The position numbers and the translations under genes are program-made. From positions 3,912 to 67,911 of the forward strand of contig JACPTK010000025.1 in assembly GCA_016192825.1 (NCBI GenBank): DNA of 64,000 bases. Reading direction: 5' to 3'. The stretch's first letter is position 1; each line of letters begins with the position of its first letter. The DNA is from Betaproteobacteria bacterium (GTDB lineage Bacteria > Pseudomonadota > Gammaproteobacteria > Burkholderiales > SG8-41). Positions 1 through 64,000 of the stretch are shown here, one piece after another. The notes beneath the pieces are model-generated. The model did not search any database. It was not told the origin of the DNA and saw only the letters and a program-made list of their open reading frames with translations.

Positions 1-95
1 CTGGAGCGCCTCTACCGCCGCATGTGGGCCATCTGGCTCAAGAATCACGCGGATCGCGGATAGCGGATCGAGGCTGGAGGCTGACTATTGCCTTT

Positions 96-123
96 ACGAG
101 TCACGAGCCGCGAGCCACGAGTC
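96..123. repeat. Heptamer tandem repeat (ACGAGYC-like, about 4 units) at the 3' end of the GATase gene
   Basis: Read directly: acgagtc acgagcc gcgagcc acgagtc. It overlaps the stop codon at 122-124. Confidence 0.6.
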
Positions 124-838
124 ACCGCTGTTGAAGGCCGGTGACCCAGCGGTCGTAGATGCGGTCGGCAATCGCGTTGAGCGCCCGCGTTTTCTCCTCG
201 ACCGCCGCCAGCATCTGCGCCGGCGTCTGCACCGAGGGCACGCGCCGGGCCAATGACTCGACTTCTTTCCCCCAGTCATGGCACCAGGCGCGGATCAGGT
301 CCGGCGTCATCTCGACGTGATACTGCATGGCGAGGTGCGGGCCGAGCGCGAAGGCCTGGTTCGCGCACCAGGGGCTGGATGCGATCCGCGCCGCGCCGGG
401 CGGGTTCGAAAAGGTCTCGCCGTGCCAGTGGAAGGATTCGAAGGACTCGAGCCCCGCGCCAAACCATTGCCGCGCCGCGTCGCCCGGAATCACGTCCACC
501 CGGCCCCAGCCGATTTCCTTGACCGGGTTGCGCGTGACCTCCCCGCCCAGGGCCTTCGCGATCAGCTGGCCGCCGAGGCAATGGCCGAGCGCCGGAACGC
601 CGGCGTCCGCGGCCGAGCGGATCAGGAGGAGCGCCGGCGCAATCCAGGGCAGATCGTCGTTGACGCTCATCGGACCGCCCATGAAAACGAGCCCGCTGAA
701 GCGGCCGGAATCGCGGGGAACCGCTTCACCCTCGTCAATCCGCACCAGCATCCACGGGATGTCGTGGCGATCGAGGTACGTGGCAAAATAACCCGGACCT
801 TCGGATGCCGCGTGGCGAAAAATGGCGACTGGCTTCAT
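122..838 (-). CDS. Class I (type 1) glutamine amidotransferase-like protein
   Basis: 238-aa ORF. It has the nucleophile elbow 'LGHCLGGQL' and a distal 'YHVE' His/Glu pair typical of the GATase1 fold. Confidence 0.8.
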   Translation of the reverse strand: MKPVAIFRHAASEGPGYFATYLDRHDIPWMLVRIDEGEAVPRDSGRFSGLVFMGGPMSVNDDLPWIAPALLLIRSAADAGVPALGHCLGGQLIAKALGGEVTRNPVKEIGWGRVDVIPGDAARQWFGAGLESFESFHWHGETFSNPPGAARIASSPWCANQAFALGPHLAMQYHVEMTPDLIRAWCHDWGKEVESLARRVPSVQTPAQMLAAVEEKTRALNAIADRIYDRWVTGLQQR

Positions 839-876
839 GGTGCTTGCGGCGCGGGCGCGGGATTGAGCGTGCAGTC

Positions 877-1524
877 ATGTTACGGGCTTTTCGGGCAATT
901 TTCCTGCTTTTCCTGTCCGCCTCGGGCCTGGCCGCCGCCGCCGACATCAACGTCGTCGCGCTCACCGCCGGCAAGGCGGTGGTGACCGTGAACGGCGGCA
1001 AGCCGCAAACGCTGGCGCTCGGGCAGGTCACGCCCGAGGGCGTGAAGCTGATCAGCGCGGACAGCGAGTCGGCCGTCATCGAGTTCGGGGGCAAGCGCCG
1101 GACACTCGGCATGGGGCAGCGCATCTCCCTCGGCGGCGGCCCCGTCGGCGCCCAGCGCGCGACGCTGACCGCCGACGCGGGAGGTCATTTCATTACCGTC
1201 GTCGTGATCAACGGCATTTCGATGAAGTTCATGGTGGACACCGGCGCCTCGCTCGTCACCCTCGGCAGCGTCGATGCCAGGCGCGCCGGCATCCGTTACC
1301 GCTCGGGCGAGAAAGCCATGCTTCAGACCGCGAGCGGCACGGTTCCCGCCTACCGCGTCAAGCTCGACACCGTGCGTCTCGGCGACATCACGCTCAACAA
1401 CGTGGACGGCGTCGTGGTCGAAGGCAAGCTCGCGGGCGAGCTCGGCCTGCTCGGCCTGAGCTTCCTCAACCGCGTGGACATGCAGCGCGACGGCGTGACG
1501 ATGACGTTGACCCGGCGCTACTGA
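877..1524 (+). CDS. Retropepsin-like (clan AA, TIGR02281-type) aspartic protease with signal peptide
   Basis: Signal-like N-terminus 'MLRAFRAIFLLFLSASGLAAAA'. The catalytic motif 'MVDTGAS' is followed by 'LGLSFL'. The internal ATG at 877 was chosen as start because it precedes the hydrophobic leader. Confidence 0.75.
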   Translation: MLRAFRAIFLLFLSASGLAAAADINVVALTAGKAVVTVNGGKPQTLALGQVTPEGVKLISADSESAVIEFGGKRRTLGMGQRISLGGGPVGAQRATLTADAGGHFITVVVINGISMKFMVDTGASLVTLGSVDARRAGIRYRSGEKAMLQTASGTVPAYRVKLDTVRLGDITLNNVDGVVVEGKLAGELGLLGLSFLNRVDMQRDGVTMTLTRRY

Positions 1525-1568
1525 ACAGGATTCGGGATCGGGCCGCTCCGGCGTCCAGGCGGACCCTC

Positions 1569-2873
<1,305 letters not shown>

Positions 2874-2909
2874 ACGCTGGCCCCGTCACAGGCTGCCGAC
2901 CATGCGTAC

Positions 2910-3560
2910 TCACCCGAGGGGAGTGCCGCGGCCGATCAGTCGCATGAACTCCGCGCGCGTCTTGTCGGTGTTGAATTCGCCGGTAAAGGCCGAGGTGGTC
3001 GCGATCGAGTGCTGCTTCTGGATGCCGCGCATCACCATGCACATGTGCTGCGCCTCGATCACCACCGCCACGCCCTGCGGCTGCAACGTCTCCTCGATGC
3101 AATTGCGGATCTCGACGGTGAGGCGCTCCTGCACCTGCAGCCGCCGCGCGAACGCGTCCACGACGCGCGGAATCTTGGACAGCCCGACGATGCAGCCGTT
3201 GGGGATGTAGGCGACGTGGCACTTGCCGAAGAACGGCAGGACATGGTGCTCGCACAGCGAGTAGAGCTCGATGTCCTTCACGATCACCATCTGCTGGTAC
3301 TCTTCGCGGAACATCGCCGAGCGCAGGATGCCCGCGGGATCGAGATCGTAGCCGTGCATCAGGAATTGCAGCGCCTTCGCCACGCGCTCGGGCGTCTCCT
3401 TCAGCCCTTCGCGCTCCGGGTTTTCGCCGAGGTCCTTGAGGATGGCACGGTACTTGTCCGCGATGCGGCGCACGACGGCGGGGTTGTACTGGTCGTTCCG
3501 CGCGTACCCCGCGTAGCCGTTCATCTCGTTTTCTTCGAGCATTTTTCTATTGAGCGTCAT
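2910..3560 (-). CDS. folE: GTP cyclohydrolase I (FolE type 1)
   Basis: 216-aa ORF with '[21 protein letters not shown]' and 'HMCMVMRG', the hallmark FolE motifs. Confidence 0.92.
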
Positions 3561-3635
3561 CGGAATCCTGGCCTCGTCGGAAGTGCCGGCATCGGTGCTT
3601 CCATTATCTTTTCCCCAACAGCGGAAAAGATGATT

Positions 3636-5561
3636 TTACCCCTCAGGATCTCGTCGGGTCCGGCCCGACGAAATCCTCGCGCGGATGGACTTGACGATGC
3701 CTTCCGTGTTGAGACCGACGTGAGCGAGCTGAATTCCCGGATCGCCCTGGTCCACGAAGCGGTCGGGCAGCCCCAGCTGCAGCACCGGGGTGTCCTTCCC
3801 CATCTTCTGCAGCGCCTCGAGCACGGCGCTCCCCGCCCCGCCCATGACGGTGTTCTCCTCGACCGTCACCAGGAGGTCGTGGGAATCGGCCAGTTCGGCC
3901 ACGAGCTGCTCGTCCAGCGGCTTCACGAAGCGCATGCTGGCCACCGTGGCATCGAGCGCCTCCGCCGCCTCCAGCGCGGGATGGAGCGGTGCGCCGAAAG
4001 CGAGGATCGCGACCTTCTTCGAGAGGATCGCGAACGCCTTCCCCCTGCGGCGGATCTCGCCGCGCCCGATGGGCAGCGCCGTCATCTCCTTGCGGACCTC
4101 CACGCCCGGCCCCGTTCCGCGCGGGTAGCGCACCGCCGCGGGCGTCGCCATCTGGAACCCGGTGTAGAGCATCTGCCGGCATTCGTTCCCGTCGGCGGGC
4201 GTCATCACCGTCATGTTGGGCAGGCACCGCAGGTAGGTGAGGTCGAAGCTGCCGTTATGGGTCGCGCCGTCGGCCCCGACCAGTCCCGCGCGGTCGATCG
4301 CGAACAGGATCGGCAGCTTCTGGATCTGCACGTCGTGGATCAGCTGGTCGTAGGCGCGCTGCAGGAACGTCGAGTAGATCGCCACCACCGGCTTGTAGCC
4401 CTCGCAGGCAAGCCCCGCCGCGAAAGTGACCGAGTGCTGCTCGGCGATGCCGGCGTCGAAGTAGCGCTCGGGATAGCGCTCGGCGAACTTCACCAGCCCG
4501 GACCCCTCGCGCATCGCGGGCGTGATGCCGATGAGCCGCGGGTCCTTCTCCGCCATGTCGCATATCCATTCGCCGAACACTTGCGTGTAGGTCAGCTTGC
4601 CGCCGCTCTTGCCGCCGACGATGCCGCTCGCCGCGTCGAACTTGGACACGCCGTGGTAGAGCACGGGATCGGCCTCGGCGAGCTTGTAGCCCTGGCCCTT
4701 CCGGGTCACCACGTGCAGGAACTGCGGGCCTTTCAGCTCCTTCATGTTCCTCAGGGTGGGGATCAGGGCGTCGAGATCGTGCCCGTCGATCGGGCCGATA
4801 TAGTTGAAACCCAGCTCCTCGAACAGCGTGCCGGGCGTCACCATCCCCTTCACGTGCTCCTCGGCGCGCTTGGCAAGCTCCCCCAGCACTTTCTCGCCCA
4901 GCCCCCTCGCCGCGGCGTAAAAACGCCCCGACATGAGCTTGGCGAGATACTTGTTGAGCGCGCCCACCGGCGGGGATATCGACATCTCGTTGTCGTTCAG
5001 GATCACCAGGAGATCGGCGTCGGAGGCGCCGGCGTTATTGAGCGCCTCGAACGCCATGCCGGCCGTCATCGCGCCGTCGCCGATCACCGCCACGACGTGC
5101 CGCTTCACGCCCGCCAGCCTGGAGGCGACCGCCATGCCGAGCGCGGCGCTGATCGAGGTGCTGGAATGCGCGGTGCCGAAGGTGTCGTACTCGCTCTCCT
5201 CGCGGCGCGGGAAGCCCGAGAGCCCGCCCCACATCCGCAGCCGGTCCATGCCTTCACGCCGGCCGGTGAGCACCTTGTGCCCGTAGGTCTGGTGGCCGAC
5301 GTCCCACACGATCCGGTCGTGCGGGGTGTCGAGCACGTAGTGCAGCGCGATGGTCAGCTCCACCGTGCCGAGGTTGGAGGAGAGATGGCCGCCGGTCTGG
5401 CTCACCGAATCGACCAGGAAGGCGCGCAGCTCGTCCGCGAGCCGCTTCAGCTGCTGCTCATCGAGACGGCGCAGCTCGCGCGGGTAGTTGATGGTCTTGA
5501 GCAGGTCGTACACCCGGTTAAGGATAACCTGACCGCCCGCCGGCAACGCAGTGTCCGTCAT
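3636..5561 (-). CDS. dxs: 1-deoxy-D-xylulose-5-phosphate synthase
   Basis: 641-aa ORF. It has '[20 protein letters not shown]', '[18 protein letters not shown]' and the ThDP motif '[15 protein letters not shown]'. Confidence 0.95.
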
Positions 5562-6463
5562 CAGAATTTCCTGAGCACGATGAAATCCGCGAGCTGGCGC
5601 AGCCGCAGCGCGCGCCCGCCGAAGCCCGCGAGCGCATCGAGGGCATCCCGTCTCAGCTCCCCGGCCAGCTCCCGCGCGCGCGAGACGCCGATCGCGCTGA
5701 CGTAAGTGGGCTTCCCCTGCCTGGCGTCCTTGCCCGCCGTCTTGCCGAGCGTCGCGGTGGAGGAATCGGCGTCGAGCACGTCGTCCACCACCTGGAACGC
5801 GAGGCCGATCAGCTTCGCGAACTGGTCGAGCTGGCCGAACTCCTTCTCGGCGAGCCCGTTGCCGCAGCGCGCGCCGAGCAGGACCGAGGCGCGGATCAAC
5901 GCCCCGGTCTTGTGGATGTGCATGAACTCGAGCTCGGGCACCGTCAGGCCCTTCCCGATGGACGCGAGGTCGATCGCCTGTCCCCCCGCCATGCCGCGCG
6001 AGCCCGTTGCCGTGGCGAGGAGCTTCACCATCTCGAGCTGCGTCTTCATGTCGTCGGCCAGCCGGTATTCCCCGAGGAGCTGAAAGGCGAGGCTCTGCAG
6101 CGCGTCGCCCACCAGCAGCGCGGTCGGTTCGTCGTACTCGACGTGACAGGTCGGCTTGCCGCGCCGGAGCACGTCGTCATCCATGCACGGCAGGTCGTCG
6201 TGCACCAGGGAATAGGCGTGAATCATCTCCACGGCCGCCGCGGCGATCTCGACGCGGGCCGGATCCGCGTGCGCGAGCTCGCCGGCGGAAAACGCCAGCA
6301 GCGGGCGCACGCGCTTGCCGCCTTCCAGCACCGCGTAGCGCATCGCCTGGTGCAGGCGCTGCGGGGCGATCTCCGGCGCCGGCAGCACGCGCCGCAAGGT
6401 CTCCTCGACGCGCTGCAGGCTGGCGTGCGACCACGCCGAAAAGTCAGTCGTCGTTACCGTCAC
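5561..6463 (-). CDS. ispA: Farnesyl diphosphate synthase (geranyltranstransferase)
   Basis: It carries the two Asp-rich motifs '[17 protein letters not shown]' and 'FQVVDDVLD'. The start was taken as the GTG at 6463, which overlaps the xseB stop. The ispA stop overlaps the dxs ATG (ATGA). Confidence 0.88.
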
Positions 6464-6686
6464 TCTTGAAGTCCCGCAGGATGCCGTCCTCCAGCACCTT
6501 GACCTGCTGCTGCGCATCCTGCAGGGCGGCCTGGCAGTACTTGAGCAGCTCCGCGCCGCGCTTGTAGGCCGCGAGCGAGTGCTCGAGGGGCAGCTCGCCG
6601 TCCTCCATGCTCGAGACGATCTTCTCGAGTTCCGCCAATGCGGCTTCGAGGGATTCCGGCGGCTGGGATTTCGGGGCCTTGGACAT
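6444..6686 (-). CDS. xseB: Exodeoxyribonuclease VII small subunit
   Basis: 80-aa product 'MSKAPKSQPPESLEAALAELEKIVSSMEDGELPLEHSLAAYKRGAELLKYCQ'. The xseB-ispA-dxs order is classical. Confidence 0.85.
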   Translation of the reverse strand: MSKAPKSQPPESLEAALAELEKIVSSMEDGELPLEHSLAAYKRGAELLKYCQAALQDAQQQVKVLEDGILRDFKSDGNDD

Positions 6687-6846
6687 GGGCTGATCGCCCA
6701 GGCGTTTGCCGGACTGAGCTCCGGCAGGCTGCTGGACGAAGGCGAAAGAGTAGCTCAATCAGACGCTTGGGGTCAACGCGAAACGCGCGACCCGGCGCCT
6801 GCGACGCGCGGCGCCCGATCACGGCGGCCGCGGCCGAAACAATGAT

Positions 6847-7443
6847 TCAGACTGCGCGATGCTTGCCGATTTTCCAGCCGTGCGCGGCGATGTGCTTCTC
6901 CGCGACTTCGGCCGGCTCTTCCTCGAGCGGCGTCGCCATCGTGTCGTTGAACCGGTTCATGAAGCCGAAATAGGCGATCAATGCCACGATTTCCACGATT
7001 TCGCCTTCGGACCAATGCTGCTTCATCCGGGTGAACAGCTCGTCGGTGACGTCGTTGGGCTGTGATGCGGCCGCGATCGCGAATTCGAGCGCCACGCGCT
7101 CGCGCTCGTCGAACAGCGGGCTCGACCTGAACTCCCAGACCGCCTCGAGCTTTTCTTCCTTGATGCCAGACCGGAGCGACCCTCCGGCATTGTGGGCCAT
7201 TCAGTAATGGCATCCGTGAGTGCGCGCGGCGACATAGGCCAGCAGGCGCTTGAAGCCCACGCCGACCTCTCCCTGGGGATCGAACACGGCGCCGTTCAGC
7301 GCGCGCACGGCCCGCAGGATCTTCGGCTTGCGCTGGAGGATGAGCTGGCTGTTGGGTATGTAGTGGCCGGAAGCCCTGATCTGCTCGAACATGTCGTTCA
7401 GTTCGGGTACCGAGCCAACCGGCAACGGCGCGAGGCGGGTCAT
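6847..7443 (-). CDS. AhpD/carboxymuconolactone-decarboxylase (CMD)-like protein with in-frame TGA read as selenocysteine (CxxU), copy A
   Basis: ORFs 7201..7443 and 6847..7200 are in the same frame, separated only by the TGA at 7201-7203. The joined sequence reads '...ARTHGCHY-U-MAHNAGG...'. The 198-residue product aligns end to end with the Cys paralogue at 38125..38721 ('AAGCRY-C-TAHNAEN'). The RBS is AAGGA. A hairpin lies downstream of the TGA. Confidence 0.85.
7163..7190 (-). promoter_or_regulatory. Candidate bacterial SECIS hairpin for CMD-like copy A
   Basis: The mRNA reads UGA AUGGCCCACA AUGCC-GGAG GGUCG CUCC-GG UCU GGCAU. The core stem is CCGGAG/CUCCGG with apical loop GGUCG. The loop begins 19 nt after the UGA. 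Confidence 0.6.
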
Positions 7444-7470
7444 ATCACGTCCTTTCTGGCTTGATGAAGA

Positions 7471-8712
7471 TCATGTCTTGCGGCGCTCGTGCCGGGACTC
7501 GGCGAGACCGTCCGCCACGAACCGCGGAACGAGGCTCAGCCTGCCGAGCGGCTTGAGCGACTCGTCATCGCTTTTCAGGCAGATATCCCGGATCGCCAGG
7601 AATGCCCTCGCCGCGGCCGTCTCGCGCCAGAACCAGTTCTCGATGGCCTTCGCCGCGAGATTCCCCGGTTGCGCCGCGACGGCCTCGTAGTAGTACGCCT
7701 TGACGTCGTCGCATGCTCGTTTCACGGCCAACCCGGCAGACAACCCGGCAACGGGCGGTGGCCTGGTCGCGCCATCGAGACAGGATGCGACATACCGCGC
7801 GGCCTCCTCTACCGTCGCCCCGAACACGCCCACGGTCGTGCGTCCCCGCCGTTTTCGTGCAAGGTCGTACCACGGTGCCAGCCGGGCAATTTCTTCGCGC
7901 AGGGCGTGGGCAAGCCCGCCCGCCTCCGCCTTCATGGAAGCGAAGCTGACGGGGCATGCGAAACCGCTCTCCTGGTCACCCGACGCCGGAGCATCCTCCG
8001 GAAAATCCTCCAGCACCGGACCTGCGGAGCGCTCGAACAGCGACAGCAGGGCACTCAAGACCCTGCGCTGGAATTGCGGCTCGTTCGGCGCCCCGAACGG
8101 CCGCCCGAGCATGAACGGCACCCACAGCGCCCGGGGCGGCTTGATGGCCGCGGTCTGTTCCCGGATCAGGCTGATCTGGGCCGTCGGAACGCCCTCCCGC
8201 TCGATGTAGTGGCCGAGTGCGCCCACGGCGCACGTGCAGTTGGGTCAGACAGGGGTCAGCAACACCGCGTCGACGCGATCCTTCTTGAGCAGCGCGGCGA
8301 GTTCCCGGGCCTTGGGCTCGAGCGCGCGGATCGGGGCGGCCCCCATGAACGCATAGTGAAAATCCGAAACCGCTCCGATCGCGCCGTCGGCCTTGAGCTC
8401 CCGCAGTCGCCCGAGCGGAAACACGACGTTAATATCTTCCTGGAAGCCGCTGCGATCGAAGTTGACCGACGAGTGGCTCATGATCAGGTCGCCGGCGGGC
8501 GTTTCCCCGGGAATGACACGGTAGTCCGTCGCCCCGATCTCGAACGGCCGGTCGCCGCGCACGTGCACCCCCGACGTCGTGACGATGGCCACGCGGCGAT
8601 CGCGCAGCAGCGGTCCCGCCGCGAAGGGCGTCCCGCCGAAGTCGGGCAGGTCCCGGATCTTGTCCAGGTGGTGCTTTTGCTCGGATGCGGAAAAATCGGT
8701 CAATCGGGCCAT
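7471..8712 (-). CDS. GrdB/PrdB-family (glycine/sarcosine/betaine/proline reductase component B-like) protein with in-frame TGA read as selenocysteine
   Basis: ORFs 8245..8712 and 7471..8226 are in frame. Between them the sequence reads 'LLTPV-U-PNCTCAVGALGHY', with the TGA at 8245-8247. The combined product is 413 residues. The N-terminal part 'SGVHVRGDRPFE...DINVVFPLGRLRELKADGAIG' and the C-terminal part 'EREGVPTAQISLIRE' resemble the selenoprotein B family. Confidence 0.8.
8217..8233 (-). promoter_or_regulatory. Candidate SECIS hairpin for the GrdB-like gene
   Basis: The mRNA reads UGA CCCAACUGCAC GUGCGCC GUG GGCGCAC. The 7-bp perfect stem starts 12 nt after the UGA. The loop contains GU. 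Confidence 0.6.
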
Positions 8713-8755
8713 GGACTCCCTTTTTTCTCTTCGTGTTGCTGTTGATCCGCCGCGA

Positions 8756-9370
8756 TCAGCGGCGGTGCTTGCCGACGCTCCAGCCGGACTTTGCGAGATG
8801 TTTCTCGCCCACTTCGACCGGCTCCTCCTCGAGCGGGGTCGCCATGGTGTCGTTCCAGCGATTCAAGAAGCCGAACATCGCCACGACACCCGCGATCTCC
8901 ACGATCTGGTTCTCGGTCCAGTGCCGCTTCATCTTGGCGAAGAGTTCGTCGGTCACGTTGTTGGGCTGGGCGGCCGCCGCGATCGAAAACTCGAGCGCAA
9001 CCCGCTCCTTTTCGTCGAACAACAGGCTCGTGCGAAATTCCCATACCGCTTCGAGCTTCTTTTCGTCAATTCCGAGCCGGAGCGCCGCCCCGGCGGTGTG
9101 AGCCATTCAGTAGTGGCAGCCGTGAGCCTTGCTCGCCACGTGGGCGAGCAGCCGCCTGAAGCCGACCGGCACCTCGCCCTGCGGGTCCCAGACCGCCGCC
9201 GAGAGTTGCGAGAAGGCCTTCACCAGCTTCGGCTTGCGCTGCATGATGAGCAAGCTGTTCGGCACAAATCCCAGAGATTTCACGCTGGACTGGAACGCAT
9301 CCTTTAGCTCCGGGTCGGCGTCCTGCGGCAGCGCCGCCAGCCGCGGCCCGGGTCTCGGCCGTTGATTCAT
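8756..9370 (-). CDS. AhpD/CMD-like protein with in-frame TGA read as selenocysteine (CxxU), copy B
   Basis: ORFs 9107..9370 and 8756..9106 are in frame across the TGA at 9107-9109. The joined sequence reads '...SKAHGCHY-U-MAHTAGA...'. It is a paralogue of copy A and of the Cys form at 38125..38721. A strong RBS (AGGAGGAG) lies upstream of the ATG at 9370. Confidence 0.85.
9076..9094 (-). promoter_or_regulatory. Candidate SECIS hairpin for CMD-like copy B
   Basis: The mRNA reads GCCGGGG CGGCG CUCCGGC. It has the same position and architecture as copy A: 6-7 bp stem and 5-nt loop. An A-U pair in copy A is replaced here by a G.U pair. Confidence 0.5.
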
Positions 9371-9399
9371 CTATCTCCTCCTTGCCTCATGCCGGATCG

Positions 9400-9927
9400 C
9401 TACGCTTCACCGCGCGCCGGGTAGTTCTTGGAAACGACAAAATCGATCGCGCTCAGGATTTCGTTGAAGTGCGGCCGGGCAAACGGCATCGTCGAATACG
9501 ACGCCCAGTATAGTGTCGCGTCCGGCTTGACCAGGAACAGTCCCGGCTCGGCGAACAGCGGCGGCTCCTCGATCCCTGCCGAGGTCATGCCGCGGCCGGT
9601 GGAAACGTACAGCCCCCACTGGCGCGCGGATTCGATCGAAACACCGTAGCCGACCGTCAGATTCGGCAAGCCCCACTGCGTCTTCGCCTGCTCGGCACGC
9701 TCCTTTACATCCGTGCTGGTGACGAGCGTGGACACGCCGCGCTTGTCGAACTCCCCGATCAGGCCGTTCAGTTCGCTCGTGTACTTGCGGCACACCGGGC
9801 AGTGCAGGCCGCGGTAGAAAACAATCATTGAAAAGTTCTGCGGTTTCTGGGCGAAAAGCTTCCAGCGTCCGCCGCCGAGGGTTTCCACTTCGAGCGCGGG
9901 AACAGATTTACGGGGCATGAGCGACAT
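9400..9927 (-). CDS. Peroxiredoxin-like (AhpC/TSA-family, thioredoxin-fold) protein
   Basis: 175-aa ORF with 'FYRGLHCPVCRKY' (CxxC in a redoxin context). It lies 29 nt upstream of CMD-like copy B on the same strand. Confidence 0.75.
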   Translation of the reverse strand: MSLMPRKSVPALEVETLGGGRWKLFAQKPQNFSMIVFYRGLHCPVCRKYTSELNGLIGEFDKRGVSTLVTSTDVKERAEQAKTQWGLPNLTVGYGVSIESARQWGLYVSTGRGMTSAGIEEPPLFAEPGLFLVKPDATLYWASYSTMPFARPHFNEILSAIDFVVSKNYPARGEA

Positions 9928-9943
9928 GCGATCTCCTGATTGT

Positions 9944-10445
9944 CTAGTTGCTCGTGATTTTCGCCGCTCGCACCACCTTGCCCCAGCGCTCCGATTCCGA
10001 GCGCATCATCGACAAGGTTTCATCTGGCGACAGCGCCGCCATGGACGCCGCGCCCATGGAAGTAAAACGCTTCTGGACATCCGGCGAAGTCAGCGCTTGC
10101 GCCATGCCGGAATGCAGCTTGCCGACAACGGGTCTCGGCGTGCCGGCGGGCACCATGACGGCGAAGACCGTCGTGATGTCGTAGTGGGGCGCCTTCTCCT
10201 GACAGGCAGCGACGGATGGGCAACCAGAATATGCAGCACTCCGCCGAGCAGCGTAACCGGCGCAAGGTCGCGTTGCGTGACATAGGACATTTGGAAAATG
10301 GATTGATGGCATGCGTCTGCACGCCATCCACCAGCACGGTATGGCCATCGGGCCGTGAGCGGACGGCGTGTTCGGAGCCGATCATGCCGTTCGCGCCCCC
10401 GCGATTGTCCACCACGACCTGCTGGCCCATGACCATAACCGGCGA
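9944..10445 (-). pseudogene. Bug-family (TctC-like) tripartite tricarboxylate transporter substrate-binding protein remnant
   Basis: Homologous pieces lie in three frames: 'QQVVVDNRGGANGMIGSEHAVRSRPDGHTVLVDGVQTHAINPF', 'YVTQRDLAPVTLLGGVLHILVAHPSLPV' and 'FAVMVPAGTPRPVVGKLHSGMAQALTSPDVQKRF...ERWGKVVRAAKI'. The N-terminus and a central block are missing. Confidence 0.7.
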
Positions 10446-10450
10446 AAAAA

Positions 10451-11035
10451 TCAGCGATCGAGGCAGCGCAGCATCACCGATTGGATGTCCTCGAGCGCCG
10501 CGCGATCGGGGTTGGCCTTCCCGACCAGCCGCAGGCCCTGGATGCCGGCCACGAGAAAGCGCGCGATCGCGTCGACATCCGCGGTCTTCGCGATCTCGCC
10601 GCGTGATTGCGCGCGCACCAGCGCATCGCGAAATGTCGCCTCGATGCGCTCGAGGCTGCGGCGCACCCGGGCCGCCGTCGCCCGGTCCTGCCGTGCAAGC
10701 TCGGCGGCGCAATTGCCGATGAAACATCCGATCCTGCCCGAACCGGTGACAATGTTCTCGACGAGATTACCCACGAAATCCGCCACCGCCTGCTGAATCG
10801 GCACCGGCCGCGACAGCGCTGCGGTGATGCGCGCGATGCCCTGCTCCTCGTAACGGCTGAGCGACTGGTGCAGCAGTGAGCGCTTTCCGCCGAAGGCTGC
10901 GTAGAGGCTGGACCGGCTGAGCCCAGTCGCCGCGCACAGGTCGTCCAATGACGTCGCTCTGAAGCCCTTCGCCCAGAACGCCTGCATTGCACGTTCGAGC
11001 ACAGCATCCGAATCGAACTCGCGGGGTCGGGCCAT
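10451..11035 (-). CDS. TetR/AcrR-family transcriptional regulator
   Basis: 194-aa ORF with the N-terminal HTH 'AMQAFWAKGFRATSLDDLCAATGLSRSSLYAAFGGKR'. Confidence 0.85.
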   Translation of the reverse strand: MARPREFDSDAVLERAMQAFWAKGFRATSLDDLCAATGLSRSSLYAAFGGKRSLLHQSLSRYEEQGIARITAALSRPVPIQQAVADFVGNLVENIVTGSGRIGCFIGNCAAELARQDRATAARVRRSLERIEATFRDALVRAQSRGEIAKTADVDAIARFLVAGIQGLRLVGKANPDRAALEDIQSVMLRCLDR

Positions 11036-11192
11036 AACCCAGATTCACGAAGAATTATTACGGACTATACATTCCGGAATATTGGCGTGCAAGTTTTTTT
11101 TGCGCCAGCACCGGCCCGCCCCCCTTGCATGCCGCCACGCTTGCGGCAACGCGCGAAATCCGCATATTGTTCTCCATCTCAGGACTGGTTCA

Positions 11193-11220
11193 TTATAGAA
11201 TGCTCGTTCCAGAACGCGAT
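11193..11220. promoter_or_regulatory. Candidate TetR operator/promoter motif (shared with 38789..38818)
   Basis: 'ttatagaatgctcgttccagaacgcgat' matches 'ttatagaatggtcattccaaaatgcaat' at the second TetR/CMD locus. It contains the inverted repeat GAATG-nn-C(A/G)TTC. Confidence 0.35.
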
Positions 11221-11283
11221 GAGCTGGCCGGGAACGCGTTGTTCAACGCGGCGGCCGGCGCGATGGTAGGGAGGAAGCCGTGT

Positions 11284-11586
11284 CCAGACTACTTGGCATC
11301 AATCCCGGAGGCGATCATCGAAACCATGACGGGCCGCATTCATTTCATGATCGCGCCGTTCGGCTCTTCCGCAGGGCTGGTGCGCGACGGCAAGCTGCGC
11401 GCGATCGTCAACAAACTCAACCGTGAGATCGCCCGTGCGCTCAAGCATGCCGAGGTCGAGGCGCGGCTGCTCGCGGTGGGAATAGAGCCGGCGATATCGT
11501 CGCCCGAGGGACTCGACAAAATCGTCGTAGACCAATTGAAGGAAGCGCGGGATCTGGCACGGCAGGCCGGAATCAAGCCCGAATAG
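11284..11586 (+). pseudogene. Bug-family (TctC-like) substrate-binding protein 3' remnant with internal deletion
   Basis: 'GRIHFMIAPFGSSAGLVRDGKLRAI' joins directly to the C-terminal helix region 'LNREIARALKHAEVEARLLAVGIEPAISSPEGLDKIVVDQLKEARDLARQAGIKPE'. There is no N-terminal half. Confidence 0.6.
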
Positions 11587-11655
11587 CCGTGGCTGACCTC
11601 CATCGAGACACAGAAGCCCGAGTCCATTTGAGGCAAGGTTCTTGGCAAGTTAACT

Positions 11656-11727
11656 GGCGGGGTGGCAGAGCGTAATGCCGTGGTCTGCAAAGCCACGTTC
11701 GGTGGTTCAAATCCACCCCCCGCCTCC
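11656..11727 (+). tRNA. tRNA-Cys (anticodon GCA)
   Basis: Hand-folded cloverleaf. Acceptor stem GGCGGGG/CCCCGCC, anticodon stem GTGGT/GCCAC with loop CTGCAAA, T arm GGTGG-TTCAAAT-CCACC, discriminator T. Confidence 0.8.
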
Positions 11728-11745
11728 TTTCATCGAATCGGCGAT

Positions 11746-11961
11746 ATGATCAAACACGCATTGAACGTATGTTGCCGCTGGGAGCACCTCAGAGCCACGG
11801 GCGGTGTTGCGCTGCTAGTCGGCTCATGGCTCACGCTCGTGAACCAAGCGGATATCATCGCCGCACAGGGAGTTGATGCCGTCATACTGCTGAAAGTCGT
11901 TATCAACTATCTGACGCCATTCGTCGTGTCGAATATCGGCCTGCTGGTGCGCAAGACCTGA
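11746..11961 (+). CDS. NrtS-family small membrane protein (putative nitrate/nitrite transporter)
   Basis: 71-aa product 'MIKHALNVCC...VALLVGSWLTLVNQADII...INYLTPFVVSNIGLL'. The upstream part of the tracked ORF overlaps the tRNA and is discounted. Confidence 0.55.
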   Translation: MIKHALNVCCRWEHLRATGGVALLVGSWLTLVNQADIIAAQGVDAVILLKVVINYLTPFVVSNIGLLVRKT

Positions 11962-12077
11962 CATAAGGAGCGTGCATTAAGCGCTGATCGTCGGCTCACA
12001 GCACAGCAGTTCGAACTCCTAGCCCTGTATCGGGTCAACAAAGTGGGTACATCCAGCTTTCGCGAGGCAGGTCAGAC

Positions 12078-14555
12078 ATGAATCTCCCGACGGCCTATCA
12101 GCCCATCGCGTGTGTGGGGACCCTGACGGCCTGCCTTGTTCTGGCTCTAAGCAGCATTAACGCGCCTGCGGCGAAACCTCCAGCGGAAAAGGAGTCGAAT
12201 CGGGAAGCGCGGGGCAGCCTGGCTCATTCGAACCGGTTGATCCATTCGAATTCGCCCTACCTGCTCAGCCATGCCCACAATCCGGTCGACTGGTATCCGT
12301 GGGGGCCGGAGGCTCTCGAAAAAGCCAAACGCGAAAACAAGCTGATTTTCCTCTCCGTCGGCTACAGCACCTGCTACTGGTGCCATGTGGCCGAGAGAAC
12401 GATTTATTCAAAGCCCGAATTCGCAAGATGGATGAATGCGTGGTTCGTCAATATCAAGGTGGACCGCGAACAGCGGCCCGACCTGGACCGCATCTACATG
12501 CTGGCAACCCAGATCATGACCGGCCGCGGCGGCTGGCCGAACAACCTGTTTCTGACACCCGACCTGAGGCCGGTGTTCGCCGGCAGCTACTTCCCACCGC
12601 ACGACGATGACTTCGGAAGAACTGGATTTTCCACGATACTCAGGACGCTGCATCAAACCTGGACCACTGATCGAAAGCGCCTGACCGATATCGGGGAACG
12701 GGTCCACGCTTCGTTACGGGATTACCAGCAGCGAAGCACGAGCGGCACGCAGCGCGCATTGAATCCGGGCGAATGGCTCACCGCGGCGGCGACATCGTTA
12801 ATAGCCCGCGCCGACAGAAAACATGGAGGCCTCGCGTCGAGCGGTTCCACGAAGTTCCCGCGCGCACCCGCGCTCGAGCTGCTGCTCGCGCACTACCGGA
12901 TTCACCGCGACCGCGCGTCGTTGGATCTGCTCACTCAGCACCTGGACGCCATGGCGTATGGCGGAATCTACGATCATCTCGCCGGCGGATTTCACCGGTA
13001 CACCGTCGAGCCGAGCTGGTCCATCCCACACTTCGAGAAGATGCTGTACGACAACGCCCAGCTGATGAAAATCTACGCCGAAGCGTTTGCCATCACGAGG
13101 AATCCGCTGTATCGGTTCGTCGCGGAGGACGTGGCCGCCTATTTGGCCCGACAAATGATGGCCGGTGGCGGCGGCTTCTACACCGCGCAGGACTCCGAGG
13201 TAAAGGGCAAGGAAGGTGCCAGCTATGTCTGGACCCGGACGGAGATCGTTTCGATCCTGCGCGGCAAGTCAGCCGAACGGTTTTTCGATATTTTCGCGCT
13301 CACGCCCATGCCGGCGAACGTCGTCGCGGAGAGTCTCGAGACGAAGCCGTCAGCGGAAGAAGAAGGCGTGATCCGGTTCCGGCTGCCGGTCGCGGAAACC
13401 CTCAAGCGGGCGCGATCTGCGGACGTCGTGACGCTGCTGGCCGGCACGCGGCCCCTGCGGCAGGAGCTCCTCCTGGCGCGCGACCGGCGTCCCCAGCCTC
13501 TGCGCGACGACAAGATCATCGTGGGGCTCAACGGTCTCGCCATCGAAGCGTTCACCGAGGCGGGGCGCATTCTCGGCAACCAAGAGTACATCTCGATCGC
13601 CCGGCGTTCCGCGGAATACATCTGGGCGGTCGCCTATAGCGCCAAGTCCGAAAGCCTCAAGCACGAAATCTTCCAGGGGCGCGTGCAGACCGACGGATTT
13701 CTCGACGATTACGCCCTACTCGGTCGCGCTTACATCTCGCTGTACGGCGCCACGCGGCAGCAGGTGTGGCTCGACCGCGCAGTGAAGCTTGGCGATACGC
13801 TGTTGAAACGATTCGCGCGGCCCGACGGGGCGCTACTGACGAGCACGAGCGGAAAAGACCTGCTGATCACGCCGCTGGACGACGGGGACAATGCCCAGCC
13901 GTCCGGAACGTCCGCAGCCGTCGAACTCCTGCTCCGTCTCGCGAAGACCGGCGGCAAGACGGGATACGCCGAGGCCGCCGCGAAAATCGTGCAGCGCCTG
14001 GGCGGGCAACTAGACGCCCAGCCGCACGGGTGGAGCACCCTCGTGGTTGCGGCGAACGCGAACAAGTTTGAGCCCTCGATTGCTGCGTTGGGTGGACCTG
14101 GCTCCGCGAGCGTCCAAGCGGGCGGACTGCCGGACTTTCGTCCCCCGGTTACCGCCGATCACGTAAGGGTCCGCGCGACCGCCAGCTCAGCGGACGACTT
14201 TTATCGGATCGAGATCACGCTCGATATCGACCGCGGATATCACGTCAACGCCAATCCTGCGTCGTTTCCCTACCTGGTTCCCACCAACGTGTCGCTCGAC
14301 GGAATCACGCCGATTTCAGTCGATTACCCCAGGCCGATAACGTTCAAGCCCAATTTCGCGCGCGACGGCATCAAGGTGTATGAGGGGAAGCCGACGATCG
14401 CGGTAAGGGTCGCAAAGAAAGAGCTCCCGAAGACAGGAAGTCTGCGAGCGAGGGTAACCGCCCAAGCGTGCGACGACCAGGTTTGCCTGCCGCCGTCCGA
14501 GTTTCCTTTGAGCATCGATCCGCCGGACGCGCGCACGGGCGCGGCCCTCAAATGA
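12078..14555 (+). CDS. Thioredoxin-domain (DUF255/YyaL-like) protein with a C-terminal DsbD-N-like domain
   Basis: 825-aa ORF with a signal peptide. It has '[37 protein letters not shown]' followed by a six-hairpin-glycosidase-like middle region. The C-terminus '[15 protein letters not shown]' is typical of the DsbD alpha domain. Confidence 0.8.
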
Positions 14556-15234
14556 CGGGCACACCGACCTGGCACCTGATCGCGGCGTGCCAGGCCTCCA
14601 CATCGAAACCGGGCGAACCGACGATCGTGCGATAAACAACGACGCCGTTCTCGTCGAGCAGGTAGAGCCGGTCCGGCAGCGCGGCGTACAGGCGGTCCAC
14701 CTCGTTCGACATGTTGTCCAGCAGCATCGGCATCCTGAGATTCAGGCGAAGCACGCAGACCTGCGCGATCTCCTCCCGCCCCTCGAGCGATTTCGGCTGT
14801 TCGTAAAGCACATTGTCGACCAGATTTCGCGCCGACTGCCGTCCGTCCGTCGGATGCGCCTCCTGAATGTAAACGCAATAAAACTGAACGCGGTTCCGGA
14901 ATTCCTCGTATATCTCGTTCAGGCGCACGGCCTGCTCCCGGAACGGCGGTCACGTGTACGAGCCAAAGACCAGGGCGACGGGTTTCCCACGCGTTGACGA
15001 CAGCCGGAATTTTTCTCCCGATCGCTTGCCCGCGGGCGTCAGGCGATCGATCTCGAAATCGGGAGCGGACTGCCCTACCTGCGGCGCGGCATGGTCGCGC
15101 GCCGCCCGTTCGCTGACCATCGATTCGTAGTACGCGAGGTATTCCTCCCGGCTGCGCCCCATTCGCTCCCATCGATCCGGCGAAAGCGTGTCGGGATGCG
15201 CGTACGAGGTTCCAAGCCAGCCCAGGTTCGTCAT
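14548..15234 (-). CDS. Iodothyronine-deiodinase-like thioredoxin-fold protein with in-frame TGA read as selenocysteine
   Basis: ORFs 14950..15333 and 14548..14928 are in frame. The junction reads '[22 protein letters not shown]', with the TGA at 14950-14952. GS.TUPPF is the deiodinase active-site signature. The start ATG at 15234 has an AAGGAG RBS. Confidence 0.82.
14920..14934 (-). promoter_or_regulatory. Candidate SECIS hairpin for the deiodinase-like gene
   Basis: The mRNA reads UGA CCGCCGUUCCGGGAG CAGGC CGUGC GCCUG. It has a 5-bp stem and a GU-containing loop that begins 21 nt after the UGA. Confidence 0.5.
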
Positions 15235-15506
15235 GCAATGCTCCTTCTGAGGTTGCCGGTTGCGTGCTGCGAGCCGCAAGTCTCGCCACCGGCGGCAATC
15301 CGACACGCCGCTCGCGGCCCGCAGGTGGCACAAGCATAGAGCGGCCCGGGCAGGATTGACAACCCTGCAAGGGCCCGGACGGCACCGGCTGGCGTCAGTC
15401 AGTCCGCAGATGAATACTTACGCGCGCGGCACCAGGAACCGTAATAGCGTGCGTTCGGGCGCGACTATTGAGAACGGGTTCACGCGGGAACGCAGAAGGA
15501 GAATCG

Positions 15507-16733
15507 ATGCCAAGCCAGAGAATCACCTTTGCCGGCGCAAACGGCGCAGATCTCGCCGCGCGCATGGACCTGCCGTTGGGGAAGGCGCGCGCCTACGCCA
15601 TTTTCGCGCACTGCTTTACCTGCTCGAAGGACACCAGGGCCGCGAATTACGTGAGCGCCGCCCTCGCCGAGCAGGGAATCTCCACGCTGCGTTTCGACTT
15701 TACCGGCCTGGGCGGCAGCGGCGGAGACTTTGCCAACACGAATTTCTCGTCCAACGTTGCGGACCTCGTCGCCGCGGCCGAGTACCTGCGCGCCAACCAC
15801 GGCGCACCCGAAATCCTCATTGGGCACAGCCTGGGCGGGGCCGCCGTGCTCGCGGCTGCGCCAAGGATCGCGGACGCGCGCGCCGTCGCCACCCTCAACG
15901 CGCCCTTCGATCCGGCGCACGTGCTCGACATGATCGCGGGGACGCGCGCGGAAATCGAGGCGACGGGCGAAGCCGAGGTGACGCTCGGGGGGCGCCTCTT
16001 CCGCATCAAGAAGCAGTTCATCGAGGATATCGAGCAGCACCGGCTCACCGGGGAAATAAGGCGGATGAAAAAAGCGCTCCTGGTAATGCACGCGCCGCTC
16101 GACTCGACCGTCAATATCGACAATGCCGCGCAGATTTTTCTTGCGGCGCGGCATCCGAAGAGCTTCGTGTCGCTTGATGGAGCGGATCATTTGCTCTCGC
16201 GCCGCGACGACGCGGTGTACGCAGGCTCGGTGCTGGCCGCCTGGGCCGCGCGCTACATCTCGCGCCCCCTGTCGGACGCAGCGGATTTGCCGCGGGCGGC
16301 ACCCGGAGAGGTGGTCGTCGTGGAAGCCGGGACCGGGAAGTTCGAGCAGACGATCAGCGCGGGACGCCACCGGCTGCGGGCGGACGAGCCCGTTACGGCG
16401 GGTGGCAACGACAGCGGACCATCGCCCTACGATCTGCTGCTGGCCGGCCTTGGCGCGTGCACTTCCATGACCCTCCGCATGTATGCGGCGCAGAAGCAGT
16501 GGCCGCTGGCCGGCGTATCCGTGAAGCTCTCGCATGCCAAGGTCCACGCCCAGGACTGCGCCGAGTGCGATACCCGGACGGGAAAGATCGATCGCATCGA
16601 GCGCGAGATCACCCTCCAGGGCGACCTGGGTGCCGCTCAGCGCGAAAAACTTCTGCAAATTGCCGACAAGTGTCCAGTCCATCGCACGCTGACTTCGGAA
16701 GTCCGGATCGCAACGCGGCTGTCCGACGTTTGA
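15507..16733 (+). CDS. Bifunctional alpha/beta hydrolase / OsmC-family protein
   Basis: The N-terminal half has the 'GHSLGG' nucleophile elbow. The C-terminal half has 'PSPYDLLLAGLGACTSMTL...CPVHRTL' (OsmC/Ohr fold). A GAAGGAG RBS precedes the ATG at 15507. Confidence 0.8.
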   Translation: MPSQRITFAGANGADLAARMDLPLGKARAYAIFAHCFTCSKDTRAANYVSAALAEQGISTLRFDFTGLGGSGGDFANTNFSSNVADLVAAAEYLRANHGAPEILIGHSLGGAAVLAAAPRIADARAVATLNAPFDPAHVLDMIAGTRAEIEATGEAEVTLGGRLFRIKKQFIEDIEQHRLTGEIRRMKKALLVMHAPLDSTVNIDNAAQIFLAARHPKSFVSLDGADHLLSRRDDAVYAGSVLAAWAARYISRPLSDAADLPRAAPGEVVVVEAGTGKFEQTISAGRHRLRADEPVTAGGNDSGPSPYDLLLAGLGACTSMTLRMYAAQKQWPLAGVSVKLSHAKVHAQDCAECDTRTGKIDRIEREITLQGDLGAAQREKLLQIADKCPVHRTLTSEVRIATRLSDV

Positions 16734-16959
16734 TCGCCGATAGGATCGGATCCCTTCGGGTTCGCGGCACCCGTCGATCACGTCTCCTGAACGGTACTAC
16801 CCGGGACAGGCGGGCGCCCGGCGCCCGTTGCGGAACTCCCAAACGCTGCTGGCAATCAGCACGGCCATGCCGGCGTAAACCAGCGCCGCATGGATCCACA
16901 GTCCCACGAGCGCGACGAGCGCCGCGCCGAGGCCCGAGGAGTTCTTTCATGGCCACCTC

Positions 16960-17256
<297 letters not shown>

Positions 17257-17309
17257 CTAAAATAGCAGTAATATTTAGCCGCTTGGACACGCTGCAGATA
17301 GCCTCCCCC

Positions 17310-19574
17310 CTAACGCAATATCATCAGTGGTGCGAGCCGCTCACTCCGAGGCAGCACCCGGCCGACGATCGCGGCGGCGGGATAACCCAGGGCCTTCAGC
17401 TCCGCCACGCAGGCGGCAGCCCGGTCCCCCGGCACCGCCGCCAGGAGCCCGCCGGCCGTCTGCGGGTCGAACAGCAGCGGAAAGCGGGGATCGGTCATGA
17501 CGCTTTCAAGATTTTCAACGGCTCTTCGCAAGCGGACGTTCTGGGGCTGCAGCGAGCTGAAAATTCCCGCCGCGACCATGTCGAGCGCGCCATCGAGAAA
17601 AGGAATGGCGTTCAGGTCCAGGGCAATGTCCACGTCCGACTGCCTGATCATCTCCACCAGATGACCGATGAGGCCGAATCCGGTGACATCAGTGCAGGCG
17701 CTGGCCCGAAACCGGTGCAGGCAGCGCGCCGCCTCGCGGGAGGAGAGCAGCATGCTGTCGAGGGCGGCCTCGATCCACCGCCCTTTTGCCTTGTGACGCA
17801 TGGCGGCGGCGAACAGCGTGCCGGTCCCGACGGGCTTGGTGAGGAGCAACGTGTCTCGCGGCGCCATGGGACCTTTGCGCAGGAGATCTTTCTCCGCGGC
17901 CGTCCCGTTGATCGCGAAACCCAGCCCCAGCTCGGCCCCCTCGCCGGTATGTCCACCCACCAGCGCGGCGCCAGCGCCATCCAGAATGCGCAAGGCGCCG
18001 GACATCATCTGGAACAGGTCGTCTTCCATTTTCGTTTCGAGGCCGTAGGGCACGGTGGCTATCGCCAGCGCCGTCTGCGGCTCGGCGCCCATGGCGAAGA
18101 TATCACCGAGGCTGTGGTTGGCCGCGATCTGTCCGAAAAGGTAGGGATCGTCGATCATGGTCCGAAAAAAATCGACTGTGTGGACCATGACCCTGCCCTC
18201 GGGCACGCGAACGACGGCGGCGTCATCGGGCGCGTCCAGGCCGATGAGGACGTCCTTGGAAGCGCCGGGACGCAGGCGCCCGATCACGCGCGAAAGCACG
18301 GTGTGGCCCACCTTGGCGCCGCATCCTCCGCAACGGCTCGCCATGACCGAGAGTTCCTTGAGCGCCTCGGGCCCCGCCAGTCCGGGCGCCGGCGCCGCCG
18401 CCGGGGCTTCCGCCATCTCCGGGAGGTCGCCAAACTGCTTCATGAAGCGGCGGTCGATCCAGTCCTTGAGCCGCCACACGGCCGCGCCTTCCATGGCCCA
18501 GCCCCAGCGCGAGGCGACGGCACGGCGGTCGCCGACGGAAATCAGCGACAGGAAATGCTTCTGGGGCCTGAAGGGCAGCGGCGGCTGGCCGAGCAGGACC
18601 CGGCGCAGGTTCTCGGCGAGCGGCTGGCCCTGGCGAACCGCGAACACGCCCGCCTTGGGACGAGGATGCCCTGCCACGCTGGCGACGTCCCCCGCGGCGA
18701 ACACGGCGGGGTCCGTCACGCTCTGCAGCGTGTCGCGAACCCGGACAAAGCCGCTGTCGTCGCACTCGAGTCCGGTTGTCCGCAACCACGGAGCCGCCCC
18801 CGCCTGGGTCACCCACAGGACCTCGTCGAAAGGCATTTCCTCTCCGTCCGCGCACAACAATCGTCCGGATTTCACTTCGATGACTTCGCGGTCGGTGTAA
18901 ACGTCCACGCCCCGTTCCTTGAGTAGGCGCATCAGGATGCGACGGGCACCGGAGGCGTAGGCTGGAAGGATCTTCCCCATCGTTACCAGCCCGACGTTCA
19001 CCAGGCCGGGATCGCGCCCCGCCGCCGCAACCTCTTTCCGTAACCGGTACTGGACGGCGAACGCGAGTTCCACCCCGGCGGCGCCGCCGCCCACCACGCC
19101 CACCCGGGTGGGACCCACCCGCTGCAATACGCGCGCCACCAGCTGCTCCCAGCGCCCGATCAGGCGATCGATGGGCTTCACTCCCGTGGCGTAGAGCGAT
19201 GCCCCCGGCACATCGTCCTGCCGCGGCCGCGACCCGATATCGATGGACGCTACGTCGTAGCGCACCGCGGGCCGGCCGGAGCACAGCACTTGTTTCGCGC
19301 CGAGATCGAGGCCCGTGGCCTCATCGTGATAGAGCCGCGCGCCGGCGAAGCCGGCCAGCCGGCGCAGGTCGATATGACACTGCCCGCGGCTGTAGTGGCC
19401 GGAGACGAAACCGGGCAACATCCCCGAGTACGGCGCGTCGATGTCGCGGGTGACGAGCGTCAGCCGTACCCCGGGCATCGGCCGCATGCCGAAGCGCTTG
19501 AGGACCAGAACGTGAGCGTGGCCGCCGCCGACCAGCACCAGGTCCTTGATGACGGGGCCGGCATTCGAATTCAT
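17310..19574 (-). CDS. selD: Fusion of a pyridine-nucleotide-disulfide oxidoreductase (TIGR03169 'N-terminal to SelD' type) with selenide, water dikinase SelD
   Basis: 754-aa product. The N-terminal part has 'DLVLVGGGHAHVLVLK...GAAGVELAF...AGDVA' (NDH-2-like flavoprotein). The C-terminal part has 'CGGCGAKVG...DAAVVR...VDFFRTMIDDPYLFGQIAANHSLGDIFAMGA...GGHT' (SelD/AIR-synthase fold, Cys form). The ATG at 19574 overlaps the upstream stop (ATGA). Confidence 0.9.
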   Translation of the reverse strand: MNSNAGPVIKDLVLVGGGHAHVLVLKRFGMRPMPGVRLTLVTRDIDAPYSGMLPGFVSGHYSRGQCHIDLRRLAGFAGARLYHDEATGLDLGAKQVLCSGRPAVRYDVASIDIGSRPRQDDVPGASLYATGVKPIDRLIGRWEQLVARVLQRVGPTRVGVVGGGAAGVELAFAVQYRLRKEVAAAGRDPGLVNVGLVTMGKILPAYASGARRILMRLLKERGVDVYTDREVIEVKSGRLLCADGEEMPFDEVLWVTQAGAAPWLRTTGLECDDSGFVRVRDTLQSVTDPAVFAAGDVASVAGHPRPKAGVFAVRQGQPLAENLRRVLLGQPPLPFRPQKHFLSLISVGDRRAVASRWGWAMEGAAVWRLKDWIDRRFMKQFGDLPEMAEAPAAAPAPGLAGPEALKELSVMASRCGGCGAKVGHTVLSRVIGRLRPGASKDVLIGLDAPDDAAVVRVPEGRVMVHTVDFFRTMIDDPYLFGQIAANHSLGDIFAMGAEPQTALAIATVPYGLETKMEDDLFQMMSGALRILDGAGAALVGGHTGEGAELGLGFAINGTAAEKDLLRKGPMAPRDTLLLTKPVGTGTLFAAAMRHKAKGRWIEAALDSMLLSSREAARCLHRFRASACTDVTGFGLIGHLVEMIRQSDVDIALDLNAIPFLDGALDMVAAGIFSSLQPQNVRLRRAVENLESVMTDPRFPLLFDPQTAGGLLAAVPGDRAAACVAELKALGYPAAAIVGRVLPRSERLAPLMILR

Positions 19575-20311
19575 GGCGCGCGCTCGACGCGCACGGCGGA
19601 GAAATACGCCACGCTTTGCCCGCCGGTCGCGTCGGTATCGCAGAACAAGGCAATCTCCTGGAGACTCGCGCCATACGGGTTTCCCCAATGCTTGCGATAA
19701 AGCACCCGCAGATCGACCTTTTCGTCGTGCCAGCGCCCGGCATTCTCGTCTCCGCCGCGCGCCACGTAGTGTGGAAACGGGCTGCGTCCCCAGAACGACT
19801 CGAGATATTTCCAGTCTCCCGCCCGCAGTTTGCGATTGCCCCATATGATCTCCAGGGCGTGCGTTTCCCCGCCGGCCGAGCGGAACTTGAGATACAGTCG
19901 CGCGGGATGGTCGTCGCCGGCCCTAGTGGTCTCGTCGATGCCGCTGGCGACCGGCCGCTCCACGAACCAGTCCCAGCCGAGGATCGGGTAGCGGTCGAGA
20001 GGAAGGTCCGTGTATCGGTAGAGCATCGAACCGCTGTTGTTCGTGGCCAGCCGGATCGCGGACCGGCCTTCCTTCGGCACGAAGCTGATCTGCATCGGAT
20101 CGGTGCGGAAAAACCGGCGGTGATGCCAGCCGTCGGGCAGCGGATCGAGCGCCAGCGGATTGCGAAAATCCATCACGGCGACCGACGGCGATCCGTCCGG
20201 CACCAGCACGTTGACGCGCTGCCCGGCGGTGCACGCGGCGAGCGCGGCGGCAAGAAATGCGACGCCGACGATGCGAGCCAGCGCGCCCTTGCCGCGCCTA
20301 CTCCGATTCAT
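19571..20311 (-). CDS. DUF3047-family lipoprotein/secreted protein
   Basis: The leader has a lipobox-like 'FLAAALAACTAG'. The body has 'YPILGWDWFVERP...DDHPARLYLKF...ALEIIWGN'. It is translationally coupled to the selD fusion. Confidence 0.65.
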   Translation of the reverse strand: MNRSRRGKGALARIVGVAFLAAALAACTAGQRVNVLVPDGSPSVAVMDFRNPLALDPLPDGWHHRRFFRTDPMQISFVPKEGRSAIRLATNNSGSMLYRYTDLPLDRYPILGWDWFVERPVASGIDETTRAGDDHPARLYLKFRSAGGETHALEIIWGNRKLRAGDWKYLESFWGRSPFPHYVARGGDENAGRWHDEKVDLRVLYRKHWGNPYGASLQEIALFCDTDATGGQSVAYFSAVRVERAP

Positions 20312-20503
20312 GCGACACCATACCACACCGTCGATCGCTCAACGTCCGATCGTAATCGACGAAGCCGATCGCGAAATATTCCGGAATGCTGACGGGCGCA
20401 TTCCGGCTGACGTACGCGACCAGCGCCGGTCTTTTCGCCAGAGAGCCCCTGGAGCACTCGGTGGCCAGCAGGTTTCCTTCCATTTCGCATCCCCCTCAAG
20501 AAT

Positions 20504-20842
20504 TCACTTTCCGGATTCGTTTACATCCATTATCTTGCCGCTGCCTGGATAGACCCAATCCTGGCGCCGGCTCATCAGGGCCCGTAAATCCATCCGGATT
20601 TCCTCCGCCGTCGGCCGCCCCACGAACCACCAGCCGTTATAGATCTTGTAGATCGTTCGATCTCGGTCGAGAACGAACGTGTAGGGAATGTAGATTTCCC
20701 CATGCGCCTTGTCCGTTGTATCGACCATTTCCAGTTCGTGAAGCAGCTTGCGGTCGGGGTCCATCAGGAATGGCCAGTCGGCGCCCAACGCGTCCCGGAC
20801 CTCGCTCGTGTTCATCTTGTCGTCCACGGACACGCTGACCAT
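20504..20842 (-). pseudogene. Redoxin/peroxiredoxin-like protein, C-terminal two-thirds only
   Basis: It starts within the conserved '...VSVSVDD' strand. It continues 'WPFLMDPDRKLLHELEMV...YTFVLDRDRTIYKIYNG'. The N-terminal ~60 residues with the catalytic Cys are absent, and the upstream frame is non-coding. Confidence 0.5.
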
Positions 20843-20887
20843 CTTGCAATAATTTACGCGGAATGCTGGACCGCAGTGTTGACAAAG

Positions 20888-21070
20888 TTGTCAGCGCAGC
20901 GAGCTTCGGCTGCTGCGGCGTGCCGCGGCGGATGCTGACGGCCTGCTCGTCGGTCAATCCGGCCTTCTTGCCAAGGAGGGTGTGCGCGGCGAGGCAATAG
21001 TTGCAGCCATGGATGTATTGAGCGGCATATTGCGGTCCGTGCACCTGGGCGGCGGCGTCTATTTCCGTTG
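20888..21070 (-). pseudogene. CMD/AhpD-like gene fragment (Cys form)
   Basis: 'YIHGCNYCLAAHTLLGKKAGLTDEQAVSIRRGTPQQPKLAAL' carries the CxxC..H motif. It lacks both ends and abuts other remnants. Confidence 0.45.
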
Positions 21071-21400
21071 CGAATTCGATCGCGACCACCCGCATCCGCT
21101 GGTGGCCGCCTTGCCTTCCCTGATCCATATCCGCGGCACCGACAGTCACGATTTCGCCTGGCTGCAGACCGCAATCCATTTCATGATCAAAGAAACCAGG
21201 ACGGCGAAGCCGGGGGCTGAGGCAGTCGTCAATCGCCTGGCGGAAGTGCTGTTCGTTCAAATGGTGCGAGCCCACATCGCGCAAATCGCCGGCACGGGAC
21301 CCGGCGCTTATCGCCGCGATCCCTCGCGTTTGCTGGTGAAGTCCGATCCGCGCAAGAGTTCCGGGCAAGACGCAGTTCATGCGCCCTATCGCTTCGGACC
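21009..21400 (+). pseudogene. AraC-family regulator N-terminal (cupin-type) remnant
   Basis: It has 'MDVLSGILRSVHLGGGVYFRCEF' and 'VVNRLAEVLFVQMVRAHI', typical of AraC_binding_2-type regulators. The cupin core is shortened and no intact HTH domain follows. Confidence 0.45.
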
Positions 21401-21610
21401 GATACCAGGCTGTAATGAAAACATCGCGGCACCGACTTATCAGAGCGTGCAAGGTCAGAGGGCAGCTCATGTAGGACGTAAGGTTTCGGTCGTTGCGCTG
21501 GTCTATTGCCGTACAGGCGGGAACAAAGACGGCGCGAAGTGAGCAATATGCCCGCTGGTCGTTTGCCGAATTTCAGTGATGTAAATATTTTCTTCTTAAA
21601 GGAGATAGTC

Positions 21611-21853
21611 ATGTTGAAGAAAGCGGTCTACGGTATCGTGGTAATGGGCCTGGTGTTCTCGGCGCAGGGCGCGTCGGCGGAAAATTCATGGAACGACGAG
21701 AAGCACGGCGTGACCGAAGCCATTCTCGAATTGCCCTCGGGAGCGGAAACGCTTCGTTACGCCGCAGCGACGAAGGGGCGGCCCATGGGGCAGGTCCAGG
21801 ATCGGACGCAGTCCAGCGAGAGCCCATTTCCGCCCATCCAGGAGGCCGAATAA
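21611..21853 (+). CDS. Small secreted hypothetical protein
   Basis: An AAGGAGA RBS lies 5 nt before the ATG. The signal peptide is 'MLKKAVYGIVVMGLVFSAQGASA'. No family was recognised. Confidence 0.45.
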   Translation: MLKKAVYGIVVMGLVFSAQGASAENSWNDEKHGVTEAILELPSGAETLRYAAATKGRPMGQVQDRTQSSESPFPPIQEAE

Positions 21854-22089
21854 GCGTCGGTCAATAGCGGCTGAACCCGAAGGAGAACCCCGCAGCCCCC
21901 AAGCTGCGGGGCCCTTCCGTTCCCGGAGCACGCTCCATCCTGATCCACGCGGCTGCCGCGCTCTGACTGCTGTTCGCGACCGGCGCGTTCGCGCGGAGGG
22001 TCCGCCCTCGCTCTGAATGCTCAACGCCGATGGCACAGTAGAGGGCACCGAAGCGCGCGACCCATCACCCCATGACCCCAAGTTGATCG

Positions 22090-23490
22090 CTACCGTATTG
22101 CAACCAGGTCGAGCGTTTCACCGATCCCCGCGACTTCGCGGACTGTCAGCACTTTCAAGGCCCGTGCCCTGTCATATCCCTGCCGCACAGCACGCTCAAG
22201 CGCGGATACGGTCGCCAGGGCGCGCACGCCCTCGGCTTTGGTGTGATTCTGCAGCTTCGCGGCGCGATTCACCGGGTCGCCGATGACCGTGTACTCGATC
22301 CGCGATTCGTCCCCGATCACTCCGTAAGTGACGGTTCCCACATCGACGCCGATGCCGATGCCCGGCGCGGGACGGCCCGCACGCGCCTGCGTCCCGGCCC
22401 ACGCATCGAGAGCGTCCAGCAGCTGTTCCGCGGCCCGGAACGCATCGGCGGCGTAGGTGGACGACCGGCGCGCTGCGCCAAACGTGGCCATGACGCCGTC
22501 GCCGAGAAAACCGTCGACGCTGCCGCCGTTGCGCTGGATGACGGGCACGACCGCGCGCTGGTACTGGCCGAGCAGCGCCAGCAAGTCGCACGGCGGAAGC
22601 TGCGCCGCAAGCCGAGTGAATCCGCGCATGTCGATAAACATCGCGGCCGCCTCGACCTGCCTGCCCTGGCCCGGCTTCAGCGCTTCATCCGCGCCCATGA
22701 TCGCCGCGGCGGCTTCGGGCGCGAAGAAGCGCGACAGCTGCGCGGCGGCCGCGCCCTCGGCAACCGCGCGGAACAGCAGGGCACGCCCGCGCGCCGCCGC
22801 GACCGTGAGCACGAACGCGACCAGCAGGATGGAAACGATCTTGTCGATCTCCCCTCCCAGAAGGATCCGGGCCGACGTCATATAGTCGACGTAATCGCGC
22901 GTAATCAGGTCCCGGCCGCCAGGCTCCATCAACGCGTATCCCAGCATCAACGACCACCCCGCCGCCGCGCACAGACCCGCGAACAGGACATAGCCGGGCG
23001 CGACGCTCAGCACGCGCAGCGCGATGAAGATGAAGACGTACAGCAGCGTCGGCGCCTTGAGGTAGAACGCCGCCGGTTGGCCGTACTCGATGTGAAAGGT
23101 CCAGATCGTGAGCATGAGCAGCGCCATGTCCGCGACCACCGAAACCATGAGCACCGCGTGCGACAGTCGATTGCGGTACGCAAGGTGCAGTCGCCAAGAC
23201 GTGAAGCACGCGTAGATCGCGAGCGCCCAGGGCACCGGATGGAAACTGGCTTCGAGCGGCGCGGTCTTGCGTGAAAACGCGTACAGCAGCGCGAACGTCG
23301 CCACGAGGGCCGCCTGCATCCACCCCGCCAGAATCTCGTTGCGCCGCCGCTGCTCGTCGAGCTGCCGCGCGACGCGACGCGGCATCTGGTCGGTGTCGGC
23401 CCGCGCCAGCCATTCCCGCACGCGCAGCCATGCACCGGACGCGGGGTTGGCGGACGCTGTGGTGCGTAGAGGATCCGTTCCCGTGGCCAT
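22090..23490 (-). CDS. Membrane-anchored class III adenylate/guanylate cyclase
   Basis: It has about 6 predicted TM helices followed by 'AAAMFIDMRGFTRLA...DGFLGDGVMATFG...GIGIGVDVGTVTYGVIG...YTVIGDPVNRAAKLQ'. The ATG at 23490 has a GGAG RBS. Confidence 0.85.
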   Translation of the reverse strand: MATGTDPLRTTASANPASGAWLRVREWLARADTDQMPRRVARQLDEQRRRNEILAGWMQAALVATFALLYAFSRKTAPLEASFHPVPWALAIYACFTSWRLHLAYRNRLSHAVLMVSVVADMALLMLTIWTFHIEYGQPAAFYLKAPTLLYVFIFIALRVLSVAPGYVLFAGLCAAAGWSLMLGYALMEPGGRDLITRDYVDYMTSARILLGGEIDKIVSILLVAFVLTVAAARGRALLFRAVAEGAAAAQLSRFFAPEAAAAIMGADEALKPGQGRQVEAAAMFIDMRGFTRLAAQLPPCDLLALLGQYQRAVVPVIQRNGGSVDGFLGDGVMATFGAARRSSTYAADAFRAAEQLLDALDAWAGTQARAGRPAPGIGIGVDVGTVTYGVIGDESRIEYTVIGDPVNRAAKLQNHTKAEGVRALATVSALERAVRQGYDRARALKVLTVREVAGIGETLDLVAIR

Positions 23491-23555
23491 TGCATTCTTC
23501 TCCATGCCGTCAGCGGGAAAAATGCGCGGCCGGCGACAGCCGGCGCGGGGCCCGG

Positions 23556-23741
23556 TCACCGCCCTTCGTCGCGGTCCCGAAAGCGGCGCATGGCAGCGCC
23601 GATGAAATCGAGCTGCCTGCGGAAATTGGCGCAACCACTGCACATCATCAAGTGCAGCGCGAGGCCGAACCGCTCCCACATTCCAAGGCGCCGTTCCCGG
23701 GCCTCCGACAGCAATCTGCTGACTTCCCTGCACGATAGCAT
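23556..23741 (-). CDS. zf-HC2 anti-sigma factor (small)
   Basis: 'MLSCREVSRLLSEA...HLMMCSGCANFRRQ' has the HxxxCxxC motif. It lies immediately downstream of the ECF sigma gene. Confidence 0.7.
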   Translation of the reverse strand: MLSCREVSRLLSEARERRLGMWERFGLALHLMMCSGCANFRRQLDFIGAAMRRFRDRDEGR

Positions 23742-23749
23742 GGCTCCGC

Positions 23750-24319
23750 TCAATCCCGTTCCTTGCCAAACCACTTACTGTCGAGGCACTCGCGCAAGCT
23801 CAAGCGCGCGCGGTGCAACGTCACCCACAGATTGGTCGGCGTGATCGCGAGATCCTTACACACGTCGTCGCTTTCCTGCTCCATGACCTCGCGCATCATG
23901 AATGCACGCGCCGCGCGCGCCGGCATGAGTTCCAGGCAGCGCTCCAGGGTCTCCCAGAACCGCCGGTCTTCGAACGACTTTTCCGGATTGCCCCAGTCGG
24001 ACGGGACCTGGCGCCAGCTGCCGTCGGCCTTGAACAACCCGTCCATCAGCCCGGCATCCGGGTCCTCGTCGTCTTCCGCGAGGGATTGCTCGCGCGACCG
24101 CCTGCGCGTCACGTCGATGATCTTGTGCTTGAGTATGCCGACCGCCCATGTTCGATACGCGGACCTGCCGGAAAACCCGGAGCGCGCGTCAAGCGCCGCG
24201 AGCAACGTTTCCTGTACCACGTCTTCCGCCAGGACAGGGTCCCGCAACTGGCGAATGGCGTAGCGCAAGAGATAGTCGCGCAGTTCCTGCAAGTCTTCGT
24301 CGGCTGGGATGCTCGCCAT
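23750..24319 (-). CDS. ECF-family RNA polymerase sigma-70 factor
   Basis: Region 2 is 'VVQETLLAALDARSGFSGRSAYRTWAVGILKHKIID'. Region 4 is 'ARAFMMREVMEQESDDVCKDLAITPTNLWVTLHRARLSLRECL'. Confidence 0.88.
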   Translation of the reverse strand: MASIPADEDLQELRDYLLRYAIRQLRDPVLAEDVVQETLLAALDARSGFSGRSAYRTWAVGILKHKIIDVTRRRSREQSLAEDDEDPDAGLMDGLFKADGSWRQVPSDWGNPEKSFEDRRFWETLERCLELMPARAARAFMMREVMEQESDDVCKDLAITPTNLWVTLHRARLSLRECLDSKWFGKERD

Positions 24320-24392
24320 GGGGCCTGTTCCGCGAGTGATGCTGTAAACCCTTTGCCATTGTAGCGGAAACAGGGTTCGTTCCTGTTTTCCG

Positions 24393-26495
24393 TTAACGTT
24401 CAGATCCCGCCGGGATTTCCACGCTTCGCCCGAGCTTGCCGGCAATTTCGGACGCCGGCATCGGCTTGGCGAACAGAAAACCCTGAGCTTCCTCGCAGCG
24501 TCTCGCCAGCAGGAAATCGAGCTGCCGCTGTGTTTCCACTCCCTCGGCCACGACCCTCTTGCCGAGGCTGTGGCCCAGGCGAATGATGGCGTCGCATATC
24601 GCGTCCGCGTTGGAATCGCGCCCGATATCGTCAACAAATGACTTATCGATCTTGATGGCATCGATCTCGAGCTGGCGCAGATAGCTGAGTGACGAATAGC
24701 CGGTTCCGAAATCATCTATCGACAGATGCACGCCGAGGCGCCGCAGAGTGGAAAGCACGGTGGCCGTGAGCGCAACATCCTCCATGGCAGCGGATTCGGT
24801 GATCTCGATTTCAAGGAGGCCGGCGTCGATTCCGGCCTCCGCCAGTGCGCGGCGCGCGAGCTCCGGCAGCCTCGGGTCGCGGAATTGCCGTGTGGAGACG
24901 TTGACCGCGACTCTCGGCGGGATCAGCCCCGCGTCACGCCAGCGCCGAATCTGAACGCACGCTTCGCGTAACACCCATTCGCCGATGGCAATGATCTGGC
25001 CGCTCGACTCGGCAACCGGGATGAACTCGCCCGGAGAAACCCATCCACGCGCAGGATGTTTCCAGCGGATCAGGGCCTCGCAGGAGCTGATCGGCCGAGC
25101 GCCGCCGCCGGGATCGAGGGTGACCTTCGGTTGATAAAAAAGCTGCAACTCTCCGCGATCGAGCGCCAGCCGCAGTCCGTGCTCGATCTCCTGGCGCCGC
25201 TGGGCCGCCTGGGTCATCTCCGGCGAGAAGAATTGGTAGCGTGCGCCGGTATCGCCCCGAACGCGGCTCAATACCACCTCGGCGTCGTGGAGGATGGTCT
25301 CCGGCTCGACACAACCCGTGTCCGGGCATGTGATCCCGATCCTGCCACGCAGATGGATTTCGTTGCCCCCAATGACGAGAGGGCGGTCGATCTCGCTCAG
25401 GATGCGCTCGGCGTGCTCCGCCGCCTGTGCCGGGCTGAACGGCCCAGCGCTCACGATGCTGAACTCGTCCCCGCCCAAGCGGGCAATGAACTGCCCCGCG
25501 TTGATTTCATGGCTCAGCCTGCGTGCGACTTCGATCAGAACCTGATCGCCAGCGTGCTGGCCCAACGCGTCGTTGATCGCACTGAAATCGGCCAGATTCA
25601 GCACCAGCACATGCACGTTCTCCCCGCGCTGGCAGGCAGCCGACAGCGTCTGACGCAGATGTTCAAGGAAGAAGTCCCGGTTAGGCAAGCCGGTCAGCGT
25701 GTCGTGGCGAGAGAGAAAGCGCGCGCGTTCTTCTGCGCGCAGCCGGTCGGCGCGTTTGCTTTCCGCAACCCGCATCAGCATCTTGTCATGAGCCTGGAAC
25801 ACTTCGCCAAGTTCGTCGCGCGGGCGCTCGCGGACCTGGTAGTCATCGGCGTGATCGGGATTCGCCGTGGCGCCAAGCATGCTCCGCCGCAACTTGAGTA
25901 TCGGGCTCAACACCGACCGGTAAAGCACCACCATAGTGCCCGTCGTTACCACGGCCACGATGAGCGCGACCAGTCCTGCGATGCGCAACACGAAAGCGAC
26001 AAGCTCGGTATTGACGTGGGAGCTGTCCATGCGCGCGAGAAATACCAGGCGCTCGCTACCCCTGACTACGCTCCAGGCAAGGTCGTAGCAGGTTCCACCC
26101 AGGGTAAGGCGGCTGACTTTATCGCGCTGGCCCCGCAGCACCTCGTCTATCGCGAAATCCGAGAAGTCGGCATCGCCGATCGCCCCGAGGGTTGCGCCGT
26201 CGCTGCGACGGATGCCGAGCGCCAGTATCGGGTTATCGCGCTGCGCCTTGCGCAACAGCTGTTCCAGCTCCCGTGGCCGTGTCAGCGCTTCCTCGCTCAG
26301 CGCCATGGACTGCATCACTGTTATCGCCCGTTGTTCGAGCAGTTGCAGCGCATTGCTCCGGAAGTTGTAGGCCGAGGGGATAAGGATGACGCTCTCGATC
26401 GCGAGAATCAGCAGGAATACGGAAAACGCGACCGACTTGCAGAGACGGCAGTTCCACACGCGCAGCGCGGTTTCGCGTACCGCGTCGGAGTCCAT
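24393..26495 (-). CDS. Membrane sensor GGDEF/EAL protein (diguanylate cyclase/phosphodiesterase)
   Basis: It has two TM segments and a HAMP-like linker. The GGDEF domain has 'GGDEFSIV'. The EAL domain has 'EALIRW...DDFGTGYSSLSYL'. Confidence 0.9.
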   Translation of the reverse strand: MDSDAVRETALRVWNCRLCKSVAFSVFLLILAIESVILIPSAYNFRSNALQLLEQRAITVMQSMALSEEALTRPRELEQLLRKAQRDNPILALGIRRSDGATLGAIGDADFSDFAIDEVLRGQRDKVSRLTLGGTCYDLAWSVVRGSERLVFLARMDSSHVNTELVAFVLRIAGLVALIVAVVTTGTMVVLYRSVLSPILKLRRSMLGATANPDHADDYQVRERPRDELGEVFQAHDKMLMRVAESKRADRLRAEERARFLSRHDTLTGLPNRDFFLEHLRQTLSAACQRGENVHVLVLNLADFSAINDALGQHAGDQVLIEVARRLSHEINAGQFIARLGGDEFSIVSAGPFSPAQAAEHAERILSEIDRPLVIGGNEIHLRGRIGITCPDTGCVEPETILHDAEVVLSRVRGDTGARYQFFSPEMTQAAQRRQEIEHGLRLALDRGELQLFYQPKVTLDPGGGARPISSCEALIRWKHPARGWVSPGEFIPVAESSGQIIAIGEWVLREACVQIRRWRDAGLIPPRVAVNVSTRQFRDPRLPELARRALAEAGIDAGLLEIEITESAAMEDVALTATVLSTLRRLGVHLSIDDFGTGYSSLSYLRQLEIDAIKIDKSFVDDIGRDSNADAICDAIIRLGHSLGKRVVAEGVETQRQLDFLLARRCEEAQGFLFAKPMPASEIAGKLGRSVEIPAGSER

Positions 26496-26634
26496 CGCCG
26501 TCGTGCGCCGGCTGATTACACGAGGAGTCGTTGTCACGTCTTTCCGCCTACCTCGAGATCTCTGAAATCCTAGCAGCCTGTCGGACTTTGATGGCACTTT
26601 CGCATTTTTATCCGGGGTGATTTTGCCTAAGGAG

Positions 26635-26658
26635 CATGTCGGACTCAAGTCCGACATG
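26635..26658. repeat. REP-like palindrome (TGTCGGA...TCCGACA family)
   Basis: It reads CATGTCGGACT-CA-AGTCCGACATG with 11-bp arms. A half-site 'tagcagcctgtcggac' lies at 26571-26586. Confidence 0.7.
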
Positions 26659-26969
26659 CACCTGGTTCTCAATGCCAATACGGATGGAACAGCACCGCGG
26701 ATTCGTTCCAAACTGGTTAGCTTGCGCCGCCTGCGCCCGCTCAAGATTCACAGACAACCCATCCGGCAACTCGTTTCGGTCGCGCGCCGGTGGCAGCAAA
26801 AAAATCGCTGTAAGATTTTGCACCGATTGCCGGTCTTACGCTTGGCGGTTCGCGGGCTGTATTTGCCTTCGTGCGCGAAAGGTGCGCGCCGGTGCCTGCT
26901 GTGTAATGATTTGAACACGGAGCCACCGCTGCCATGCCACCCCGAACCTGCGCGCACGACGGTGCAATC

Positions 26970-28250
26970 ATGAGTCTGTGCTTTCCCGCACTCATTGGCA
27001 TCCTTGCTGTCGCGCTCGCCGCCTGCGGCGACACGGCAAAACCCACAACGCCGGTGAAATCCCCGGCGCAAGCCGCCGCCGTCCAGCTTCCCGCTCCGGA
27101 AATCGAGAAGTTTCTGGATGCCCACTGGGCGCGTCCGATCGCGCCCCAGGGCAAGCCCCCGGCCCGCTTCACTTCCATTGAAGCCGCGCTCGACCCGGAC
27201 TCCTGCGGTAGCTGTCACGTCGCGCAATTCAAGGATTGGAAGGAAAGCCTCCACAGTCGGGCGATGGGCCCCGGCATCCTCGGGCAACTGGTCAATATGT
27301 CACCCGACGCCACGAACGAGCATCAGGATTGCATCCGTTGCCACGCCCCGCTCAAGGAACAAGCCGACAGCCTCGTTGCCGCGCTTGCCCGCGAGCAGGG
27401 CCCTGGTTCCCGTCCTGCGAAGGATTCCGGGCTCGCGCTGCATGAACAGGGACTCGTCTGCGCCGCATGTCACGTGCGTGGCTATCAACGGTATGGGCCG
27501 CCGCGCAAGGACGGATCGGTGCCGGATTCCGCCGCACAGCTTCCGCACAACGGTTGGGTCAGCACCGCAGCGTTCGAAGATTCACGCTTTTGTGCTTCCT
27601 GTCACCAGTTTCCAAAAGACGGCTTCGCCCTGAATGGCAAGCTGCTCGAAAACACCTACGAAGAATGGAAGGCGAGCCGTTACGCGCGCGAAGGCAAGGC
27701 CTGCCAGTCGTGCCACATGCCGGACCGCCGGCACTTGTGGCGCGGGATTCACGACCCCGAGATGGTGAAGGCAGGCGTGGCCATTGACGTGAAGCCGGCT
27801 CGCATCCAGTCAGGCGTTGTGTCGGCCACGCTTACCATCAAGAACACCGGGACCGGACACTACTTCCCCACCTACGTCACCCCTAAAGTGGTGGCGGAAA
27901 CCTACCAGGAGAGCGCGGGAGGGCAAGTGCTGAAAGACACGCTGCGCGAATACATCATCGCCAGGCAGGTATCGCCCGATTTGAGCGCGGAAATTGCCGA
28001 CACCCGAATCGCGCCAGACGAGCAGGCGCTGCTCGACTATCGGGTTCGCCTGCATCGGGACGCGGCGTCGCTGGTATATCGGGTCAGGGTAGAACCGGAC
28101 GCTTTTTATACCGGTCTTTACCGCTCGCTGTTGGCCGGAAAGCAGGCTGGTAAAGGTGAGCGATTGATCGCGCAGGCGTTGAAGGATTCCACGGCGTCAG
28201 CGTTCACGCTGTATTTGCACCGCCAGCCACTGCGAGCTGCCGCGCGCTAA
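26970..28250 (+). CDS. Multihaem c-type cytochrome lipoprotein (five CxxCH motifs)
   Basis: The lipobox is 'LAVALAACGD'. The haem motifs are CGSCH, CIRCH, CAACH, CASCH and CQSCH. Confidence 0.8.
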   Translation: MSLCFPALIGILAVALAACGDTAKPTTPVKSPAQAAAVQLPAPEIEKFLDAHWARPIAPQGKPPARFTSIEAALDPDSCGSCHVAQFKDWKESLHSRAMGPGILGQLVNMSPDATNEHQDCIRCHAPLKEQADSLVAALAREQGPGSRPAKDSGLALHEQGLVCAACHVRGYQRYGPPRKDGSVPDSAAQLPHNGWVSTAAFEDSRFCASCHQFPKDGFALNGKLLENTYEEWKASRYAREGKACQSCHMPDRRHLWRGIHDPEMVKAGVAIDVKPARIQSGVVSATLTIKNTGTGHYFPTYVTPKVVAETYQESAGGQVLKDTLREYIIARQVSPDLSAEIADTRIAPDEQALLDYRVRLHRDAASLVYRVRVEPDAFYTGLYRSLLAGKQAGKGERLIAQALKDSTASAFTLYLHRQPLRAAAR

Positions 28251-29338
28251 TGATTCAGCGACGCCTCGATTTCGGCGAAGGTCTGGACGATGTCCCCGAC
28301 GTGGACCGGCACGCCGAGTTGCCGCGCGATCCGGGAAGTAGAGAATAGACCGCGGACCGCCTGGCAGGAATCGCCCTCCTTTGGTTCCACCACCATCGCG
28401 TGCTGCCGCCGCGCGCGCCTGAGGGTAGCGATAATCTGTCCCACACTGGCGTCAAGCACATCGCGCAGCTGGATGACCTCCAGCATCTCGTGGGGCGTCA
28501 TGATGTCGCGTACTGGGATCTCGCTGTGCTTCACGCCCCTTTCCTGTACGATCTGCATCGGCTTTTCGCCGGGAATGTCGCTTGCCGTGACGATCCCGAG
28601 CACGATATCCGGGCTTTCCACGACCAGCAACAGGCGAATGCCGTTCTCGATCATTTTCCGGTTCGCACCGTCAATGGCCGCCCCGGGATCGATCGTGACG
28701 GCGGCCACCCGCTTGAAATCGGTCACGTCGAGGATCGAGTGAACGTCCTCGTCCCCCTCGATTCCGAGAATTGAGGCTCCGAGAATCTTTTGGGTTTCCG
28801 CATCCACCAGTATCTTCATAAAACCCCGGATCTCGCTGCGCTCCCGGGCGCGGCCCACGCGGGTCATCAGCATCTTGCCGACGAGCGCTTTCCGGCCGGA
28901 AGCGCGGACTTCCGTTTCGGTCGTCCCCGCGCGACCGAGGGGCGGGTCAATATAGAGGGCGTAAGCCGTGACGCGGTCCGTCACCTTGCGGCGGTCACCG
29001 TCGAACAGGTTGGCGGCGATGATCTCGTAATCGTTATAGGAAGTGTGGGTGAAGGCGCCGCGACCGTTGACGTCGCCCAGCGCCCAGACGCCCGGAACAC
29101 TGGTGCGAAGTTCGTCGTCCACGACGACGAAGCCCCGCGCATCCGTATTGACGCCCGCCTGATCGAGGCCAAGGTCATCCGTGTTGGGCACGCGCCCCAC
29201 GGCGATCAGCAGGTGCGAGCCGATGACCTCGTCGGGAGCGGTGTCGCACGTCACTTTCACCGCCACCCGATCGCCGCGCTTTCCCACGCTCACGCACCGG
29301 GCGTTCAAACGCACTTCAACGCCTTCGGCCTCCAGCAT
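28247..29338 (-). CDS. Chimeric protein: N-terminally truncated pyridine-nucleotide-disulfide oxidoreductase fused to a CBS-domain pair
   Basis: It starts at 'MLEAEGVEVRL' with a perfect AAGGAG RBS. It lacks the FAD-binding GxGxxG and the redox CxxxxC. It retains 'GVWALGDVNG' and part of the dimerisation domain ('FMKILVDAETQKILGASILGIEGDE'). It then switches to two CBS-like repeats ('IENGIRLLLVVES...IVTASDI', 'HAMVVEPKEG...GLFSTSRI'). Confidence 0.6.
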   Translation of the reverse strand: MLEAEGVEVRLNARCVSVGKRGDRVAVKVTCDTAPDEVIGSHLLIAVGRVPNTDDLGLDQAGVNTDARGFVVVDDELRTSVPGVWALGDVNGRGAFTHTSYNDYEIIAANLFDGDRRKVTDRVTAYALYIDPPLGRAGTTETEVRASGRKALVGKMLMTRVGRARERSEIRGFMKILVDAETQKILGASILGIEGDEDVHSILDVTDFKRVAAVTIDPGAAIDGANRKMIENGIRLLLVVESPDIVLGIVTASDIPGEKPMQIVQERGVKHSEIPVRDIMTPHEMLEVIQLRDVLDASVGQIIATLRRARRQHAMVVEPKEGDSCQAVRGLFSTSRIARQLGVPVHVGDIVQTFAEIEASLNH

Positions 29339-29738
29339 TTAGTCTCCTTACCGCGTGCCGTCGTCGCCGGTTGGATCCGCCGTTTCAGCGTTTGGCCTCC
29401 CCTGCCAATTCAACGGGTTGGAGCAACCCACCGGGGTTGTAGAAAAGCAGCACCAATGTAAGGTTTTCCCTGTCTTGCCGGTCTTTAATCCTGCGAGACG
29501 GCACGATACGTGTCGGCGTGTCAATGCGGGCATAGAGCCCGTTACGGCGGGCATTACGGTCGCAGATGCCGCGGCGTGGTGAAGGGGCGATCTTCGAAAT
29601 GAAAAGAAATGTAAGTTTTGGGTCTTTCCTTCGACTTACCTGCCAGGGCGCGCGTCTGCGTGCGCTCGAGTTCGCATGCAGGCTGAGACCGCAGGCATTT
29701 TGAGTGATCCCAACACCGATATCGAGAGGAGACAGTTC

Positions 29739-30023
29739 ATGCAAAAGATTCAACAGAAATCGCTGGTCAAGTCCCTGGTTTCCACCGGAATTCTGGCGCT
29801 CGCCATGAGCGCCCCCGCCGCGGTCGCCGCAAACCCGTGCAATCCGTGCGCGGCCAAGCCCACGGCATCGAAGGCGGGCGCCAATCCGTGCGCGGCGAAG
29901 AACCCGTGCGCCGCCAAGAACCCCTGCGCCGTGAAGACAACTAGCGCAAAAAAGAAGACGGCAAACCCTTGCGCCGCGAAGAATCCCTGCGCCGCAAAGA
30001 ACCCGTGCGCGGCCAAGAAGTAA
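29739..30023 (+). CDS. Small secreted protein made of NPCAAK hexapeptide repeats
   Basis: RBS is GAGAGGAGA. The signal peptide is '...ALAMSAPAAVA'. The mature part contains 8 Cys, all within N-P-C (ANPCNPCAAK..ANPCAAKNPCAAKNPCA...ANPCAAKNPCAAKNPCAAKK). Confidence 0.7.
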   Translation: MQKIQQKSLVKSLVSTGILALAMSAPAAVAANPCNPCAAKPTASKAGANPCAAKNPCAAKNPCAVKTTSAKKKTANPCAAKNPCAAKNPCAAKK

Positions 30024-30057
30024 CGAGTCGGACAAACCCGGAAATGGAGGATAGAAC

Positions 30058-30780
30058 ATGCGTCTCGAGCTAAAACCGATCGTGCGGTCGCTGGTCTCCG
30101 CCGGCGTGATGACGCTGGCACTGGGCATGCCGGCGGCCTTCGCTGCGAATCCCTGTAATCCTTGCGCGGCCAAGCCAATGGCGTCGAAGAAGGGTGCCAA
30201 TCCGTGCGCAGCCAAGAACCCGTGTGCAGCGAAGAACCCGTGTGCAGCAAAGAACCCGTGCGCGGCAAGAAACCCCTGCGCTGCGGGCGACAAGGTGGAT
30301 CCCAGGCGAGTAACGCGGCCCAAGGGCTACAAACCGTTCAAGGCCGATCGTGCGACTCTGGTCAAAGAAGGCGGAGTATTGTGGAAGGACACCAAGCTGA
30401 GCTCCAATGGCCTGGCGTGCAATACTTGCCATGTGAACAACGCGGCGTTTGCCCCGACTTTCTCCAAACCGTACCCCCATCAAGTCGCGATGGCAAAGGA
30501 AAAAGGCGGCGTCAAGCAGGTGCATTTGGACGAAATGGTGCAGTTCTGCATGGTGGTGCCGATGGCCACCAAGCCGCTCGGATGGAATTCGCGCCAGCTT
30601 GCGGCGCTGACGGCGTATACCGCGGACGTGCAGAAGAAGTTCAAACCGGGAAAGACCGCGGCAGCCAACCCCTGTGCCGCGAAGAACCCGTGCGCAGCCA
30701 AAAACCCGTGCGCAGCGAAAAACCCGTGCGCGGCGAAAAATCCGTGCGGGGCAAGGAACCCGTGCGCAGCGAAAAAATAA
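30058..30780 (+). CDS. Monohaem cytochrome c domain protein flanked by N- and C-terminal NPCAAK repeat arrays
   Basis: Its signal peptide is paralogous to the preceding gene. There are 7 NPC units, then a core with 'LACNTCHVNN' (CxxCH) and 'FCMVVPMA', then 6 more NPC units ending in 'AAKK'. Confidence 0.75.
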   Translation: MRLELKPIVRSLVSAGVMTLALGMPAAFAANPCNPCAAKPMASKKGANPCAAKNPCAAKNPCAAKNPCAARNPCAAGDKVDPRRVTRPKGYKPFKADRATLVKEGGVLWKDTKLSSNGLACNTCHVNNAAFAPTFSKPYPHQVAMAKEKGGVKQVHLDEMVQFCMVVPMATKPLGWNSRQLAALTAYTADVQKKFKPGKTAAANPCAAKNPCAAKNPCAAKNPCAAKNPCGARNPCAAKK

Positions 30781-30862
30781 GCGGGGCAAGCTGCGGGCAA
30801 TAAAACGCGTCGGACAGACACGCCCCTGAATTGTTCAGCCGATTAATGCGGGCGCGCAAAGG

Positions 30863-31657
30863 ATGAATCTCGCTCCCCCTGTTGACGGCGCCGCACGCGG
30901 GACGCGCGAATCCGGTGTGGAACCGCCGTTCGCTTCCTCTTTACCGCCATCCGGTGGCCAGCTGTCACCGCCCGTTCTCGGCGCACTCCCGAAACGGCGA
31001 CTGCGGGCCATGCTCATGGCGGGCGCCGAGGTGCTCGAATGTCAGCGTGTGCTGTCCGGGGGAGGGATCAACCTGGTAAGCGAGGTCTTGCGGGACCAGG
31101 GTGAATTCGTCGAGTACGAGCATTACCCGAGGAGCGACGTCTACGACTCCGAATCCGGCGCGCAGTACTACTACCACGCACACCGAGCCGGGGAGCACGG
31201 ACACTTTCACACGTTTCTGAGGGTGAACACAGGAAACACGGACGGTTCGCCTGCGGGGGACGGCCTGAATAGCAGTGAACCCGTGCATCTCATCGCGATC
31301 TCCATGGACGCCTATGGCTGGCCGATCGGCCTGTTTGCGACCAATCACTGGGTTTGCGGCGGCGCCTGGCGTTCGGCGGAGGAGGTGATCGAGCTGCTGC
31401 CTCGCTTTCGCATCGATCACGCCTTTCCGTCGTGGCCGGTCAACCGCTGGATCGGAGCGATGATGGTGCTGTTCCGGCCGCACATCGAAGCTTTGTTGAC
31501 CCACCGCGACGCGGTGATCGGCGCCTGGGCGAGGGCCCATCCCGGCAGAGACGTGTTCGAAGACCGGGAACTCGGGGTGACGGGATACCTGCCGATCTCG
31601 GTCGAGGACCAGATACTCGAGGTGCGCACTCCCGCGGGTGCTCGCCGCTCGTTGTGA
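30863..31657 (+). CDS. Conserved hypothetical protein with His-rich motif
   Basis: 264-aa ORF with coding-like composition. The motif is 'YYYHAHRAGEHGHFHTF'. The start is uncertain and no family is assigned. Confidence 0.45.
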   Translation: MNLAPPVDGAARGTRESGVEPPFASSLPPSGGQLSPPVLGALPKRRLRAMLMAGAEVLECQRVLSGGGINLVSEVLRDQGEFVEYEHYPRSDVYDSESGAQYYYHAHRAGEHGHFHTFLRVNTGNTDGSPAGDGLNSSEPVHLIAISMDAYGWPIGLFATNHWVCGGAWRSAEEVIELLPRFRIDHAFPSWPVNRWIGAMMVLFRPHIEALLTHRDAVIGAWARAHPGRDVFEDRELGVTGYLPISVEDQILEVRTPAGARRSL

Positions 31658-31694
31658 CGCCCGTGGCGCCCCTCGCGCCTAGGAGGACAACGCG

Positions 31695-32165
31695 ATGAGC
31701 CGCACCAGAATCCTCTTCGCCTTTGCGGGCGGCGTGCTTGCGGCATCCTCGCTCGCGCCGCTCGCCGGCCCGGCCGCCGCGGCGCAGCTCATCGAGCTGA
31801 CCCAGGTGCCGTGCCAGTTTCTGGAGAGCGAAGGCGGTGTTGACCGCGGCTACAAGTCGCGCTCGATCAAGGATTGCGAGGCGATCAATGCCAGAACCGG
31901 CAAGGACCGCGTGGCAAAGGCGAAACCGCTGGAGCTTAAATCCGGGAAGTACGTGTTTCGCGTGGCCAACAAGAACGTGCCGTACGAGCTGGGCTTCTGG
32001 CTGCGCGGCGCCTCCGCGGCGGGCCGGGTGACACTGCCCAGCGTCTCCGGCGGCGGCCTCATGCCAGGTAAAACCCGCGACTACGAGATTGAGCTCAAGG
32101 CCGGCGAATATGCCTATTCGTGCCCGCTCAATACCACCCCCGACTACAAACTGATCGTGCGATAG
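31695..32165 (+). CDS. Secreted cupredoxin-like (EfeO N-terminal 'Cup'-like) domain protein
   Basis: It has a signal peptide. The C-terminal 'KAGEYAYSCPLNTTPDYKLIV' resembles the EfeO Cup-domain end 'GEY..TCGL..NPKGKLIV'. Confidence 0.5.
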   Translation: MSRTRILFAFAGGVLAASSLAPLAGPAAAAQLIELTQVPCQFLESEGGVDRGYKSRSIKDCEAINARTGKDRVAKAKPLELKSGKYVFRVANKNVPYELGFWLRGASAAGRVTLPSVSGGGLMPGKTRDYEIELKAGEYAYSCPLNTTPDYKLIVR

Positions 32166-32295
32166 CATCTGCCGAGAGCGGGCATGCGTATCATTAGCAG
32201 CCTGTCGGCTCGGAGATAACCAGGAGCGATGTCCCATGCATTCACCCCGATCGTTGATCACGCCAAGTCCGACAGGCTGCTAGGTGGAGGAATTC

Positions 32296-32778
32296 ATGGT
32301 TTCAAAGTCAACCCGCTTTGTGCTGCTGGTCATGGGTCTATCCGTGCTCATCGGTACTGGACCAGCGCGGGGTGCAGAAACAGCTCTGCCGGAAACGGTG
32401 ACCATCAAAACCCGCCACGGGTTTGATGCGCTGGTAAACCGCGTCGAGAAAGCAGTGGCGCGCCACCAGATGGGACTGATCGCCCTGGCGAGCGCCAGTC
32501 GCGGCGCCGCGGCGCGCGGCGTGAAAATACCGGGCAATGCGGTGCTGATGGTGTTCCGCAACGACTACGCGGTGCGCATGCTTCAGGCAAGCGTGCCGGC
32601 GGGAATCGAGGCGCCGCTGCGGATTTACGTCACCGAGAATCCGGACGGCACCGCGAGCGTAACCTACCGCCAGCCAGGCGCCGTGTTCGCGCCGTACCGC
32701 AACCCTGGGCTGGACACCCTGGCAGACGAGCTCGATGTCGTATTCCGGAATATCGTCAACGACGCCGCCGGAGGCTGA
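32296..32778 (+). CDS. DUF302 domain protein (secreted)
   Basis: It has a signal peptide. The body has 'GFDALVNRVEKAVARHQMGLIA...PGNAVLMVFRNDYAVRML...IEAPLRIYV', typical of DUF302. Confidence 0.65.
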   Translation: MVSKSTRFVLLVMGLSVLIGTGPARGAETALPETVTIKTRHGFDALVNRVEKAVARHQMGLIALASASRGAAARGVKIPGNAVLMVFRNDYAVRMLQASVPAGIEAPLRIYVTENPDGTASVTYRQPGAVFAPYRNPGLDTLADELDVVFRNIVNDAAGG

Positions 32779-33934
32779 AGCGGGCGGCAGGCTGGTTGCG
32801 CGAACCGTGCAGTGGCGGGCGGTAACCGCCGCCTGCTTGCTCGCCGGCCTGGTGACGGTCGTCATGCCCTGGCAGGGATGGCGGCTCCCGGTCCTCTTCG
32901 CGCTCGGCCTGGCGCTCGGTGCGACGCTGTATCGGACCTCCTTTGGCTTCACTTCGGCTTACCGCGATTTTCTGCTGCGGCATGACACCGGGGGCGTGCG
33001 CGCCCAGGTATTGATGCTTGCGCTCGCCACCGCCTTGTTCGCCCCGGCACTCGCGGCCGGGTCGGCGTTCGGTTACCCGGTAACGGGCGCCTTCGCTCCG
33101 CTCGGCGCGCAGGTGGTTGCCGGCGCTTTCCTGTTCGGCGTCGGAATGCAGCTCGCGGGAGGCTGTGGCTCCGGTACGCTGTATTCCGCGGGCGGAGGCA
33201 GCGCGCGGATGCTCGTCGTGCTTGGCTTCTTCTGCTTCGGCTCGTTCTGGGCAAGCCTGCACATGAGCTGGTGGGAACGGCTGCCTTCGCGCGGCGAGGC
33301 CGTGCTGGGCGACCTTCTTGGCTGGACGGAGGCCCTGCTGCTGCAGCTGGCCGTTCTCGGGGCCGTGTGGGTGTGGCTCGGGCGTATCGAATCGAAGCGC
33401 ACGGACCGTCTCTCGCGATCGCCGGGCGCGACTGCCAGGAACTCCACGCTACTCGTGGGCGCCGTATTGCTCGCCGCCCTGGCGCTCCTGGTACTGCTCG
33501 TTGCAGGGCATCCGTGGTCCATCACCTGGGCGTTCACGCTGTGGGGAGCAAAGGCGGCGCTTCTGCTCGGCTGGCGGCCGGATGAAAGCGCGTTCTGGAA
33601 CGGGGACTTTCAGCGACGAGCGCTTGAAAGCGAAGTCCTGGGCGATGTCACGTCGGTAATGGACATCGGCATCGTCCTGGGTGCATTTGCCGCGGCTGGG
33701 ATCGCCGGGCGATTTGACGTTCGGCGAATGCCTTCCCCGGGACCGCTTGCGGCAGCGGTAATCGGAGGCCTCATTATGGGTTACGGCGCGCGGATCGCCT
33801 ATGGCTGCAACATCGGTGCGTTTTTTTCGGGGGTGGCGTCCACCAGCCTTCACGGTTGGGCCTGGATCATTGCGGCGCTGGGCGGCAACGTGATCGGCAT
33901 CCGGTTGAGACCCCGGTTCGACCTGATGAACTGA
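32735..33934 (+). CDS. YeeE/YedE-family sulfur/selenium-compound transporter
   Basis: A polytopic membrane protein with the two conserved Cys loops 'LAGGCGSGTLYS' and 'IAYGCNIGAFFSG'. The 5' end overlaps the DUF302 gene, so the true start may be internal. Confidence 0.8.
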   Translation: MSYSGISSTTPPEAEAGGRLVARTVQWRAVTAACLLAGLVTVVMPWQGWRLPVLFALGLALGATLYRTSFGFTSAYRDFLLRHDTGGVRAQVLMLALATALFAPALAAGSAFGYPVTGAFAPLGAQVVAGAFLFGVGMQLAGGCGSGTLYSAGGGSARMLVVLGFFCFGSFWASLHMSWWERLPSRGEAVLGDLLGWTEALLLQLAVLGAVWVWLGRIESKRTDRLSRSPGATARNSTLLVGAVLLAALALLVLLVAGHPWSITWAFTLWGAKAALLLGWRPDESAFWNGDFQRRALESEVLGDVTSVMDIGIVLGAFAAAGIAGRFDVRRMPSPGPLAAAVIGGLIMGYGARIAYGCNIGAFFSGVASTSLHGWAWIIAALGGNVIGIRLRPRFDLMN

Positions 33935-34019
33935 GCGCGCTTCCCCGATGGCGGTCGCCGGGCGCGCTTCCCCGCCGATGCAATCGCCGCAGCGTAATGT
34001 GCACAAACGGAGTGGACGC

Positions 34020-35177
34020 ATGCGACAACTCGACGTGAATCGCGCCGTTCCGCGGTGGACGATCGCAGCCGCAGCACTGCTGGCCTGGGGTGCGGCCCTG
34101 CCGGCGGACGCGCAGCCGACGGATGAGTGGCCGCGCACCGATTTCAGCAAGCGGACGGTTCCGCTCGAGGAAATCCGTTCCGGGGGCCCTCCCAAGGATG
34201 GCATCCCGGCGATCGACCGCCCACGATTTGTTACGCCCGACGAGGCGGGCAGGTGGCTCGACCGGCGGGAGCCCGTGATCGTGTTCGAGCGCTATGGAGA
34301 CGCCCGCGCCTACCCGCTTCAGATCCTGATGTTTCACGAGATCGTCAACGACACCGTCGGCGGCGCGGCGGTCGCCGTCACGTTCTGCCCGCTCTGCAAT
34401 GCCTCAATCGTCTTCGACCGCGTCGTCAAGGGCGCCGTGCTCGATTTCGGCACGACCGGCAAGCTGCGCAAGAGCGACCTCGTCATGTATGACCGCCGGA
34501 CCGAAAGCTGGTGGCAGCAGTTCACCGGCAAAGGCATCGTCGGCCGCTACGCAGGAATCGAACTCAAGCAATTGCCGGCAACAATAACCACGTTCGCGGA
34601 CTTTCGAAAAGCGTACCCGCAGGGGCGCGTGCTGTCGCGCCAGACCGGCTTCAGCCGCCCGTACGGGAAAAATCCCTACCGCGGATACGATCGCGTCGGC
34701 GACATGCCGTTTTTGTTTTCCGATCCCGTCGATCCGCGGCTGCCGGCGATGGAACGCGTGCTGGGCGTCTCGTCCGGCGGCAGGTCGCGCATCTATCCGT
34801 TTGCCGCGCTCGCGGCGCTTCGCGTTGTCAACGACCAGATCGGGACCGATCCCATCGCGGTTTTCACCGTTGAGGGCATGCTCTCGGCGCTCGATGCCGA
34901 GGTCATACGCGACTCACGACGGATACCCGCGGCCGCCGCTTACAGCCGGAGATCCGGCGCGCGCACCCTGAGTTTCGAGTCGCGCGGAGAAGGGATTTTC
35001 GACCGCGAAACGGGCTCCGAATGGGATATCTTCGGCAGGGCGATTGCCGGACCCTTGAGGGGCCAGCGCCTGAAGCCTGCCGACAGCGGTGTGCATTTCG
35101 CGTTCGCCTGGCTCGCGTTCAATCCACAGTCGGAGATCTTCTCTCCGGCCGCGGCATCCACGCCGGCGCGACGCTGA
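34020..35177 (+). CDS. DUF3179 domain protein (secreted)
   Basis: 'GGPPKDGIPAIDRPRF...ARAYPLQILMFHEIVNDTVGG..VAVTFCPLCNASIVFDR'. Confidence 0.75.
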   Translation: MRQLDVNRAVPRWTIAAAALLAWGAALPADAQPTDEWPRTDFSKRTVPLEEIRSGGPPKDGIPAIDRPRFVTPDEAGRWLDRREPVIVFERYGDARAYPLQILMFHEIVNDTVGGAAVAVTFCPLCNASIVFDRVVKGAVLDFGTTGKLRKSDLVMYDRRTESWWQQFTGKGIVGRYAGIELKQLPATITTFADFRKAYPQGRVLSRQTGFSRPYGKNPYRGYDRVGDMPFLFSDPVDPRLPAMERVLGVSSGGRSRIYPFAALAALRVVNDQIGTDPIAVFTVEGMLSALDAEVIRDSRRIPAAAAYSRRSGARTLSFESRGEGIFDRETGSEWDIFGRAIAGPLRGQRLKPADSGVHFAFAWLAFNPQSEIFSPAAASTPARR

Positions 35178-35194
35178 GGACCAGGGGCGGGCGG

Positions 35195-35992
35195 ATGGGA
35201 CTCATCCTTTCGTCATTGGGACGCTCGCTCGCCGCCTATCTCACGGCGCCAAGCACGCGCTATCAGCCGGCCGCAACCTCCAGTCCCTCGCAATTGCGCC
35301 GTGCGCTGCGGGCCGGCGACGTGCTGCTGGTAGAGGGCAATACCCGGATCAGCGTCGCGATCAAGTATTTGACGCAGTCCACGTGGTCGCATGCGGCGTT
35401 GTACGTCGGGCCCCGCGCCGCGGACAGTGGAAACGATCCCGATCCGCCGGTGCTGATCGAAGCGGATCTGATCGCCGGCGTGCGCGTCGTTCCGCTCAGT
35501 GCCTACGAACACTTCCATACGCGCGTCTGCCGTCCCGTAGGGCTGGTCGACGCGGACCGCGACCGGATCATCGAGGCGGCGGTGGACCGCATCGGGCACA
35601 GCTACGACTTGCGCAATGTGTTCGATCTCGCGCGCTATCTCCTGCCGACGCCGCCGGTTCCCCAGCGATGGCGAAGGCGCATGCTCGCACTGGGCAGCGG
35701 CGAGCCCACGCGCGCCATTTGCTCGACGCTGATCGCGCAGTTGTTCCAGTCAGTCGGCTATCCGATTCTTCCGCGCATTGAGAGCCGCCCCTCCCCCAGG
35801 CCCGGCTGCGACGATTGCGTGCAGGAAATCCTGCACATACGGCATCACAGCCTGTTTGCGCCGCGCGATTTCGACATATCTCCGTATTTCATGGTGGTGA
35901 AACCGACCCTCGAAGCGGGTTTCGACTACAAATCACTGGTCTGGGACCGCGGCGGCGTGGAAACCGGGGTCGAAACGGCGGCGGAGGCCTGA
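35195..35992 (+). CDS. YiiX/permuted-papain-fold (NlpC/P60-like) cysteine hydrolase family protein
   Basis: 'GDVLLVEGNTRISVAIKYLTQSTWSHAALYVG' and 'RAICSTLIAQLF' match the permuted His...Cys arrangement. Confidence 0.6.
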   Translation: MGLILSSLGRSLAAYLTAPSTRYQPAATSSPSQLRRALRAGDVLLVEGNTRISVAIKYLTQSTWSHAALYVGPRAADSGNDPDPPVLIEADLIAGVRVVPLSAYEHFHTRVCRPVGLVDADRDRIIEAAVDRIGHSYDLRNVFDLARYLLPTPPVPQRWRRRMLALGSGEPTRAICSTLIAQLFQSVGYPILPRIESRPSPRPGCDDCVQEILHIRHHSLFAPRDFDISPYFMVVKPTLEAGFDYKSLVWDRGGVETGVETAAEA

Positions 35993-36176
35993 GCTGCAAG
36001 TTCCAAGCCGTGCCCGGCAGCCACAGCGACCCTGTAAGATTTCCCTGCTCACGCCGGTCTAAAGGAACGAGCACGTGTGAAGCGATGCCGGTCGCGGAAG
36101 CACCCGGCTGGAAACGGGGACGGCGTCGCGCTCACGCAACAAGTGAGTTTCTGTTCGACTCGACGGAGGAATCATC

Positions 36177-36317
36177 ATGAAGCAACCTTTGCGGATTCTC
36201 GTGGTTTTGCTGTTCGGGATCATCCTGGCTGGCTGCGCGGGGACGGGCATGAATATCACACCCTCCGCACCCGCCGTGGAAGCCAGTACCTTTCTGGGCC
36301 CATTTCAGCATGAATGA
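36177..36317 (+). CDS. Small lipoprotein (46 aa)
   Basis: It is not in the ORF track because it is under 60 aa. A GGAGGA RBS lies 7 nt upstream. The sequence is 'MKQPLRILVVLLFGIILAGC|AGTG...' with a canonical lipobox. Confidence 0.4.
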   Translation: MKQPLRILVVLLFGIILAGCAGTGMNITPSAPAVEASTFLGPFQHE

Positions 36318-36408
36318 CCCCGGCCAACGCGACCCGGTGGCGCGTTCCGCCGAGCATTGTCCGGCAGCGGCGGAACGCGGATAGTAACAGCGGGCGCACG
36401 GGATCCTG

Positions 36409-36918
36409 ATGTTCACTGGCAAACAATCAAAGTTCGAGACGATGGTCAGGGCCTACTCCGCCGAGCTTTACCGCTATGCCTACTGGATGTGCCGTGACCG
36501 TTTCCTCGCCGAGGACCTCGTCCAGGACACATTCACCCGCGCATGGCAGGCGTGGGATGGGTTGCGTGACGACAAGGCGGCGCGGAGCTGGCTTTACACC
36601 ATTCTCCGAAACGAGCGTGCGCGCCTGTTCGAGCGCAAGCGCCTGGAAATCGATGAAGCCCAGGAGCTGGACGATCTGATCGACGCCTCGAGTGCGGGCC
36701 CCCACGAAGACCTGGAGATGCGACAGCTGCTCTCGGCTCTGCCGGTCGGCTACCGTGAGCCGCTCGTCCTGCAGGTGCTAGGCGGCCACAGTTGCGCCGA
36801 AATAGCGCGGATAATGGACATCAGCGAAGGCGCGGTGATGACGCGTCTGACGCGCGCCAGGCTGGCATTGCGGAAACTGCCAGGGATCGCGGCAACGCGC
36901 AAGGCGAAAAGCGTATGA
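36409..36918 (+). CDS. ECF-family RNA polymerase sigma factor
   Basis: 'AEDLVQDTFTRAWQAWDGLRDDKAARSWLYTILRNE' and 'PLVLQVLGGHSCAEIARIMDISEGAVMTRLTRARLAL'. Confidence 0.88.
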   Translation: MFTGKQSKFETMVRAYSAELYRYAYWMCRDRFLAEDLVQDTFTRAWQAWDGLRDDKAARSWLYTILRNERARLFERKRLEIDEAQELDDLIDASSAGPHEDLEMRQLLSALPVGYREPLVLQVLGGHSCAEIARIMDISEGAVMTRLTRARLALRKLPGIAATRKAKSV

Positions 36919-37619
36919 ACTGCTTCGAATTCCGGAAACTGTTGCTCGCGGACCCCCGTGCCCGAACGTCAGGGCAGGATCGGCACCTTGCGGAGTGCCC
37001 CGCGTGCGCGAACGTGGCGCGCGAGATGGAAAACCTCGAAGCCCGTGTCCACGACGCGATGCGGGTGCCGGTACCGGAGGCGCTGGCGGAACGCGTGCTG
37101 CTGCGGCAGAAGACACGCGTCCCCGCGCTGCGCGTATGGGCCCTGGCGGCATCGCTGGTGGCGGCGATTGGTGCCGGAGCCTATTTCTATCGCACCGCAG
37201 GCAACACGGAAGAACCGATGCTCGTGGCCGCGACACTTGGCCAGAACCATCCCGCAGTCGCGGCAATTGCCTACGTGGTGGATCACGAACCGCAACTGCT
37301 CAGGGAAGGCCGCAGCGGCGACCCGGCGGTGATGCGGAGCGCCCTCGTGAAGCTCGGTTTGAAGCTGCCGGCCAATGGCGTCACGGTGCGGTATCTGGGC
37401 AAGTGCCCCGTGCCCAGCGGCACCGGCGAGCACATCGTGCTGCAAACCGCCCTCGGGCAGGTCACGCTTATCCTGGTGCCCAACCACCCGTTGGGACCGC
37501 GCGTGACGGTAATGGACCGGCAGATGACGGCCCTGGCCAGTCCCGCGCGGCTCGGAGGCTACATCCTGGTCGCCGACTCGCTCGACCACGTCAGACGCAT
37601 CGAGAAGATGCTGATGTGA
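36915..37619 (+). CDS. DUF3379-family anti-sigma factor
   Basis: Its ATG overlaps the sigma gene stop (ATGA). It has 'MNCFEFRKLLLADPR...HLAECPACANVAREME' followed by one TM helix. Confidence 0.75.
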   Translation: MNCFEFRKLLLADPRARTSGQDRHLAECPACANVAREMENLEARVHDAMRVPVPEALAERVLLRQKTRVPALRVWALAASLVAAIGAGAYFYRTAGNTEEPMLVAATLGQNHPAVAAIAYVVDHEPQLLREGRSGDPAVMRSALVKLGLKLPANGVTVRYLGKCPVPSGTGEHIVLQTALGQVTLILVPNHPLGPRVTVMDRQMTALASPARLGGYILVADSLDHVRRIEKMLM

Positions 37620-37821
37620 ACGACGGCGTCATGCCAGGCGCACGTCGTTTTCCTTGACGACTCTCGCCCAGCGTTCACCTCCGACTGATTAGGATTTCGG
37701 CTGCTGCGCCAGCCCTGGCGCCGCCCGGCACAGCACCGCCGCGCCTGCGATCACCCCGAATGTCCGCCACATCCCCCCTCCGATCATTTTGTATTGTTCA
37801 GTCCATAACAGGCGAAAAAAA

Positions 37822-38100
37822 TTATACGTCTAGACTGCGCAGCATCACGGAACGGATGTCTTCGAGCACCGCGCGTTCCGGGATCGCCTTGCCGACCAGC
37901 CGCATGCCCTGGATGCTCGCGACCAGGAAGCGCGCGGTCGCCCGGATGTCCAGTGCCGGCGAGATCTCGCCGCGCGACCGCGCGGCCTCGAGTGCCGCGC
38001 ACAGATCGTCGAGCGACGTTGCCCTGTAGCCCTTCGCCCAGAACGCCTGCATTGCCCGCTCGAGCGTGGCATCGACATCGAACTCTCGGGGTCGGGCCAT
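37822..38100 (-). pseudogene. TetR-family regulator with a large internal in-frame deletion (paralogue of 10451..11035)
   Basis: The first 35 residues and last ~55 residues align with the intact TetR ('MARPREFD.DA.LERAMQAFWAKG.RATSLDDLCAA' ... 'SRGEI...ARFLVA.IQG.RLVGKA.P.RA.LEDI.SVMLR.LD'). About 100 residues, including most of the HTH, are missing. Confidence 0.75.
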
Positions 38101-38124
38101 TACTTGATCGCCTCCTGGAATGGA

Positions 38125-38721
38125 TTACCTGGCATGCACACCGGGATTCCAGCCAGCTGCCGCAAGGTGTTTGCGAGCGAATTCGAGCGGATGGTCCTCG
38201 AGCTGGGTGGCAAGCGTGTCGTTCCAGCGGTTCATCCAGCCGAAGAGCGCGATGACGGACACGATCTCGATGATCGCGTCCTCGGAGAAATGCTTTTTCA
38301 ACTCGACGAAGTGCGCGTCGGTCACCGACGGCGGGCAGCCGCCCACCGCCAACGCGAGGCTCAGCGCCGCGCGCTCTGCTGCGGTGAAAAACGGGCTCGA
38401 CTGGAACTGCCACAATGCGTGGAGCTTGTCTCCGGATACCTTGCCCCGCTCCACGAGGTTCTCCGCGTTGTGGGCCGTGCAGTAGCGGCATCCCGCCGCG
38501 TTGCTGACCACCTCGCCGACCATGAACTTGAGCGCAGGCGGCACTTCGCCCGGGTCACTCATTACGGCCTCACGCAGATCGCGTAGCGCGCGAAAAACCC
38601 GCGGCCTGCGGGCAAGCGTGAGCCAACTGTTGGGAACGTAACCGCGCTGTTTTTTCGACTTATCAAAGTCCGCCGCGAACTCGGCAAGGCGATCCGCCGG
38701 TGGGGGTGAAACCCTAGCCAT
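38125..38721 (-). CDS. AhpD/CMD-like protein, Cys (CxxC) form
   Basis: An uninterrupted 198-aa ORF with 'AAGCRYCTAHNAE'. It is collinear with the two TGA-containing copies. Confidence 0.85.
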   Translation of the reverse strand: MARVSPPPADRLAEFAADFDKSKKQRGYVPNSWLTLARRPRVFRALRDLREAVMSDPGEVPPALKFMVGEVVSNAAGCRYCTAHNAENLVERGKVSGDKLHALWQFQSSPFFTAAERAALSLALAVGGCPPSVTDAHFVELKKHFSEDAIIEIVSVIALFGWMNRWNDTLATQLEDHPLEFARKHLAAAGWNPGVHAR

Positions 38722-38788
38722 TTCGACACCTCCGATACAAATTTTTCAGGTCAAATTTCCAGAGTGTTCGGCCATTGCAGAGCGGCTT

Positions 38789-38818
38789 ATTATAGAATGG
38801 TCATTCCAAAATGCAATG
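38789..38818. promoter_or_regulatory. Candidate TetR operator/promoter motif (shared with 11193..11220)
   Basis: 'ttatagaatggtcattccaaaatgcaatgc' contains the palindrome GAATG-GT-CATTC. It lies 70-95 nt upstream of the CMD(Cys)-TetR remnant operon. Confidence 0.35.
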
Positions 38819-39081
38819 CATTTGTCTCCAACACCATCCTCGCCGCAAAATGCCGGGCGTGCGCTCGACCGCGGGGCCGATAACGCTCCGGCCGGCGCTA
38901 CCCCCGCCATGGTTGGAACTGTGGCGCCGGCAGGCAGTCGGAACAGGGTGAATCCGGCTACTTGTGCTATACGTAAGGATTTGAGAATTCTGGCGACTAA
39001 CTGGTTAATCGTCCGCCAAGTGATCACGCTTGGAGTACAGTTCGAGTGAAACTTCCCATTTCAGAAGATTGATGCTAGCTC

Positions 39082-40047
39082 ATGCGCGCCACCCTTCCCC
39101 GGCTTGAATGCAGCGATTTTCCCGCGATCCGTCGCCGGCGCCTGGAAACGCTGCAGGTCAACCTCGGCTACAAGTGCAATCAGGCCTGCCTGCACTGCCA
39201 CGTCAACGCCGGCCCCACCCGCACCGAGTCGATGGACTGGAAGACCGTGTCCGAGGTCGTCTCGTTTCTCGGGGCCTCCGGCGTCAAGACGCTGGACATC
39301 ACGGGCGGCGCGCCGGAGCTGAACCCCCACTTCCGTTCGCTCGTGCTGGCTGCCCGCAACCTGGGCGTGCACGTCATGGACCGCTGCAACCTCACCGTGC
39401 TGGAGCAGCCCGGCCAGGAGGACACGGCGCAGTTTCTGGCCGCAAGCCGGGTCGAGATCGTCGCGTCGCTGCCCTGCTACCTCGAGGAAAACGTGAACGC
39501 CCAGCGCGGCGAGGGCGTGTTCGAGGCGAGCGTCCGCGCGCTGAAGGAGCTGAACGGCCTGGGCTACGGCAGGCCGGGCTCCGGGCTCATCCTCAATCTG
39601 GTCTACAACCCCCAAGGGCCGAGCCTGCCGCCGCCGCAGGATACGCTCGAAGCCGACTACCATCGCCACCTCGGCGAGCGGTTCGGCGTCGCGTTCAACC
39701 AGCTCTACGTCATGACCAACATGCCCATCCAGCGATTCGGCAGCATGCTGATCTCAAAAGGGCGCTTCGAGGAGTACCTGGACCTGCTCAAGAACGCCTA
39801 CCAGCCGCAGAACCTCGAGACGGTGATGTGCCGCACGCTCGTGTCGGTAGACTGGCGCGGTTACGTGTACGACTGCGACTTCAACCAGATGCTCGGGTTG
39901 CCGCTGCGGCTGAACGGCAGGCCGCGCGTGCACCTGCGTCAGCTCATGAGTGACGGCCTCGACGGCAACCCGATCGCGGTGAAGGACCACTGCTACGGCT
40001 GCACCGCGGGCCAGGGCTCGAGCTGCGGCGGGGCGCTGGAAGCCTGA
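39082..40047 (+). CDS. arsS: Arsenosugar-biosynthesis radical SAM protein ArsS (Cys form)
   Basis: The radical SAM motif is 'CNQACLHCH'. The Cys-rich C-terminus is 'CYGCTAGQGSSCGGAL', characteristic of TIGR04167-type proteins; some homologues carry Sec here. Confidence 0.85.
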   Translation: MRATLPRLECSDFPAIRRRRLETLQVNLGYKCNQACLHCHVNAGPTRTESMDWKTVSEVVSFLGASGVKTLDITGGAPELNPHFRSLVLAARNLGVHVMDRCNLTVLEQPGQEDTAQFLAASRVEIVASLPCYLEENVNAQRGEGVFEASVRALKELNGLGYGRPGSGLILNLVYNPQGPSLPPPQDTLEADYHRHLGERFGVAFNQLYVMTNMPIQRFGSMLISKGRFEEYLDLLKNAYQPQNLETVMCRTLVSVDWRGYVYDCDFNQMLGLPLRLNGRPRVHLRQLMSDGLDGNPIAVKDHCYGCTAGQGSSCGGALEA

Positions 40048-40065
40048 GCTCGCCGGGGGCAAGAC

Positions 40066-41199
40066 GTGCTGATTACGGCCGCGCTCTTTCTCGCCGCCCT
40101 GTTCGTCGCTTATGCCAACGGCGCGAACGACAACTTCAAGGGCGTCGCGACCCTCTATGGCAGCGCTGCGGCCACCTACAAGGGCGCCGTCGCGCTGGCT
40201 ACCGTCACGACATTCGCCGGCTCGATCGCGTCGGTGTACCTCGCCACTGCGCTGATGGAGGCGTTTTCAGGAATAGGGCTGGTGCCGGCGGCGATCGCCG
40301 CCTCGCCGGATTTCGTGCTGGCGGTGGCCGCGGGCGCCGGCGCGACCGTTCTCCTGGCGACGATGCTGGGGCAGCCGGTGTCCACGACGCACGCGCTGAC
40401 CGGCGCATTGACCGGCGCCGGGCTGCTGGCAGCCGGGACGCAGCTCGATGTCGCGCGACTGGGCATGGGTTTTTTCGCCCCGCTTCTGCTGGGCCCCCTG
40501 CTTGCGTTGCTGCTGACCGTCCCCCTCTACCGGACGTTGAGTGCGCTGGCGCGGCGGTTCGACATCAGGCGGGAGACCTGCATTTGCGTCGGCGCAAGGG
40601 AGTTCATCCCGGTGCGGCAACTGCCGTACCACGCGGCCGTGCGGCAATACACCCTGCCCGCCCCGGCCGTCCAGATGGCAGTCGGCATGCGTGAAGAATG
40701 CGTGGAGCGGTATCAGGGACGGCTCCTTGGCGTCTCCGCGCACGAGATGGTGAACGCGCTGCATTACCTGAGCGCCGGCATCGTGAGCTTCGCGAGAGGC
40801 CTCAACGACACGCCGAAGATCGTCGGCCTGCTGCTGGCCGTCCAGGCATTGAACGCCGAATTCGGCAGTTGGGCGATCGCGGCGGCCATGGCGGCCGGCG
40901 GACTGCTCAATGCACGAAAAGTCGCCGTCACCATGAGCAAACGGATCTCGCGCATGAACGAGGGACAGGCACTGGCGGCGAACCTGGTCACCGGACTGCT
41001 GGTGATCCTCGCGAGCCGTTTCGGCCTGCCGGTTTCGACCACTCACGTTTCCGTGGGTGCGATCGGCGCGATCGGCCTCGCCAATGGTTCCGCCCACAGG
41101 GGCGTGATCGGCGGGATCCTCGCCTCCTGGCTGCTGACACTGCCGGTCGCGGCGATGGTCGGCGCGCTGGCTTACGTGGTACTGCGTTCTTTCCACTGA
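40066..41199 (+). CDS. PiT-family inorganic anion (phosphate/arsenate-type) transporter
   Basis: 377-aa polytopic ORF with a duplicated 'GANDNFKG'/'GLNDTPK' PHO4 signature. It has a GTG start. Confidence 0.7.
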   Translation: MLITAALFLAALFVAYANGANDNFKGVATLYGSAAATYKGAVALATVTTFAGSIASVYLATALMEAFSGIGLVPAAIAASPDFVLAVAAGAGATVLLATMLGQPVSTTHALTGALTGAGLLAAGTQLDVARLGMGFFAPLLLGPLLALLLTVPLYRTLSALARRFDIRRETCICVGAREFIPVRQLPYHAAVRQYTLPAPAVQMAVGMREECVERYQGRLLGVSAHEMVNALHYLSAGIVSFARGLNDTPKIVGLLLAVQALNAEFGSWAIAAAMAAGGLLNARKVAVTMSKRISRMNEGQALAANLVTGLLVILASRFGLPVSTTHVSVGAIGAIGLANGSAHRGVIGGILASWLLTLPVAAMVGALAYVVLRSFH

Positions 41200-41216
41200 A
41201 TCGAAGCGGAGTGAAA

Positions 41217-42191
41217 ATGGACACGTCCTACCTTTCTACGACGCGAGACGTCTACCGGGAAGCCGCGCTCAACCCGGAGGAGGGGCTATGCTGCACCACG
41301 ACGCCGGTCTGGCAGCTTCCCGAGCTCGCGATCCCCCAGAAGATGCTCGCCATGAACTATGGTTGCGGCAGCACGGTGCACCCGCGCGATCTCGTCGGTT
41401 CCCCGACCATACTCTACGTCGGCGCCGGCGGCGGAATGGAGTTGCTGCAATTCGCGTATTTCTCGCGCCGCAACGACGGCGTAATCGGCCTGGACGTCGT
41501 CGATGAAATGCTCGCGGCGTGCCGCGCCAACCTGCGGGAGGCCGAGCTGCACAACCCTTGGTTCAAGTCCTCCTTCGTGGATCTGCGCAAGGGCGACGCC
41601 CTCGCTCTTCCCATTGGCGACGCGGCCGTGGATGTGGCGGCGCAAAACTGCCTGTTCAACATCTTTCACAAACGCGATCTGGAACGCGCGCTGTCGGAGA
41701 TGTACCGGGTGTTGAAACCGCACGGGCGGCTGATCCTCTCCGACCCGGTGTGCGAAGCCGAGATCCCCGCGCACCTGAAGAACAACGAGAAGCTGCGGGC
41801 GCTGTGCCTGACCGGAGCGATCCCCCTCAACGAGTACGTCACGCGCCTGACCGACACGGGTTTCGGCACCATCGAGGTGCGCGCCAGGCGGCCGTACCGC
41901 GTCCTGTCGCCGCGCCACTATCCGACGGACCGGCTGATCTTCATCGAGAGCGTGGAGATTTGCGCCATCAAGGACCCGATGCCGGCCGATGGTCCCTGCG
42001 TCTTCACGGGGAAGACGGCGATCTATTTCGGCGACGACGATTATTTCGACGACAACAAGGGGCACTTCATGACCCGCAACCAGCCGCTCGCCGTGTGCGA
42101 CAAGACGGCCGGCGCGCTCGCCGCGCTGGGCCGGGACGACATATACATTTCCGGATCCACCTGGTTCTACGACGGCGGAGGATGCTGCTGA
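41217..42191 (+). CDS. arsM: Arsenite S-adenosylmethionine methyltransferase
   Basis: The SAM fold is 'ILYVGAGGGMEL...GLDVVDEML'. Conserved Cys residues are 'GLCCTT', 'NYGCGS' and 'ALCLTGA'. The C-terminus 'GGGCC' is typical of cluster-associated ArsM. Confidence 0.85.
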   Translation: MDTSYLSTTRDVYREAALNPEEGLCCTTTPVWQLPELAIPQKMLAMNYGCGSTVHPRDLVGSPTILYVGAGGGMELLQFAYFSRRNDGVIGLDVVDEMLAACRANLREAELHNPWFKSSFVDLRKGDALALPIGDAAVDVAAQNCLFNIFHKRDLERALSEMYRVLKPHGRLILSDPVCEAEIPAHLKNNEKLRALCLTGAIPLNEYVTRLTDTGFGTIEVRARRPYRVLSPRHYPTDRLIFIESVEICAIKDPMPADGPCVFTGKTAIYFGDDDYFDDNKGHFMTRNQPLAVCDKTAGALAALGRDDIYISGSTWFYDGGGCC

Positions 42192-42283
42192 CTTCAGCGC
42201 CCCCGGGCAGCGCCACGAGGCCGGCGCTCGATTGCTCCCGGCCATTCAATGGCAAGACAGCAGCATCCTGAGGAGAACGCCTG

Positions 42284-44431
42284 GTGACGAAGAGCAGGCT
42301 CGCGCTGGTCGCCGCGCTCGTAGTGCTGATCGCGGCGTTCTTCGCCGCCGGCGGCCACCGTTACCTCACCTTCGAGGGCATCAAGGCGCAGCAGGCGGCG
42401 ATCGAGGCCTATTACCAGGCGCACCCGTGGCGCACCGCCCTGGGTTACTTCCTCGCCTACGTCGCCGTCACCGGACTCTCGCTGCCGGGCGCGGCGGTCA
42501 TGACGCTCGCCGGCGGCGCCGTTTTCGGGCTGCTATGGGGCACCGTGATCGTCTCGTTCGCGTCCAGCATCGGCGCGACGCTCGCGTTTCTGGCCTCCCG
42601 GTTCGTGTTGCGCGACTGGGTGCAAAGCCGGTTCAGTCGCAACCTGCGCGCCCTGAACGACGGCGTCGCGAAAGAAGGCGCCTTCTACCTCTTCACGCTG
42701 CGGTTGATTCCCGCGATCCCCTTCTTCGCCATCAACCTCGCGATGGGACTCACGCCGATCCGCGCCTGGACCTTTTACGGGGTGAGCCAGGCGGGGATGC
42801 TCGCCGGCACCCTCGTCTACGTGAACGCCGGCACGCAGCTCGCCGCGATCGAGTCGCCGTCGGGCATCCTCTCGCCGGGGCTGATCGGCGCTTTCCTGCT
42901 GCTCGGCTTCTTTCCGCTGGTCGCGAAGCGGATCGTGGACATCGTCAAGACGCGCAAGGTTTACGCGCGGTGGAAGCGGCCCGTCCGCTTCGACCGCAAC
43001 CTGGTCGTGATCGGCGCCGGCTCCGCCGGCCTCGTGTCGGCTTATATCGCCGCCGCCGTGAAGGCGAAGGTCACCCTGGTCGAGAAGCACCGGATGGGCG
43101 GCGATTGCCTCAACACGGGCTGCGTGCCCTCCAAGGCACTCATCAAGTCGGCGCGGCTGCTCGCCCAGATCCGGCGCGCGCAGGAGTTCGGGATCAAGTC
43201 GGCAAACGCGGAGTTCGATTTTGCCGACGTGATGGAGCGGGTGCAGCGGGTGATCAGGACCGTGGAGCCGCACGACTCGGTGGAGCGCTATACCAGCCTC
43301 GGCGTGGAATGTCTCCAGGGCGAGGCGAAGATCACCTCGCCGTGGACTGTAGAAGTCACGACCGCCGGCAGCACACGCACGCTCACCACGCGCGCCATCG
43401 TGATCGCGGCCGGCGCCCGCCCCTTCGTGCCGCCCATACCCGGCATCGAGGATGTGGGCTATGTGACCTCCGACACGGTATGGGGGCTGCGGCAGCTGCC
43501 GAAACGGCTGGTCGTTCTGGGTGGCGGCCCCATAGGCTGCGAGCTTACGCAATGCTTCGCGCGCTTCGGCTCGCAAGTCACCCAGGTCGAGATGCTCCCG
43601 CGCATCCTGATCCGCGAGGATCCCGAGATCTCACGGATGGTGGCGGACCGCTTCCAGGCGGAGGGCATCAACGTCCTCGTCAACCACAAGGCCAAGGCGT
43701 TCCGGATTGAGAACGGCGAGAAGGTTCTCATCGCCGAGCATGACGGGCGCGACGTGCGTATCCCCTTCGACGAGCTGCTGTGCGCGGTGGGGCGCATGCC
43801 CAACACGCGGGGATTTGGCCTGGAAGAGTTGGGCATCCCCGTAACCCGGATGAAGACCGTCGAGACCAACGAGTACCTCCAGACGATCTACCCCAACATT
43901 TACGCCTGCGGCGACGTCGCGGGGCCGTACCAGTTCACCCATACCGCCTCCCACCAGGCGTGGTATGCGGCGGTGAACGCCTTGTTCGGCCGCTTCTGGA
44001 AGTTCAAGGCCGATTACTCGGTCATTCCATGGGCGACCTTCACCGAGCCGGAAGTTGCCCGCGTCGGGCTCAACGAGATCGAAGCGAAGGAAAAGAACAT
44101 TCCGTACGAGGTCACGACCTACGGCATCGACGACCTCGACCGGGCGATTGCCGACGGGGAGGCTCACGGGGTCGTCAAGGTCCTCACGGTGCCGGGCAAG
44201 GACAAGGTGCTCGGGGTGACCATCGCTGGTGAACATGCCGGCGATCTGATCGTCGAATACATTGTAGCCATGCGTTATGGAATCGGGTTGAACAAGATCC
44301 TCGGCGCGATCCATATCTACCCGACGCTCGCCGAGGCCAACAAGTACGCGGCGGGTGCCTGGAAGAAGGCGCATGCCCCGGAAGGGTTGTTGCGCCAGGT
44401 GGAACGTCTCCACGCGTGGATGCGCGGCTGA
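42284..44431 (+). CDS. Fusion of a TVP38/TMEM64 (DedA-like) membrane domain with a mercuric-reductase-like FAD-dependent disulfide oxidoreductase
   Basis: The N-terminal TM region has 'PGAAVMTLAGGAVFG'. This is followed by 'VVIGAGSAGLVSAY...GGDCLNTGCVPSK' and a dimerisation domain. The GTG start has a GAGGAG RBS. Confidence 0.85.
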   Translation: MTKSRLALVAALVVLIAAFFAAGGHRYLTFEGIKAQQAAIEAYYQAHPWRTALGYFLAYVAVTGLSLPGAAVMTLAGGAVFGLLWGTVIVSFASSIGATLAFLASRFVLRDWVQSRFSRNLRALNDGVAKEGAFYLFTLRLIPAIPFFAINLAMGLTPIRAWTFYGVSQAGMLAGTLVYVNAGTQLAAIESPSGILSPGLIGAFLLLGFFPLVAKRIVDIVKTRKVYARWKRPVRFDRNLVVIGAGSAGLVSAYIAAAVKAKVTLVEKHRMGGDCLNTGCVPSKALIKSARLLAQIRRAQEFGIKSANAEFDFADVMERVQRVIRTVEPHDSVERYTSLGVECLQGEAKITSPWTVEVTTAGSTRTLTTRAIVIAAGARPFVPPIPGIEDVGYVTSDTVWGLRQLPKRLVVLGGGPIGCELTQCFARFGSQVTQVEMLPRILIREDPEISRMVADRFQAEGINVLVNHKAKAFRIENGEKVLIAEHDGRDVRIPFDELLCAVGRMPNTRGFGLEELGIPVTRMKTVETNEYLQTIYPNIYACGDVAGPYQFTHTASHQAWYAAVNALFGRFWKFKADYSVIPWATFTEPEVARVGLNEIEAKEKNIPYEVTTYGIDDLDRAIADGEAHGVVKVLTVPGKDKVLGVTIAGEHAGDLIVEYIVAMRYGIGLNKILGAIHIYPTLAEANKYAAGAWKKAHAPEGLLRQVERLHAWMRG

Positions 44432-44670
44432 AATTCTCGCGCCTGATCGGCGTGCTCTGCGCCGGCGAAGAACTCGGCGCGCGGTGCCTGGTGGCGCTCG
44501 CTGCGACCGACCAGGATCAGGCCATCGCGGACTACGCAGGGCTCGGAATCGAGACGGCGCGCGCGGTGGCGGATCTGCTCGAGGACACCCGGGTCGATGC
44601 CGACGGTTTCTGGCGCGAAGTAGCCACGCGGCTCGCCGGCTGGCGCCGCGCGGCAGGGCTGCCCGCATGA
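44416..44670 (+). CDS. Small hypothetical protein, translationally coupled on both sides
   Basis: An 84-aa ORF. It overlaps the preceding stop by 16 nt, and its own stop overlaps the next ATG (ATGA). No family was recognised, and it could be a high-GC artefact. Confidence 0.3.
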   Translation: MDARLKFSRLIGVLCAGEELGARCLVALAATDQDQAIADYAGLGIETARAVADLLEDTRVDADGFWREVATRLAGWRRAAGLPA

Positions 44671-45332
44671 TCTCGATCGTGATCCCGGCGCTCCGCGAGG
44701 AGAAGGCGCTGCCCGCCACGCTCGACGCCGTTCGCGCACAACTCGGAGACCACGAGGTGATCGTCGCCGATGGCGGCAGCGGCGATCGCACCTGCGCCAT
44801 CGCCGAGTGCGCGGGGGCGCGGATCGTGCGCTCGCCGCCCGGCCGTGCCCGTCAGATGAATGCCGGGGCACGGTGCGCCCGCGGCGAGTGGCTGCTCTTC
44901 CTGCACGCCGACACGCTGCTGCCCACTGGCGCGCTCGAGGCCATCGCCAGCCTGCCGGCGACGGTCGAGGCGGGATGTTTTCACCAGACGTTTAACCATC
45001 CGCACCCGCTGCTCTCGGTCATCTCGCGCCTGCACAACTGGCGTTGCCGCGCAACCCGGATCATGTACGGCGATCAGGCAATGTTCGTGCGGCGCCGCGT
45101 CTTCGAGGAGCTGGGCGGCTTTCCCGAAGCCCATCTCGAGGACGTGAGGCTTTCGGAACGACTGCGGAAGCGTGCGGTACCGGCGTTGCTGCCCGCGGCG
45201 GTCGTCACCGACGCGCGCAAGTTTCTCGCGCATGGCATCATCCGCAGCTTCGCGCGCATCGTATTGATCCTGGTATGCCACCGGCTGGGGCTGCCTCTCG
45301 CGGGACGCCGTTTCCTGGAGCCGGTGCGTTGA
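44667..45332 (+). CDS. TIGR04283-type family-2 glycosyltransferase (arsenosugar cluster)
   Basis: 'ISIVIPALREEKALPATL...VIVADGGSGDRT...GRARQMNAGA...LLFLHADT'. Confidence 0.75.
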   Translation: MISIVIPALREEKALPATLDAVRAQLGDHEVIVADGGSGDRTCAIAECAGARIVRSPPGRARQMNAGARCARGEWLLFLHADTLLPTGALEAIASLPATVEAGCFHQTFNHPHPLLSVISRLHNWRCRATRIMYGDQAMFVRRRVFEELGGFPEAHLEDVRLSERLRKRAVPALLPAAVVTDARKFLAHGIIRSFARIVLILVCHRLGLPLAGRRFLEPVR

Positions 45333-45342
45333 TCACTGGAGA

Positions 45343-46173
45343 ATGCGCGTGAAGCGGCTCGTCGTGGCTCTCGTCCTGACCCTCGGATTGCCGGCGGTCG
45401 CGCTGGCGCAGGACTTCGATCATCAGCACACGGCCTGGAGCAGGCTGCTGAAACAGTACGTGGTCCTCGTCGACGGGGGTAAGGCGTCCCGGGTCCGCTA
45501 CGAAGGCTTCCAGCAGGACCGCGCGCAGCTCAAGGCCTATCTCGAGTCCCTGTCGAGGGTGTCCGAGCAGGCGTTCAGAGGATGGAGCAAGGAGCAACAG
45601 CTCGCTTTCCTCATCAACGCCTACAACGCCGGCACGGTCGAAAAAATCCTCACCCGCTACCCGAATATCAAGTCGATCTGGGACTTCGGCAAGGTGTTCG
45701 GCCACCCGTTCAAGGACAGGTTCATCCGGCTGCTGGGCAGGGAGATGAGCCTGGACAACATCGAGCACGAAACCATCCGCGCGGAGGGCGCGTACAACGA
45801 TCCGCGCATTCACTTCGCGGTCAACTGCGCCGCGATCACCTGCCCGATGCTGCGCGAGGAGGCCTACGCCGCGGAGCGCCTGAACCGGCAACTCGAGGAG
45901 CAGACGGTCCGTTTCCTCTCCGACCGCTCGCGCAACCGCTACAACCGGGAAACCCGCGCGCTCGAGGTCTCCAAGATTTTCGATTCCTTCCCATGGTATG
46001 GCGGCGATTTCCGGAAAGGCTGGAAGGGTTTCAATTCGCTCGAGCAGTTCTTCGCCCGCTACGCCGGCGCGCTGGCCGGCGACCCCGGCCATCAGAAGGA
46101 AATACGGGAGCAGAAGGCCGAGATCCGGTTTCTGGACTATGATTGGGCATTGAACGACGCCAGGAAACCCTGA
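45343..46173 (+). CDS. DUF547 domain protein (secreted)
   Basis: It has a signal peptide. The body has 'AFLINAYNAGTVEKIL...IEHETIR...DPRIHFAVNCAAITCPML'. Confidence 0.8.
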   Translation: MRVKRLVVALVLTLGLPAVALAQDFDHQHTAWSRLLKQYVVLVDGGKASRVRYEGFQQDRAQLKAYLESLSRVSEQAFRGWSKEQQLAFLINAYNAGTVEKILTRYPNIKSIWDFGKVFGHPFKDRFIRLLGREMSLDNIEHETIRAEGAYNDPRIHFAVNCAAITCPMLREEAYAAERLNRQLEEQTVRFLSDRSRNRYNRETRALEVSKIFDSFPWYGGDFRKGWKGFNSLEQFFARYAGALAGDPGHQKEIREQKAEIRFLDYDWALNDARKP

Positions 46174-46201
46174 GCGGTCAGCTCCCAGCGGCCAGCTGTC
46201 A
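46174..46201. repeat. Heptamer-periodic tandem repeat (NNNNCAG x4)
   Basis: It reads cggtcag ctcccag cggccag ctgtcag. A second 7-nt periodic run (tcgtagc tcgcggc tgatagc tgaatgc) follows at about 46239-46266. Confidence 0.45.
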
Positions 46202-46262
46202 GCCGGGGGTTCTTGAGAGTGGACTTGCCGATCGTTGCTCGTAGCTCGCGGCTGATAGCTGA

Positions 46263-46967
46263 ATGCTCTCGATCATTGTTCCCTGCCTGAACGAGGCGGA
46301 AGGCATCCGCGATACGCTCGCCGCGCTCGCGCCTCTGCGGGCGCGTGGCGCCGAGGTGATCGTGGTGGACGGCGGCAGCCGTGACGGCACGATCGAACGC
46401 GCCGCGCCGCTCGCGGACGTCGCCCTCTCCGCCCCGCGTGGACGCGCCTCCCAGATGAACGCCGGCGCCGCGCGCGCCCGCGGCGAGATCCTGCTGTTCC
46501 TGCACGCCGATACCCTGCTGCCGGAGGCGGCCGATGCGCTGATCGTCGAGGGCCTCAAGCGGCTGCGCCGCGGCTGGGGCCGCTTCGACGTCACCATCGC
46601 CGCCCGGCATCCGTTGCTGCGGGTGGTGGAGCGGCTCATGAACCTGCGTTCGCGGCTCACAGGCATCGCCACCGGCGACCAGGCGATCTTCGTGACCCGC
46701 TCGCTGTTCACGGCGGCGGGCGGCTATCCGGACATCGCCCTCATGGAGGACGTCGCTCTGTCCAAGCGCCTCAAGCGTTACGGACCGCCGCTGTGCCTGA
46801 AGCACCGCCTCACCACCTCGGGACGCCGCTGGGAGAAGCACGGTGTGCTGCGCACCATCCTGCTGATGTGGCGGCTGCGGTTCTCTTACTGGCTCGGCTC
46901 GGACCCCGCCAAGCTCGCGATGCGCTATGGTTTTCCGTCCGGCCTGCGGTCCGACGGAAAACCATAA
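46263..46967 (+). CDS. TIGR04283-type family-2 glycosyltransferase, second copy
   Basis: 'LSIIVPCLNEAEGI...VIVVDGGSRDGT...GRASQMNAGA...LLFLHADT'. It is a paralogue of 44667..45332. Confidence 0.78.
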   Translation: MLSIIVPCLNEAEGIRDTLAALAPLRARGAEVIVVDGGSRDGTIERAAPLADVALSAPRGRASQMNAGAARARGEILLFLHADTLLPEAADALIVEGLKRLRRGWGRFDVTIAARHPLLRVVERLMNLRSRLTGIATGDQAIFVTRSLFTAAGGYPDIALMEDVALSKRLKRYGPPLCLKHRLTTSGRRWEKHGVLRTILLMWRLRFSYWLGSDPAKLAMRYGFPSGLRSDGKP

Positions 46968-47015
46968 TTGAGAGAGTGTCCATGAACCCATCCGGGTCGG
47001 ACCAGCGCAACATTT

Positions 47016-47049
47016 AGGATTCTGTCGGATGCCTATTCGACAGAATCCT
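47016..47049. repeat. REP-like hairpin whose loop contains the start codon of the next gene
   Basis: It reads AGGATTCTGTCG-GATGCCTATT-CGACAGAATCCT. The ATG at 47029 lies in the loop. Confidence 0.65.
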
Positions 47050-47673
47050 GTGGTCATCGTCTTCGCCAAGGCGCCGCAGCCGGGCGCGGTCAAGACGCGG
47101 CTCATTCCCCTGCTGGGAGCGGAAGGCGCGGCCGCGCTCCACGCGCGACTGGTCGAGGGCGCGCTCAAGACGGCGCGCGCGGCCTCCTTCGCCCGGATCG
47201 AGCTCCATTGCGCGCCCGACAGCGACGACCCCTTTTTCCGCTACTGCGCGGGGCATTACGGCGCCGTGCTGGAAATCCAGGCTGAGGGCGATCTCGGCGC
47301 GCGCATGCGGGTCGCATTCGAGCGGGCGCTGCGCGAAAGCGCGCGCGTGCTGCTCATCGGGTCGGACTGCCCTGCCATCACCGCGCGCCATCTGCGGCAG
47401 GCGGAGCGCGCGTTGCGCGAGGGCGCCGATGCCGTATTCGCCCCGTGCGAGGACGGCGGCTACGCGCTGGCCGGCCTGCGGCGCGCCGAAGCGACGCTGT
47501 TCGACGGCATCGCCTGGGGCAGTGACACCGTGATGGCGGATACCCGCGCGCGTCTCACCGCTCTCGGCTGGCGCTGGCGCGAGCTCGAGAAGCTATGGGA
47601 TGTGGACCGCCCCGAGGATTACGCACGCCTCATGGATTCCGGCCTGCTCGAGGAGCGACGCGCGACCGGATAG
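47029..47673 (+). CDS. TIGR04282-type (DUF2064) glycosyltransferase-like protein (arsenosugar cluster)
   Basis: 'VVIVFAKAPQPGAVKTRL...LLIGSDCPAIT...APCEDGGYALAGL'. Confidence 0.8.
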   Translation: MPIRQNPVVIVFAKAPQPGAVKTRLIPLLGAEGAAALHARLVEGALKTARAASFARIELHCAPDSDDPFFRYCAGHYGAVLEIQAEGDLGARMRVAFERALRESARVLLIGSDCPAITARHLRQAERALREGADAVFAPCEDGGYALAGLRRAEATLFDGIAWGSDTVMADTRARLTALGWRWRELEKLWDVDRPEDYARLMDSGLLEERRATG

Positions 47674-47706
47674 CACGCACCAGTCATTCAGCACTCAGAG
47701 TTAGAG

Positions 47707-47955
47707 ATGCCCTATACCACACTCATCACCGTAGCGGATCTCGCAGCGCACCTCGATGTCGCCCGCTGGGTCGTCTGCGACTGCCGCCATGACCTGGTGG
47801 ATACCGAAGCAGGGCGTCGCGCCTACGCCGAATCGCACGTACCCAACGCGAGATTCGTGCATCTCGACGAGGACCTGTCCGCGCCGAAAACCGGCCGCAA
47901 CGGCCGCCATCCCCTGCCCGACCCCGACCGGTCTGCGCGGCGTCTTGGTGAACTG
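47707..47955 (+). pseudogene. 5' fragment (83 codons) of a rhodanese/3-mercaptopyruvate sulfurtransferase gene
   Basis: 'MPYTTLITVADLAAHLDVARWVVCDCRHDLVDTEAGRRAYAESHVPNARFVHLDEDLSAPKTGRNGRHPLPDPDRSARRLGEL' parallels residues 1-83 of the intact gene at 50220. Homology ends abruptly at 47955, where the GC content drops. Confidence 0.75.
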
Positions 47956-48061
47956 AACAGCGCATGCATTGCGCGCTTAACGTCTTTTTCGAGGGCGACC
48001 AACCTTCGAAGGAGACCGCACCATGCATGCACTCGTTCCCTCCTCGTCATTTAGCCGTCAG

Positions 48062-49510
48062 CTAAGGAACGACCCTGACTGTATCCCTCCCTTTTACCGG
48101 ATCCCCAGAGTACGTTCGGCCCTCTAAAACCGCCATCATGGCTGAATCACTCAGTTGCAGGGCTTCAGTGCTCACATGGACGACAAGATCCTGCAGGCCA
48201 TCTCCGTTGACATCCTCGAATGACGCCATCGGCGTCCCCTTTCCCTTTAGTTTGACTGGAGCGCCAGCCAGGGCGACAGTTGTGGGGTCCACGGTCCTTG
48301 CATCGAAACTTCGGGTGGTCAAGATAGCCACAGGCACGGTCCCACCAGACCGCAGGTTGATGCTGTTCGGATAGCTTCCCGGCTTGATGTCTATCGGAAC
48401 CGGACAACCGCCGAGCAATCTTTCGGCGTTCTTGTAGGCGTAATTTTCCGCTGCTGAGGACTCGAGCCTGCCGATGAAGGCCCTCGAGAACCTCATCATC
48501 ACATCGATGACTTCAGGGTCCCACTGCCAAGTCGGAAACGCCATATCGGTACCCCACAGGAACCGATCAAAGTGTCTTTCAATGACCGCTTTCCAAATGT
48601 GGACCATTTTTTCCAAGAGAGAATTGTAAAAGCCCTGGTCGTTCATTTTCTCGAGAAAAATCTCCTTGGCGCCTGGCTCATCCGTTTTGAAGTATTGGAA
48701 AAATTCCCCCAAGGACTCCCCGATGTCTAAGGTGTAATACAAGTTAGGGTTCCTATCGAGAAGTCCTTCCAGTTCCGCCATCTCATCCGGAATCCCGTCC
48801 CCGTTTACGTCCCTGGGGTTCCAGCTACCATGAACTTGAGGTCCGTGAATGATCCAAGTCGTGCTTCCATTGTTGTAGCTAACGGCATTTTCAACACCAT
48901 CACGCGACGCGGGATGCGCCATCACGAAGAGTCCTCGATCCGCCAAGCCCCTAGAAATATTCAGAAATCTTGTCGCGTCAGGCCGTACTATTGGCGTGTT
49001 AGTCCCATCGCCTAGCGGTTCATGGTTGAATTGGATTTCTCCAAAACCTGAGAAGAGTCCTGTGTCAAGGACCGGCGCCAATCTCGTTGCGGTGAACCAG
49101 TCCAGCGGATTGAAACGGAAGATCTCGGCAAGGAGAATAAATCTGTCGGGATAAAGGACAAGGAGTCTCTTTGCATTATCGAGAAGCTCCTGCTGTTTAT
49201 CGTCGACGGCGATGCCGTGAAATCCAACGATACATTTGATGTTATTCCGGTCAAGGCTGGAGACGTAGGATGCGGCAGTTAACTCAGTGGCTCCTTCTCT
49301 TGCATCCACACGATATTGGATCCCTTGACCTGGGACTTGTGATGCATAAATGGCAATATGAGCGTGACTCTCGATTAGGGGTCCGTCGTAACTCTGAGCC
49401 GCCGCAAAAGCCTGGAACAATATCCAGACCAGCCCATTTGCAAGCAGCGTGACTGCCAGCGTTCTCTTGCTTCCGGCGACCCGGCGCCTTAAAAAATCCG
49501 CTACCGTCAT
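48062..49510 (-). CDS. Amidohydrolase-fold (TIM-barrel metallohydrolase-like) protein with a C-terminal beta-rich 'DVNGDG' domain
   Basis: The ATG at 49510 has an AGGAGGGG RBS. It has a signal anchor, an 'ESHAHI' HxH-like motif and 'WGTDMAFP'. The C-terminal ~110 aa include 'FEDVNGDGLQDLVVHV'. Confidence 0.6.
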   Translation of the reverse strand: MTVADFLRRRVAGSKRTLAVTLLANGLVWILFQAFAAAQSYDGPLIESHAHIAIYASQVPGQGIQYRVDAREGATELTAASYVSSLDRNNIKCIVGFHGIAVDDKQQELLDNAKRLLVLYPDRFILLAEIFRFNPLDWFTATRLAPVLDTGLFSGFGEIQFNHEPLGDGTNTPIVRPDATRFLNISRGLADRGLFVMAHPASRDGVENAVSYNNGSTTWIIHGPQVHGSWNPRDVNGDGIPDEMAELEGLLDRNPNLYYTLDIGESLGEFFQYFKTDEPGAKEIFLEKMNDQGFYNSLLEKMVHIWKAVIERHFDRFLWGTDMAFPTWQWDPEVIDVMMRFSRAFIGRLESSAAENYAYKNAERLLGGCPVPIDIKPGSYPNSINLRSGGTVPVAILTTRSFDARTVDPTTVALAGAPVKLKGKGTPMASFEDVNGDGLQDLVVHVSTEALQLSDSAMMAVLEGRTYSGDPVKGRDTVRVVP

Positions 49511-49597
49511 TTCCCCTCCTTTTTGCACCAGTTGGCCGCTGCTATTACAAGCCTATTTCCAAGGGCGGCCCATAATCGCTTCGCATTACCAGGAGCG

Positions 49598-49866
49598 TTA
49601 AGGCACGGCGCGGACTGAATCTCTGCCTCTGATCCAAACCCCAGCGAATGTCTGTCCCTCTAAAACCGCTACCGTGCCAGTCTCGTTTAGTTGCAGGCCT
49701 TCACTGCTCACATGGACGACAAGATCCTGGTGGCCATCTCCGTTGACATCCTCGAATGACGCCATCGGCGTCCCCTTTCCCTTTAGTTTGACTGGAGCGC
49801 CACCCAGGGTGACAGTTCTGGAGTCCACGGTCCTTGCATCGAAACTTCGGGTGGTTAAGATAGAAG
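49598..49866 (-). pseudogene. Orphan duplicate of the C-terminal domain of the preceding gene
   Basis: 'ILTTRSFDARTVDSRTVTLGGAPVKLKGKGTPMASFEDVNGDGHQDLVVHVSSEGLQL...' matches 48062..48330. The 148-nt core at 49707-49854 is nearly identical to 48171-48318. Confidence 0.6.
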
Positions 49867-50164
49867 GAAAATCAATCCGGCAGTACGCGCGCCGCGCCGA
49901 TCCGGTGGCAGGGCTGCGAGGGCGCACGCAGCGTGCGCATAATCGGTCTTATGTTCATGCGGGCTCTTCCTCCCCGGCAGACGACCGCGATCCGGGCGGG
50001 TCGTGAGCGGTATCAGCGGTCGATTACCGAGCAATCTATTCCAACTGCGGGACCACAGCAAGCGCTCTACCAACTCCCGGCTAACCGGGAAAATTGGCAA
50101 TGCCCACCTCCAGGATTCGGATTGAGTAGAATCCACATGACTTGCCGGCTTCAGATTCCCTCTA

Positions 50165-50194
50165 AGCCTGTCGGACTTGGCATTCCGACAGGCT
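50165..50194. repeat. REP-like hairpin (TGTCGGA...TCCGACA family)
   Basis: It reads AGCCTGTCGGA-CTTGGCAT-TCCGACAGGCT. Confidence 0.7.
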
Positions 50195-50219
50195 GCTCAC
50201 AGTTCAGACCTCAACCCTA

Positions 50220-51068
50220 ATGTTCACCACCCTTATCTCCGTGTCCGACCTGGGGCCATGCCTCGACGACGCCCGCTGGGTCGTCTGCGACTGCCGCCAT
50301 GACCTGGTGGATACCGAGGCAGGCCGCCGCGCCTACCGGGAGTCTCATATTCCCGGCGCGCGCTTCGTGCACCTCGACGAAGACCTTTCCGCGCCCAAGA
50401 CCGGGAAAAACGGTCGCCATCCGCTGCCGGACCCGGACCGCTTCGCCCGGCGTCTTGGAGAGCTGGGCATCTCCAATGCGTCACAAGTTGTCGCCTACGA
50501 TGCGAGCGGCGGCTATTACGCCGCCCGGCTGTGGTGGATGCTGCGCTGGATGGGCCACGACGCCGTGGCAATCCTGGATGGCGGCTGGAATGCCTGGACC
50601 ATAGCCGGGTTAGCCGCGACAGCAGCAGTAACCCATATTAAGCCGGCGCGGTTCGTGCGTGGCGCGGCGCGGGTGGACAGTGTCACTGCGGAAGAGATCG
50701 TGCGTGATTCCGCGACAACGCAGCGCCGGCTTCTGGACGCCCGGGCACCGAACCGCTTTCGCGGCGAGAACGAGACGCTCGACCCGGTCGCCGGCCACAT
50801 TCCCGGCGCGGTGAACCGCTTTTTCCAGCTCAATCTCAATTCGGCCGGGGGTTTCAAGTCCCCACCCGAATTGAAGCGGGAATTTGCAGCGACGCTTGGC
50901 TCGACGACGCCTCCGGACGTGATTCATTACTGCGGGAGCGGCGTCACGGCCTGCCACAACCTGCTCGCGATGGAGATCGCGGGCCTGGCCGGTTCGCGGC
51001 TTTACCCGGGCTCTTGGAGCGAGTGGTGCTCGGATTCTTCACGGCCCGTGGCAATCGGCACGGAATAG
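50220..51068 (+). CDS. sseA: 3-mercaptopyruvate/thiosulfate sulfurtransferase (tandem rhodanese domains)
   Basis: 282-aa ORF with the active-site loop 'HYCGSGVTAC', plus 'RLWWMLRWMGH' and 'GHIPGAVN'. Confidence 0.85.
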   Translation: MFTTLISVSDLGPCLDDARWVVCDCRHDLVDTEAGRRAYRESHIPGARFVHLDEDLSAPKTGKNGRHPLPDPDRFARRLGELGISNASQVVAYDASGGYYAARLWWMLRWMGHDAVAILDGGWNAWTIAGLAATAAVTHIKPARFVRGAARVDSVTAEEIVRDSATTQRRLLDARAPNRFRGENETLDPVAGHIPGAVNRFFQLNLNSAGGFKSPPELKREFAATLGSTTPPDVIHYCGSGVTACHNLLAMEIAGLAGSRLYPGSWSEWCSDSSRPVAIGTE

Positions 51069-51090
51069 CCGCGGGCGGAACGCGCCGGGG

Positions 51091-51135
51091 TCATCCCTCA
51101 TCCCTCATCCCTCATCCCTCATCCCTCATCCCTCA
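51091..51135. repeat. Heptamer tandem repeat (TCATCCC x ~6.4)
   Basis: Read directly. It ends at the GTG start of the next gene. Confidence 0.85.
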
Positions 51136-51513
51136 GTGAACGCCCTCCTCGCCGACCTCATCCTGATCGTCCACTTTGGCTTCGTGTTATTCGTGGTGGG
51201 CGGGCTCGCGTTGATCTGGATCGGGGCGGCCGCGGGGTGGGCCTGGGTGCGCAACTTCTGGTTCCGAATCGCGCACCTCGCTGCCATCGTCTTTGTCGCG
51301 AGCGAAGCGCTCTTGGGCATCTGGTGTCCGCTGACGCTGTGGGAAGCGCGCCTGCGCGGCGTTGAAGCCGAGAAAAGCTTTATTGCGCAGTGGATCCACC
51401 ACATCCTGTTCTACGACTTCCCGGAATGGGTTTTCACGATCGCCTACGCCCTGTTCGCGCTGTTCGTCGCGGCGACGTGGTGGTGGATACGTCCAAAGAA
51501 AAGGGGCGCATAG
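51136..51513 (+). CDS. DUF2784-like small membrane protein
   Basis: 125-aa ORF with 4 predicted TM helices and 'LGIWCPLTLWE'. It has a GTG start. Confidence 0.55.
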   Translation: MNALLADLILIVHFGFVLFVVGGLALIWIGAAAGWAWVRNFWFRIAHLAAIVFVASEALLGIWCPLTLWEARLRGVEAEKSFIAQWIHHILFYDFPEWVFTIAYALFALFVAATWWWIRPKKRGA

Positions 51514-51529
51514 CGCGCCCCTCGAGATT

Positions 51530-51597
51530 CAGCTACGAGCTACCCGCTACGAGCTATCAGCTACCAGCTATCAGCTACCAGCTACCAGCTACCAGCA
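51530..51597. repeat. Heptamer tandem repeat (AGCTAYC/G x ~9.5)
   Basis: It reads agctacg agctacc cgctacg agctatc agctacc agctatc agctacc agctacc agctacc. Confidence 0.85.
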
Positions 51598-51620
51598 TTA
51601 GACGCAGGCAATCGGTGCAC

Positions 51621-51662
51621 GCTGACGGCTGGCAGCTGGCGGCTGAAAGCTGATCGCTGCGT
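51621..51662. repeat. Heptamer tandem repeat (GCTGNNN x6)
   Basis: It reads gctgacg gctggca gctggcg gctgaaa gctgatc gctgcgt. It abuts the fccB stop codon. Confidence 0.7.
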
Positions 51663-52948
51663 CAGCCGAGCATGTCCGCCCAGAGGTTGTCAGCCCAGGC
51701 TTGGGTGTACGCGAACTCCAGGGCATTGCGCTCTTTCGAAATGCCCCCGGCGCCTTTGACTGGCACCAGCGTCTTTTGCGCCTTGTCGTACTTGTGCACC
51801 GAAGCGACGTGTATCGCTTCCTTGTCGGAGACCAGGCTGTAGCAGGTGTTGGAGATGATCGGCTCTTCGTTCACCGGCCGGCCGGTAAGCAGCGCGATCA
51901 CCGCGTCGGCGCAGATCTTGCCGTGCTGGTTGGCCATGTGTCCGGACTTCGGCATCCCTGGGGCCGAGAAGGTCGAGTCTCCGAGAACGTGGACGTTCTT
52001 GTGCACTGTCGACTCCATCGTCCTCCAGTCGATCCCGCACCACCGATTATTGATATTGACGAGGCCGATCCGATGCGCGATTTCGCCCGCCTTCTGCGGC
52101 GGCGCCACGTTGAGCACATCGGCCTTGACGTCCCCTCCGAGAAGCTTGACCGTGAGGCTCTTCGCGTCCACATCCACTAACTCGCTGTTGGGACGATACT
52201 CGATCATGCCGGGATAGATTTCGTTCCACGCCTTGGTGAAAAGCGGCTTCTTGGACTGGATGTCCTGGTTGGCGTCGAGGATCAGGATCTTGGACCTGGG
52301 CTTCGCCTGCTTGAAATAGTGGGCCACCATGGACGCCCGCTCGTACGGCCCAGGCGGGCAGCGGTAGGGAGCAACCGGAATCCAGATCGCGTAAACCCCA
52401 CCATTGCGCATCGCTTCGAGCTGCCTGCGCAGGGCCGCGGTCTGCGGTCCCGCCTTCCACGCATGAGGCACTCTCTCCTGCGCGGCGGGGTTCTTCAGGC
52501 CCGGAATTCCCTCATACATGAAATCAATGCCGGGAGACACGATCAGCCGGTCGTAGCCAAGCGTGCCTCCGCTCGCGAGCCGCACCTGGCGCTTTCCCGG
52601 ATCCACGGCCGTGACATCGTCGCGGACCATCTTGACGCCCCAGCGCTTCATGAGGTTGTCGTAGCTGAAGGTGACGTCGCCCATCGTCTTGATCCCGCCG
52701 ATCACCCAGTTCGAGATCGGGCAGGAGATGAAAGTAGGATTCCGCTCCACCACCGTGACTTCGATCTCCGGCGCCCACTTGCGGATGTACTTGCCGGCCG
52801 TGCAGCCGCCCCAGCCTCCGCCGATGACCACGACACGCGCGCCCGCGCCCGCACCCGGGGCGGCACAGCCGTAGAGAGACGACGCTCCCACCGCGGCACC
52901 GGCCGCAGCGAGTCGCTTCATGAATTCGCGCCTGTTCAGTGAGGACAT
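51662..52948 (-). CDS. fccB: Flavocytochrome c sulfide dehydrogenase, flavoprotein subunit
   Basis: The Tat leader is 'NRREFMKRLAAAGAA'. It has the FAD fold 'VVVIGGGWGGCTAGKY' and 'VHVLGDS'. Confidence 0.88.
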   Translation of the reverse strand: MSSLNRREFMKRLAAAGAAVGASSLYGCAAPGAGAGARVVVIGGGWGGCTAGKYIRKWAPEIEVTVVERNPTFISCPISNWVIGGIKTMGDVTFSYDNLMKRWGVKMVRDDVTAVDPGKRQVRLASGGTLGYDRLIVSPGIDFMYEGIPGLKNPAAQERVPHAWKAGPQTAALRRQLEAMRNGGVYAIWIPVAPYRCPPGPYERASMVAHYFKQAKPRSKILILDANQDIQSKKPLFTKAWNEIYPGMIEYRPNSELVDVDAKSLTVKLLGGDVKADVLNVAPPQKAGEIAHRIGLVNINNRWCGIDWRTMESTVHKNVHVLGDSTFSAPGMPKSGHMANQHGKICADAVIALLTGRPVNEEPIISNTCYSLVSDKEAIHVASVHKYDKAQKTLVPVKGAGGISKERNALEFAYTQAWADNLWADMLG

Positions 52949-52993
52949 GTGTGATCTCCTCTTTCGATATTGCGTAAATGGAAAGCGGCGCGT

Positions 52994-53311
52994 CTAGCGC
53001 GACACCTTCGAGAAATAGTCGGCGATGCGCTCGAGTTCCGCATCGGTGTAGCCCTTGGCGTGCTGGTGCATGATCGTCGCCGAACGTTTGCCCGACTTGA
53101 AGTCCTGCATGGCCCGCAGAAGGTCCGCTTTGGGCCTGCCAGCAAGCGGCGGCACGGCCCCCGTGCTCCGGCCATCGGTGCCGTGGCAAGCAGCACAGCT
53201 CGCGGCCCAGGCGCGGGCCTGAACGTCCTGCGCCGCGACAGGGACGGCAACCGTCGCCGCCAGCGCGAGCCCGGCGCACCACGCGCCGGTTCTGGGAATA
53301 GCTGATCTCAT
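52994..53311 (-). CDS. fccA: Cytochrome c subunit associated with sulfide dehydrogenase (FccA/SoxE-like, monohaem)
   Basis: It has a signal peptide, 'CAACHGTDG' and 'MHQHAKGYTDAELERIADYF'. It lies directly upstream of fccB. Confidence 0.75.
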   Translation of the reverse strand: MRSAIPRTGAWCAGLALAATVAVPVAAQDVQARAWAASCAACHGTDGRSTGAVPPLAGRPKADLLRAMQDFKSGKRSATIMHQHAKGYTDAELERIADYFSKVSR

Positions 53312-53512
53312 GGCGTCCTCCTGGTGGGAAAAGTCGCCGGCACGCCCCAACACGCCGGCTCTGGGGTCAGGGGTTATCCCCCTTGCATAAGTGTGTGACC
53401 CGGCGTGGTCCACGTCAAGCCACGCGCACACCCTGGGAATGATCCGGGTCAACAATAACAAACGCCCCGGTCCTGGCGGATACCGAGGCGGGTGCCGGGC
53501 GGGGGCGGCCGC

Positions 53513-55768
<2,256 letters not shown>

Positions 55769-55769
55769 G

Positions 55770-56078
55770 TCACATCTCTTCCATCACACACTGTAACGGA
55801 TGTTGGTGCTGTTTGGCGTACGATTTTACCTGCTCCACCTTGCTCGCGGCGACGTCCCGCGGGTAAATGCCGCATACGCCCATGCCTTCCCGGTGCACCT
55901 TGAGCATGATCTGCGTGGCCTTTTCGCGGCTCAGCGCGAAGAATTTCTGCAGCACGGCGACGACAAAATCCATCGGCGTGTAATCATCGTTCAGCAGCAG
56001 CACCTTGAACATCGGCGGCGGCTCGACCTTGGCTTTTTTCGCCTCAAGGACGGTGTCTTCGCGCTGCCGAGTCGCCAT
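55770..56078 (-). CDS. clpS: ATP-dependent Clp protease adaptor ClpS
   Basis: '[27 protein letters not shown]...[17 protein letters not shown]'. Confidence 0.93.
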
Positions 56079-56173
56079 GCCGAAACCGCCGTTAATTCCG
56101 CGCTCTGATTGATATTTTCACCATAATACGGAATTTTTCAAGTAGCTGCCGTGACTTGCGCCACGCGCTATAC

Positions 56174-56202
56174 TTGACTTCCCCCCGCAAATGCCCTAGA
56201 AA
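56174..56202 (+). promoter_or_regulatory. Candidate sigma-70 promoter of the cold-shock gene
   Basis: TTGACT, a 17-nt spacer, then TAGAAA. This leaves a ~115-nt leader, as is usual for csp genes. Confidence 0.4.
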
Positions 56203-56317
56203 GCGGGTGGGTGTTTGGCTTCAAGCGTGTTCGCTGTACCGGTTTCACCCGTACGCGATCTTGAAACTCAAACAGCGTGCGGGCGCCCCGCCCGCGTATT
56301 TCCAGCAGAGGTAGGGT

Positions 56318-56524
56318 ATGGCAACCGGTACGGTGAAGTGGTTCAACGACGCCAAGGGTTACGGGTTCATCACCCCGGACGACGGCAGCGAGGACTTGTT
56401 CGCGCATTTCTCGGCGATCCAGATGAGCGGCTTCAAGACCCTCAAGGAAGGCCAGAAGGTGTCGTTCGAGGTAACCCAGGGCCCCAAGGGCAAGCAGGCC
56501 TCGAACATCCAGGCCAGTTCCTGA
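56318..56524 (+). CDS. Cold-shock (CspA-family) protein
   Basis: '[31 protein letters not shown]' carries the RNP1/RNP2 motifs. Confidence 0.95.
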
Positions 56525-56561
56525 TCCCCGGCCGGCCCCGGCCGGCACCCCGCAGACAATA

Positions 56562-56604
56562 GAAAAGCCCGCGCGACCCCGAGGTGGCGTGGGCTTTGTC
56601 CTTT
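56562..56604. terminator. Bidirectional intrinsic terminator between convergent genes
   Basis: The stem is AGCCCGCG...CGTGGGCT. It is flanked by an A-run upstream and TTTGTCCTTT downstream. Confidence 0.45.
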
Positions 56605-56655
56605 GGGACGCGGCGTCCCGCGTCCCGTCCCGGCGCCCGGGCGGCACGGTCGCGA

Positions 56656-58035
56656 CTACTTGCTGCCCCAGGGCTTGATCGCTTCCTTGAGCTTGTTGTA
56701 CCCGTCAAGGTAGCGGGGACGCTTGCCGCTGCCGTAGATCTTGTCGAAGGTCGCGAGCTGCGCGTCCAGCCAGCGGGCGAGTTCGGCATTGCCCGGATTC
56801 GCGGCCTTGTAAGCGTCGTTGATCAGCACGAAGTGGATGCGCGGATCGTAGGGCTGCTTTTCGCCGCCGACCGTCTCGTCTCCGGCCAGCAGGCGCAGGA
56901 GCATCGCGTCGGCCGAGCCCAGCGTCTGCTCGAAGATCGGCTCGCCTTCCATGCGGTACATGACGCTGGTCATGTCCTTGCCGTTGGTCATGGTGAAGCC
57001 CATCTCCTTCCAGACCTTGTTCATGTCGGCGCCCGTCTTGGCGTGGTCGAGGATTTTCTGCCCCCACCCGCGCAGCACGTCGGGCGCGTCGGCCATGAGG
57101 TCGGTCAGCCGGTCGCCGTCGAGGTCCGTTGCGTAGACGATCGCCTTGCGCTGCTGATACATGTCATGCAGCAGAATGCCGAAATTGGTGTCGGAGATAT
57201 GCTCGTGGATCTCTCCACCCCAGTTCTCCATGCCGGCCTTGAAGTCCTTGGGCAGCAGGGCGACGATCGCATCGACGTTCGCCTTGTGCTCGGCGTAGGC
57301 GTCAACAGCGTAGCGCCGCTTGAGCTCGAACTTCGTGCCCTGCAACAGCCAGCGCAGGATCCCGGCGTTGACGGCGTCTTCCTGCGCCTGGGTCGGCTTG
57401 GTGGCGACTCGCCCGATCTGCCTGGTTTCGTGCACCATCTTCAGGAACAGGCGCACGGCGTACGCCATCCGCACCCCGGGGGTGTTCATCTCGGAGTGGA
57501 TGTTGCCGGTATCGCGATCGACCCGGAACTTCTTGCCGTCCTGCGAGTAGGGCAGGCCGGGCATGAACCGCACGCTGGTGATCGTGCCGTAGGGACGGAC
57601 GTTGCAGTAGACCCCGGCAGCGGTGCGCAGCGGCGCGTTGGCGGACTTGCCCATCACGACGACCTTCCTGCCGTTGTCGTTCACCATCGCATCGCCGGCG
57701 GTGGACCACTTGATGCAGGTGGCGTCGAGCTTGCCGAACCACTCGAGCGGCTTCAGTTTGGTGTCGTGGCGGAACTGCGCCATCATCGGCACGCCGAGAA
57801 ACGGCAGGCCCAGCACGTCCAGCGCCATCAGCGTGCCGTTGAGCGCGAACATGTCCGTCAATGCGTGCGCGACCGGCTTCACGTTGCCGTGGGGGTTTCC
57901 GCCTTCCCAGATAATCGCGTCGGAAATTCCGCGGGGCTGGATCTTGGACCGCTTGTAGATGCTGTCCAGCAGCTTGAACAGATCGCCGCTCTGCTCTTCC
58001 CGTGCGATCTTCAGCAGGTCAAGTCGTTCAGTCAT
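56656..58035 (-). CDS. Conserved protein of unrecognised family (459 aa, cytoplasmic)
   Basis: A long ORF with clean coding composition and no TM segment or signal peptide. I could not assign any motif. Confidence 0.6.
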   Translation of the reverse strand: MTERLDLLKIAREEQSGDLFKLLDSIYKRSKIQPRGISDAIIWEGGNPHGNVKPVAHALTDMFALNGTLMALDVLGLPFLGVPMMAQFRHDTKLKPLEWFGKLDATCIKWSTAGDAMVNDNGRKVVVMGKSANAPLRTAAGVYCNVRPYGTITSVRFMPGLPYSQDGKKFRVDRDTGNIHSEMNTPGVRMAYAVRLFLKMVHETRQIGRVATKPTQAQEDAVNAGILRWLLQGTKFELKRRYAVDAYAEHKANVDAIVALLPKDFKAGMENWGGEIHEHISDTNFGILLHDMYQQRKAIVYATDLDGDRLTDLMADAPDVLRGWGQKILDHAKTGADMNKVWKEMGFTMTNGKDMTSVMYRMEGEPIFEQTLGSADAMLLRLLAGDETVGGEKQPYDPRIHFVLINDAYKAANPGNAELARWLDAQLATFDKIYGSGKRPRYLDGYNKLKEAIKPWGSK

Positions 58036-58487
58036 GGTTCTTTCTTCTCCATTCGTATGGGGTCAGTCCGGCGACGGGATGCGCCGGCAGGCGGCCGGCG
58101 CGCCCCGGAAAAATCCGGCCGCCGCGTGACATGCGTTGCGCCTTGCAGATCCCGTATATCGCGTTCCGCGTTCCTGTTCGTGTCACAAATCGTTCGGACG
58201 CGCCGAGGCGGGGTAAGCGGAGACCGGGGGCCGTCTCACGGAAAGCGAAGGCGCGAATTATAGCAGACGCCCCCGCCGCGCCTCGCCGAGCCGGATCGCG
58301 GCATCGCGGAAGACGACGCCGGTTGTCGCCGAGCCAGGATCTTCGCCGGGGCCGCGCAGCGGATCAGCTGTAGCGCGGCAATTCCCTCTCTCGCCCGCAA
58401 GTCCGCCTCCATTACCGGCCGCGACAGGGTCAAACCGGGCGAGAAATTGTGCTGTTGCATCCATAAAAAAACTTCATATTCCAGCAC

Positions 58488-58515
58488 TTTGTATCTTATT
58501 TTAAGTTGTTATAAT
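58488..58515 (+). promoter_or_regulatory. Candidate promoter of malate synthase in an AT-rich patch
   Basis: A perfect TATAAT lies at 58510-58515, with a weak -35 (TTTGTA) 16 nt upstream. The surrounding ~60 nt are unusually AT-rich. Confidence 0.35.
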
Positions 58516-58606
58516 GCGATGCAGCACGTGCTGCGATATGCAATTTTACAGTATGCAATTGCGTAGCCAGGCGCGCCCCGCCCCGGAACCCTCGAGGAGC
58601 ACGAAC

Positions 58607-60238
<1,632 letters not shown>

Positions 60239-60358
60239 TGATTCCGCCTGCCGCGCGCGGGAAGCCTATGTCCCAGGGCATTGCCGTCTCCCGTGGATGC
60301 GCAGCCGGGCGGAATCATTGACAGAACACGTTGTAAGTAATCGCTCCGGCCCTCGCGG

Positions 60359-60390
60359 AAAAGGCGCGGTTTGCGCCCCGCCTTTTTTGT
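60359..60390 (+). terminator. Intrinsic terminator downstream of aceB
   Basis: A GC-rich stem (AAAAGGCGCGG ... CCCCGCC) is followed by TTTTTTG. Confidence 0.55.
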
Positions 60391-60523
60391 TGTCCGCTCG
60401 CCGTGCAAGCCATGACGTTGCCATAGGGCGTGTTTTGGGCTAGCCTACCCCGGCTCAACAGGGGCTTCCGTCGGCTCCGCCGCCGGGGACGATCAACTAT
60501 CAGCATGAATGGAGGGAGATGAG

Positions 60524-60745
60524 ATGAAGAAGCTGCTCGCTGCAATCGTAGCCGGGATGTTCGCGCTGACCACGGCGACACCGGCGCTCGCCCAGGCCAA
60601 GAAGAAGGATATGACCACCGAGAAAACGGAAACCAAGGCCACGAAGAAAAAGGGCGAGCAAAAGAAGATGACGAAGGGTGAAGGCAAGAAGACCGAGGGC
60701 AAGAAGCTGGCGAAGAAAGGCGCGGGCAAGAAGAAAGAAAAATAA
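60524..60745 (+). CDS. Small secreted lysine-rich protein
   Basis: RBS is GGAGGGAG. The signal peptide is 'MKKLLAAIVAGMFALTTATPALA'. The mature part is low-complexity K/E/T/G-rich. Confidence 0.55.
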   Translation: MKKLLAAIVAGMFALTTATPALAQAKKKDMTTEKTETKATKKKGEQKKMTKGEGKKTEGKKLAKKGAGKKKEK

Positions 60746-60769
60746 CCCGGGCCACGAAACGCATCCGGA

Positions 60770-60800
60770 AAGGGCAGGGTTTCCACCCTGCCCTTTTTGT
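60770..60800 (+). terminator. Intrinsic terminator of the Lys-rich protein gene
   Basis: It reads AAGGGCAGGG-TTTCCA-CCCTGCCCTT followed by TTTGTTT. Confidence 0.75.
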
Positions 60801-60810
60801 TTGCGCGCCT

Positions 60811-60846
60811 AGCAGCCTGTCGCACCTATGGGTCCGTCAGGCTGCT
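60811..60846. repeat. REP-like hairpin (AGCAGCCTG...CAGGCTGCT)
   Basis: It has 9-bp arms. The 5' flank 'tagcagcctgtcg' is shared with 26571, 32195 and 50163. Confidence 0.65.
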
Positions 60847-60847
60847 A

Positions 60848-60881
60848 AGGAGTTTGTCGGGGCCAAGTTCGACAAACTCCT
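60848..60881. repeat. REP-like hairpin (AGGAGTTTGTCG...CGACAAACTCCT)
   Basis: It has 12-bp perfect arms. It is nearly identical to the element at 62727..62764. Confidence 0.75.
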
Positions 60882-60937
60882 AGGCTTGGGCGCGCGCGCG
60901 CCAAGGAATACAATCTCCGCCTTTCCGTGACATCGCC

Positions 60938-61384
60938 ATGTGGAAACCCAGCGTGACCGTCGCGGCCGTGGTCGAGCGCGACGGCCGCTTCCTGCTGGTC
61001 GAGGAGGACACCACGCGCGGGCGGCGCTTCAATCAGCCCGCCGGCCACCTCGACCCGGGTGAATCCCTCGTCGAAGGCGTGGTGCGCGAGACCCTGGAGG
61101 AGACCGCGTACGCCTTCAAGCCAACCGCGCTGCTCGGCGTCTATCAGTACCATTCGGCGGCGGATGACGTGACCTACATCCGCTTCGCCTTCACCGGGGA
61201 GATTACCGCGCACGACGCGGCGCGGGCGCTCGACCACGGAATCGTGCGCGCGGCGTGGCTCACCCCGGACGAAATCCGGCGCGAGTCGGCCCGCCACCGC
61301 TCGCCGCTGGTGCTGCGCTGCGTGGAGGACTACCTCTCCGGCCGGCGCCACCCGCTCGCGGTGCTGCATCACCAGGTTCCTTAG
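60938..61384 (+). CDS. NUDIX hydrolase
   Basis: The Nudix box is 'GHLDPGESLVEGVVRETLEETAY'. Confidence 0.88.
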   Translation: MWKPSVTVAAVVERDGRFLLVEEDTTRGRRFNQPAGHLDPGESLVEGVVRETLEETAYAFKPTALLGVYQYHSAADDVTYIRFAFTGEITAHDAARALDHGIVRAAWLTPDEIRRESARHRSPLVLRCVEDYLSGRRHPLAVLHHQVP

Positions 61385-61422
61385 TACGTGTCTCACAAAT
61401 ACCGCAAGTCAAGATCGGAATA

Positions 61423-61500
61423 GACAGGATTAACAGGATTTACATGATTTACTTCAGTTTCTGATTTTGTTAATCCTGTAAATCCTGTCCATTATTTTTT
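61423..61500 (+). terminator. Long AT-rich hairpin built from ACAGGATTW 9-mers, followed by a T-run
   Basis: The arms are GACAGGATTAACAGGATT and AATCCTGTAAATCCTGTC (17 of 18 positions pair). The hairpin is followed by CATTATTTTTTT. It lies between the NUDIX gene and mnmA. Confidence 0.45.
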
Positions 61501-61520
61501 TGAGACGAGTTATAGCGACC

Positions 61521-62675
61521 ATGGCGGGCAAGCGCATCATTGTCGGCATGTCGGGCGGGGTGGACTCGTCCGTCGCGGCGCTGCTGCTCAAGCAGCAGGG
61601 CTACGAGGTCTCCGGCCTGTTCATGAAGAACTGGGAGGACGACGATACCGAAGAATATTGCTCCTCGCGCACGGACCTGGTGGACGCGGTGGCGGTCGCC
61701 GAGCGGATCGGCATGGAAATTGACGTCGTCAATTTCTCGAAAGAATACAAGGAAAAGGTGTTCGGTGATTTCTTGCGCGAGTACCAGGCCGGCCGCACGC
61801 CCAACCCCGACGTGCTGTGCAACGCCGAAATCAAGTTCCGGGCTTTTCTCGACCACGCTCTCGGCCTCGGCGCCGACGCCATCGCGACCGGGCACTACGC
61901 CCAGGTGCGCGAGAGGGACGGGCTGTTCCAGCTGCTGATGGCGGAGGACGGCACCAAGGACCAGAGCTACTTCCTCTACCGCCTGAACCAGTCGCAGCTC
62001 GCGCGCACGCTGTTTCCGCTCGGCACGCTCTACAAGCGCGACGTGCGCGAGATCGCCCGGCGCGAAGGGCTGCCCAACCACGACAAGAAGGACTCGACCG
62101 GGATCTGCTTCATCGGCGAGCGCCCGTTCCGCGAGTTCCTGGGCCGTTACCTGCCGGACAATCCGGGGGAAATCCGCACCCTCGAGGGCGGGCTGCTCGG
62201 GCGCCACCGCGGGCTGTCGTTCTACACCCTCGGCCAGCGCCAGGGGCTCGGCATCGGCGGCAGCCGCGAGGGGGAAGGCGAGCCGTGGTACGTCGCCGCC
62301 AAGGACGTGCGCCGCAACCGCCTGGTCGTCGTCCAGGGCCACGACCATCCCGCGCTGCTGTCGGACCGCCTCACGGCGCTCAACCTCAACTGGATCAGTG
62401 GCACGCCTCCCCGCTGTCATTGGGTGTACGGCGCCAAGACGCGCTACCGGCAGAAGGATGCGCCGTGCACGCTCCTCGCCGCCAGCGACGAGCGCTGCGT
62501 GATCGAGTTCGCCGAGCCGCAGTGGGCGGTGACGCCCGGCCAGTCGGCGGTGATCTACGAGAGCCTGGTCTGCCTGGGCGGGGGCATCATCGAGTCCGGC
62601 GAGCGGGTGCGCGATGCGGAATCGCCGCAGGAGGAATGCCCGCCAGGAACGGTAGATACAAAGGATGAGGGATGA
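61521..62675 (+). CDS. mnmA: tRNA 2-thiouridine(34) synthase
   Basis: '[34 protein letters not shown]', 'CNAEIKF' and 'ATGHYA'. Confidence 0.93.
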
Positions 62676-62697
62676 GGGATGAGGGATGAGGGATGAA
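62663..62697. repeat. Heptamer tandem repeat (GGATGAG x5), reverse complement of the 51091 array unit
   Basis: Read directly. It overlaps the last codons and the stop of mnmA. Confidence 0.85.
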
Positions 62698-62726
62698 GGG
62701 GGAGGGAGGAAGGAAAACCAGTGGAC

Positions 62727-62764
62727 CTAGGAGTTTGTCGGATCTCAGTCCGACAAACTCCTAG
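62727..62764. repeat. REP-like hairpin (CTAGGAGTTTGTCGGA...TCCGACAAACTCCTAG)
   Basis: It has 16-bp perfect arms and the 6-nt loop TCTCAG. Confidence 0.8.
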
Positions 62765-62919
62765 ACCCCTCAAGTCGGGAGATCGGGAGGTCGTGAGATG
62801 GAGGTTTTCTCCCTCTCCCGCTCTCGCGCCCTCCCGCCCTCACGGCCCCTGCCTTCCGCCTTGACGCGCGCCGATCGCGAGGGTTAGGCTCCGTGCGTTA
62901 ACTCTGTCAAGGATCCGGC

Positions 62920-63690
62920 ATGGGCGCCACCGACCAGTTCATCCTCTTCCTCCAGCCCGGGTGAAGCAGCTGTCTCCGGGCGAAAGAGTTTCTTTCGAAA
63001 AAGAAGATCGACCACGTCGTGATCGACGTGCTCAACGACGCGGGCGGGCGCGAGAAGCTGCTCGCGCTCGGCGTGCGCAACGTGCCGGTGGTCGCGAAGG
63101 GCGAAAACTACGTCTTCGGCCAGAACCTGGAGGACGTCGCCGAATTCGTCGGGCTGCAAGGCACGGGGCACGCGCCGCTGCCGCCGGACCAGCTCATCAA
63201 GAAATGGGTGCTCGTGCTGCGCGCGCTGCAGCGGTACGTGCGCCAGATGCCGACCGAGCGCATCAACGAGAACGTCATCGAGAACCGACAGCGCTCGATC
63301 CGGCTGCTCGCGCATCACGCGTTCCGCATCGCCGAGGCGTACCTCGAGTCCGTGATCGACGGCAAGGAATACGCGGTCCAGCACGCCAACGTGCCGCCGA
63401 AAGACGGCACTCATTTGACCGGCGCGGAGATCGCCGACTATGGCGAGGGCGTAATCGGGCGTCTCCAGAATTGGTGGGATCAGGTCGCGGACAAGTCGCT
63501 TTCAGTCAAGATCAAGACCTATTACGGCATGCAGCCGATGGCCATGGTCTTCGAGCGGTCCACCTGGCATTCGGCGCAGCACGCGCGGCAGTTGATCCAC
63601 GTGCTGGAGCGCTTCGGCATCGAGCCCGACGGCCGCCTCACGGCCGACGATCTCGCAGGATTGCCGCTCCCCGAGCGGCTGTTCGAATAG
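62920..63690 (+). CDS. Glutaredoxin-fold / DinB-domain fusion protein with in-frame TGA read as selenocysteine (UxxC)
   Basis: The ATG at 62920 has an AGGA RBS and is in frame with the tracked ORF at 63019. The N-terminus reads 'MGATDQFILFLQPG-U-SSCLRAKEFLSKKKIDHVVIDV...VRNVPVVAKGENYVFG', a complete Grx/NrdH-type fold with U at the first redox position (TGA at 62962-62964). The C-terminal part has DinB-like His residues ('LLAHHAFRIAE', 'WHSAQHARQL'). Confidence 0.75.
62981..62997 (+). promoter_or_regulatory. Candidate SECIS hairpin for the Grx/DinB gene
   Basis: The mRNA reads UGA AGCAGCUGUCUCCGGG CGAAAGA GUU UCUUUCG. It has a 7-bp perfect stem and a GU-containing loop 24 nt after the UGA. 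Confidence 0.55.
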
Positions 63691-63786
63691 ACGTTAAAGC
63701 CGGACGCTACGCGCCGGTTTAACTCCGCCCGTTCGAACGGACGAATAGATCGCCGTTCAACGCGCGGACTTACATGGCAAACGGCA

Positions 63787-64000
63787 TGTCAAAGGGGTCA
63801 ACATGTCAAAGGGGTCAATGTCAAAGGGGTCAATAAATGTCAAAGGGGTCAACGCTTTACCTTATAGCGGCATGGCAAAGGGGTCAACGCTTTACCTTAC
63901 GGCATGGCAAAGGGGTCAACGCTTTACCTTATAGGGTGGGTGTATTAGCATGGCAAAGGGGTCAACGCTTTACCTTATAGGGTGGGTGTATTAGCATTCC
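63787..64000. repeat. Dense tandem array of CAAAGGGGTCAA-containing units (iteron-like), running off the window
   Basis: The 12-mer has 7 copies, at 63790, 63807, 63822, 63841, 63876, 63908 and 63954. The last two lie within a 47-bp unit (GCATGGCAAAGGGGTCAACGCTTTACCTTATAGGGTGGGTGTATTA) repeated head to tail. Confidence 0.85.

What the first reader, a model, noticed from the sequence alone, without database searches (positions are those of the whole stretch)
62920..63690. Glutaredoxin-fold::DinB fusion whose redox motif is U-S-S-C; the N-terminal domain is invisible to ORF callers
The tracked ORF starts at 63019, in the middle of a Grx fold.

Extending upstream in the same frame gives 'MGATDQFILFLQPG-TGA-SSCLRAKEFLSKKKIDHVVIDV'. 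This supplies strand beta-1 and the CxxC-position motif of a glutaredoxin/NrdH fold, with TGA at the first redox position. The later cis-Pro 'NVPVV' and 'YVFG' are in place.

A 7-bp hairpin with loop GUU lies 24 nt after the TGA, and an AGGA RBS precedes the ATG at 62920.

A Sec-glutaredoxin fused to a DinB-type metal-dependent thiol-transferase-like domain is an unusual architecture.
Basis: partly seen in the sequence, partly recalled or inferred. Interest (0 to 1): 0.72.

Follow-up and report, generated by a model that had tools for sequence, protein, structure and literature searches.

The report
Hidden selenocysteine glutaredoxin–DinB fusion gene
The gene is a real, previously unannotated selenoprotein: a glutaredoxin-like domain whose first active-site residue is selenocysteine (encoded by an in-frame TGA) fused to a DinB-type metal domain, and in most related bacteria it sits directly upstream of the genes that make and insert selenocysteine.

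Summary
An ORF runs from ATG 62920 to TAG 63690 through an in-frame TGA at 62962-62964. It encodes 256 residues: a Grx/NrdH-like domain with a U-S-S-C motif, then a DinB/YfiT domain with an H…HxxxH triad.

All 81 orthologues in the main clade keep the TGA, and three 50%-identical syntenic relatives keep it too. The protein is conserved on both sides of the TGA, with free synonymous change. Homologues of 250-276 residues with a CxxC motif place Cys exactly at the TGA position.

The 17-nt hairpin CGAAAGA-GUU-UCUUUCG (62981-62997) shows no synonymous change in any main-clade gene. The same K-E-F-L peptide varies normally at synonymous sites in 76 Cys-form genes.

In related genomes the gene lies between mnmA and a cluster of selA, selB, a TrxR-like gene and tRNA-Sec (selA in 57 of 81 loci). 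The window also carries two more candidate selenoprotein genes.

Databases list only truncated products of 202-238 residues. No NCBIfam model and no entry in a 2026 inventory of 119 prokaryotic selenoprotein families covers this architecture.

The biochemical role is inferred. It is probably a Sec-dependent thiol reductase or transferase, and possibly linked to selenium handling.

The parts
62910..62913 (+). Shine-Dalgarno-like AGGA, 6 nt upstream of the true start codon
   Evidence: Read directly from the sequence.
62920..63690 (+). Full coding sequence of the 256-residue Grx(U)–DinB selenoprotein (ATG 62920; Sec codon 62962-64; stop TAG 63688-90)
   Evidence: Translation. The same frame is conserved through the TGA in 80 of 80 related loci.
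62962..62964 (+). In-frame TGA read as selenocysteine (residue 15, first position of U-S-S-C)
   Evidence: TGA in 81 of 81 distinct orthologous sequences. Cys occupies this column in full-length homologues.
62971..62973 (+). Cys18 codon, the resolving residue of the UxxC motif
   Evidence: Invariant C in alignments A1 and in all loci.
62981..62997 (+). Candidate bacterial SECIS: 7-bp stem CGAAAGA/UCUUUCG with apical loop GUU; stem starts 16 nt after the UGA
   Evidence: Codons +6 to +11 have zero synonymous variation in 81 sequences, while all neighbouring codons vary. The consensus fold is this hairpin. The same peptide in 76 Cys-form genes has normal synonymous variation. An identical hairpin occurs in 50%- and 41%-identical TGA forms.
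62944..63111 (+). Glutaredoxin/NrdH-like thioredoxin-fold domain (residues 9-64), including the cis-Pro P56 (63085-63087)
   Evidence: Pfam PF00462 at E=1.6e-10. PDB profile hits to Grx and NrdH. In the model of a Cys homologue the N-domain matches BC3987 (TM 0.90) and NrdH (TM 0.79).
63019..63021 (+). GTG used as the start by ORF callers. It is an artefact: merely the first start codon after the TGA, lying inside the Grx fold.
   Evidence: Called starts differ among orthologues (products of 202-238 aa).
63217..63594 (+). DinB/YfiT-like (S-transferase-like) four-helix-bundle domain (residues 100-225)
   Evidence: Pfam DinB_2 at E=6.5e-4, which is below the cut-off. Foldseek on the model of the 49%-identical Cys homologue gives DR0053 6iz2 (TM 0.85, probability 1.0), plus YfiT 1rxq, YizA and YjoA.
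63316..63318 (+). His133 codon, first His of the putative metal triad
   Evidence: At least 90% conserved in A1 and invariant in A2. Coordinates.
63568..63582 (+). W-H217-S-A-Q-H221: second and third His of the H…HxxxH triad
   Evidence: H217 and H221 are invariant in A1 and A2. BstA/YfiT has the same pattern, H67/H160/H164 (PMC5815605).
61500..62675 (+). Upstream neighbour mnmA (tRNA 2-thiouridylase); conserved synteny partner
   Evidence: ORF. tblastn with L081 MnmA gives 78% identity in the window, and mnmA lies upstream in 68 of 81 loci.

Best explanation
Window 62920-63690 (+) encodes a 256-residue selenoprotein.

Shown:
- The reading frame continues through TGA 62962-64.
- Residue 15 aligns with the N-terminal, nucleophilic Cys of a CxxC motif at the start of helix 1 of a Grx/NrdH-like thioredoxin fold.
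- The C-terminal 160 residues form a DinB/YfiT-type four-helix bundle with a conserved H133…H217-x3-H221 triad.
- A 17-nt hairpin starting 16 nt after the TGA is under nucleotide-level selection only in TGA-bearing genes.
- Orthologous genes lie beside selA, selB and tRNA-Sec.

Inferred about decoding: SelB·GTP·Sec-tRNA(Sec) binds the hairpin as a bacterial SECIS and inserts Sec at UGA-15.

Inferred about catalysis:
- Sec15 attacks a disulfide, selenylsulfide or thiol adduct on a substrate held or activated at the DinB metal site.
- Cys18 resolves the intermediate to a Se–S bond.
- That bond is re-reduced by a thioredoxin-reductase-type enzyme (one is encoded after selB in the same cluster) or by glutathione.

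I think the most likely physiological role is a general thiol-dependent reductase or transferase (about 0.5). On that reading the position next to the sel genes reflects co-inheritance of the Sec trait with its 'anchor' selenoprotein. A dedicated role in selenium reduction or delivery is the main alternative (about 0.25-0.3). The confidence given here (0.9) is for the claim that this is a genuine selenoprotein gene, not for the biochemical role.
For: Frame and TGA:
- Searches give the frame.
- PF00462 at E=1.6e-10 across the TGA.
- 80 of 80 loci from distinct species-level genomes carry QPG-TGA-[ST]SCL and a conserved N-terminus.
- codons -8 to -1 keep their amino acids (L, P and G at 100%) with synonymous entropy of 0.4-2.0 bits. 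TGA is present in 81 of 81 sequences.

Cys homologues:
- Searches find hundreds of full-length proteins of 250-276 aa carrying PF00462 and PF12867 with invariant C15 and C18.
- 76 Cys-form loci.

SECIS:
- zero synonymous variation in GCG/ACG-AAA-GAG-TTT-CTT-TCG.
- the same K-E-F-L codons have 0.58-1.21 bits of synonymous entropy in Cys forms (mostly AAG, GAG or GAA, TTC, CTC).
- the identical hairpin occurs in TGA forms only 41-50% identical in protein.
- the consensus fold is the 7-bp hairpin with loop GUU.
- the two other in-frame-TGA genes of the window also have a 7-bp stem with a G-starting loop, 11-12 nt after the UGA.

Sec machinery:
- locus L081 reads mnmA, this gene, selA, selB, TrxR-like, tRNA-SeC.
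- selA TIGR00474 at 588 bits and selB TIGR00475 at 428 bits, both above cut-off.
- selA in 57, selB in 55, TrxR-like in 46 and tRNA-Sec in 38 of 81 loci, all downstream on the same strand.

Fold:
- pLDDT 95.9, pTM 0.91.
- matches to DR0053, YfiT, BC3987 and NrdH.

TrxR-like: it has a CADC redox motif.
Against: - No direct evidence of selenium incorporation or of SelB binding.
- The hairpin is weak (-6.4 kcal/mol). The 60-nt region is not more stable than shuffles (z = +1.1).
- The hairpin shows no covariation (0 of 7 pairs vary), so structure cannot be separated from sequence conservation. Every synonymous stem position pairs with a non-synonymous one, which would explain this, but that is my inference.
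- The stem starts 16 nt after the UGA, against 11-12 nt in the other two candidates in the window.
- No selA, selB, selC or selD lies in the window itself. The window ends 310 nt after the gene.
- No Rfam family matched.
- DinB_2 is below Pfam's cut-off for this protein (20.6 against 24.8 bits).

Against a selenium-specific role:
- Cys forms sit in unrelated contexts, and 0 of 80 are near sel genes.
- Sec forms in Binatia-type genomes are not linked to sel genes.
- Unrelated cargo of up to 6 kb is often inserted before selA.
- The TrxR-like gene also occurs in sel clusters that lack this gene.
Confidence: 0.9

Rival explanations
1. The TGA is a genuine stop. The real product is the 223-aa protein from GTG 63019 (a DinB protein with a vestigial half-Grx). 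The upstream 14 codons are a leader peptide or a decayed remnant.
For: All database gene calls are truncated in this way. TGA is also the ordinary stop codon of neighbouring genes.
Against: The stretch between the TGA and 63019 (SSCLRAKEFLSKKKIDH) and the stretch upstream are conserved as protein, with synonymous change, in 81 genomes. The downstream start is not conserved, since called products range from 202 to 238 aa. A Grx fold lacking strand 1 and its active site would not fold. Cys homologues are full length.
Confidence: 0.03
2. The TGA is read through by something other than the Sec system (near-cognate Trp or Cys insertion, or a sequencing or assembly error), so the protein carries an ordinary residue there.
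For: No selenium data exist. UGA is the leakiest stop codon (general knowledge).
Against: An error is excluded by more than 80 independent assemblies. The TGA-specific invariant hairpin and the adjacency to selA, selB and tRNA-Sec point specifically to Sec. The position is the redox-active Cys, which is the classic Sec/Cys exchange site.
Confidence: 0.03
3. Functional rival. The protein is a dedicated selenium-handling enzyme of the sel cluster. Together with the TrxR-like reductase encoded after selB, it reduces selenite or selenotrisulfide (GS-Se-SG) and passes selenide or perselenide on for SelD.
For: The gene is on the same strand and upstream of selA-selB-TrxR-like-tRNA-Sec in 57 of 81 loci, and in the most compact loci selA follows within about 45-100 nt. 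No terminator-like site lies between it and selA in L081. NrdH-type redoxins are reduced by thioredoxin reductase, and thioredoxin systems reduce selenite (established knowledge). The in-vivo selenium donor for SelD is described as unresolved (PMC13188914).
Against: The Cys homologues, and the Sec forms outside Burkholderiales, are not linked to sel genes. Cargo insertions separate the gene from selA in many genomes. The TrxR-like gene occurs in sel clusters without it. There is a precedent for sel clusters simply travelling with a selenoprotein gene, fdhA (PMC1794560).
Confidence: 0.27
4. Add-on rival. The invariant hairpin also acts as a regulatory SelB-binding site, coupling translation or transcription of the downstream selAB genes to Sec-decoding capacity. 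This would be analogous to the SECIS-like element in the E. coli selAB leader.
For: The nucleotide invariance is extreme, even at 41-50% protein identity. The gene is the first of the cluster in many genomes. The E. coli precedent is recalled from memory (Thanbichler and Böck 2002) and was not checked here.
Against: The invariance can be explained by interlocked coding and pairing constraints. The same hairpin is present in loci not linked to sel genes (L152, L154, the Binatia loci). Cargo often separates the gene from selA.
Confidence: 0.12

Closest known systems
Selenoprotein glutaredoxin (PF00462, UxxC; e.g. the Clostridium/Geobacter Grx listed in PMC13188914 Table 1)
   Same: Thioredoxin fold. 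Sec replaces the N-terminal Cys of the CxxC motif. Cys-containing homologues exist. A SECIS hairpin lies just downstream in the coding region.
   Different: The known ones are single-domain proteins of roughly 80-110 residues (size from my own knowledge). This one is fused to a 160-residue DinB domain, has the motif U-S-S-C, occurs in aerobic or soil and groundwater Burkholderiales-type MAGs, and sits by the sel cluster.
NrdH-redoxin / BC3987-type small redoxins
   Same: These are the best structural and sequence matches of the N-domain: 3zit TM 0.90, 1h75 TM 0.79, and profile E-values of 1e-8 to 1e-12. NrdH is reduced by thioredoxin reductase, and a TrxR-like gene is in the cluster.
   Different: There is no nrd gene context. 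I do not see the NrdH signature motifs (CVQC, WSGFRP; recalled from memory) in the sequence. The fusion partner is also new.
DinB/YfiT (BstA) S-transferase-like superfamily: metal-dependent bacillithiol, mycothiol and glutathione S-transferases
   Same: Four-helix-bundle fold (DR0053 TM 0.85, YfiT 0.62-0.64) and the H…HxxxH triad, which is the only universally conserved feature of BstA-H (PMC5815605).
   Different: Sequence similarity is marginal (PF12867 is below its cut-off). The N-terminal redoxin fusion and the Sec residue are absent from characterised members. No activity is known for this subfamily.
Canonical glutathione S-transferases
   Same: Analogous architecture, with a thioredoxin-fold thiol-binding domain followed by a helical domain. 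Foldseek lists many GSTs.
   Different: TM-scores are only about 0.3 with rmsd above 11 Å, so this is not the same fold arrangement. It is analogy, not homology.
fdhA next to selA-selB-selC in Alpha-, Beta- and some Gammaproteobacteria (PMC1794560)
   Same: A selenoprotein gene is physically linked to the Sec-decoding genes, which is consistent with co-inheritance or co-transfer of the trait with a client gene.
   Different: The linked selenoprotein here is the Grx(U)–DinB fusion, not formate dehydrogenase. The cluster also carries a TrxR-like gene between selB and selC.

Membership tests
Bacterial selenoprotein gene (UGA recoded as Sec) | In-frame UGA conserved among orthologues, with protein-level conservation on both sides | tested here: met
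   TGA in 81 of 81 sequences. Flanking codons keep their amino acids with synonymous change.
Bacterial selenoprotein gene (UGA recoded as Sec) | Homologues with Cys aligned to the UGA position | tested here: met
   C15 is invariant in 20 full-length homologues and present in 76 Cys-form loci.
Bacterial selenoprotein gene (UGA recoded as Sec) | SECIS stem-loop shortly downstream of the UGA, with G in the apical loop | tested here: met
   A 7-bp hairpin with loop GUU starts 16 nt after the UGA. It is invariant at synonymous sites only in TGA forms. Caveats: there is no covariation, the stem is weak, and SelB binding was not tested.
Bacterial selenoprotein gene (UGA recoded as Sec) | Sec machinery (selA, selB, selC, selD) in the same genome | tested here: inconclusive
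   None lies in the 64-kb window. In orthologous loci selA, selB and tRNA-Sec are adjacent (57, 55 and 38 of 81). selD was not found in any flank. The window has two other candidate selenoprotein genes.
Bacterial selenoprotein gene (UGA recoded as Sec) | Selenium demonstrably incorporated into the protein | not testable with these tools
   Needs 75Se labelling or mass spectrometry.
Glutaredoxin family (Pfam PF00462) | Profile match above the curated cut-off | tested here: met
   41.5 bits against a cut-off of 22.9, residues 9-64, with U replaced by C.
Glutaredoxin family (Pfam PF00462) | CxxC-position motif at the N-terminus of helix 1, and a cis-Pro before strand 3 | tested here: met
   U15-S-S-C18 follows strand 1 and starts helix 16-27 in the homologue model. 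P56 is invariant.
Glutaredoxin family (Pfam PF00462) | Glutathione dependence (GSH-binding residues, activity) | not tested
   The best matches are NrdH- and BC3987-like redoxins, which use thioredoxin reductase. No activity data exist.
DinB/YfiT S-transferase-like superfamily (Pfam DinB_2 PF12867) | Profile match above the curated cut-off | tested here: not met
   20.6 bits against a cut-off of 24.8. Many homologues do carry a precomputed PF12867 hit.
DinB/YfiT S-transferase-like superfamily (Pfam DinB_2 PF12867) | Four-helix-bundle DinB fold | tested here: met
   Tested on the model of the 49%-identical Cys homologue P0281 (pLDDT 95.9). Matches are 6iz2 (TM 0.85, probability 1.0), 1rxq, 2qe9 and 3dka.
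DinB/YfiT S-transferase-like superfamily (Pfam DinB_2 PF12867) | Three conserved metal-binding His (H…HxxxH) | tested here: met
   H133, H217 and H221 are conserved. BstA has H67/H160/H164.
DinB/YfiT S-transferase-like superfamily (Pfam DinB_2 PF12867) | Metal-dependent thiol-transferase activity | not testable with these tools
   Requires an enzyme assay.
UXX-star glutaredoxin-like selenoproteins (NCBIfam NF041212, NF041114, NF041211) | Model score above cut-off, and Sec three residues from the C-terminus | tested here: not met
   31.1 bits against a cut-off of 66, and 20.4 against 72. Sec here is at residue 15 of 256.

The most novel reading that the evidence does not exclude
The Grx(U)–DinB protein and the TrxR-like reductase of the same cluster form the missing dedicated selenium-activation module of these bacteria. 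In this reading, NADPH passes electrons through the TrxR-like enzyme to the UxxC redoxin, which reduces selenite or a selenotrisulfide held at the DinB metal site and supplies SelD. The invariant SECIS at the head of the cluster doubles as a sensor that tunes selAB expression to Sec-decoding capacity.
Probability: 0.15. Interest if true: 0.85.

Novelty: new variant of a known kind. Interest (0 to 1): 0.62.

Why it matters
It adds a selenoprotein family that current resources miss. Every database entry I saw for the Sec clade is truncated to 202-238 residues and has lost its active site. No NCBIfam model reaches its curated cut-off for the protein; only glutaredoxin-like and Spx/ArsC-type models match, all below it. 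A May-2026 inventory of 119 prokaryotic selenoprotein families lists nothing with a DinB domain.

The family is widespread in uncultured Burkholderiales from soil, groundwater and lakes. It also occurs in Binatia-type and alphaproteobacterial MAGs. In those Burkholderiales lineages it, rather than formate dehydrogenase, is the selenoprotein physically tied to the Sec-decoding genes. It may therefore be what keeps the Sec trait in place there.

It also gives the DinB/S-transferase-like superfamily its first Sec-linked member, together with a natural Sec/Cys pair for enzymology. If the selenium-handling reading is right, it bears on the open question of how selenium is delivered to SelD.

In practice, the invariant motif TGA-N16-CGAAAGAGTTTCTTTCG is a simple marker for re-annotating these genes.

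Tried and rejected
- ARAGORN and Rfam on the window found no tRNA-Sec and no SECIS family. There was only a tRNA-Cys plus an odd 95-nt 'tRNA-Ala' that Rfam does not support.
- The minimum-energy fold of 62955-63030 puts the UGA inside a GCCCGGG/CCCGGGC stem. That stem is not conserved in other loci, so I rejected it as the SECIS.
- I looked for covariation in the hairpin. None is possible to score because all 7 pairs are invariant.
- The look-up of encoding contigs on the window's own protein found nothing on record.
- A regex search for the SelD N-terminal motif in the window and in all 10-kb flanks found nothing.
- I considered the UXX-star Grx-like selenoprotein families. They are sub-threshold and have a different Sec position.
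- I considered GST homology from the Foldseek list and rejected it on TM-scores of about 0.3.
- I tested whether the TrxR-like gene is exclusive to genomes with this gene. It is not.
- Literature searches for DinB together with selenoprotein or selenocysteine returned nothing relevant.
Full report
**1. The observation**

The sequence is as described.
- AGGA lies at 62910-62913 and ATG at 62920.
- The frame reads MGATDQFILFLQPG, then TGA at 62962-62964, then SSCLRAKEFLSKKKIDHVVIDV… through to TAG at 63688-63690.
- The mechanical ORF list gives only the 223-aa product from GTG 63019.
- The hairpin CGAAAGA-GUU-UCUUUCG occupies 62981-62997. The stem begins 16 nt after the TGA, and the loop G is the 24th nt after it.

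With U written as C, Pfam Glutaredoxin matches residues 9-64 (profile positions 3-59 of 60) at E=1.6e-10, well above its cut-off. The domain therefore straddles the TGA. DinB_2 matches residues 100-225 just below its cut-off.

**2. Is the TGA decoded?**

A scan of one genome per species returned 80 loci. Most are Burkholderiales or Betaproteobacteria MAGs, with a few Binatia-type or 'delta' MAGs. Every one carries the same in-frame TGA within QPG-TGA-[ST]SCL[RK]xKEFLS. Each also has a conserved F[IV]LF[TL] strand and an ATG 14-16 codons upstream.

Codon statistics on 81 distinct sequences show purifying selection on the protein on both sides of the TGA. For example, Leu at -6, Pro at -2 and Gly at -1 are 100% conserved while using 4 or more codons each. 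The TGA itself is never replaced.

The protein database holds only truncated calls of 202-238 residues. Their start points differ, and most have no recorded Pfam domain. This is what a missed Sec codon produces.

**3. Cys homologues**

An exhaustive search of representatives found relatives of 250-276 residues whose extra N-terminus reads, for example, FVQPGCTSCLRMKEFL. In an alignment of 20 of them with the window protein, C15, C18, K22, E23, P56, H217 and H221 are invariant and H133 is nearly so.

A profile search returned hundreds more. They are annotated 'glutaredoxin', 'DinB family protein' or 'NrdH-redoxin' and carry PF00462 plus PF12867. Some come from cultured Paraburkholderia, Sheuella, Pseudorhodoferax and Enterovirga.

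A neighbour-joining tree puts the 81 Sec forms in one clade with no Cys form inside it. Sec forms are at least 63.8% identical to the window protein, and Cys forms at most 48.8%.

Further TGA-bearing members lie outside that clade.
- L152 and L154 come from alphaproteobacterial MAGs.
- L153 and L163 form another small lineage.
- L285, L287 and L293 are a syntenic group about 50% identical to the window protein.

**4. The SECIS**

In the 81 Sec-clade sequences, codons +6 to +11 (GCG/ACG AAA GAG TTT CTT TCG) show no synonymous variation at all. Every other codon between -8 and +74 varies, with 0.4-2 bits of entropy.

Those six codons are exactly the hairpin. They use AT-rich codons (AAA, TTT, CTT) that are unusual for a 64% G+C genome.

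The control is decisive. In 76 Cys-form genes the identical K-E-F-L peptide is encoded mostly by AAG, GAG or GAA, TTC and CTC, with 0.58-1.21 bits of synonymous entropy.

The identical 17 nt reappears in TGA forms only 41-50% identical in protein. The L153/L163 lineage has a different two-part hairpin at the same place.

RNAalifold recovers the 7-bp stem with loop GUU, but with zero covariation. My inference is that each synonymous stem position pairs with a non-synonymous position of a conserved residue, so compensatory change is blocked.

There are limits to this evidence.
- The hairpin is weak (-6.4 kcal/mol).
- The region is not more stable than shuffled sequence.
- No Rfam family matched.
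- Spacing is 16 nt, against 11-12 nt for the two other candidate Sec genes of the window, which also have 7-bp stems with G-starting loops.

**5. Sec machinery and context**

The window has no tRNA-Sec, selA, selB or SelD motif. It ends 310 nt after the gene, in tandem repeats.

Orthologous loci are informative. L081 reads mnmA, this gene, selA, selB, a TrxR-like gene whose start overlaps the selB stop, and then tRNA-SeC. selA and selB score above their NCBIfam equivalog cut-offs. The TrxR-like protein keeps a CADC redox motif.

With 10-kb flanks, the counts among 81 loci are as follows, with the sel genes downstream on the same strand.

| Gene | Loci of 81 |
|---|---|
| mnmA (upstream) | 68 |
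| selA | 57 |
| selB | 55 |
| TrxR-like | 46 |
| tRNA-Sec | 38 |

Many of the loci without these genes are simply short contigs. In the most compact loci the gap between this gene and selA is 45-100 nt, and no terminator-like site lies in that gap in L081. In other loci, 1-6 kb of unrelated genes is inserted. This includes L167, the closest relative of the window, which diverges from the window immediately after the stop codon.

None of the 80 Cys-clade loci has a sel gene within 3 kb, and their contexts vary. The Binatia-type Sec forms are not linked to sel genes either.

The same window also carries two adjacent minus-strand genes with in-frame TGAs at redox motifs. One is PrdB/GrdB-like and the other AhpD/CMD-like. 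This supports Sec decoding in this organism.

**6. Structure**

AlphaFold2 on the 49%-identical Cys homologue P0281, with a 66-sequence alignment, gave pLDDT 95.9 and pTM 0.91. The CxxC motif sits between strand 1 (residues 7-11) and helix 1 (residues 16-27).

Foldseek against the PDB matched the two domains as follows.

| Domain | Match | TM-score |
|---|---|---|
| C-terminal | DinB/YfiT protein DR0053 (6iz2) | 0.85 |
| C-terminal | YfiT (1rxq) | 0.62-0.64 |
| C-terminal | YizA, YjoA | 0.67-0.72 |
| N-terminal | BC3987 (3zit) | 0.90 |
| N-terminal | NrdH (1h75) | 0.79 |
| whole protein | GSTs | about 0.3 (analogy only) |

A sequence profile against the PDB agrees for the N-domain. The conserved H133…H217xxxH221 mirrors H67/H160/H164 of BstA/YfiT. 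Those three His are the only residues conserved across the metal-dependent bacillithiol transferases (PMC5815605).

**7. Mechanism**

Shown:
- a continuous, selected reading frame through the UGA;
- a Sec/Cys exchange at the nucleophilic position of a thioredoxin-fold CxxC motif;
- a DinB domain with its metal triad;
- a UGA-specific conserved hairpin;
- Sec machinery in cis in relatives.

Inferred:
- SelB-dependent insertion of Sec;
- attack by Sec15 on a disulfide, selenylsulfide or thiol adduct at or near the DinB metal site;
- resolution of the intermediate by Cys18;
- re-reduction by a TrxR-type enzyme or by glutathione.

I rate 'genuine selenoprotein gene' at about 0.9. For the physiological role I favour a general thiol-dependent reductase or transferase (about 0.5). 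On that reading the linkage to sel genes reflects co-inheritance of the trait with a client selenoprotein, as described for fdhA (PMC1794560). A selenium-reducing or selenium-delivering role with the TrxR-like enzyme stands at about 0.27. The fact that the TrxR-like gene accompanies selB even where this gene is absent weakens an exclusive partnership.

**8. Novelty**

Sec-glutaredoxins (UxxC) are known. What I could not find described is this two-domain family, its SECIS and its position at the sel cluster.
- No NCBIfam model reaches its curated cut-off for the protein; only glutaredoxin-like and Spx/ArsC-type models match, all below it.
- A May-2026 table of 119 families lists nothing with a DinB domain (PMC13188914).
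- The deep-Sep, BSepDB and 2015 candidate-gene papers do not mention it.
- Full-text searches for DinB with selenoprotein or selenocysteine returned nothing relevant.

The library covers open-access papers only, so prior description elsewhere cannot be excluded. I class the finding as a new variant of a known kind.

Noticed in passing
window 7471-8712 (- strand); Sec codon 8245-8247: Candidate selenoprotein gene of the PrdB/GrdB family. It has an in-frame TGA in LTPV-U-PNCT, matches TIGR04483 at 1.8e-29 and PF07355, and has a GGGAG RBS before ATG 8712. A 7-bp hairpin with loop GUG starts 11 nt after the UGA.
   Followed up: partly
window 6847-7443 (- strand); Sec codon 7201-7203: Candidate AhpD/CMD-like selenoprotein with motif GCHY-U (CxxU). 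It matches NF053654 'YciW-related (seleno)protein' at 1.4e-25 and PF02627. It starts 25 nt after the PrdB-like stop, so the two probably form an operon of two selenoproteins. A hairpin with loop GGUCG starts 12 nt after the UGA.
   Followed up: partly
L081:14255-15160, and 46 of 81 related loci; also L292, L294, L298: A thioredoxin-reductase-like gene (301 aa, CADC motif, TIGR01292 below cut-off) sits between selB and tRNA-Sec, with its start overlapping the selB stop. 53 of 62 homologues are next to selB. These include clusters without the Grx–DinB gene, for example in Variovorax sp. WDL1. I could not find this described as a sel-cluster component in the papers I searched.
   Followed up: partly
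window 63785-63997: Tandem repeats with periods of about 17, 32 and 46 (units such as ATGTCAAAGGGGTCA and GCATGGCAAAGGGGTCAACGCTTTACCTTATAGGGTGGGTGTATTA) fill the last 215 nt of the window. Similarity to the closest relative, L167, stops right after the gene's stop codon. This could be an insertion or an assembly boundary where selA would be expected further on.
   Followed up: partly
window 62698-62844: Nested inverted repeats lie between mnmA and the gene: a perfect 16-nt pair at 62727-62742/62749-62764 inside GGGGGAGGGAGGAA/TTTCTCCCTCTCCC arms. About 200 nt here have no counterpart in L167. It could be a small inserted palindromic element or the mnmA terminator.
   Followed up: partly
L153 and L163 (TGA at about 3030-3042 in each locus): A separate small lineage of the family has QPH-U-TSC. 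At the same codons it has a different, two-part hairpin (GGACC..AGAG-UUC-CUCU..GGUCC, with a C-to-U change that keeps pairing). This suggests independent or diverged Sec acquisition.
   Followed up: partly
L167:10857-16917 and other loci: Variable cargo of 1-6 kb (for example TRAP-transporter-like and TctC-like ORFs, judged by eye from the translations) is inserted between the selenoprotein gene and selA in many genomes. This junction may therefore be a hotspot for insertion.
   Followed up: no
window 2165-2259: ARAGORN calls a 95-nt 'tRNA-Ala (tgc)'. Rfam's tRNA model does not find it, and the sequence looks like coding DNA, so it is probably a false positive.
   Followed up: partly
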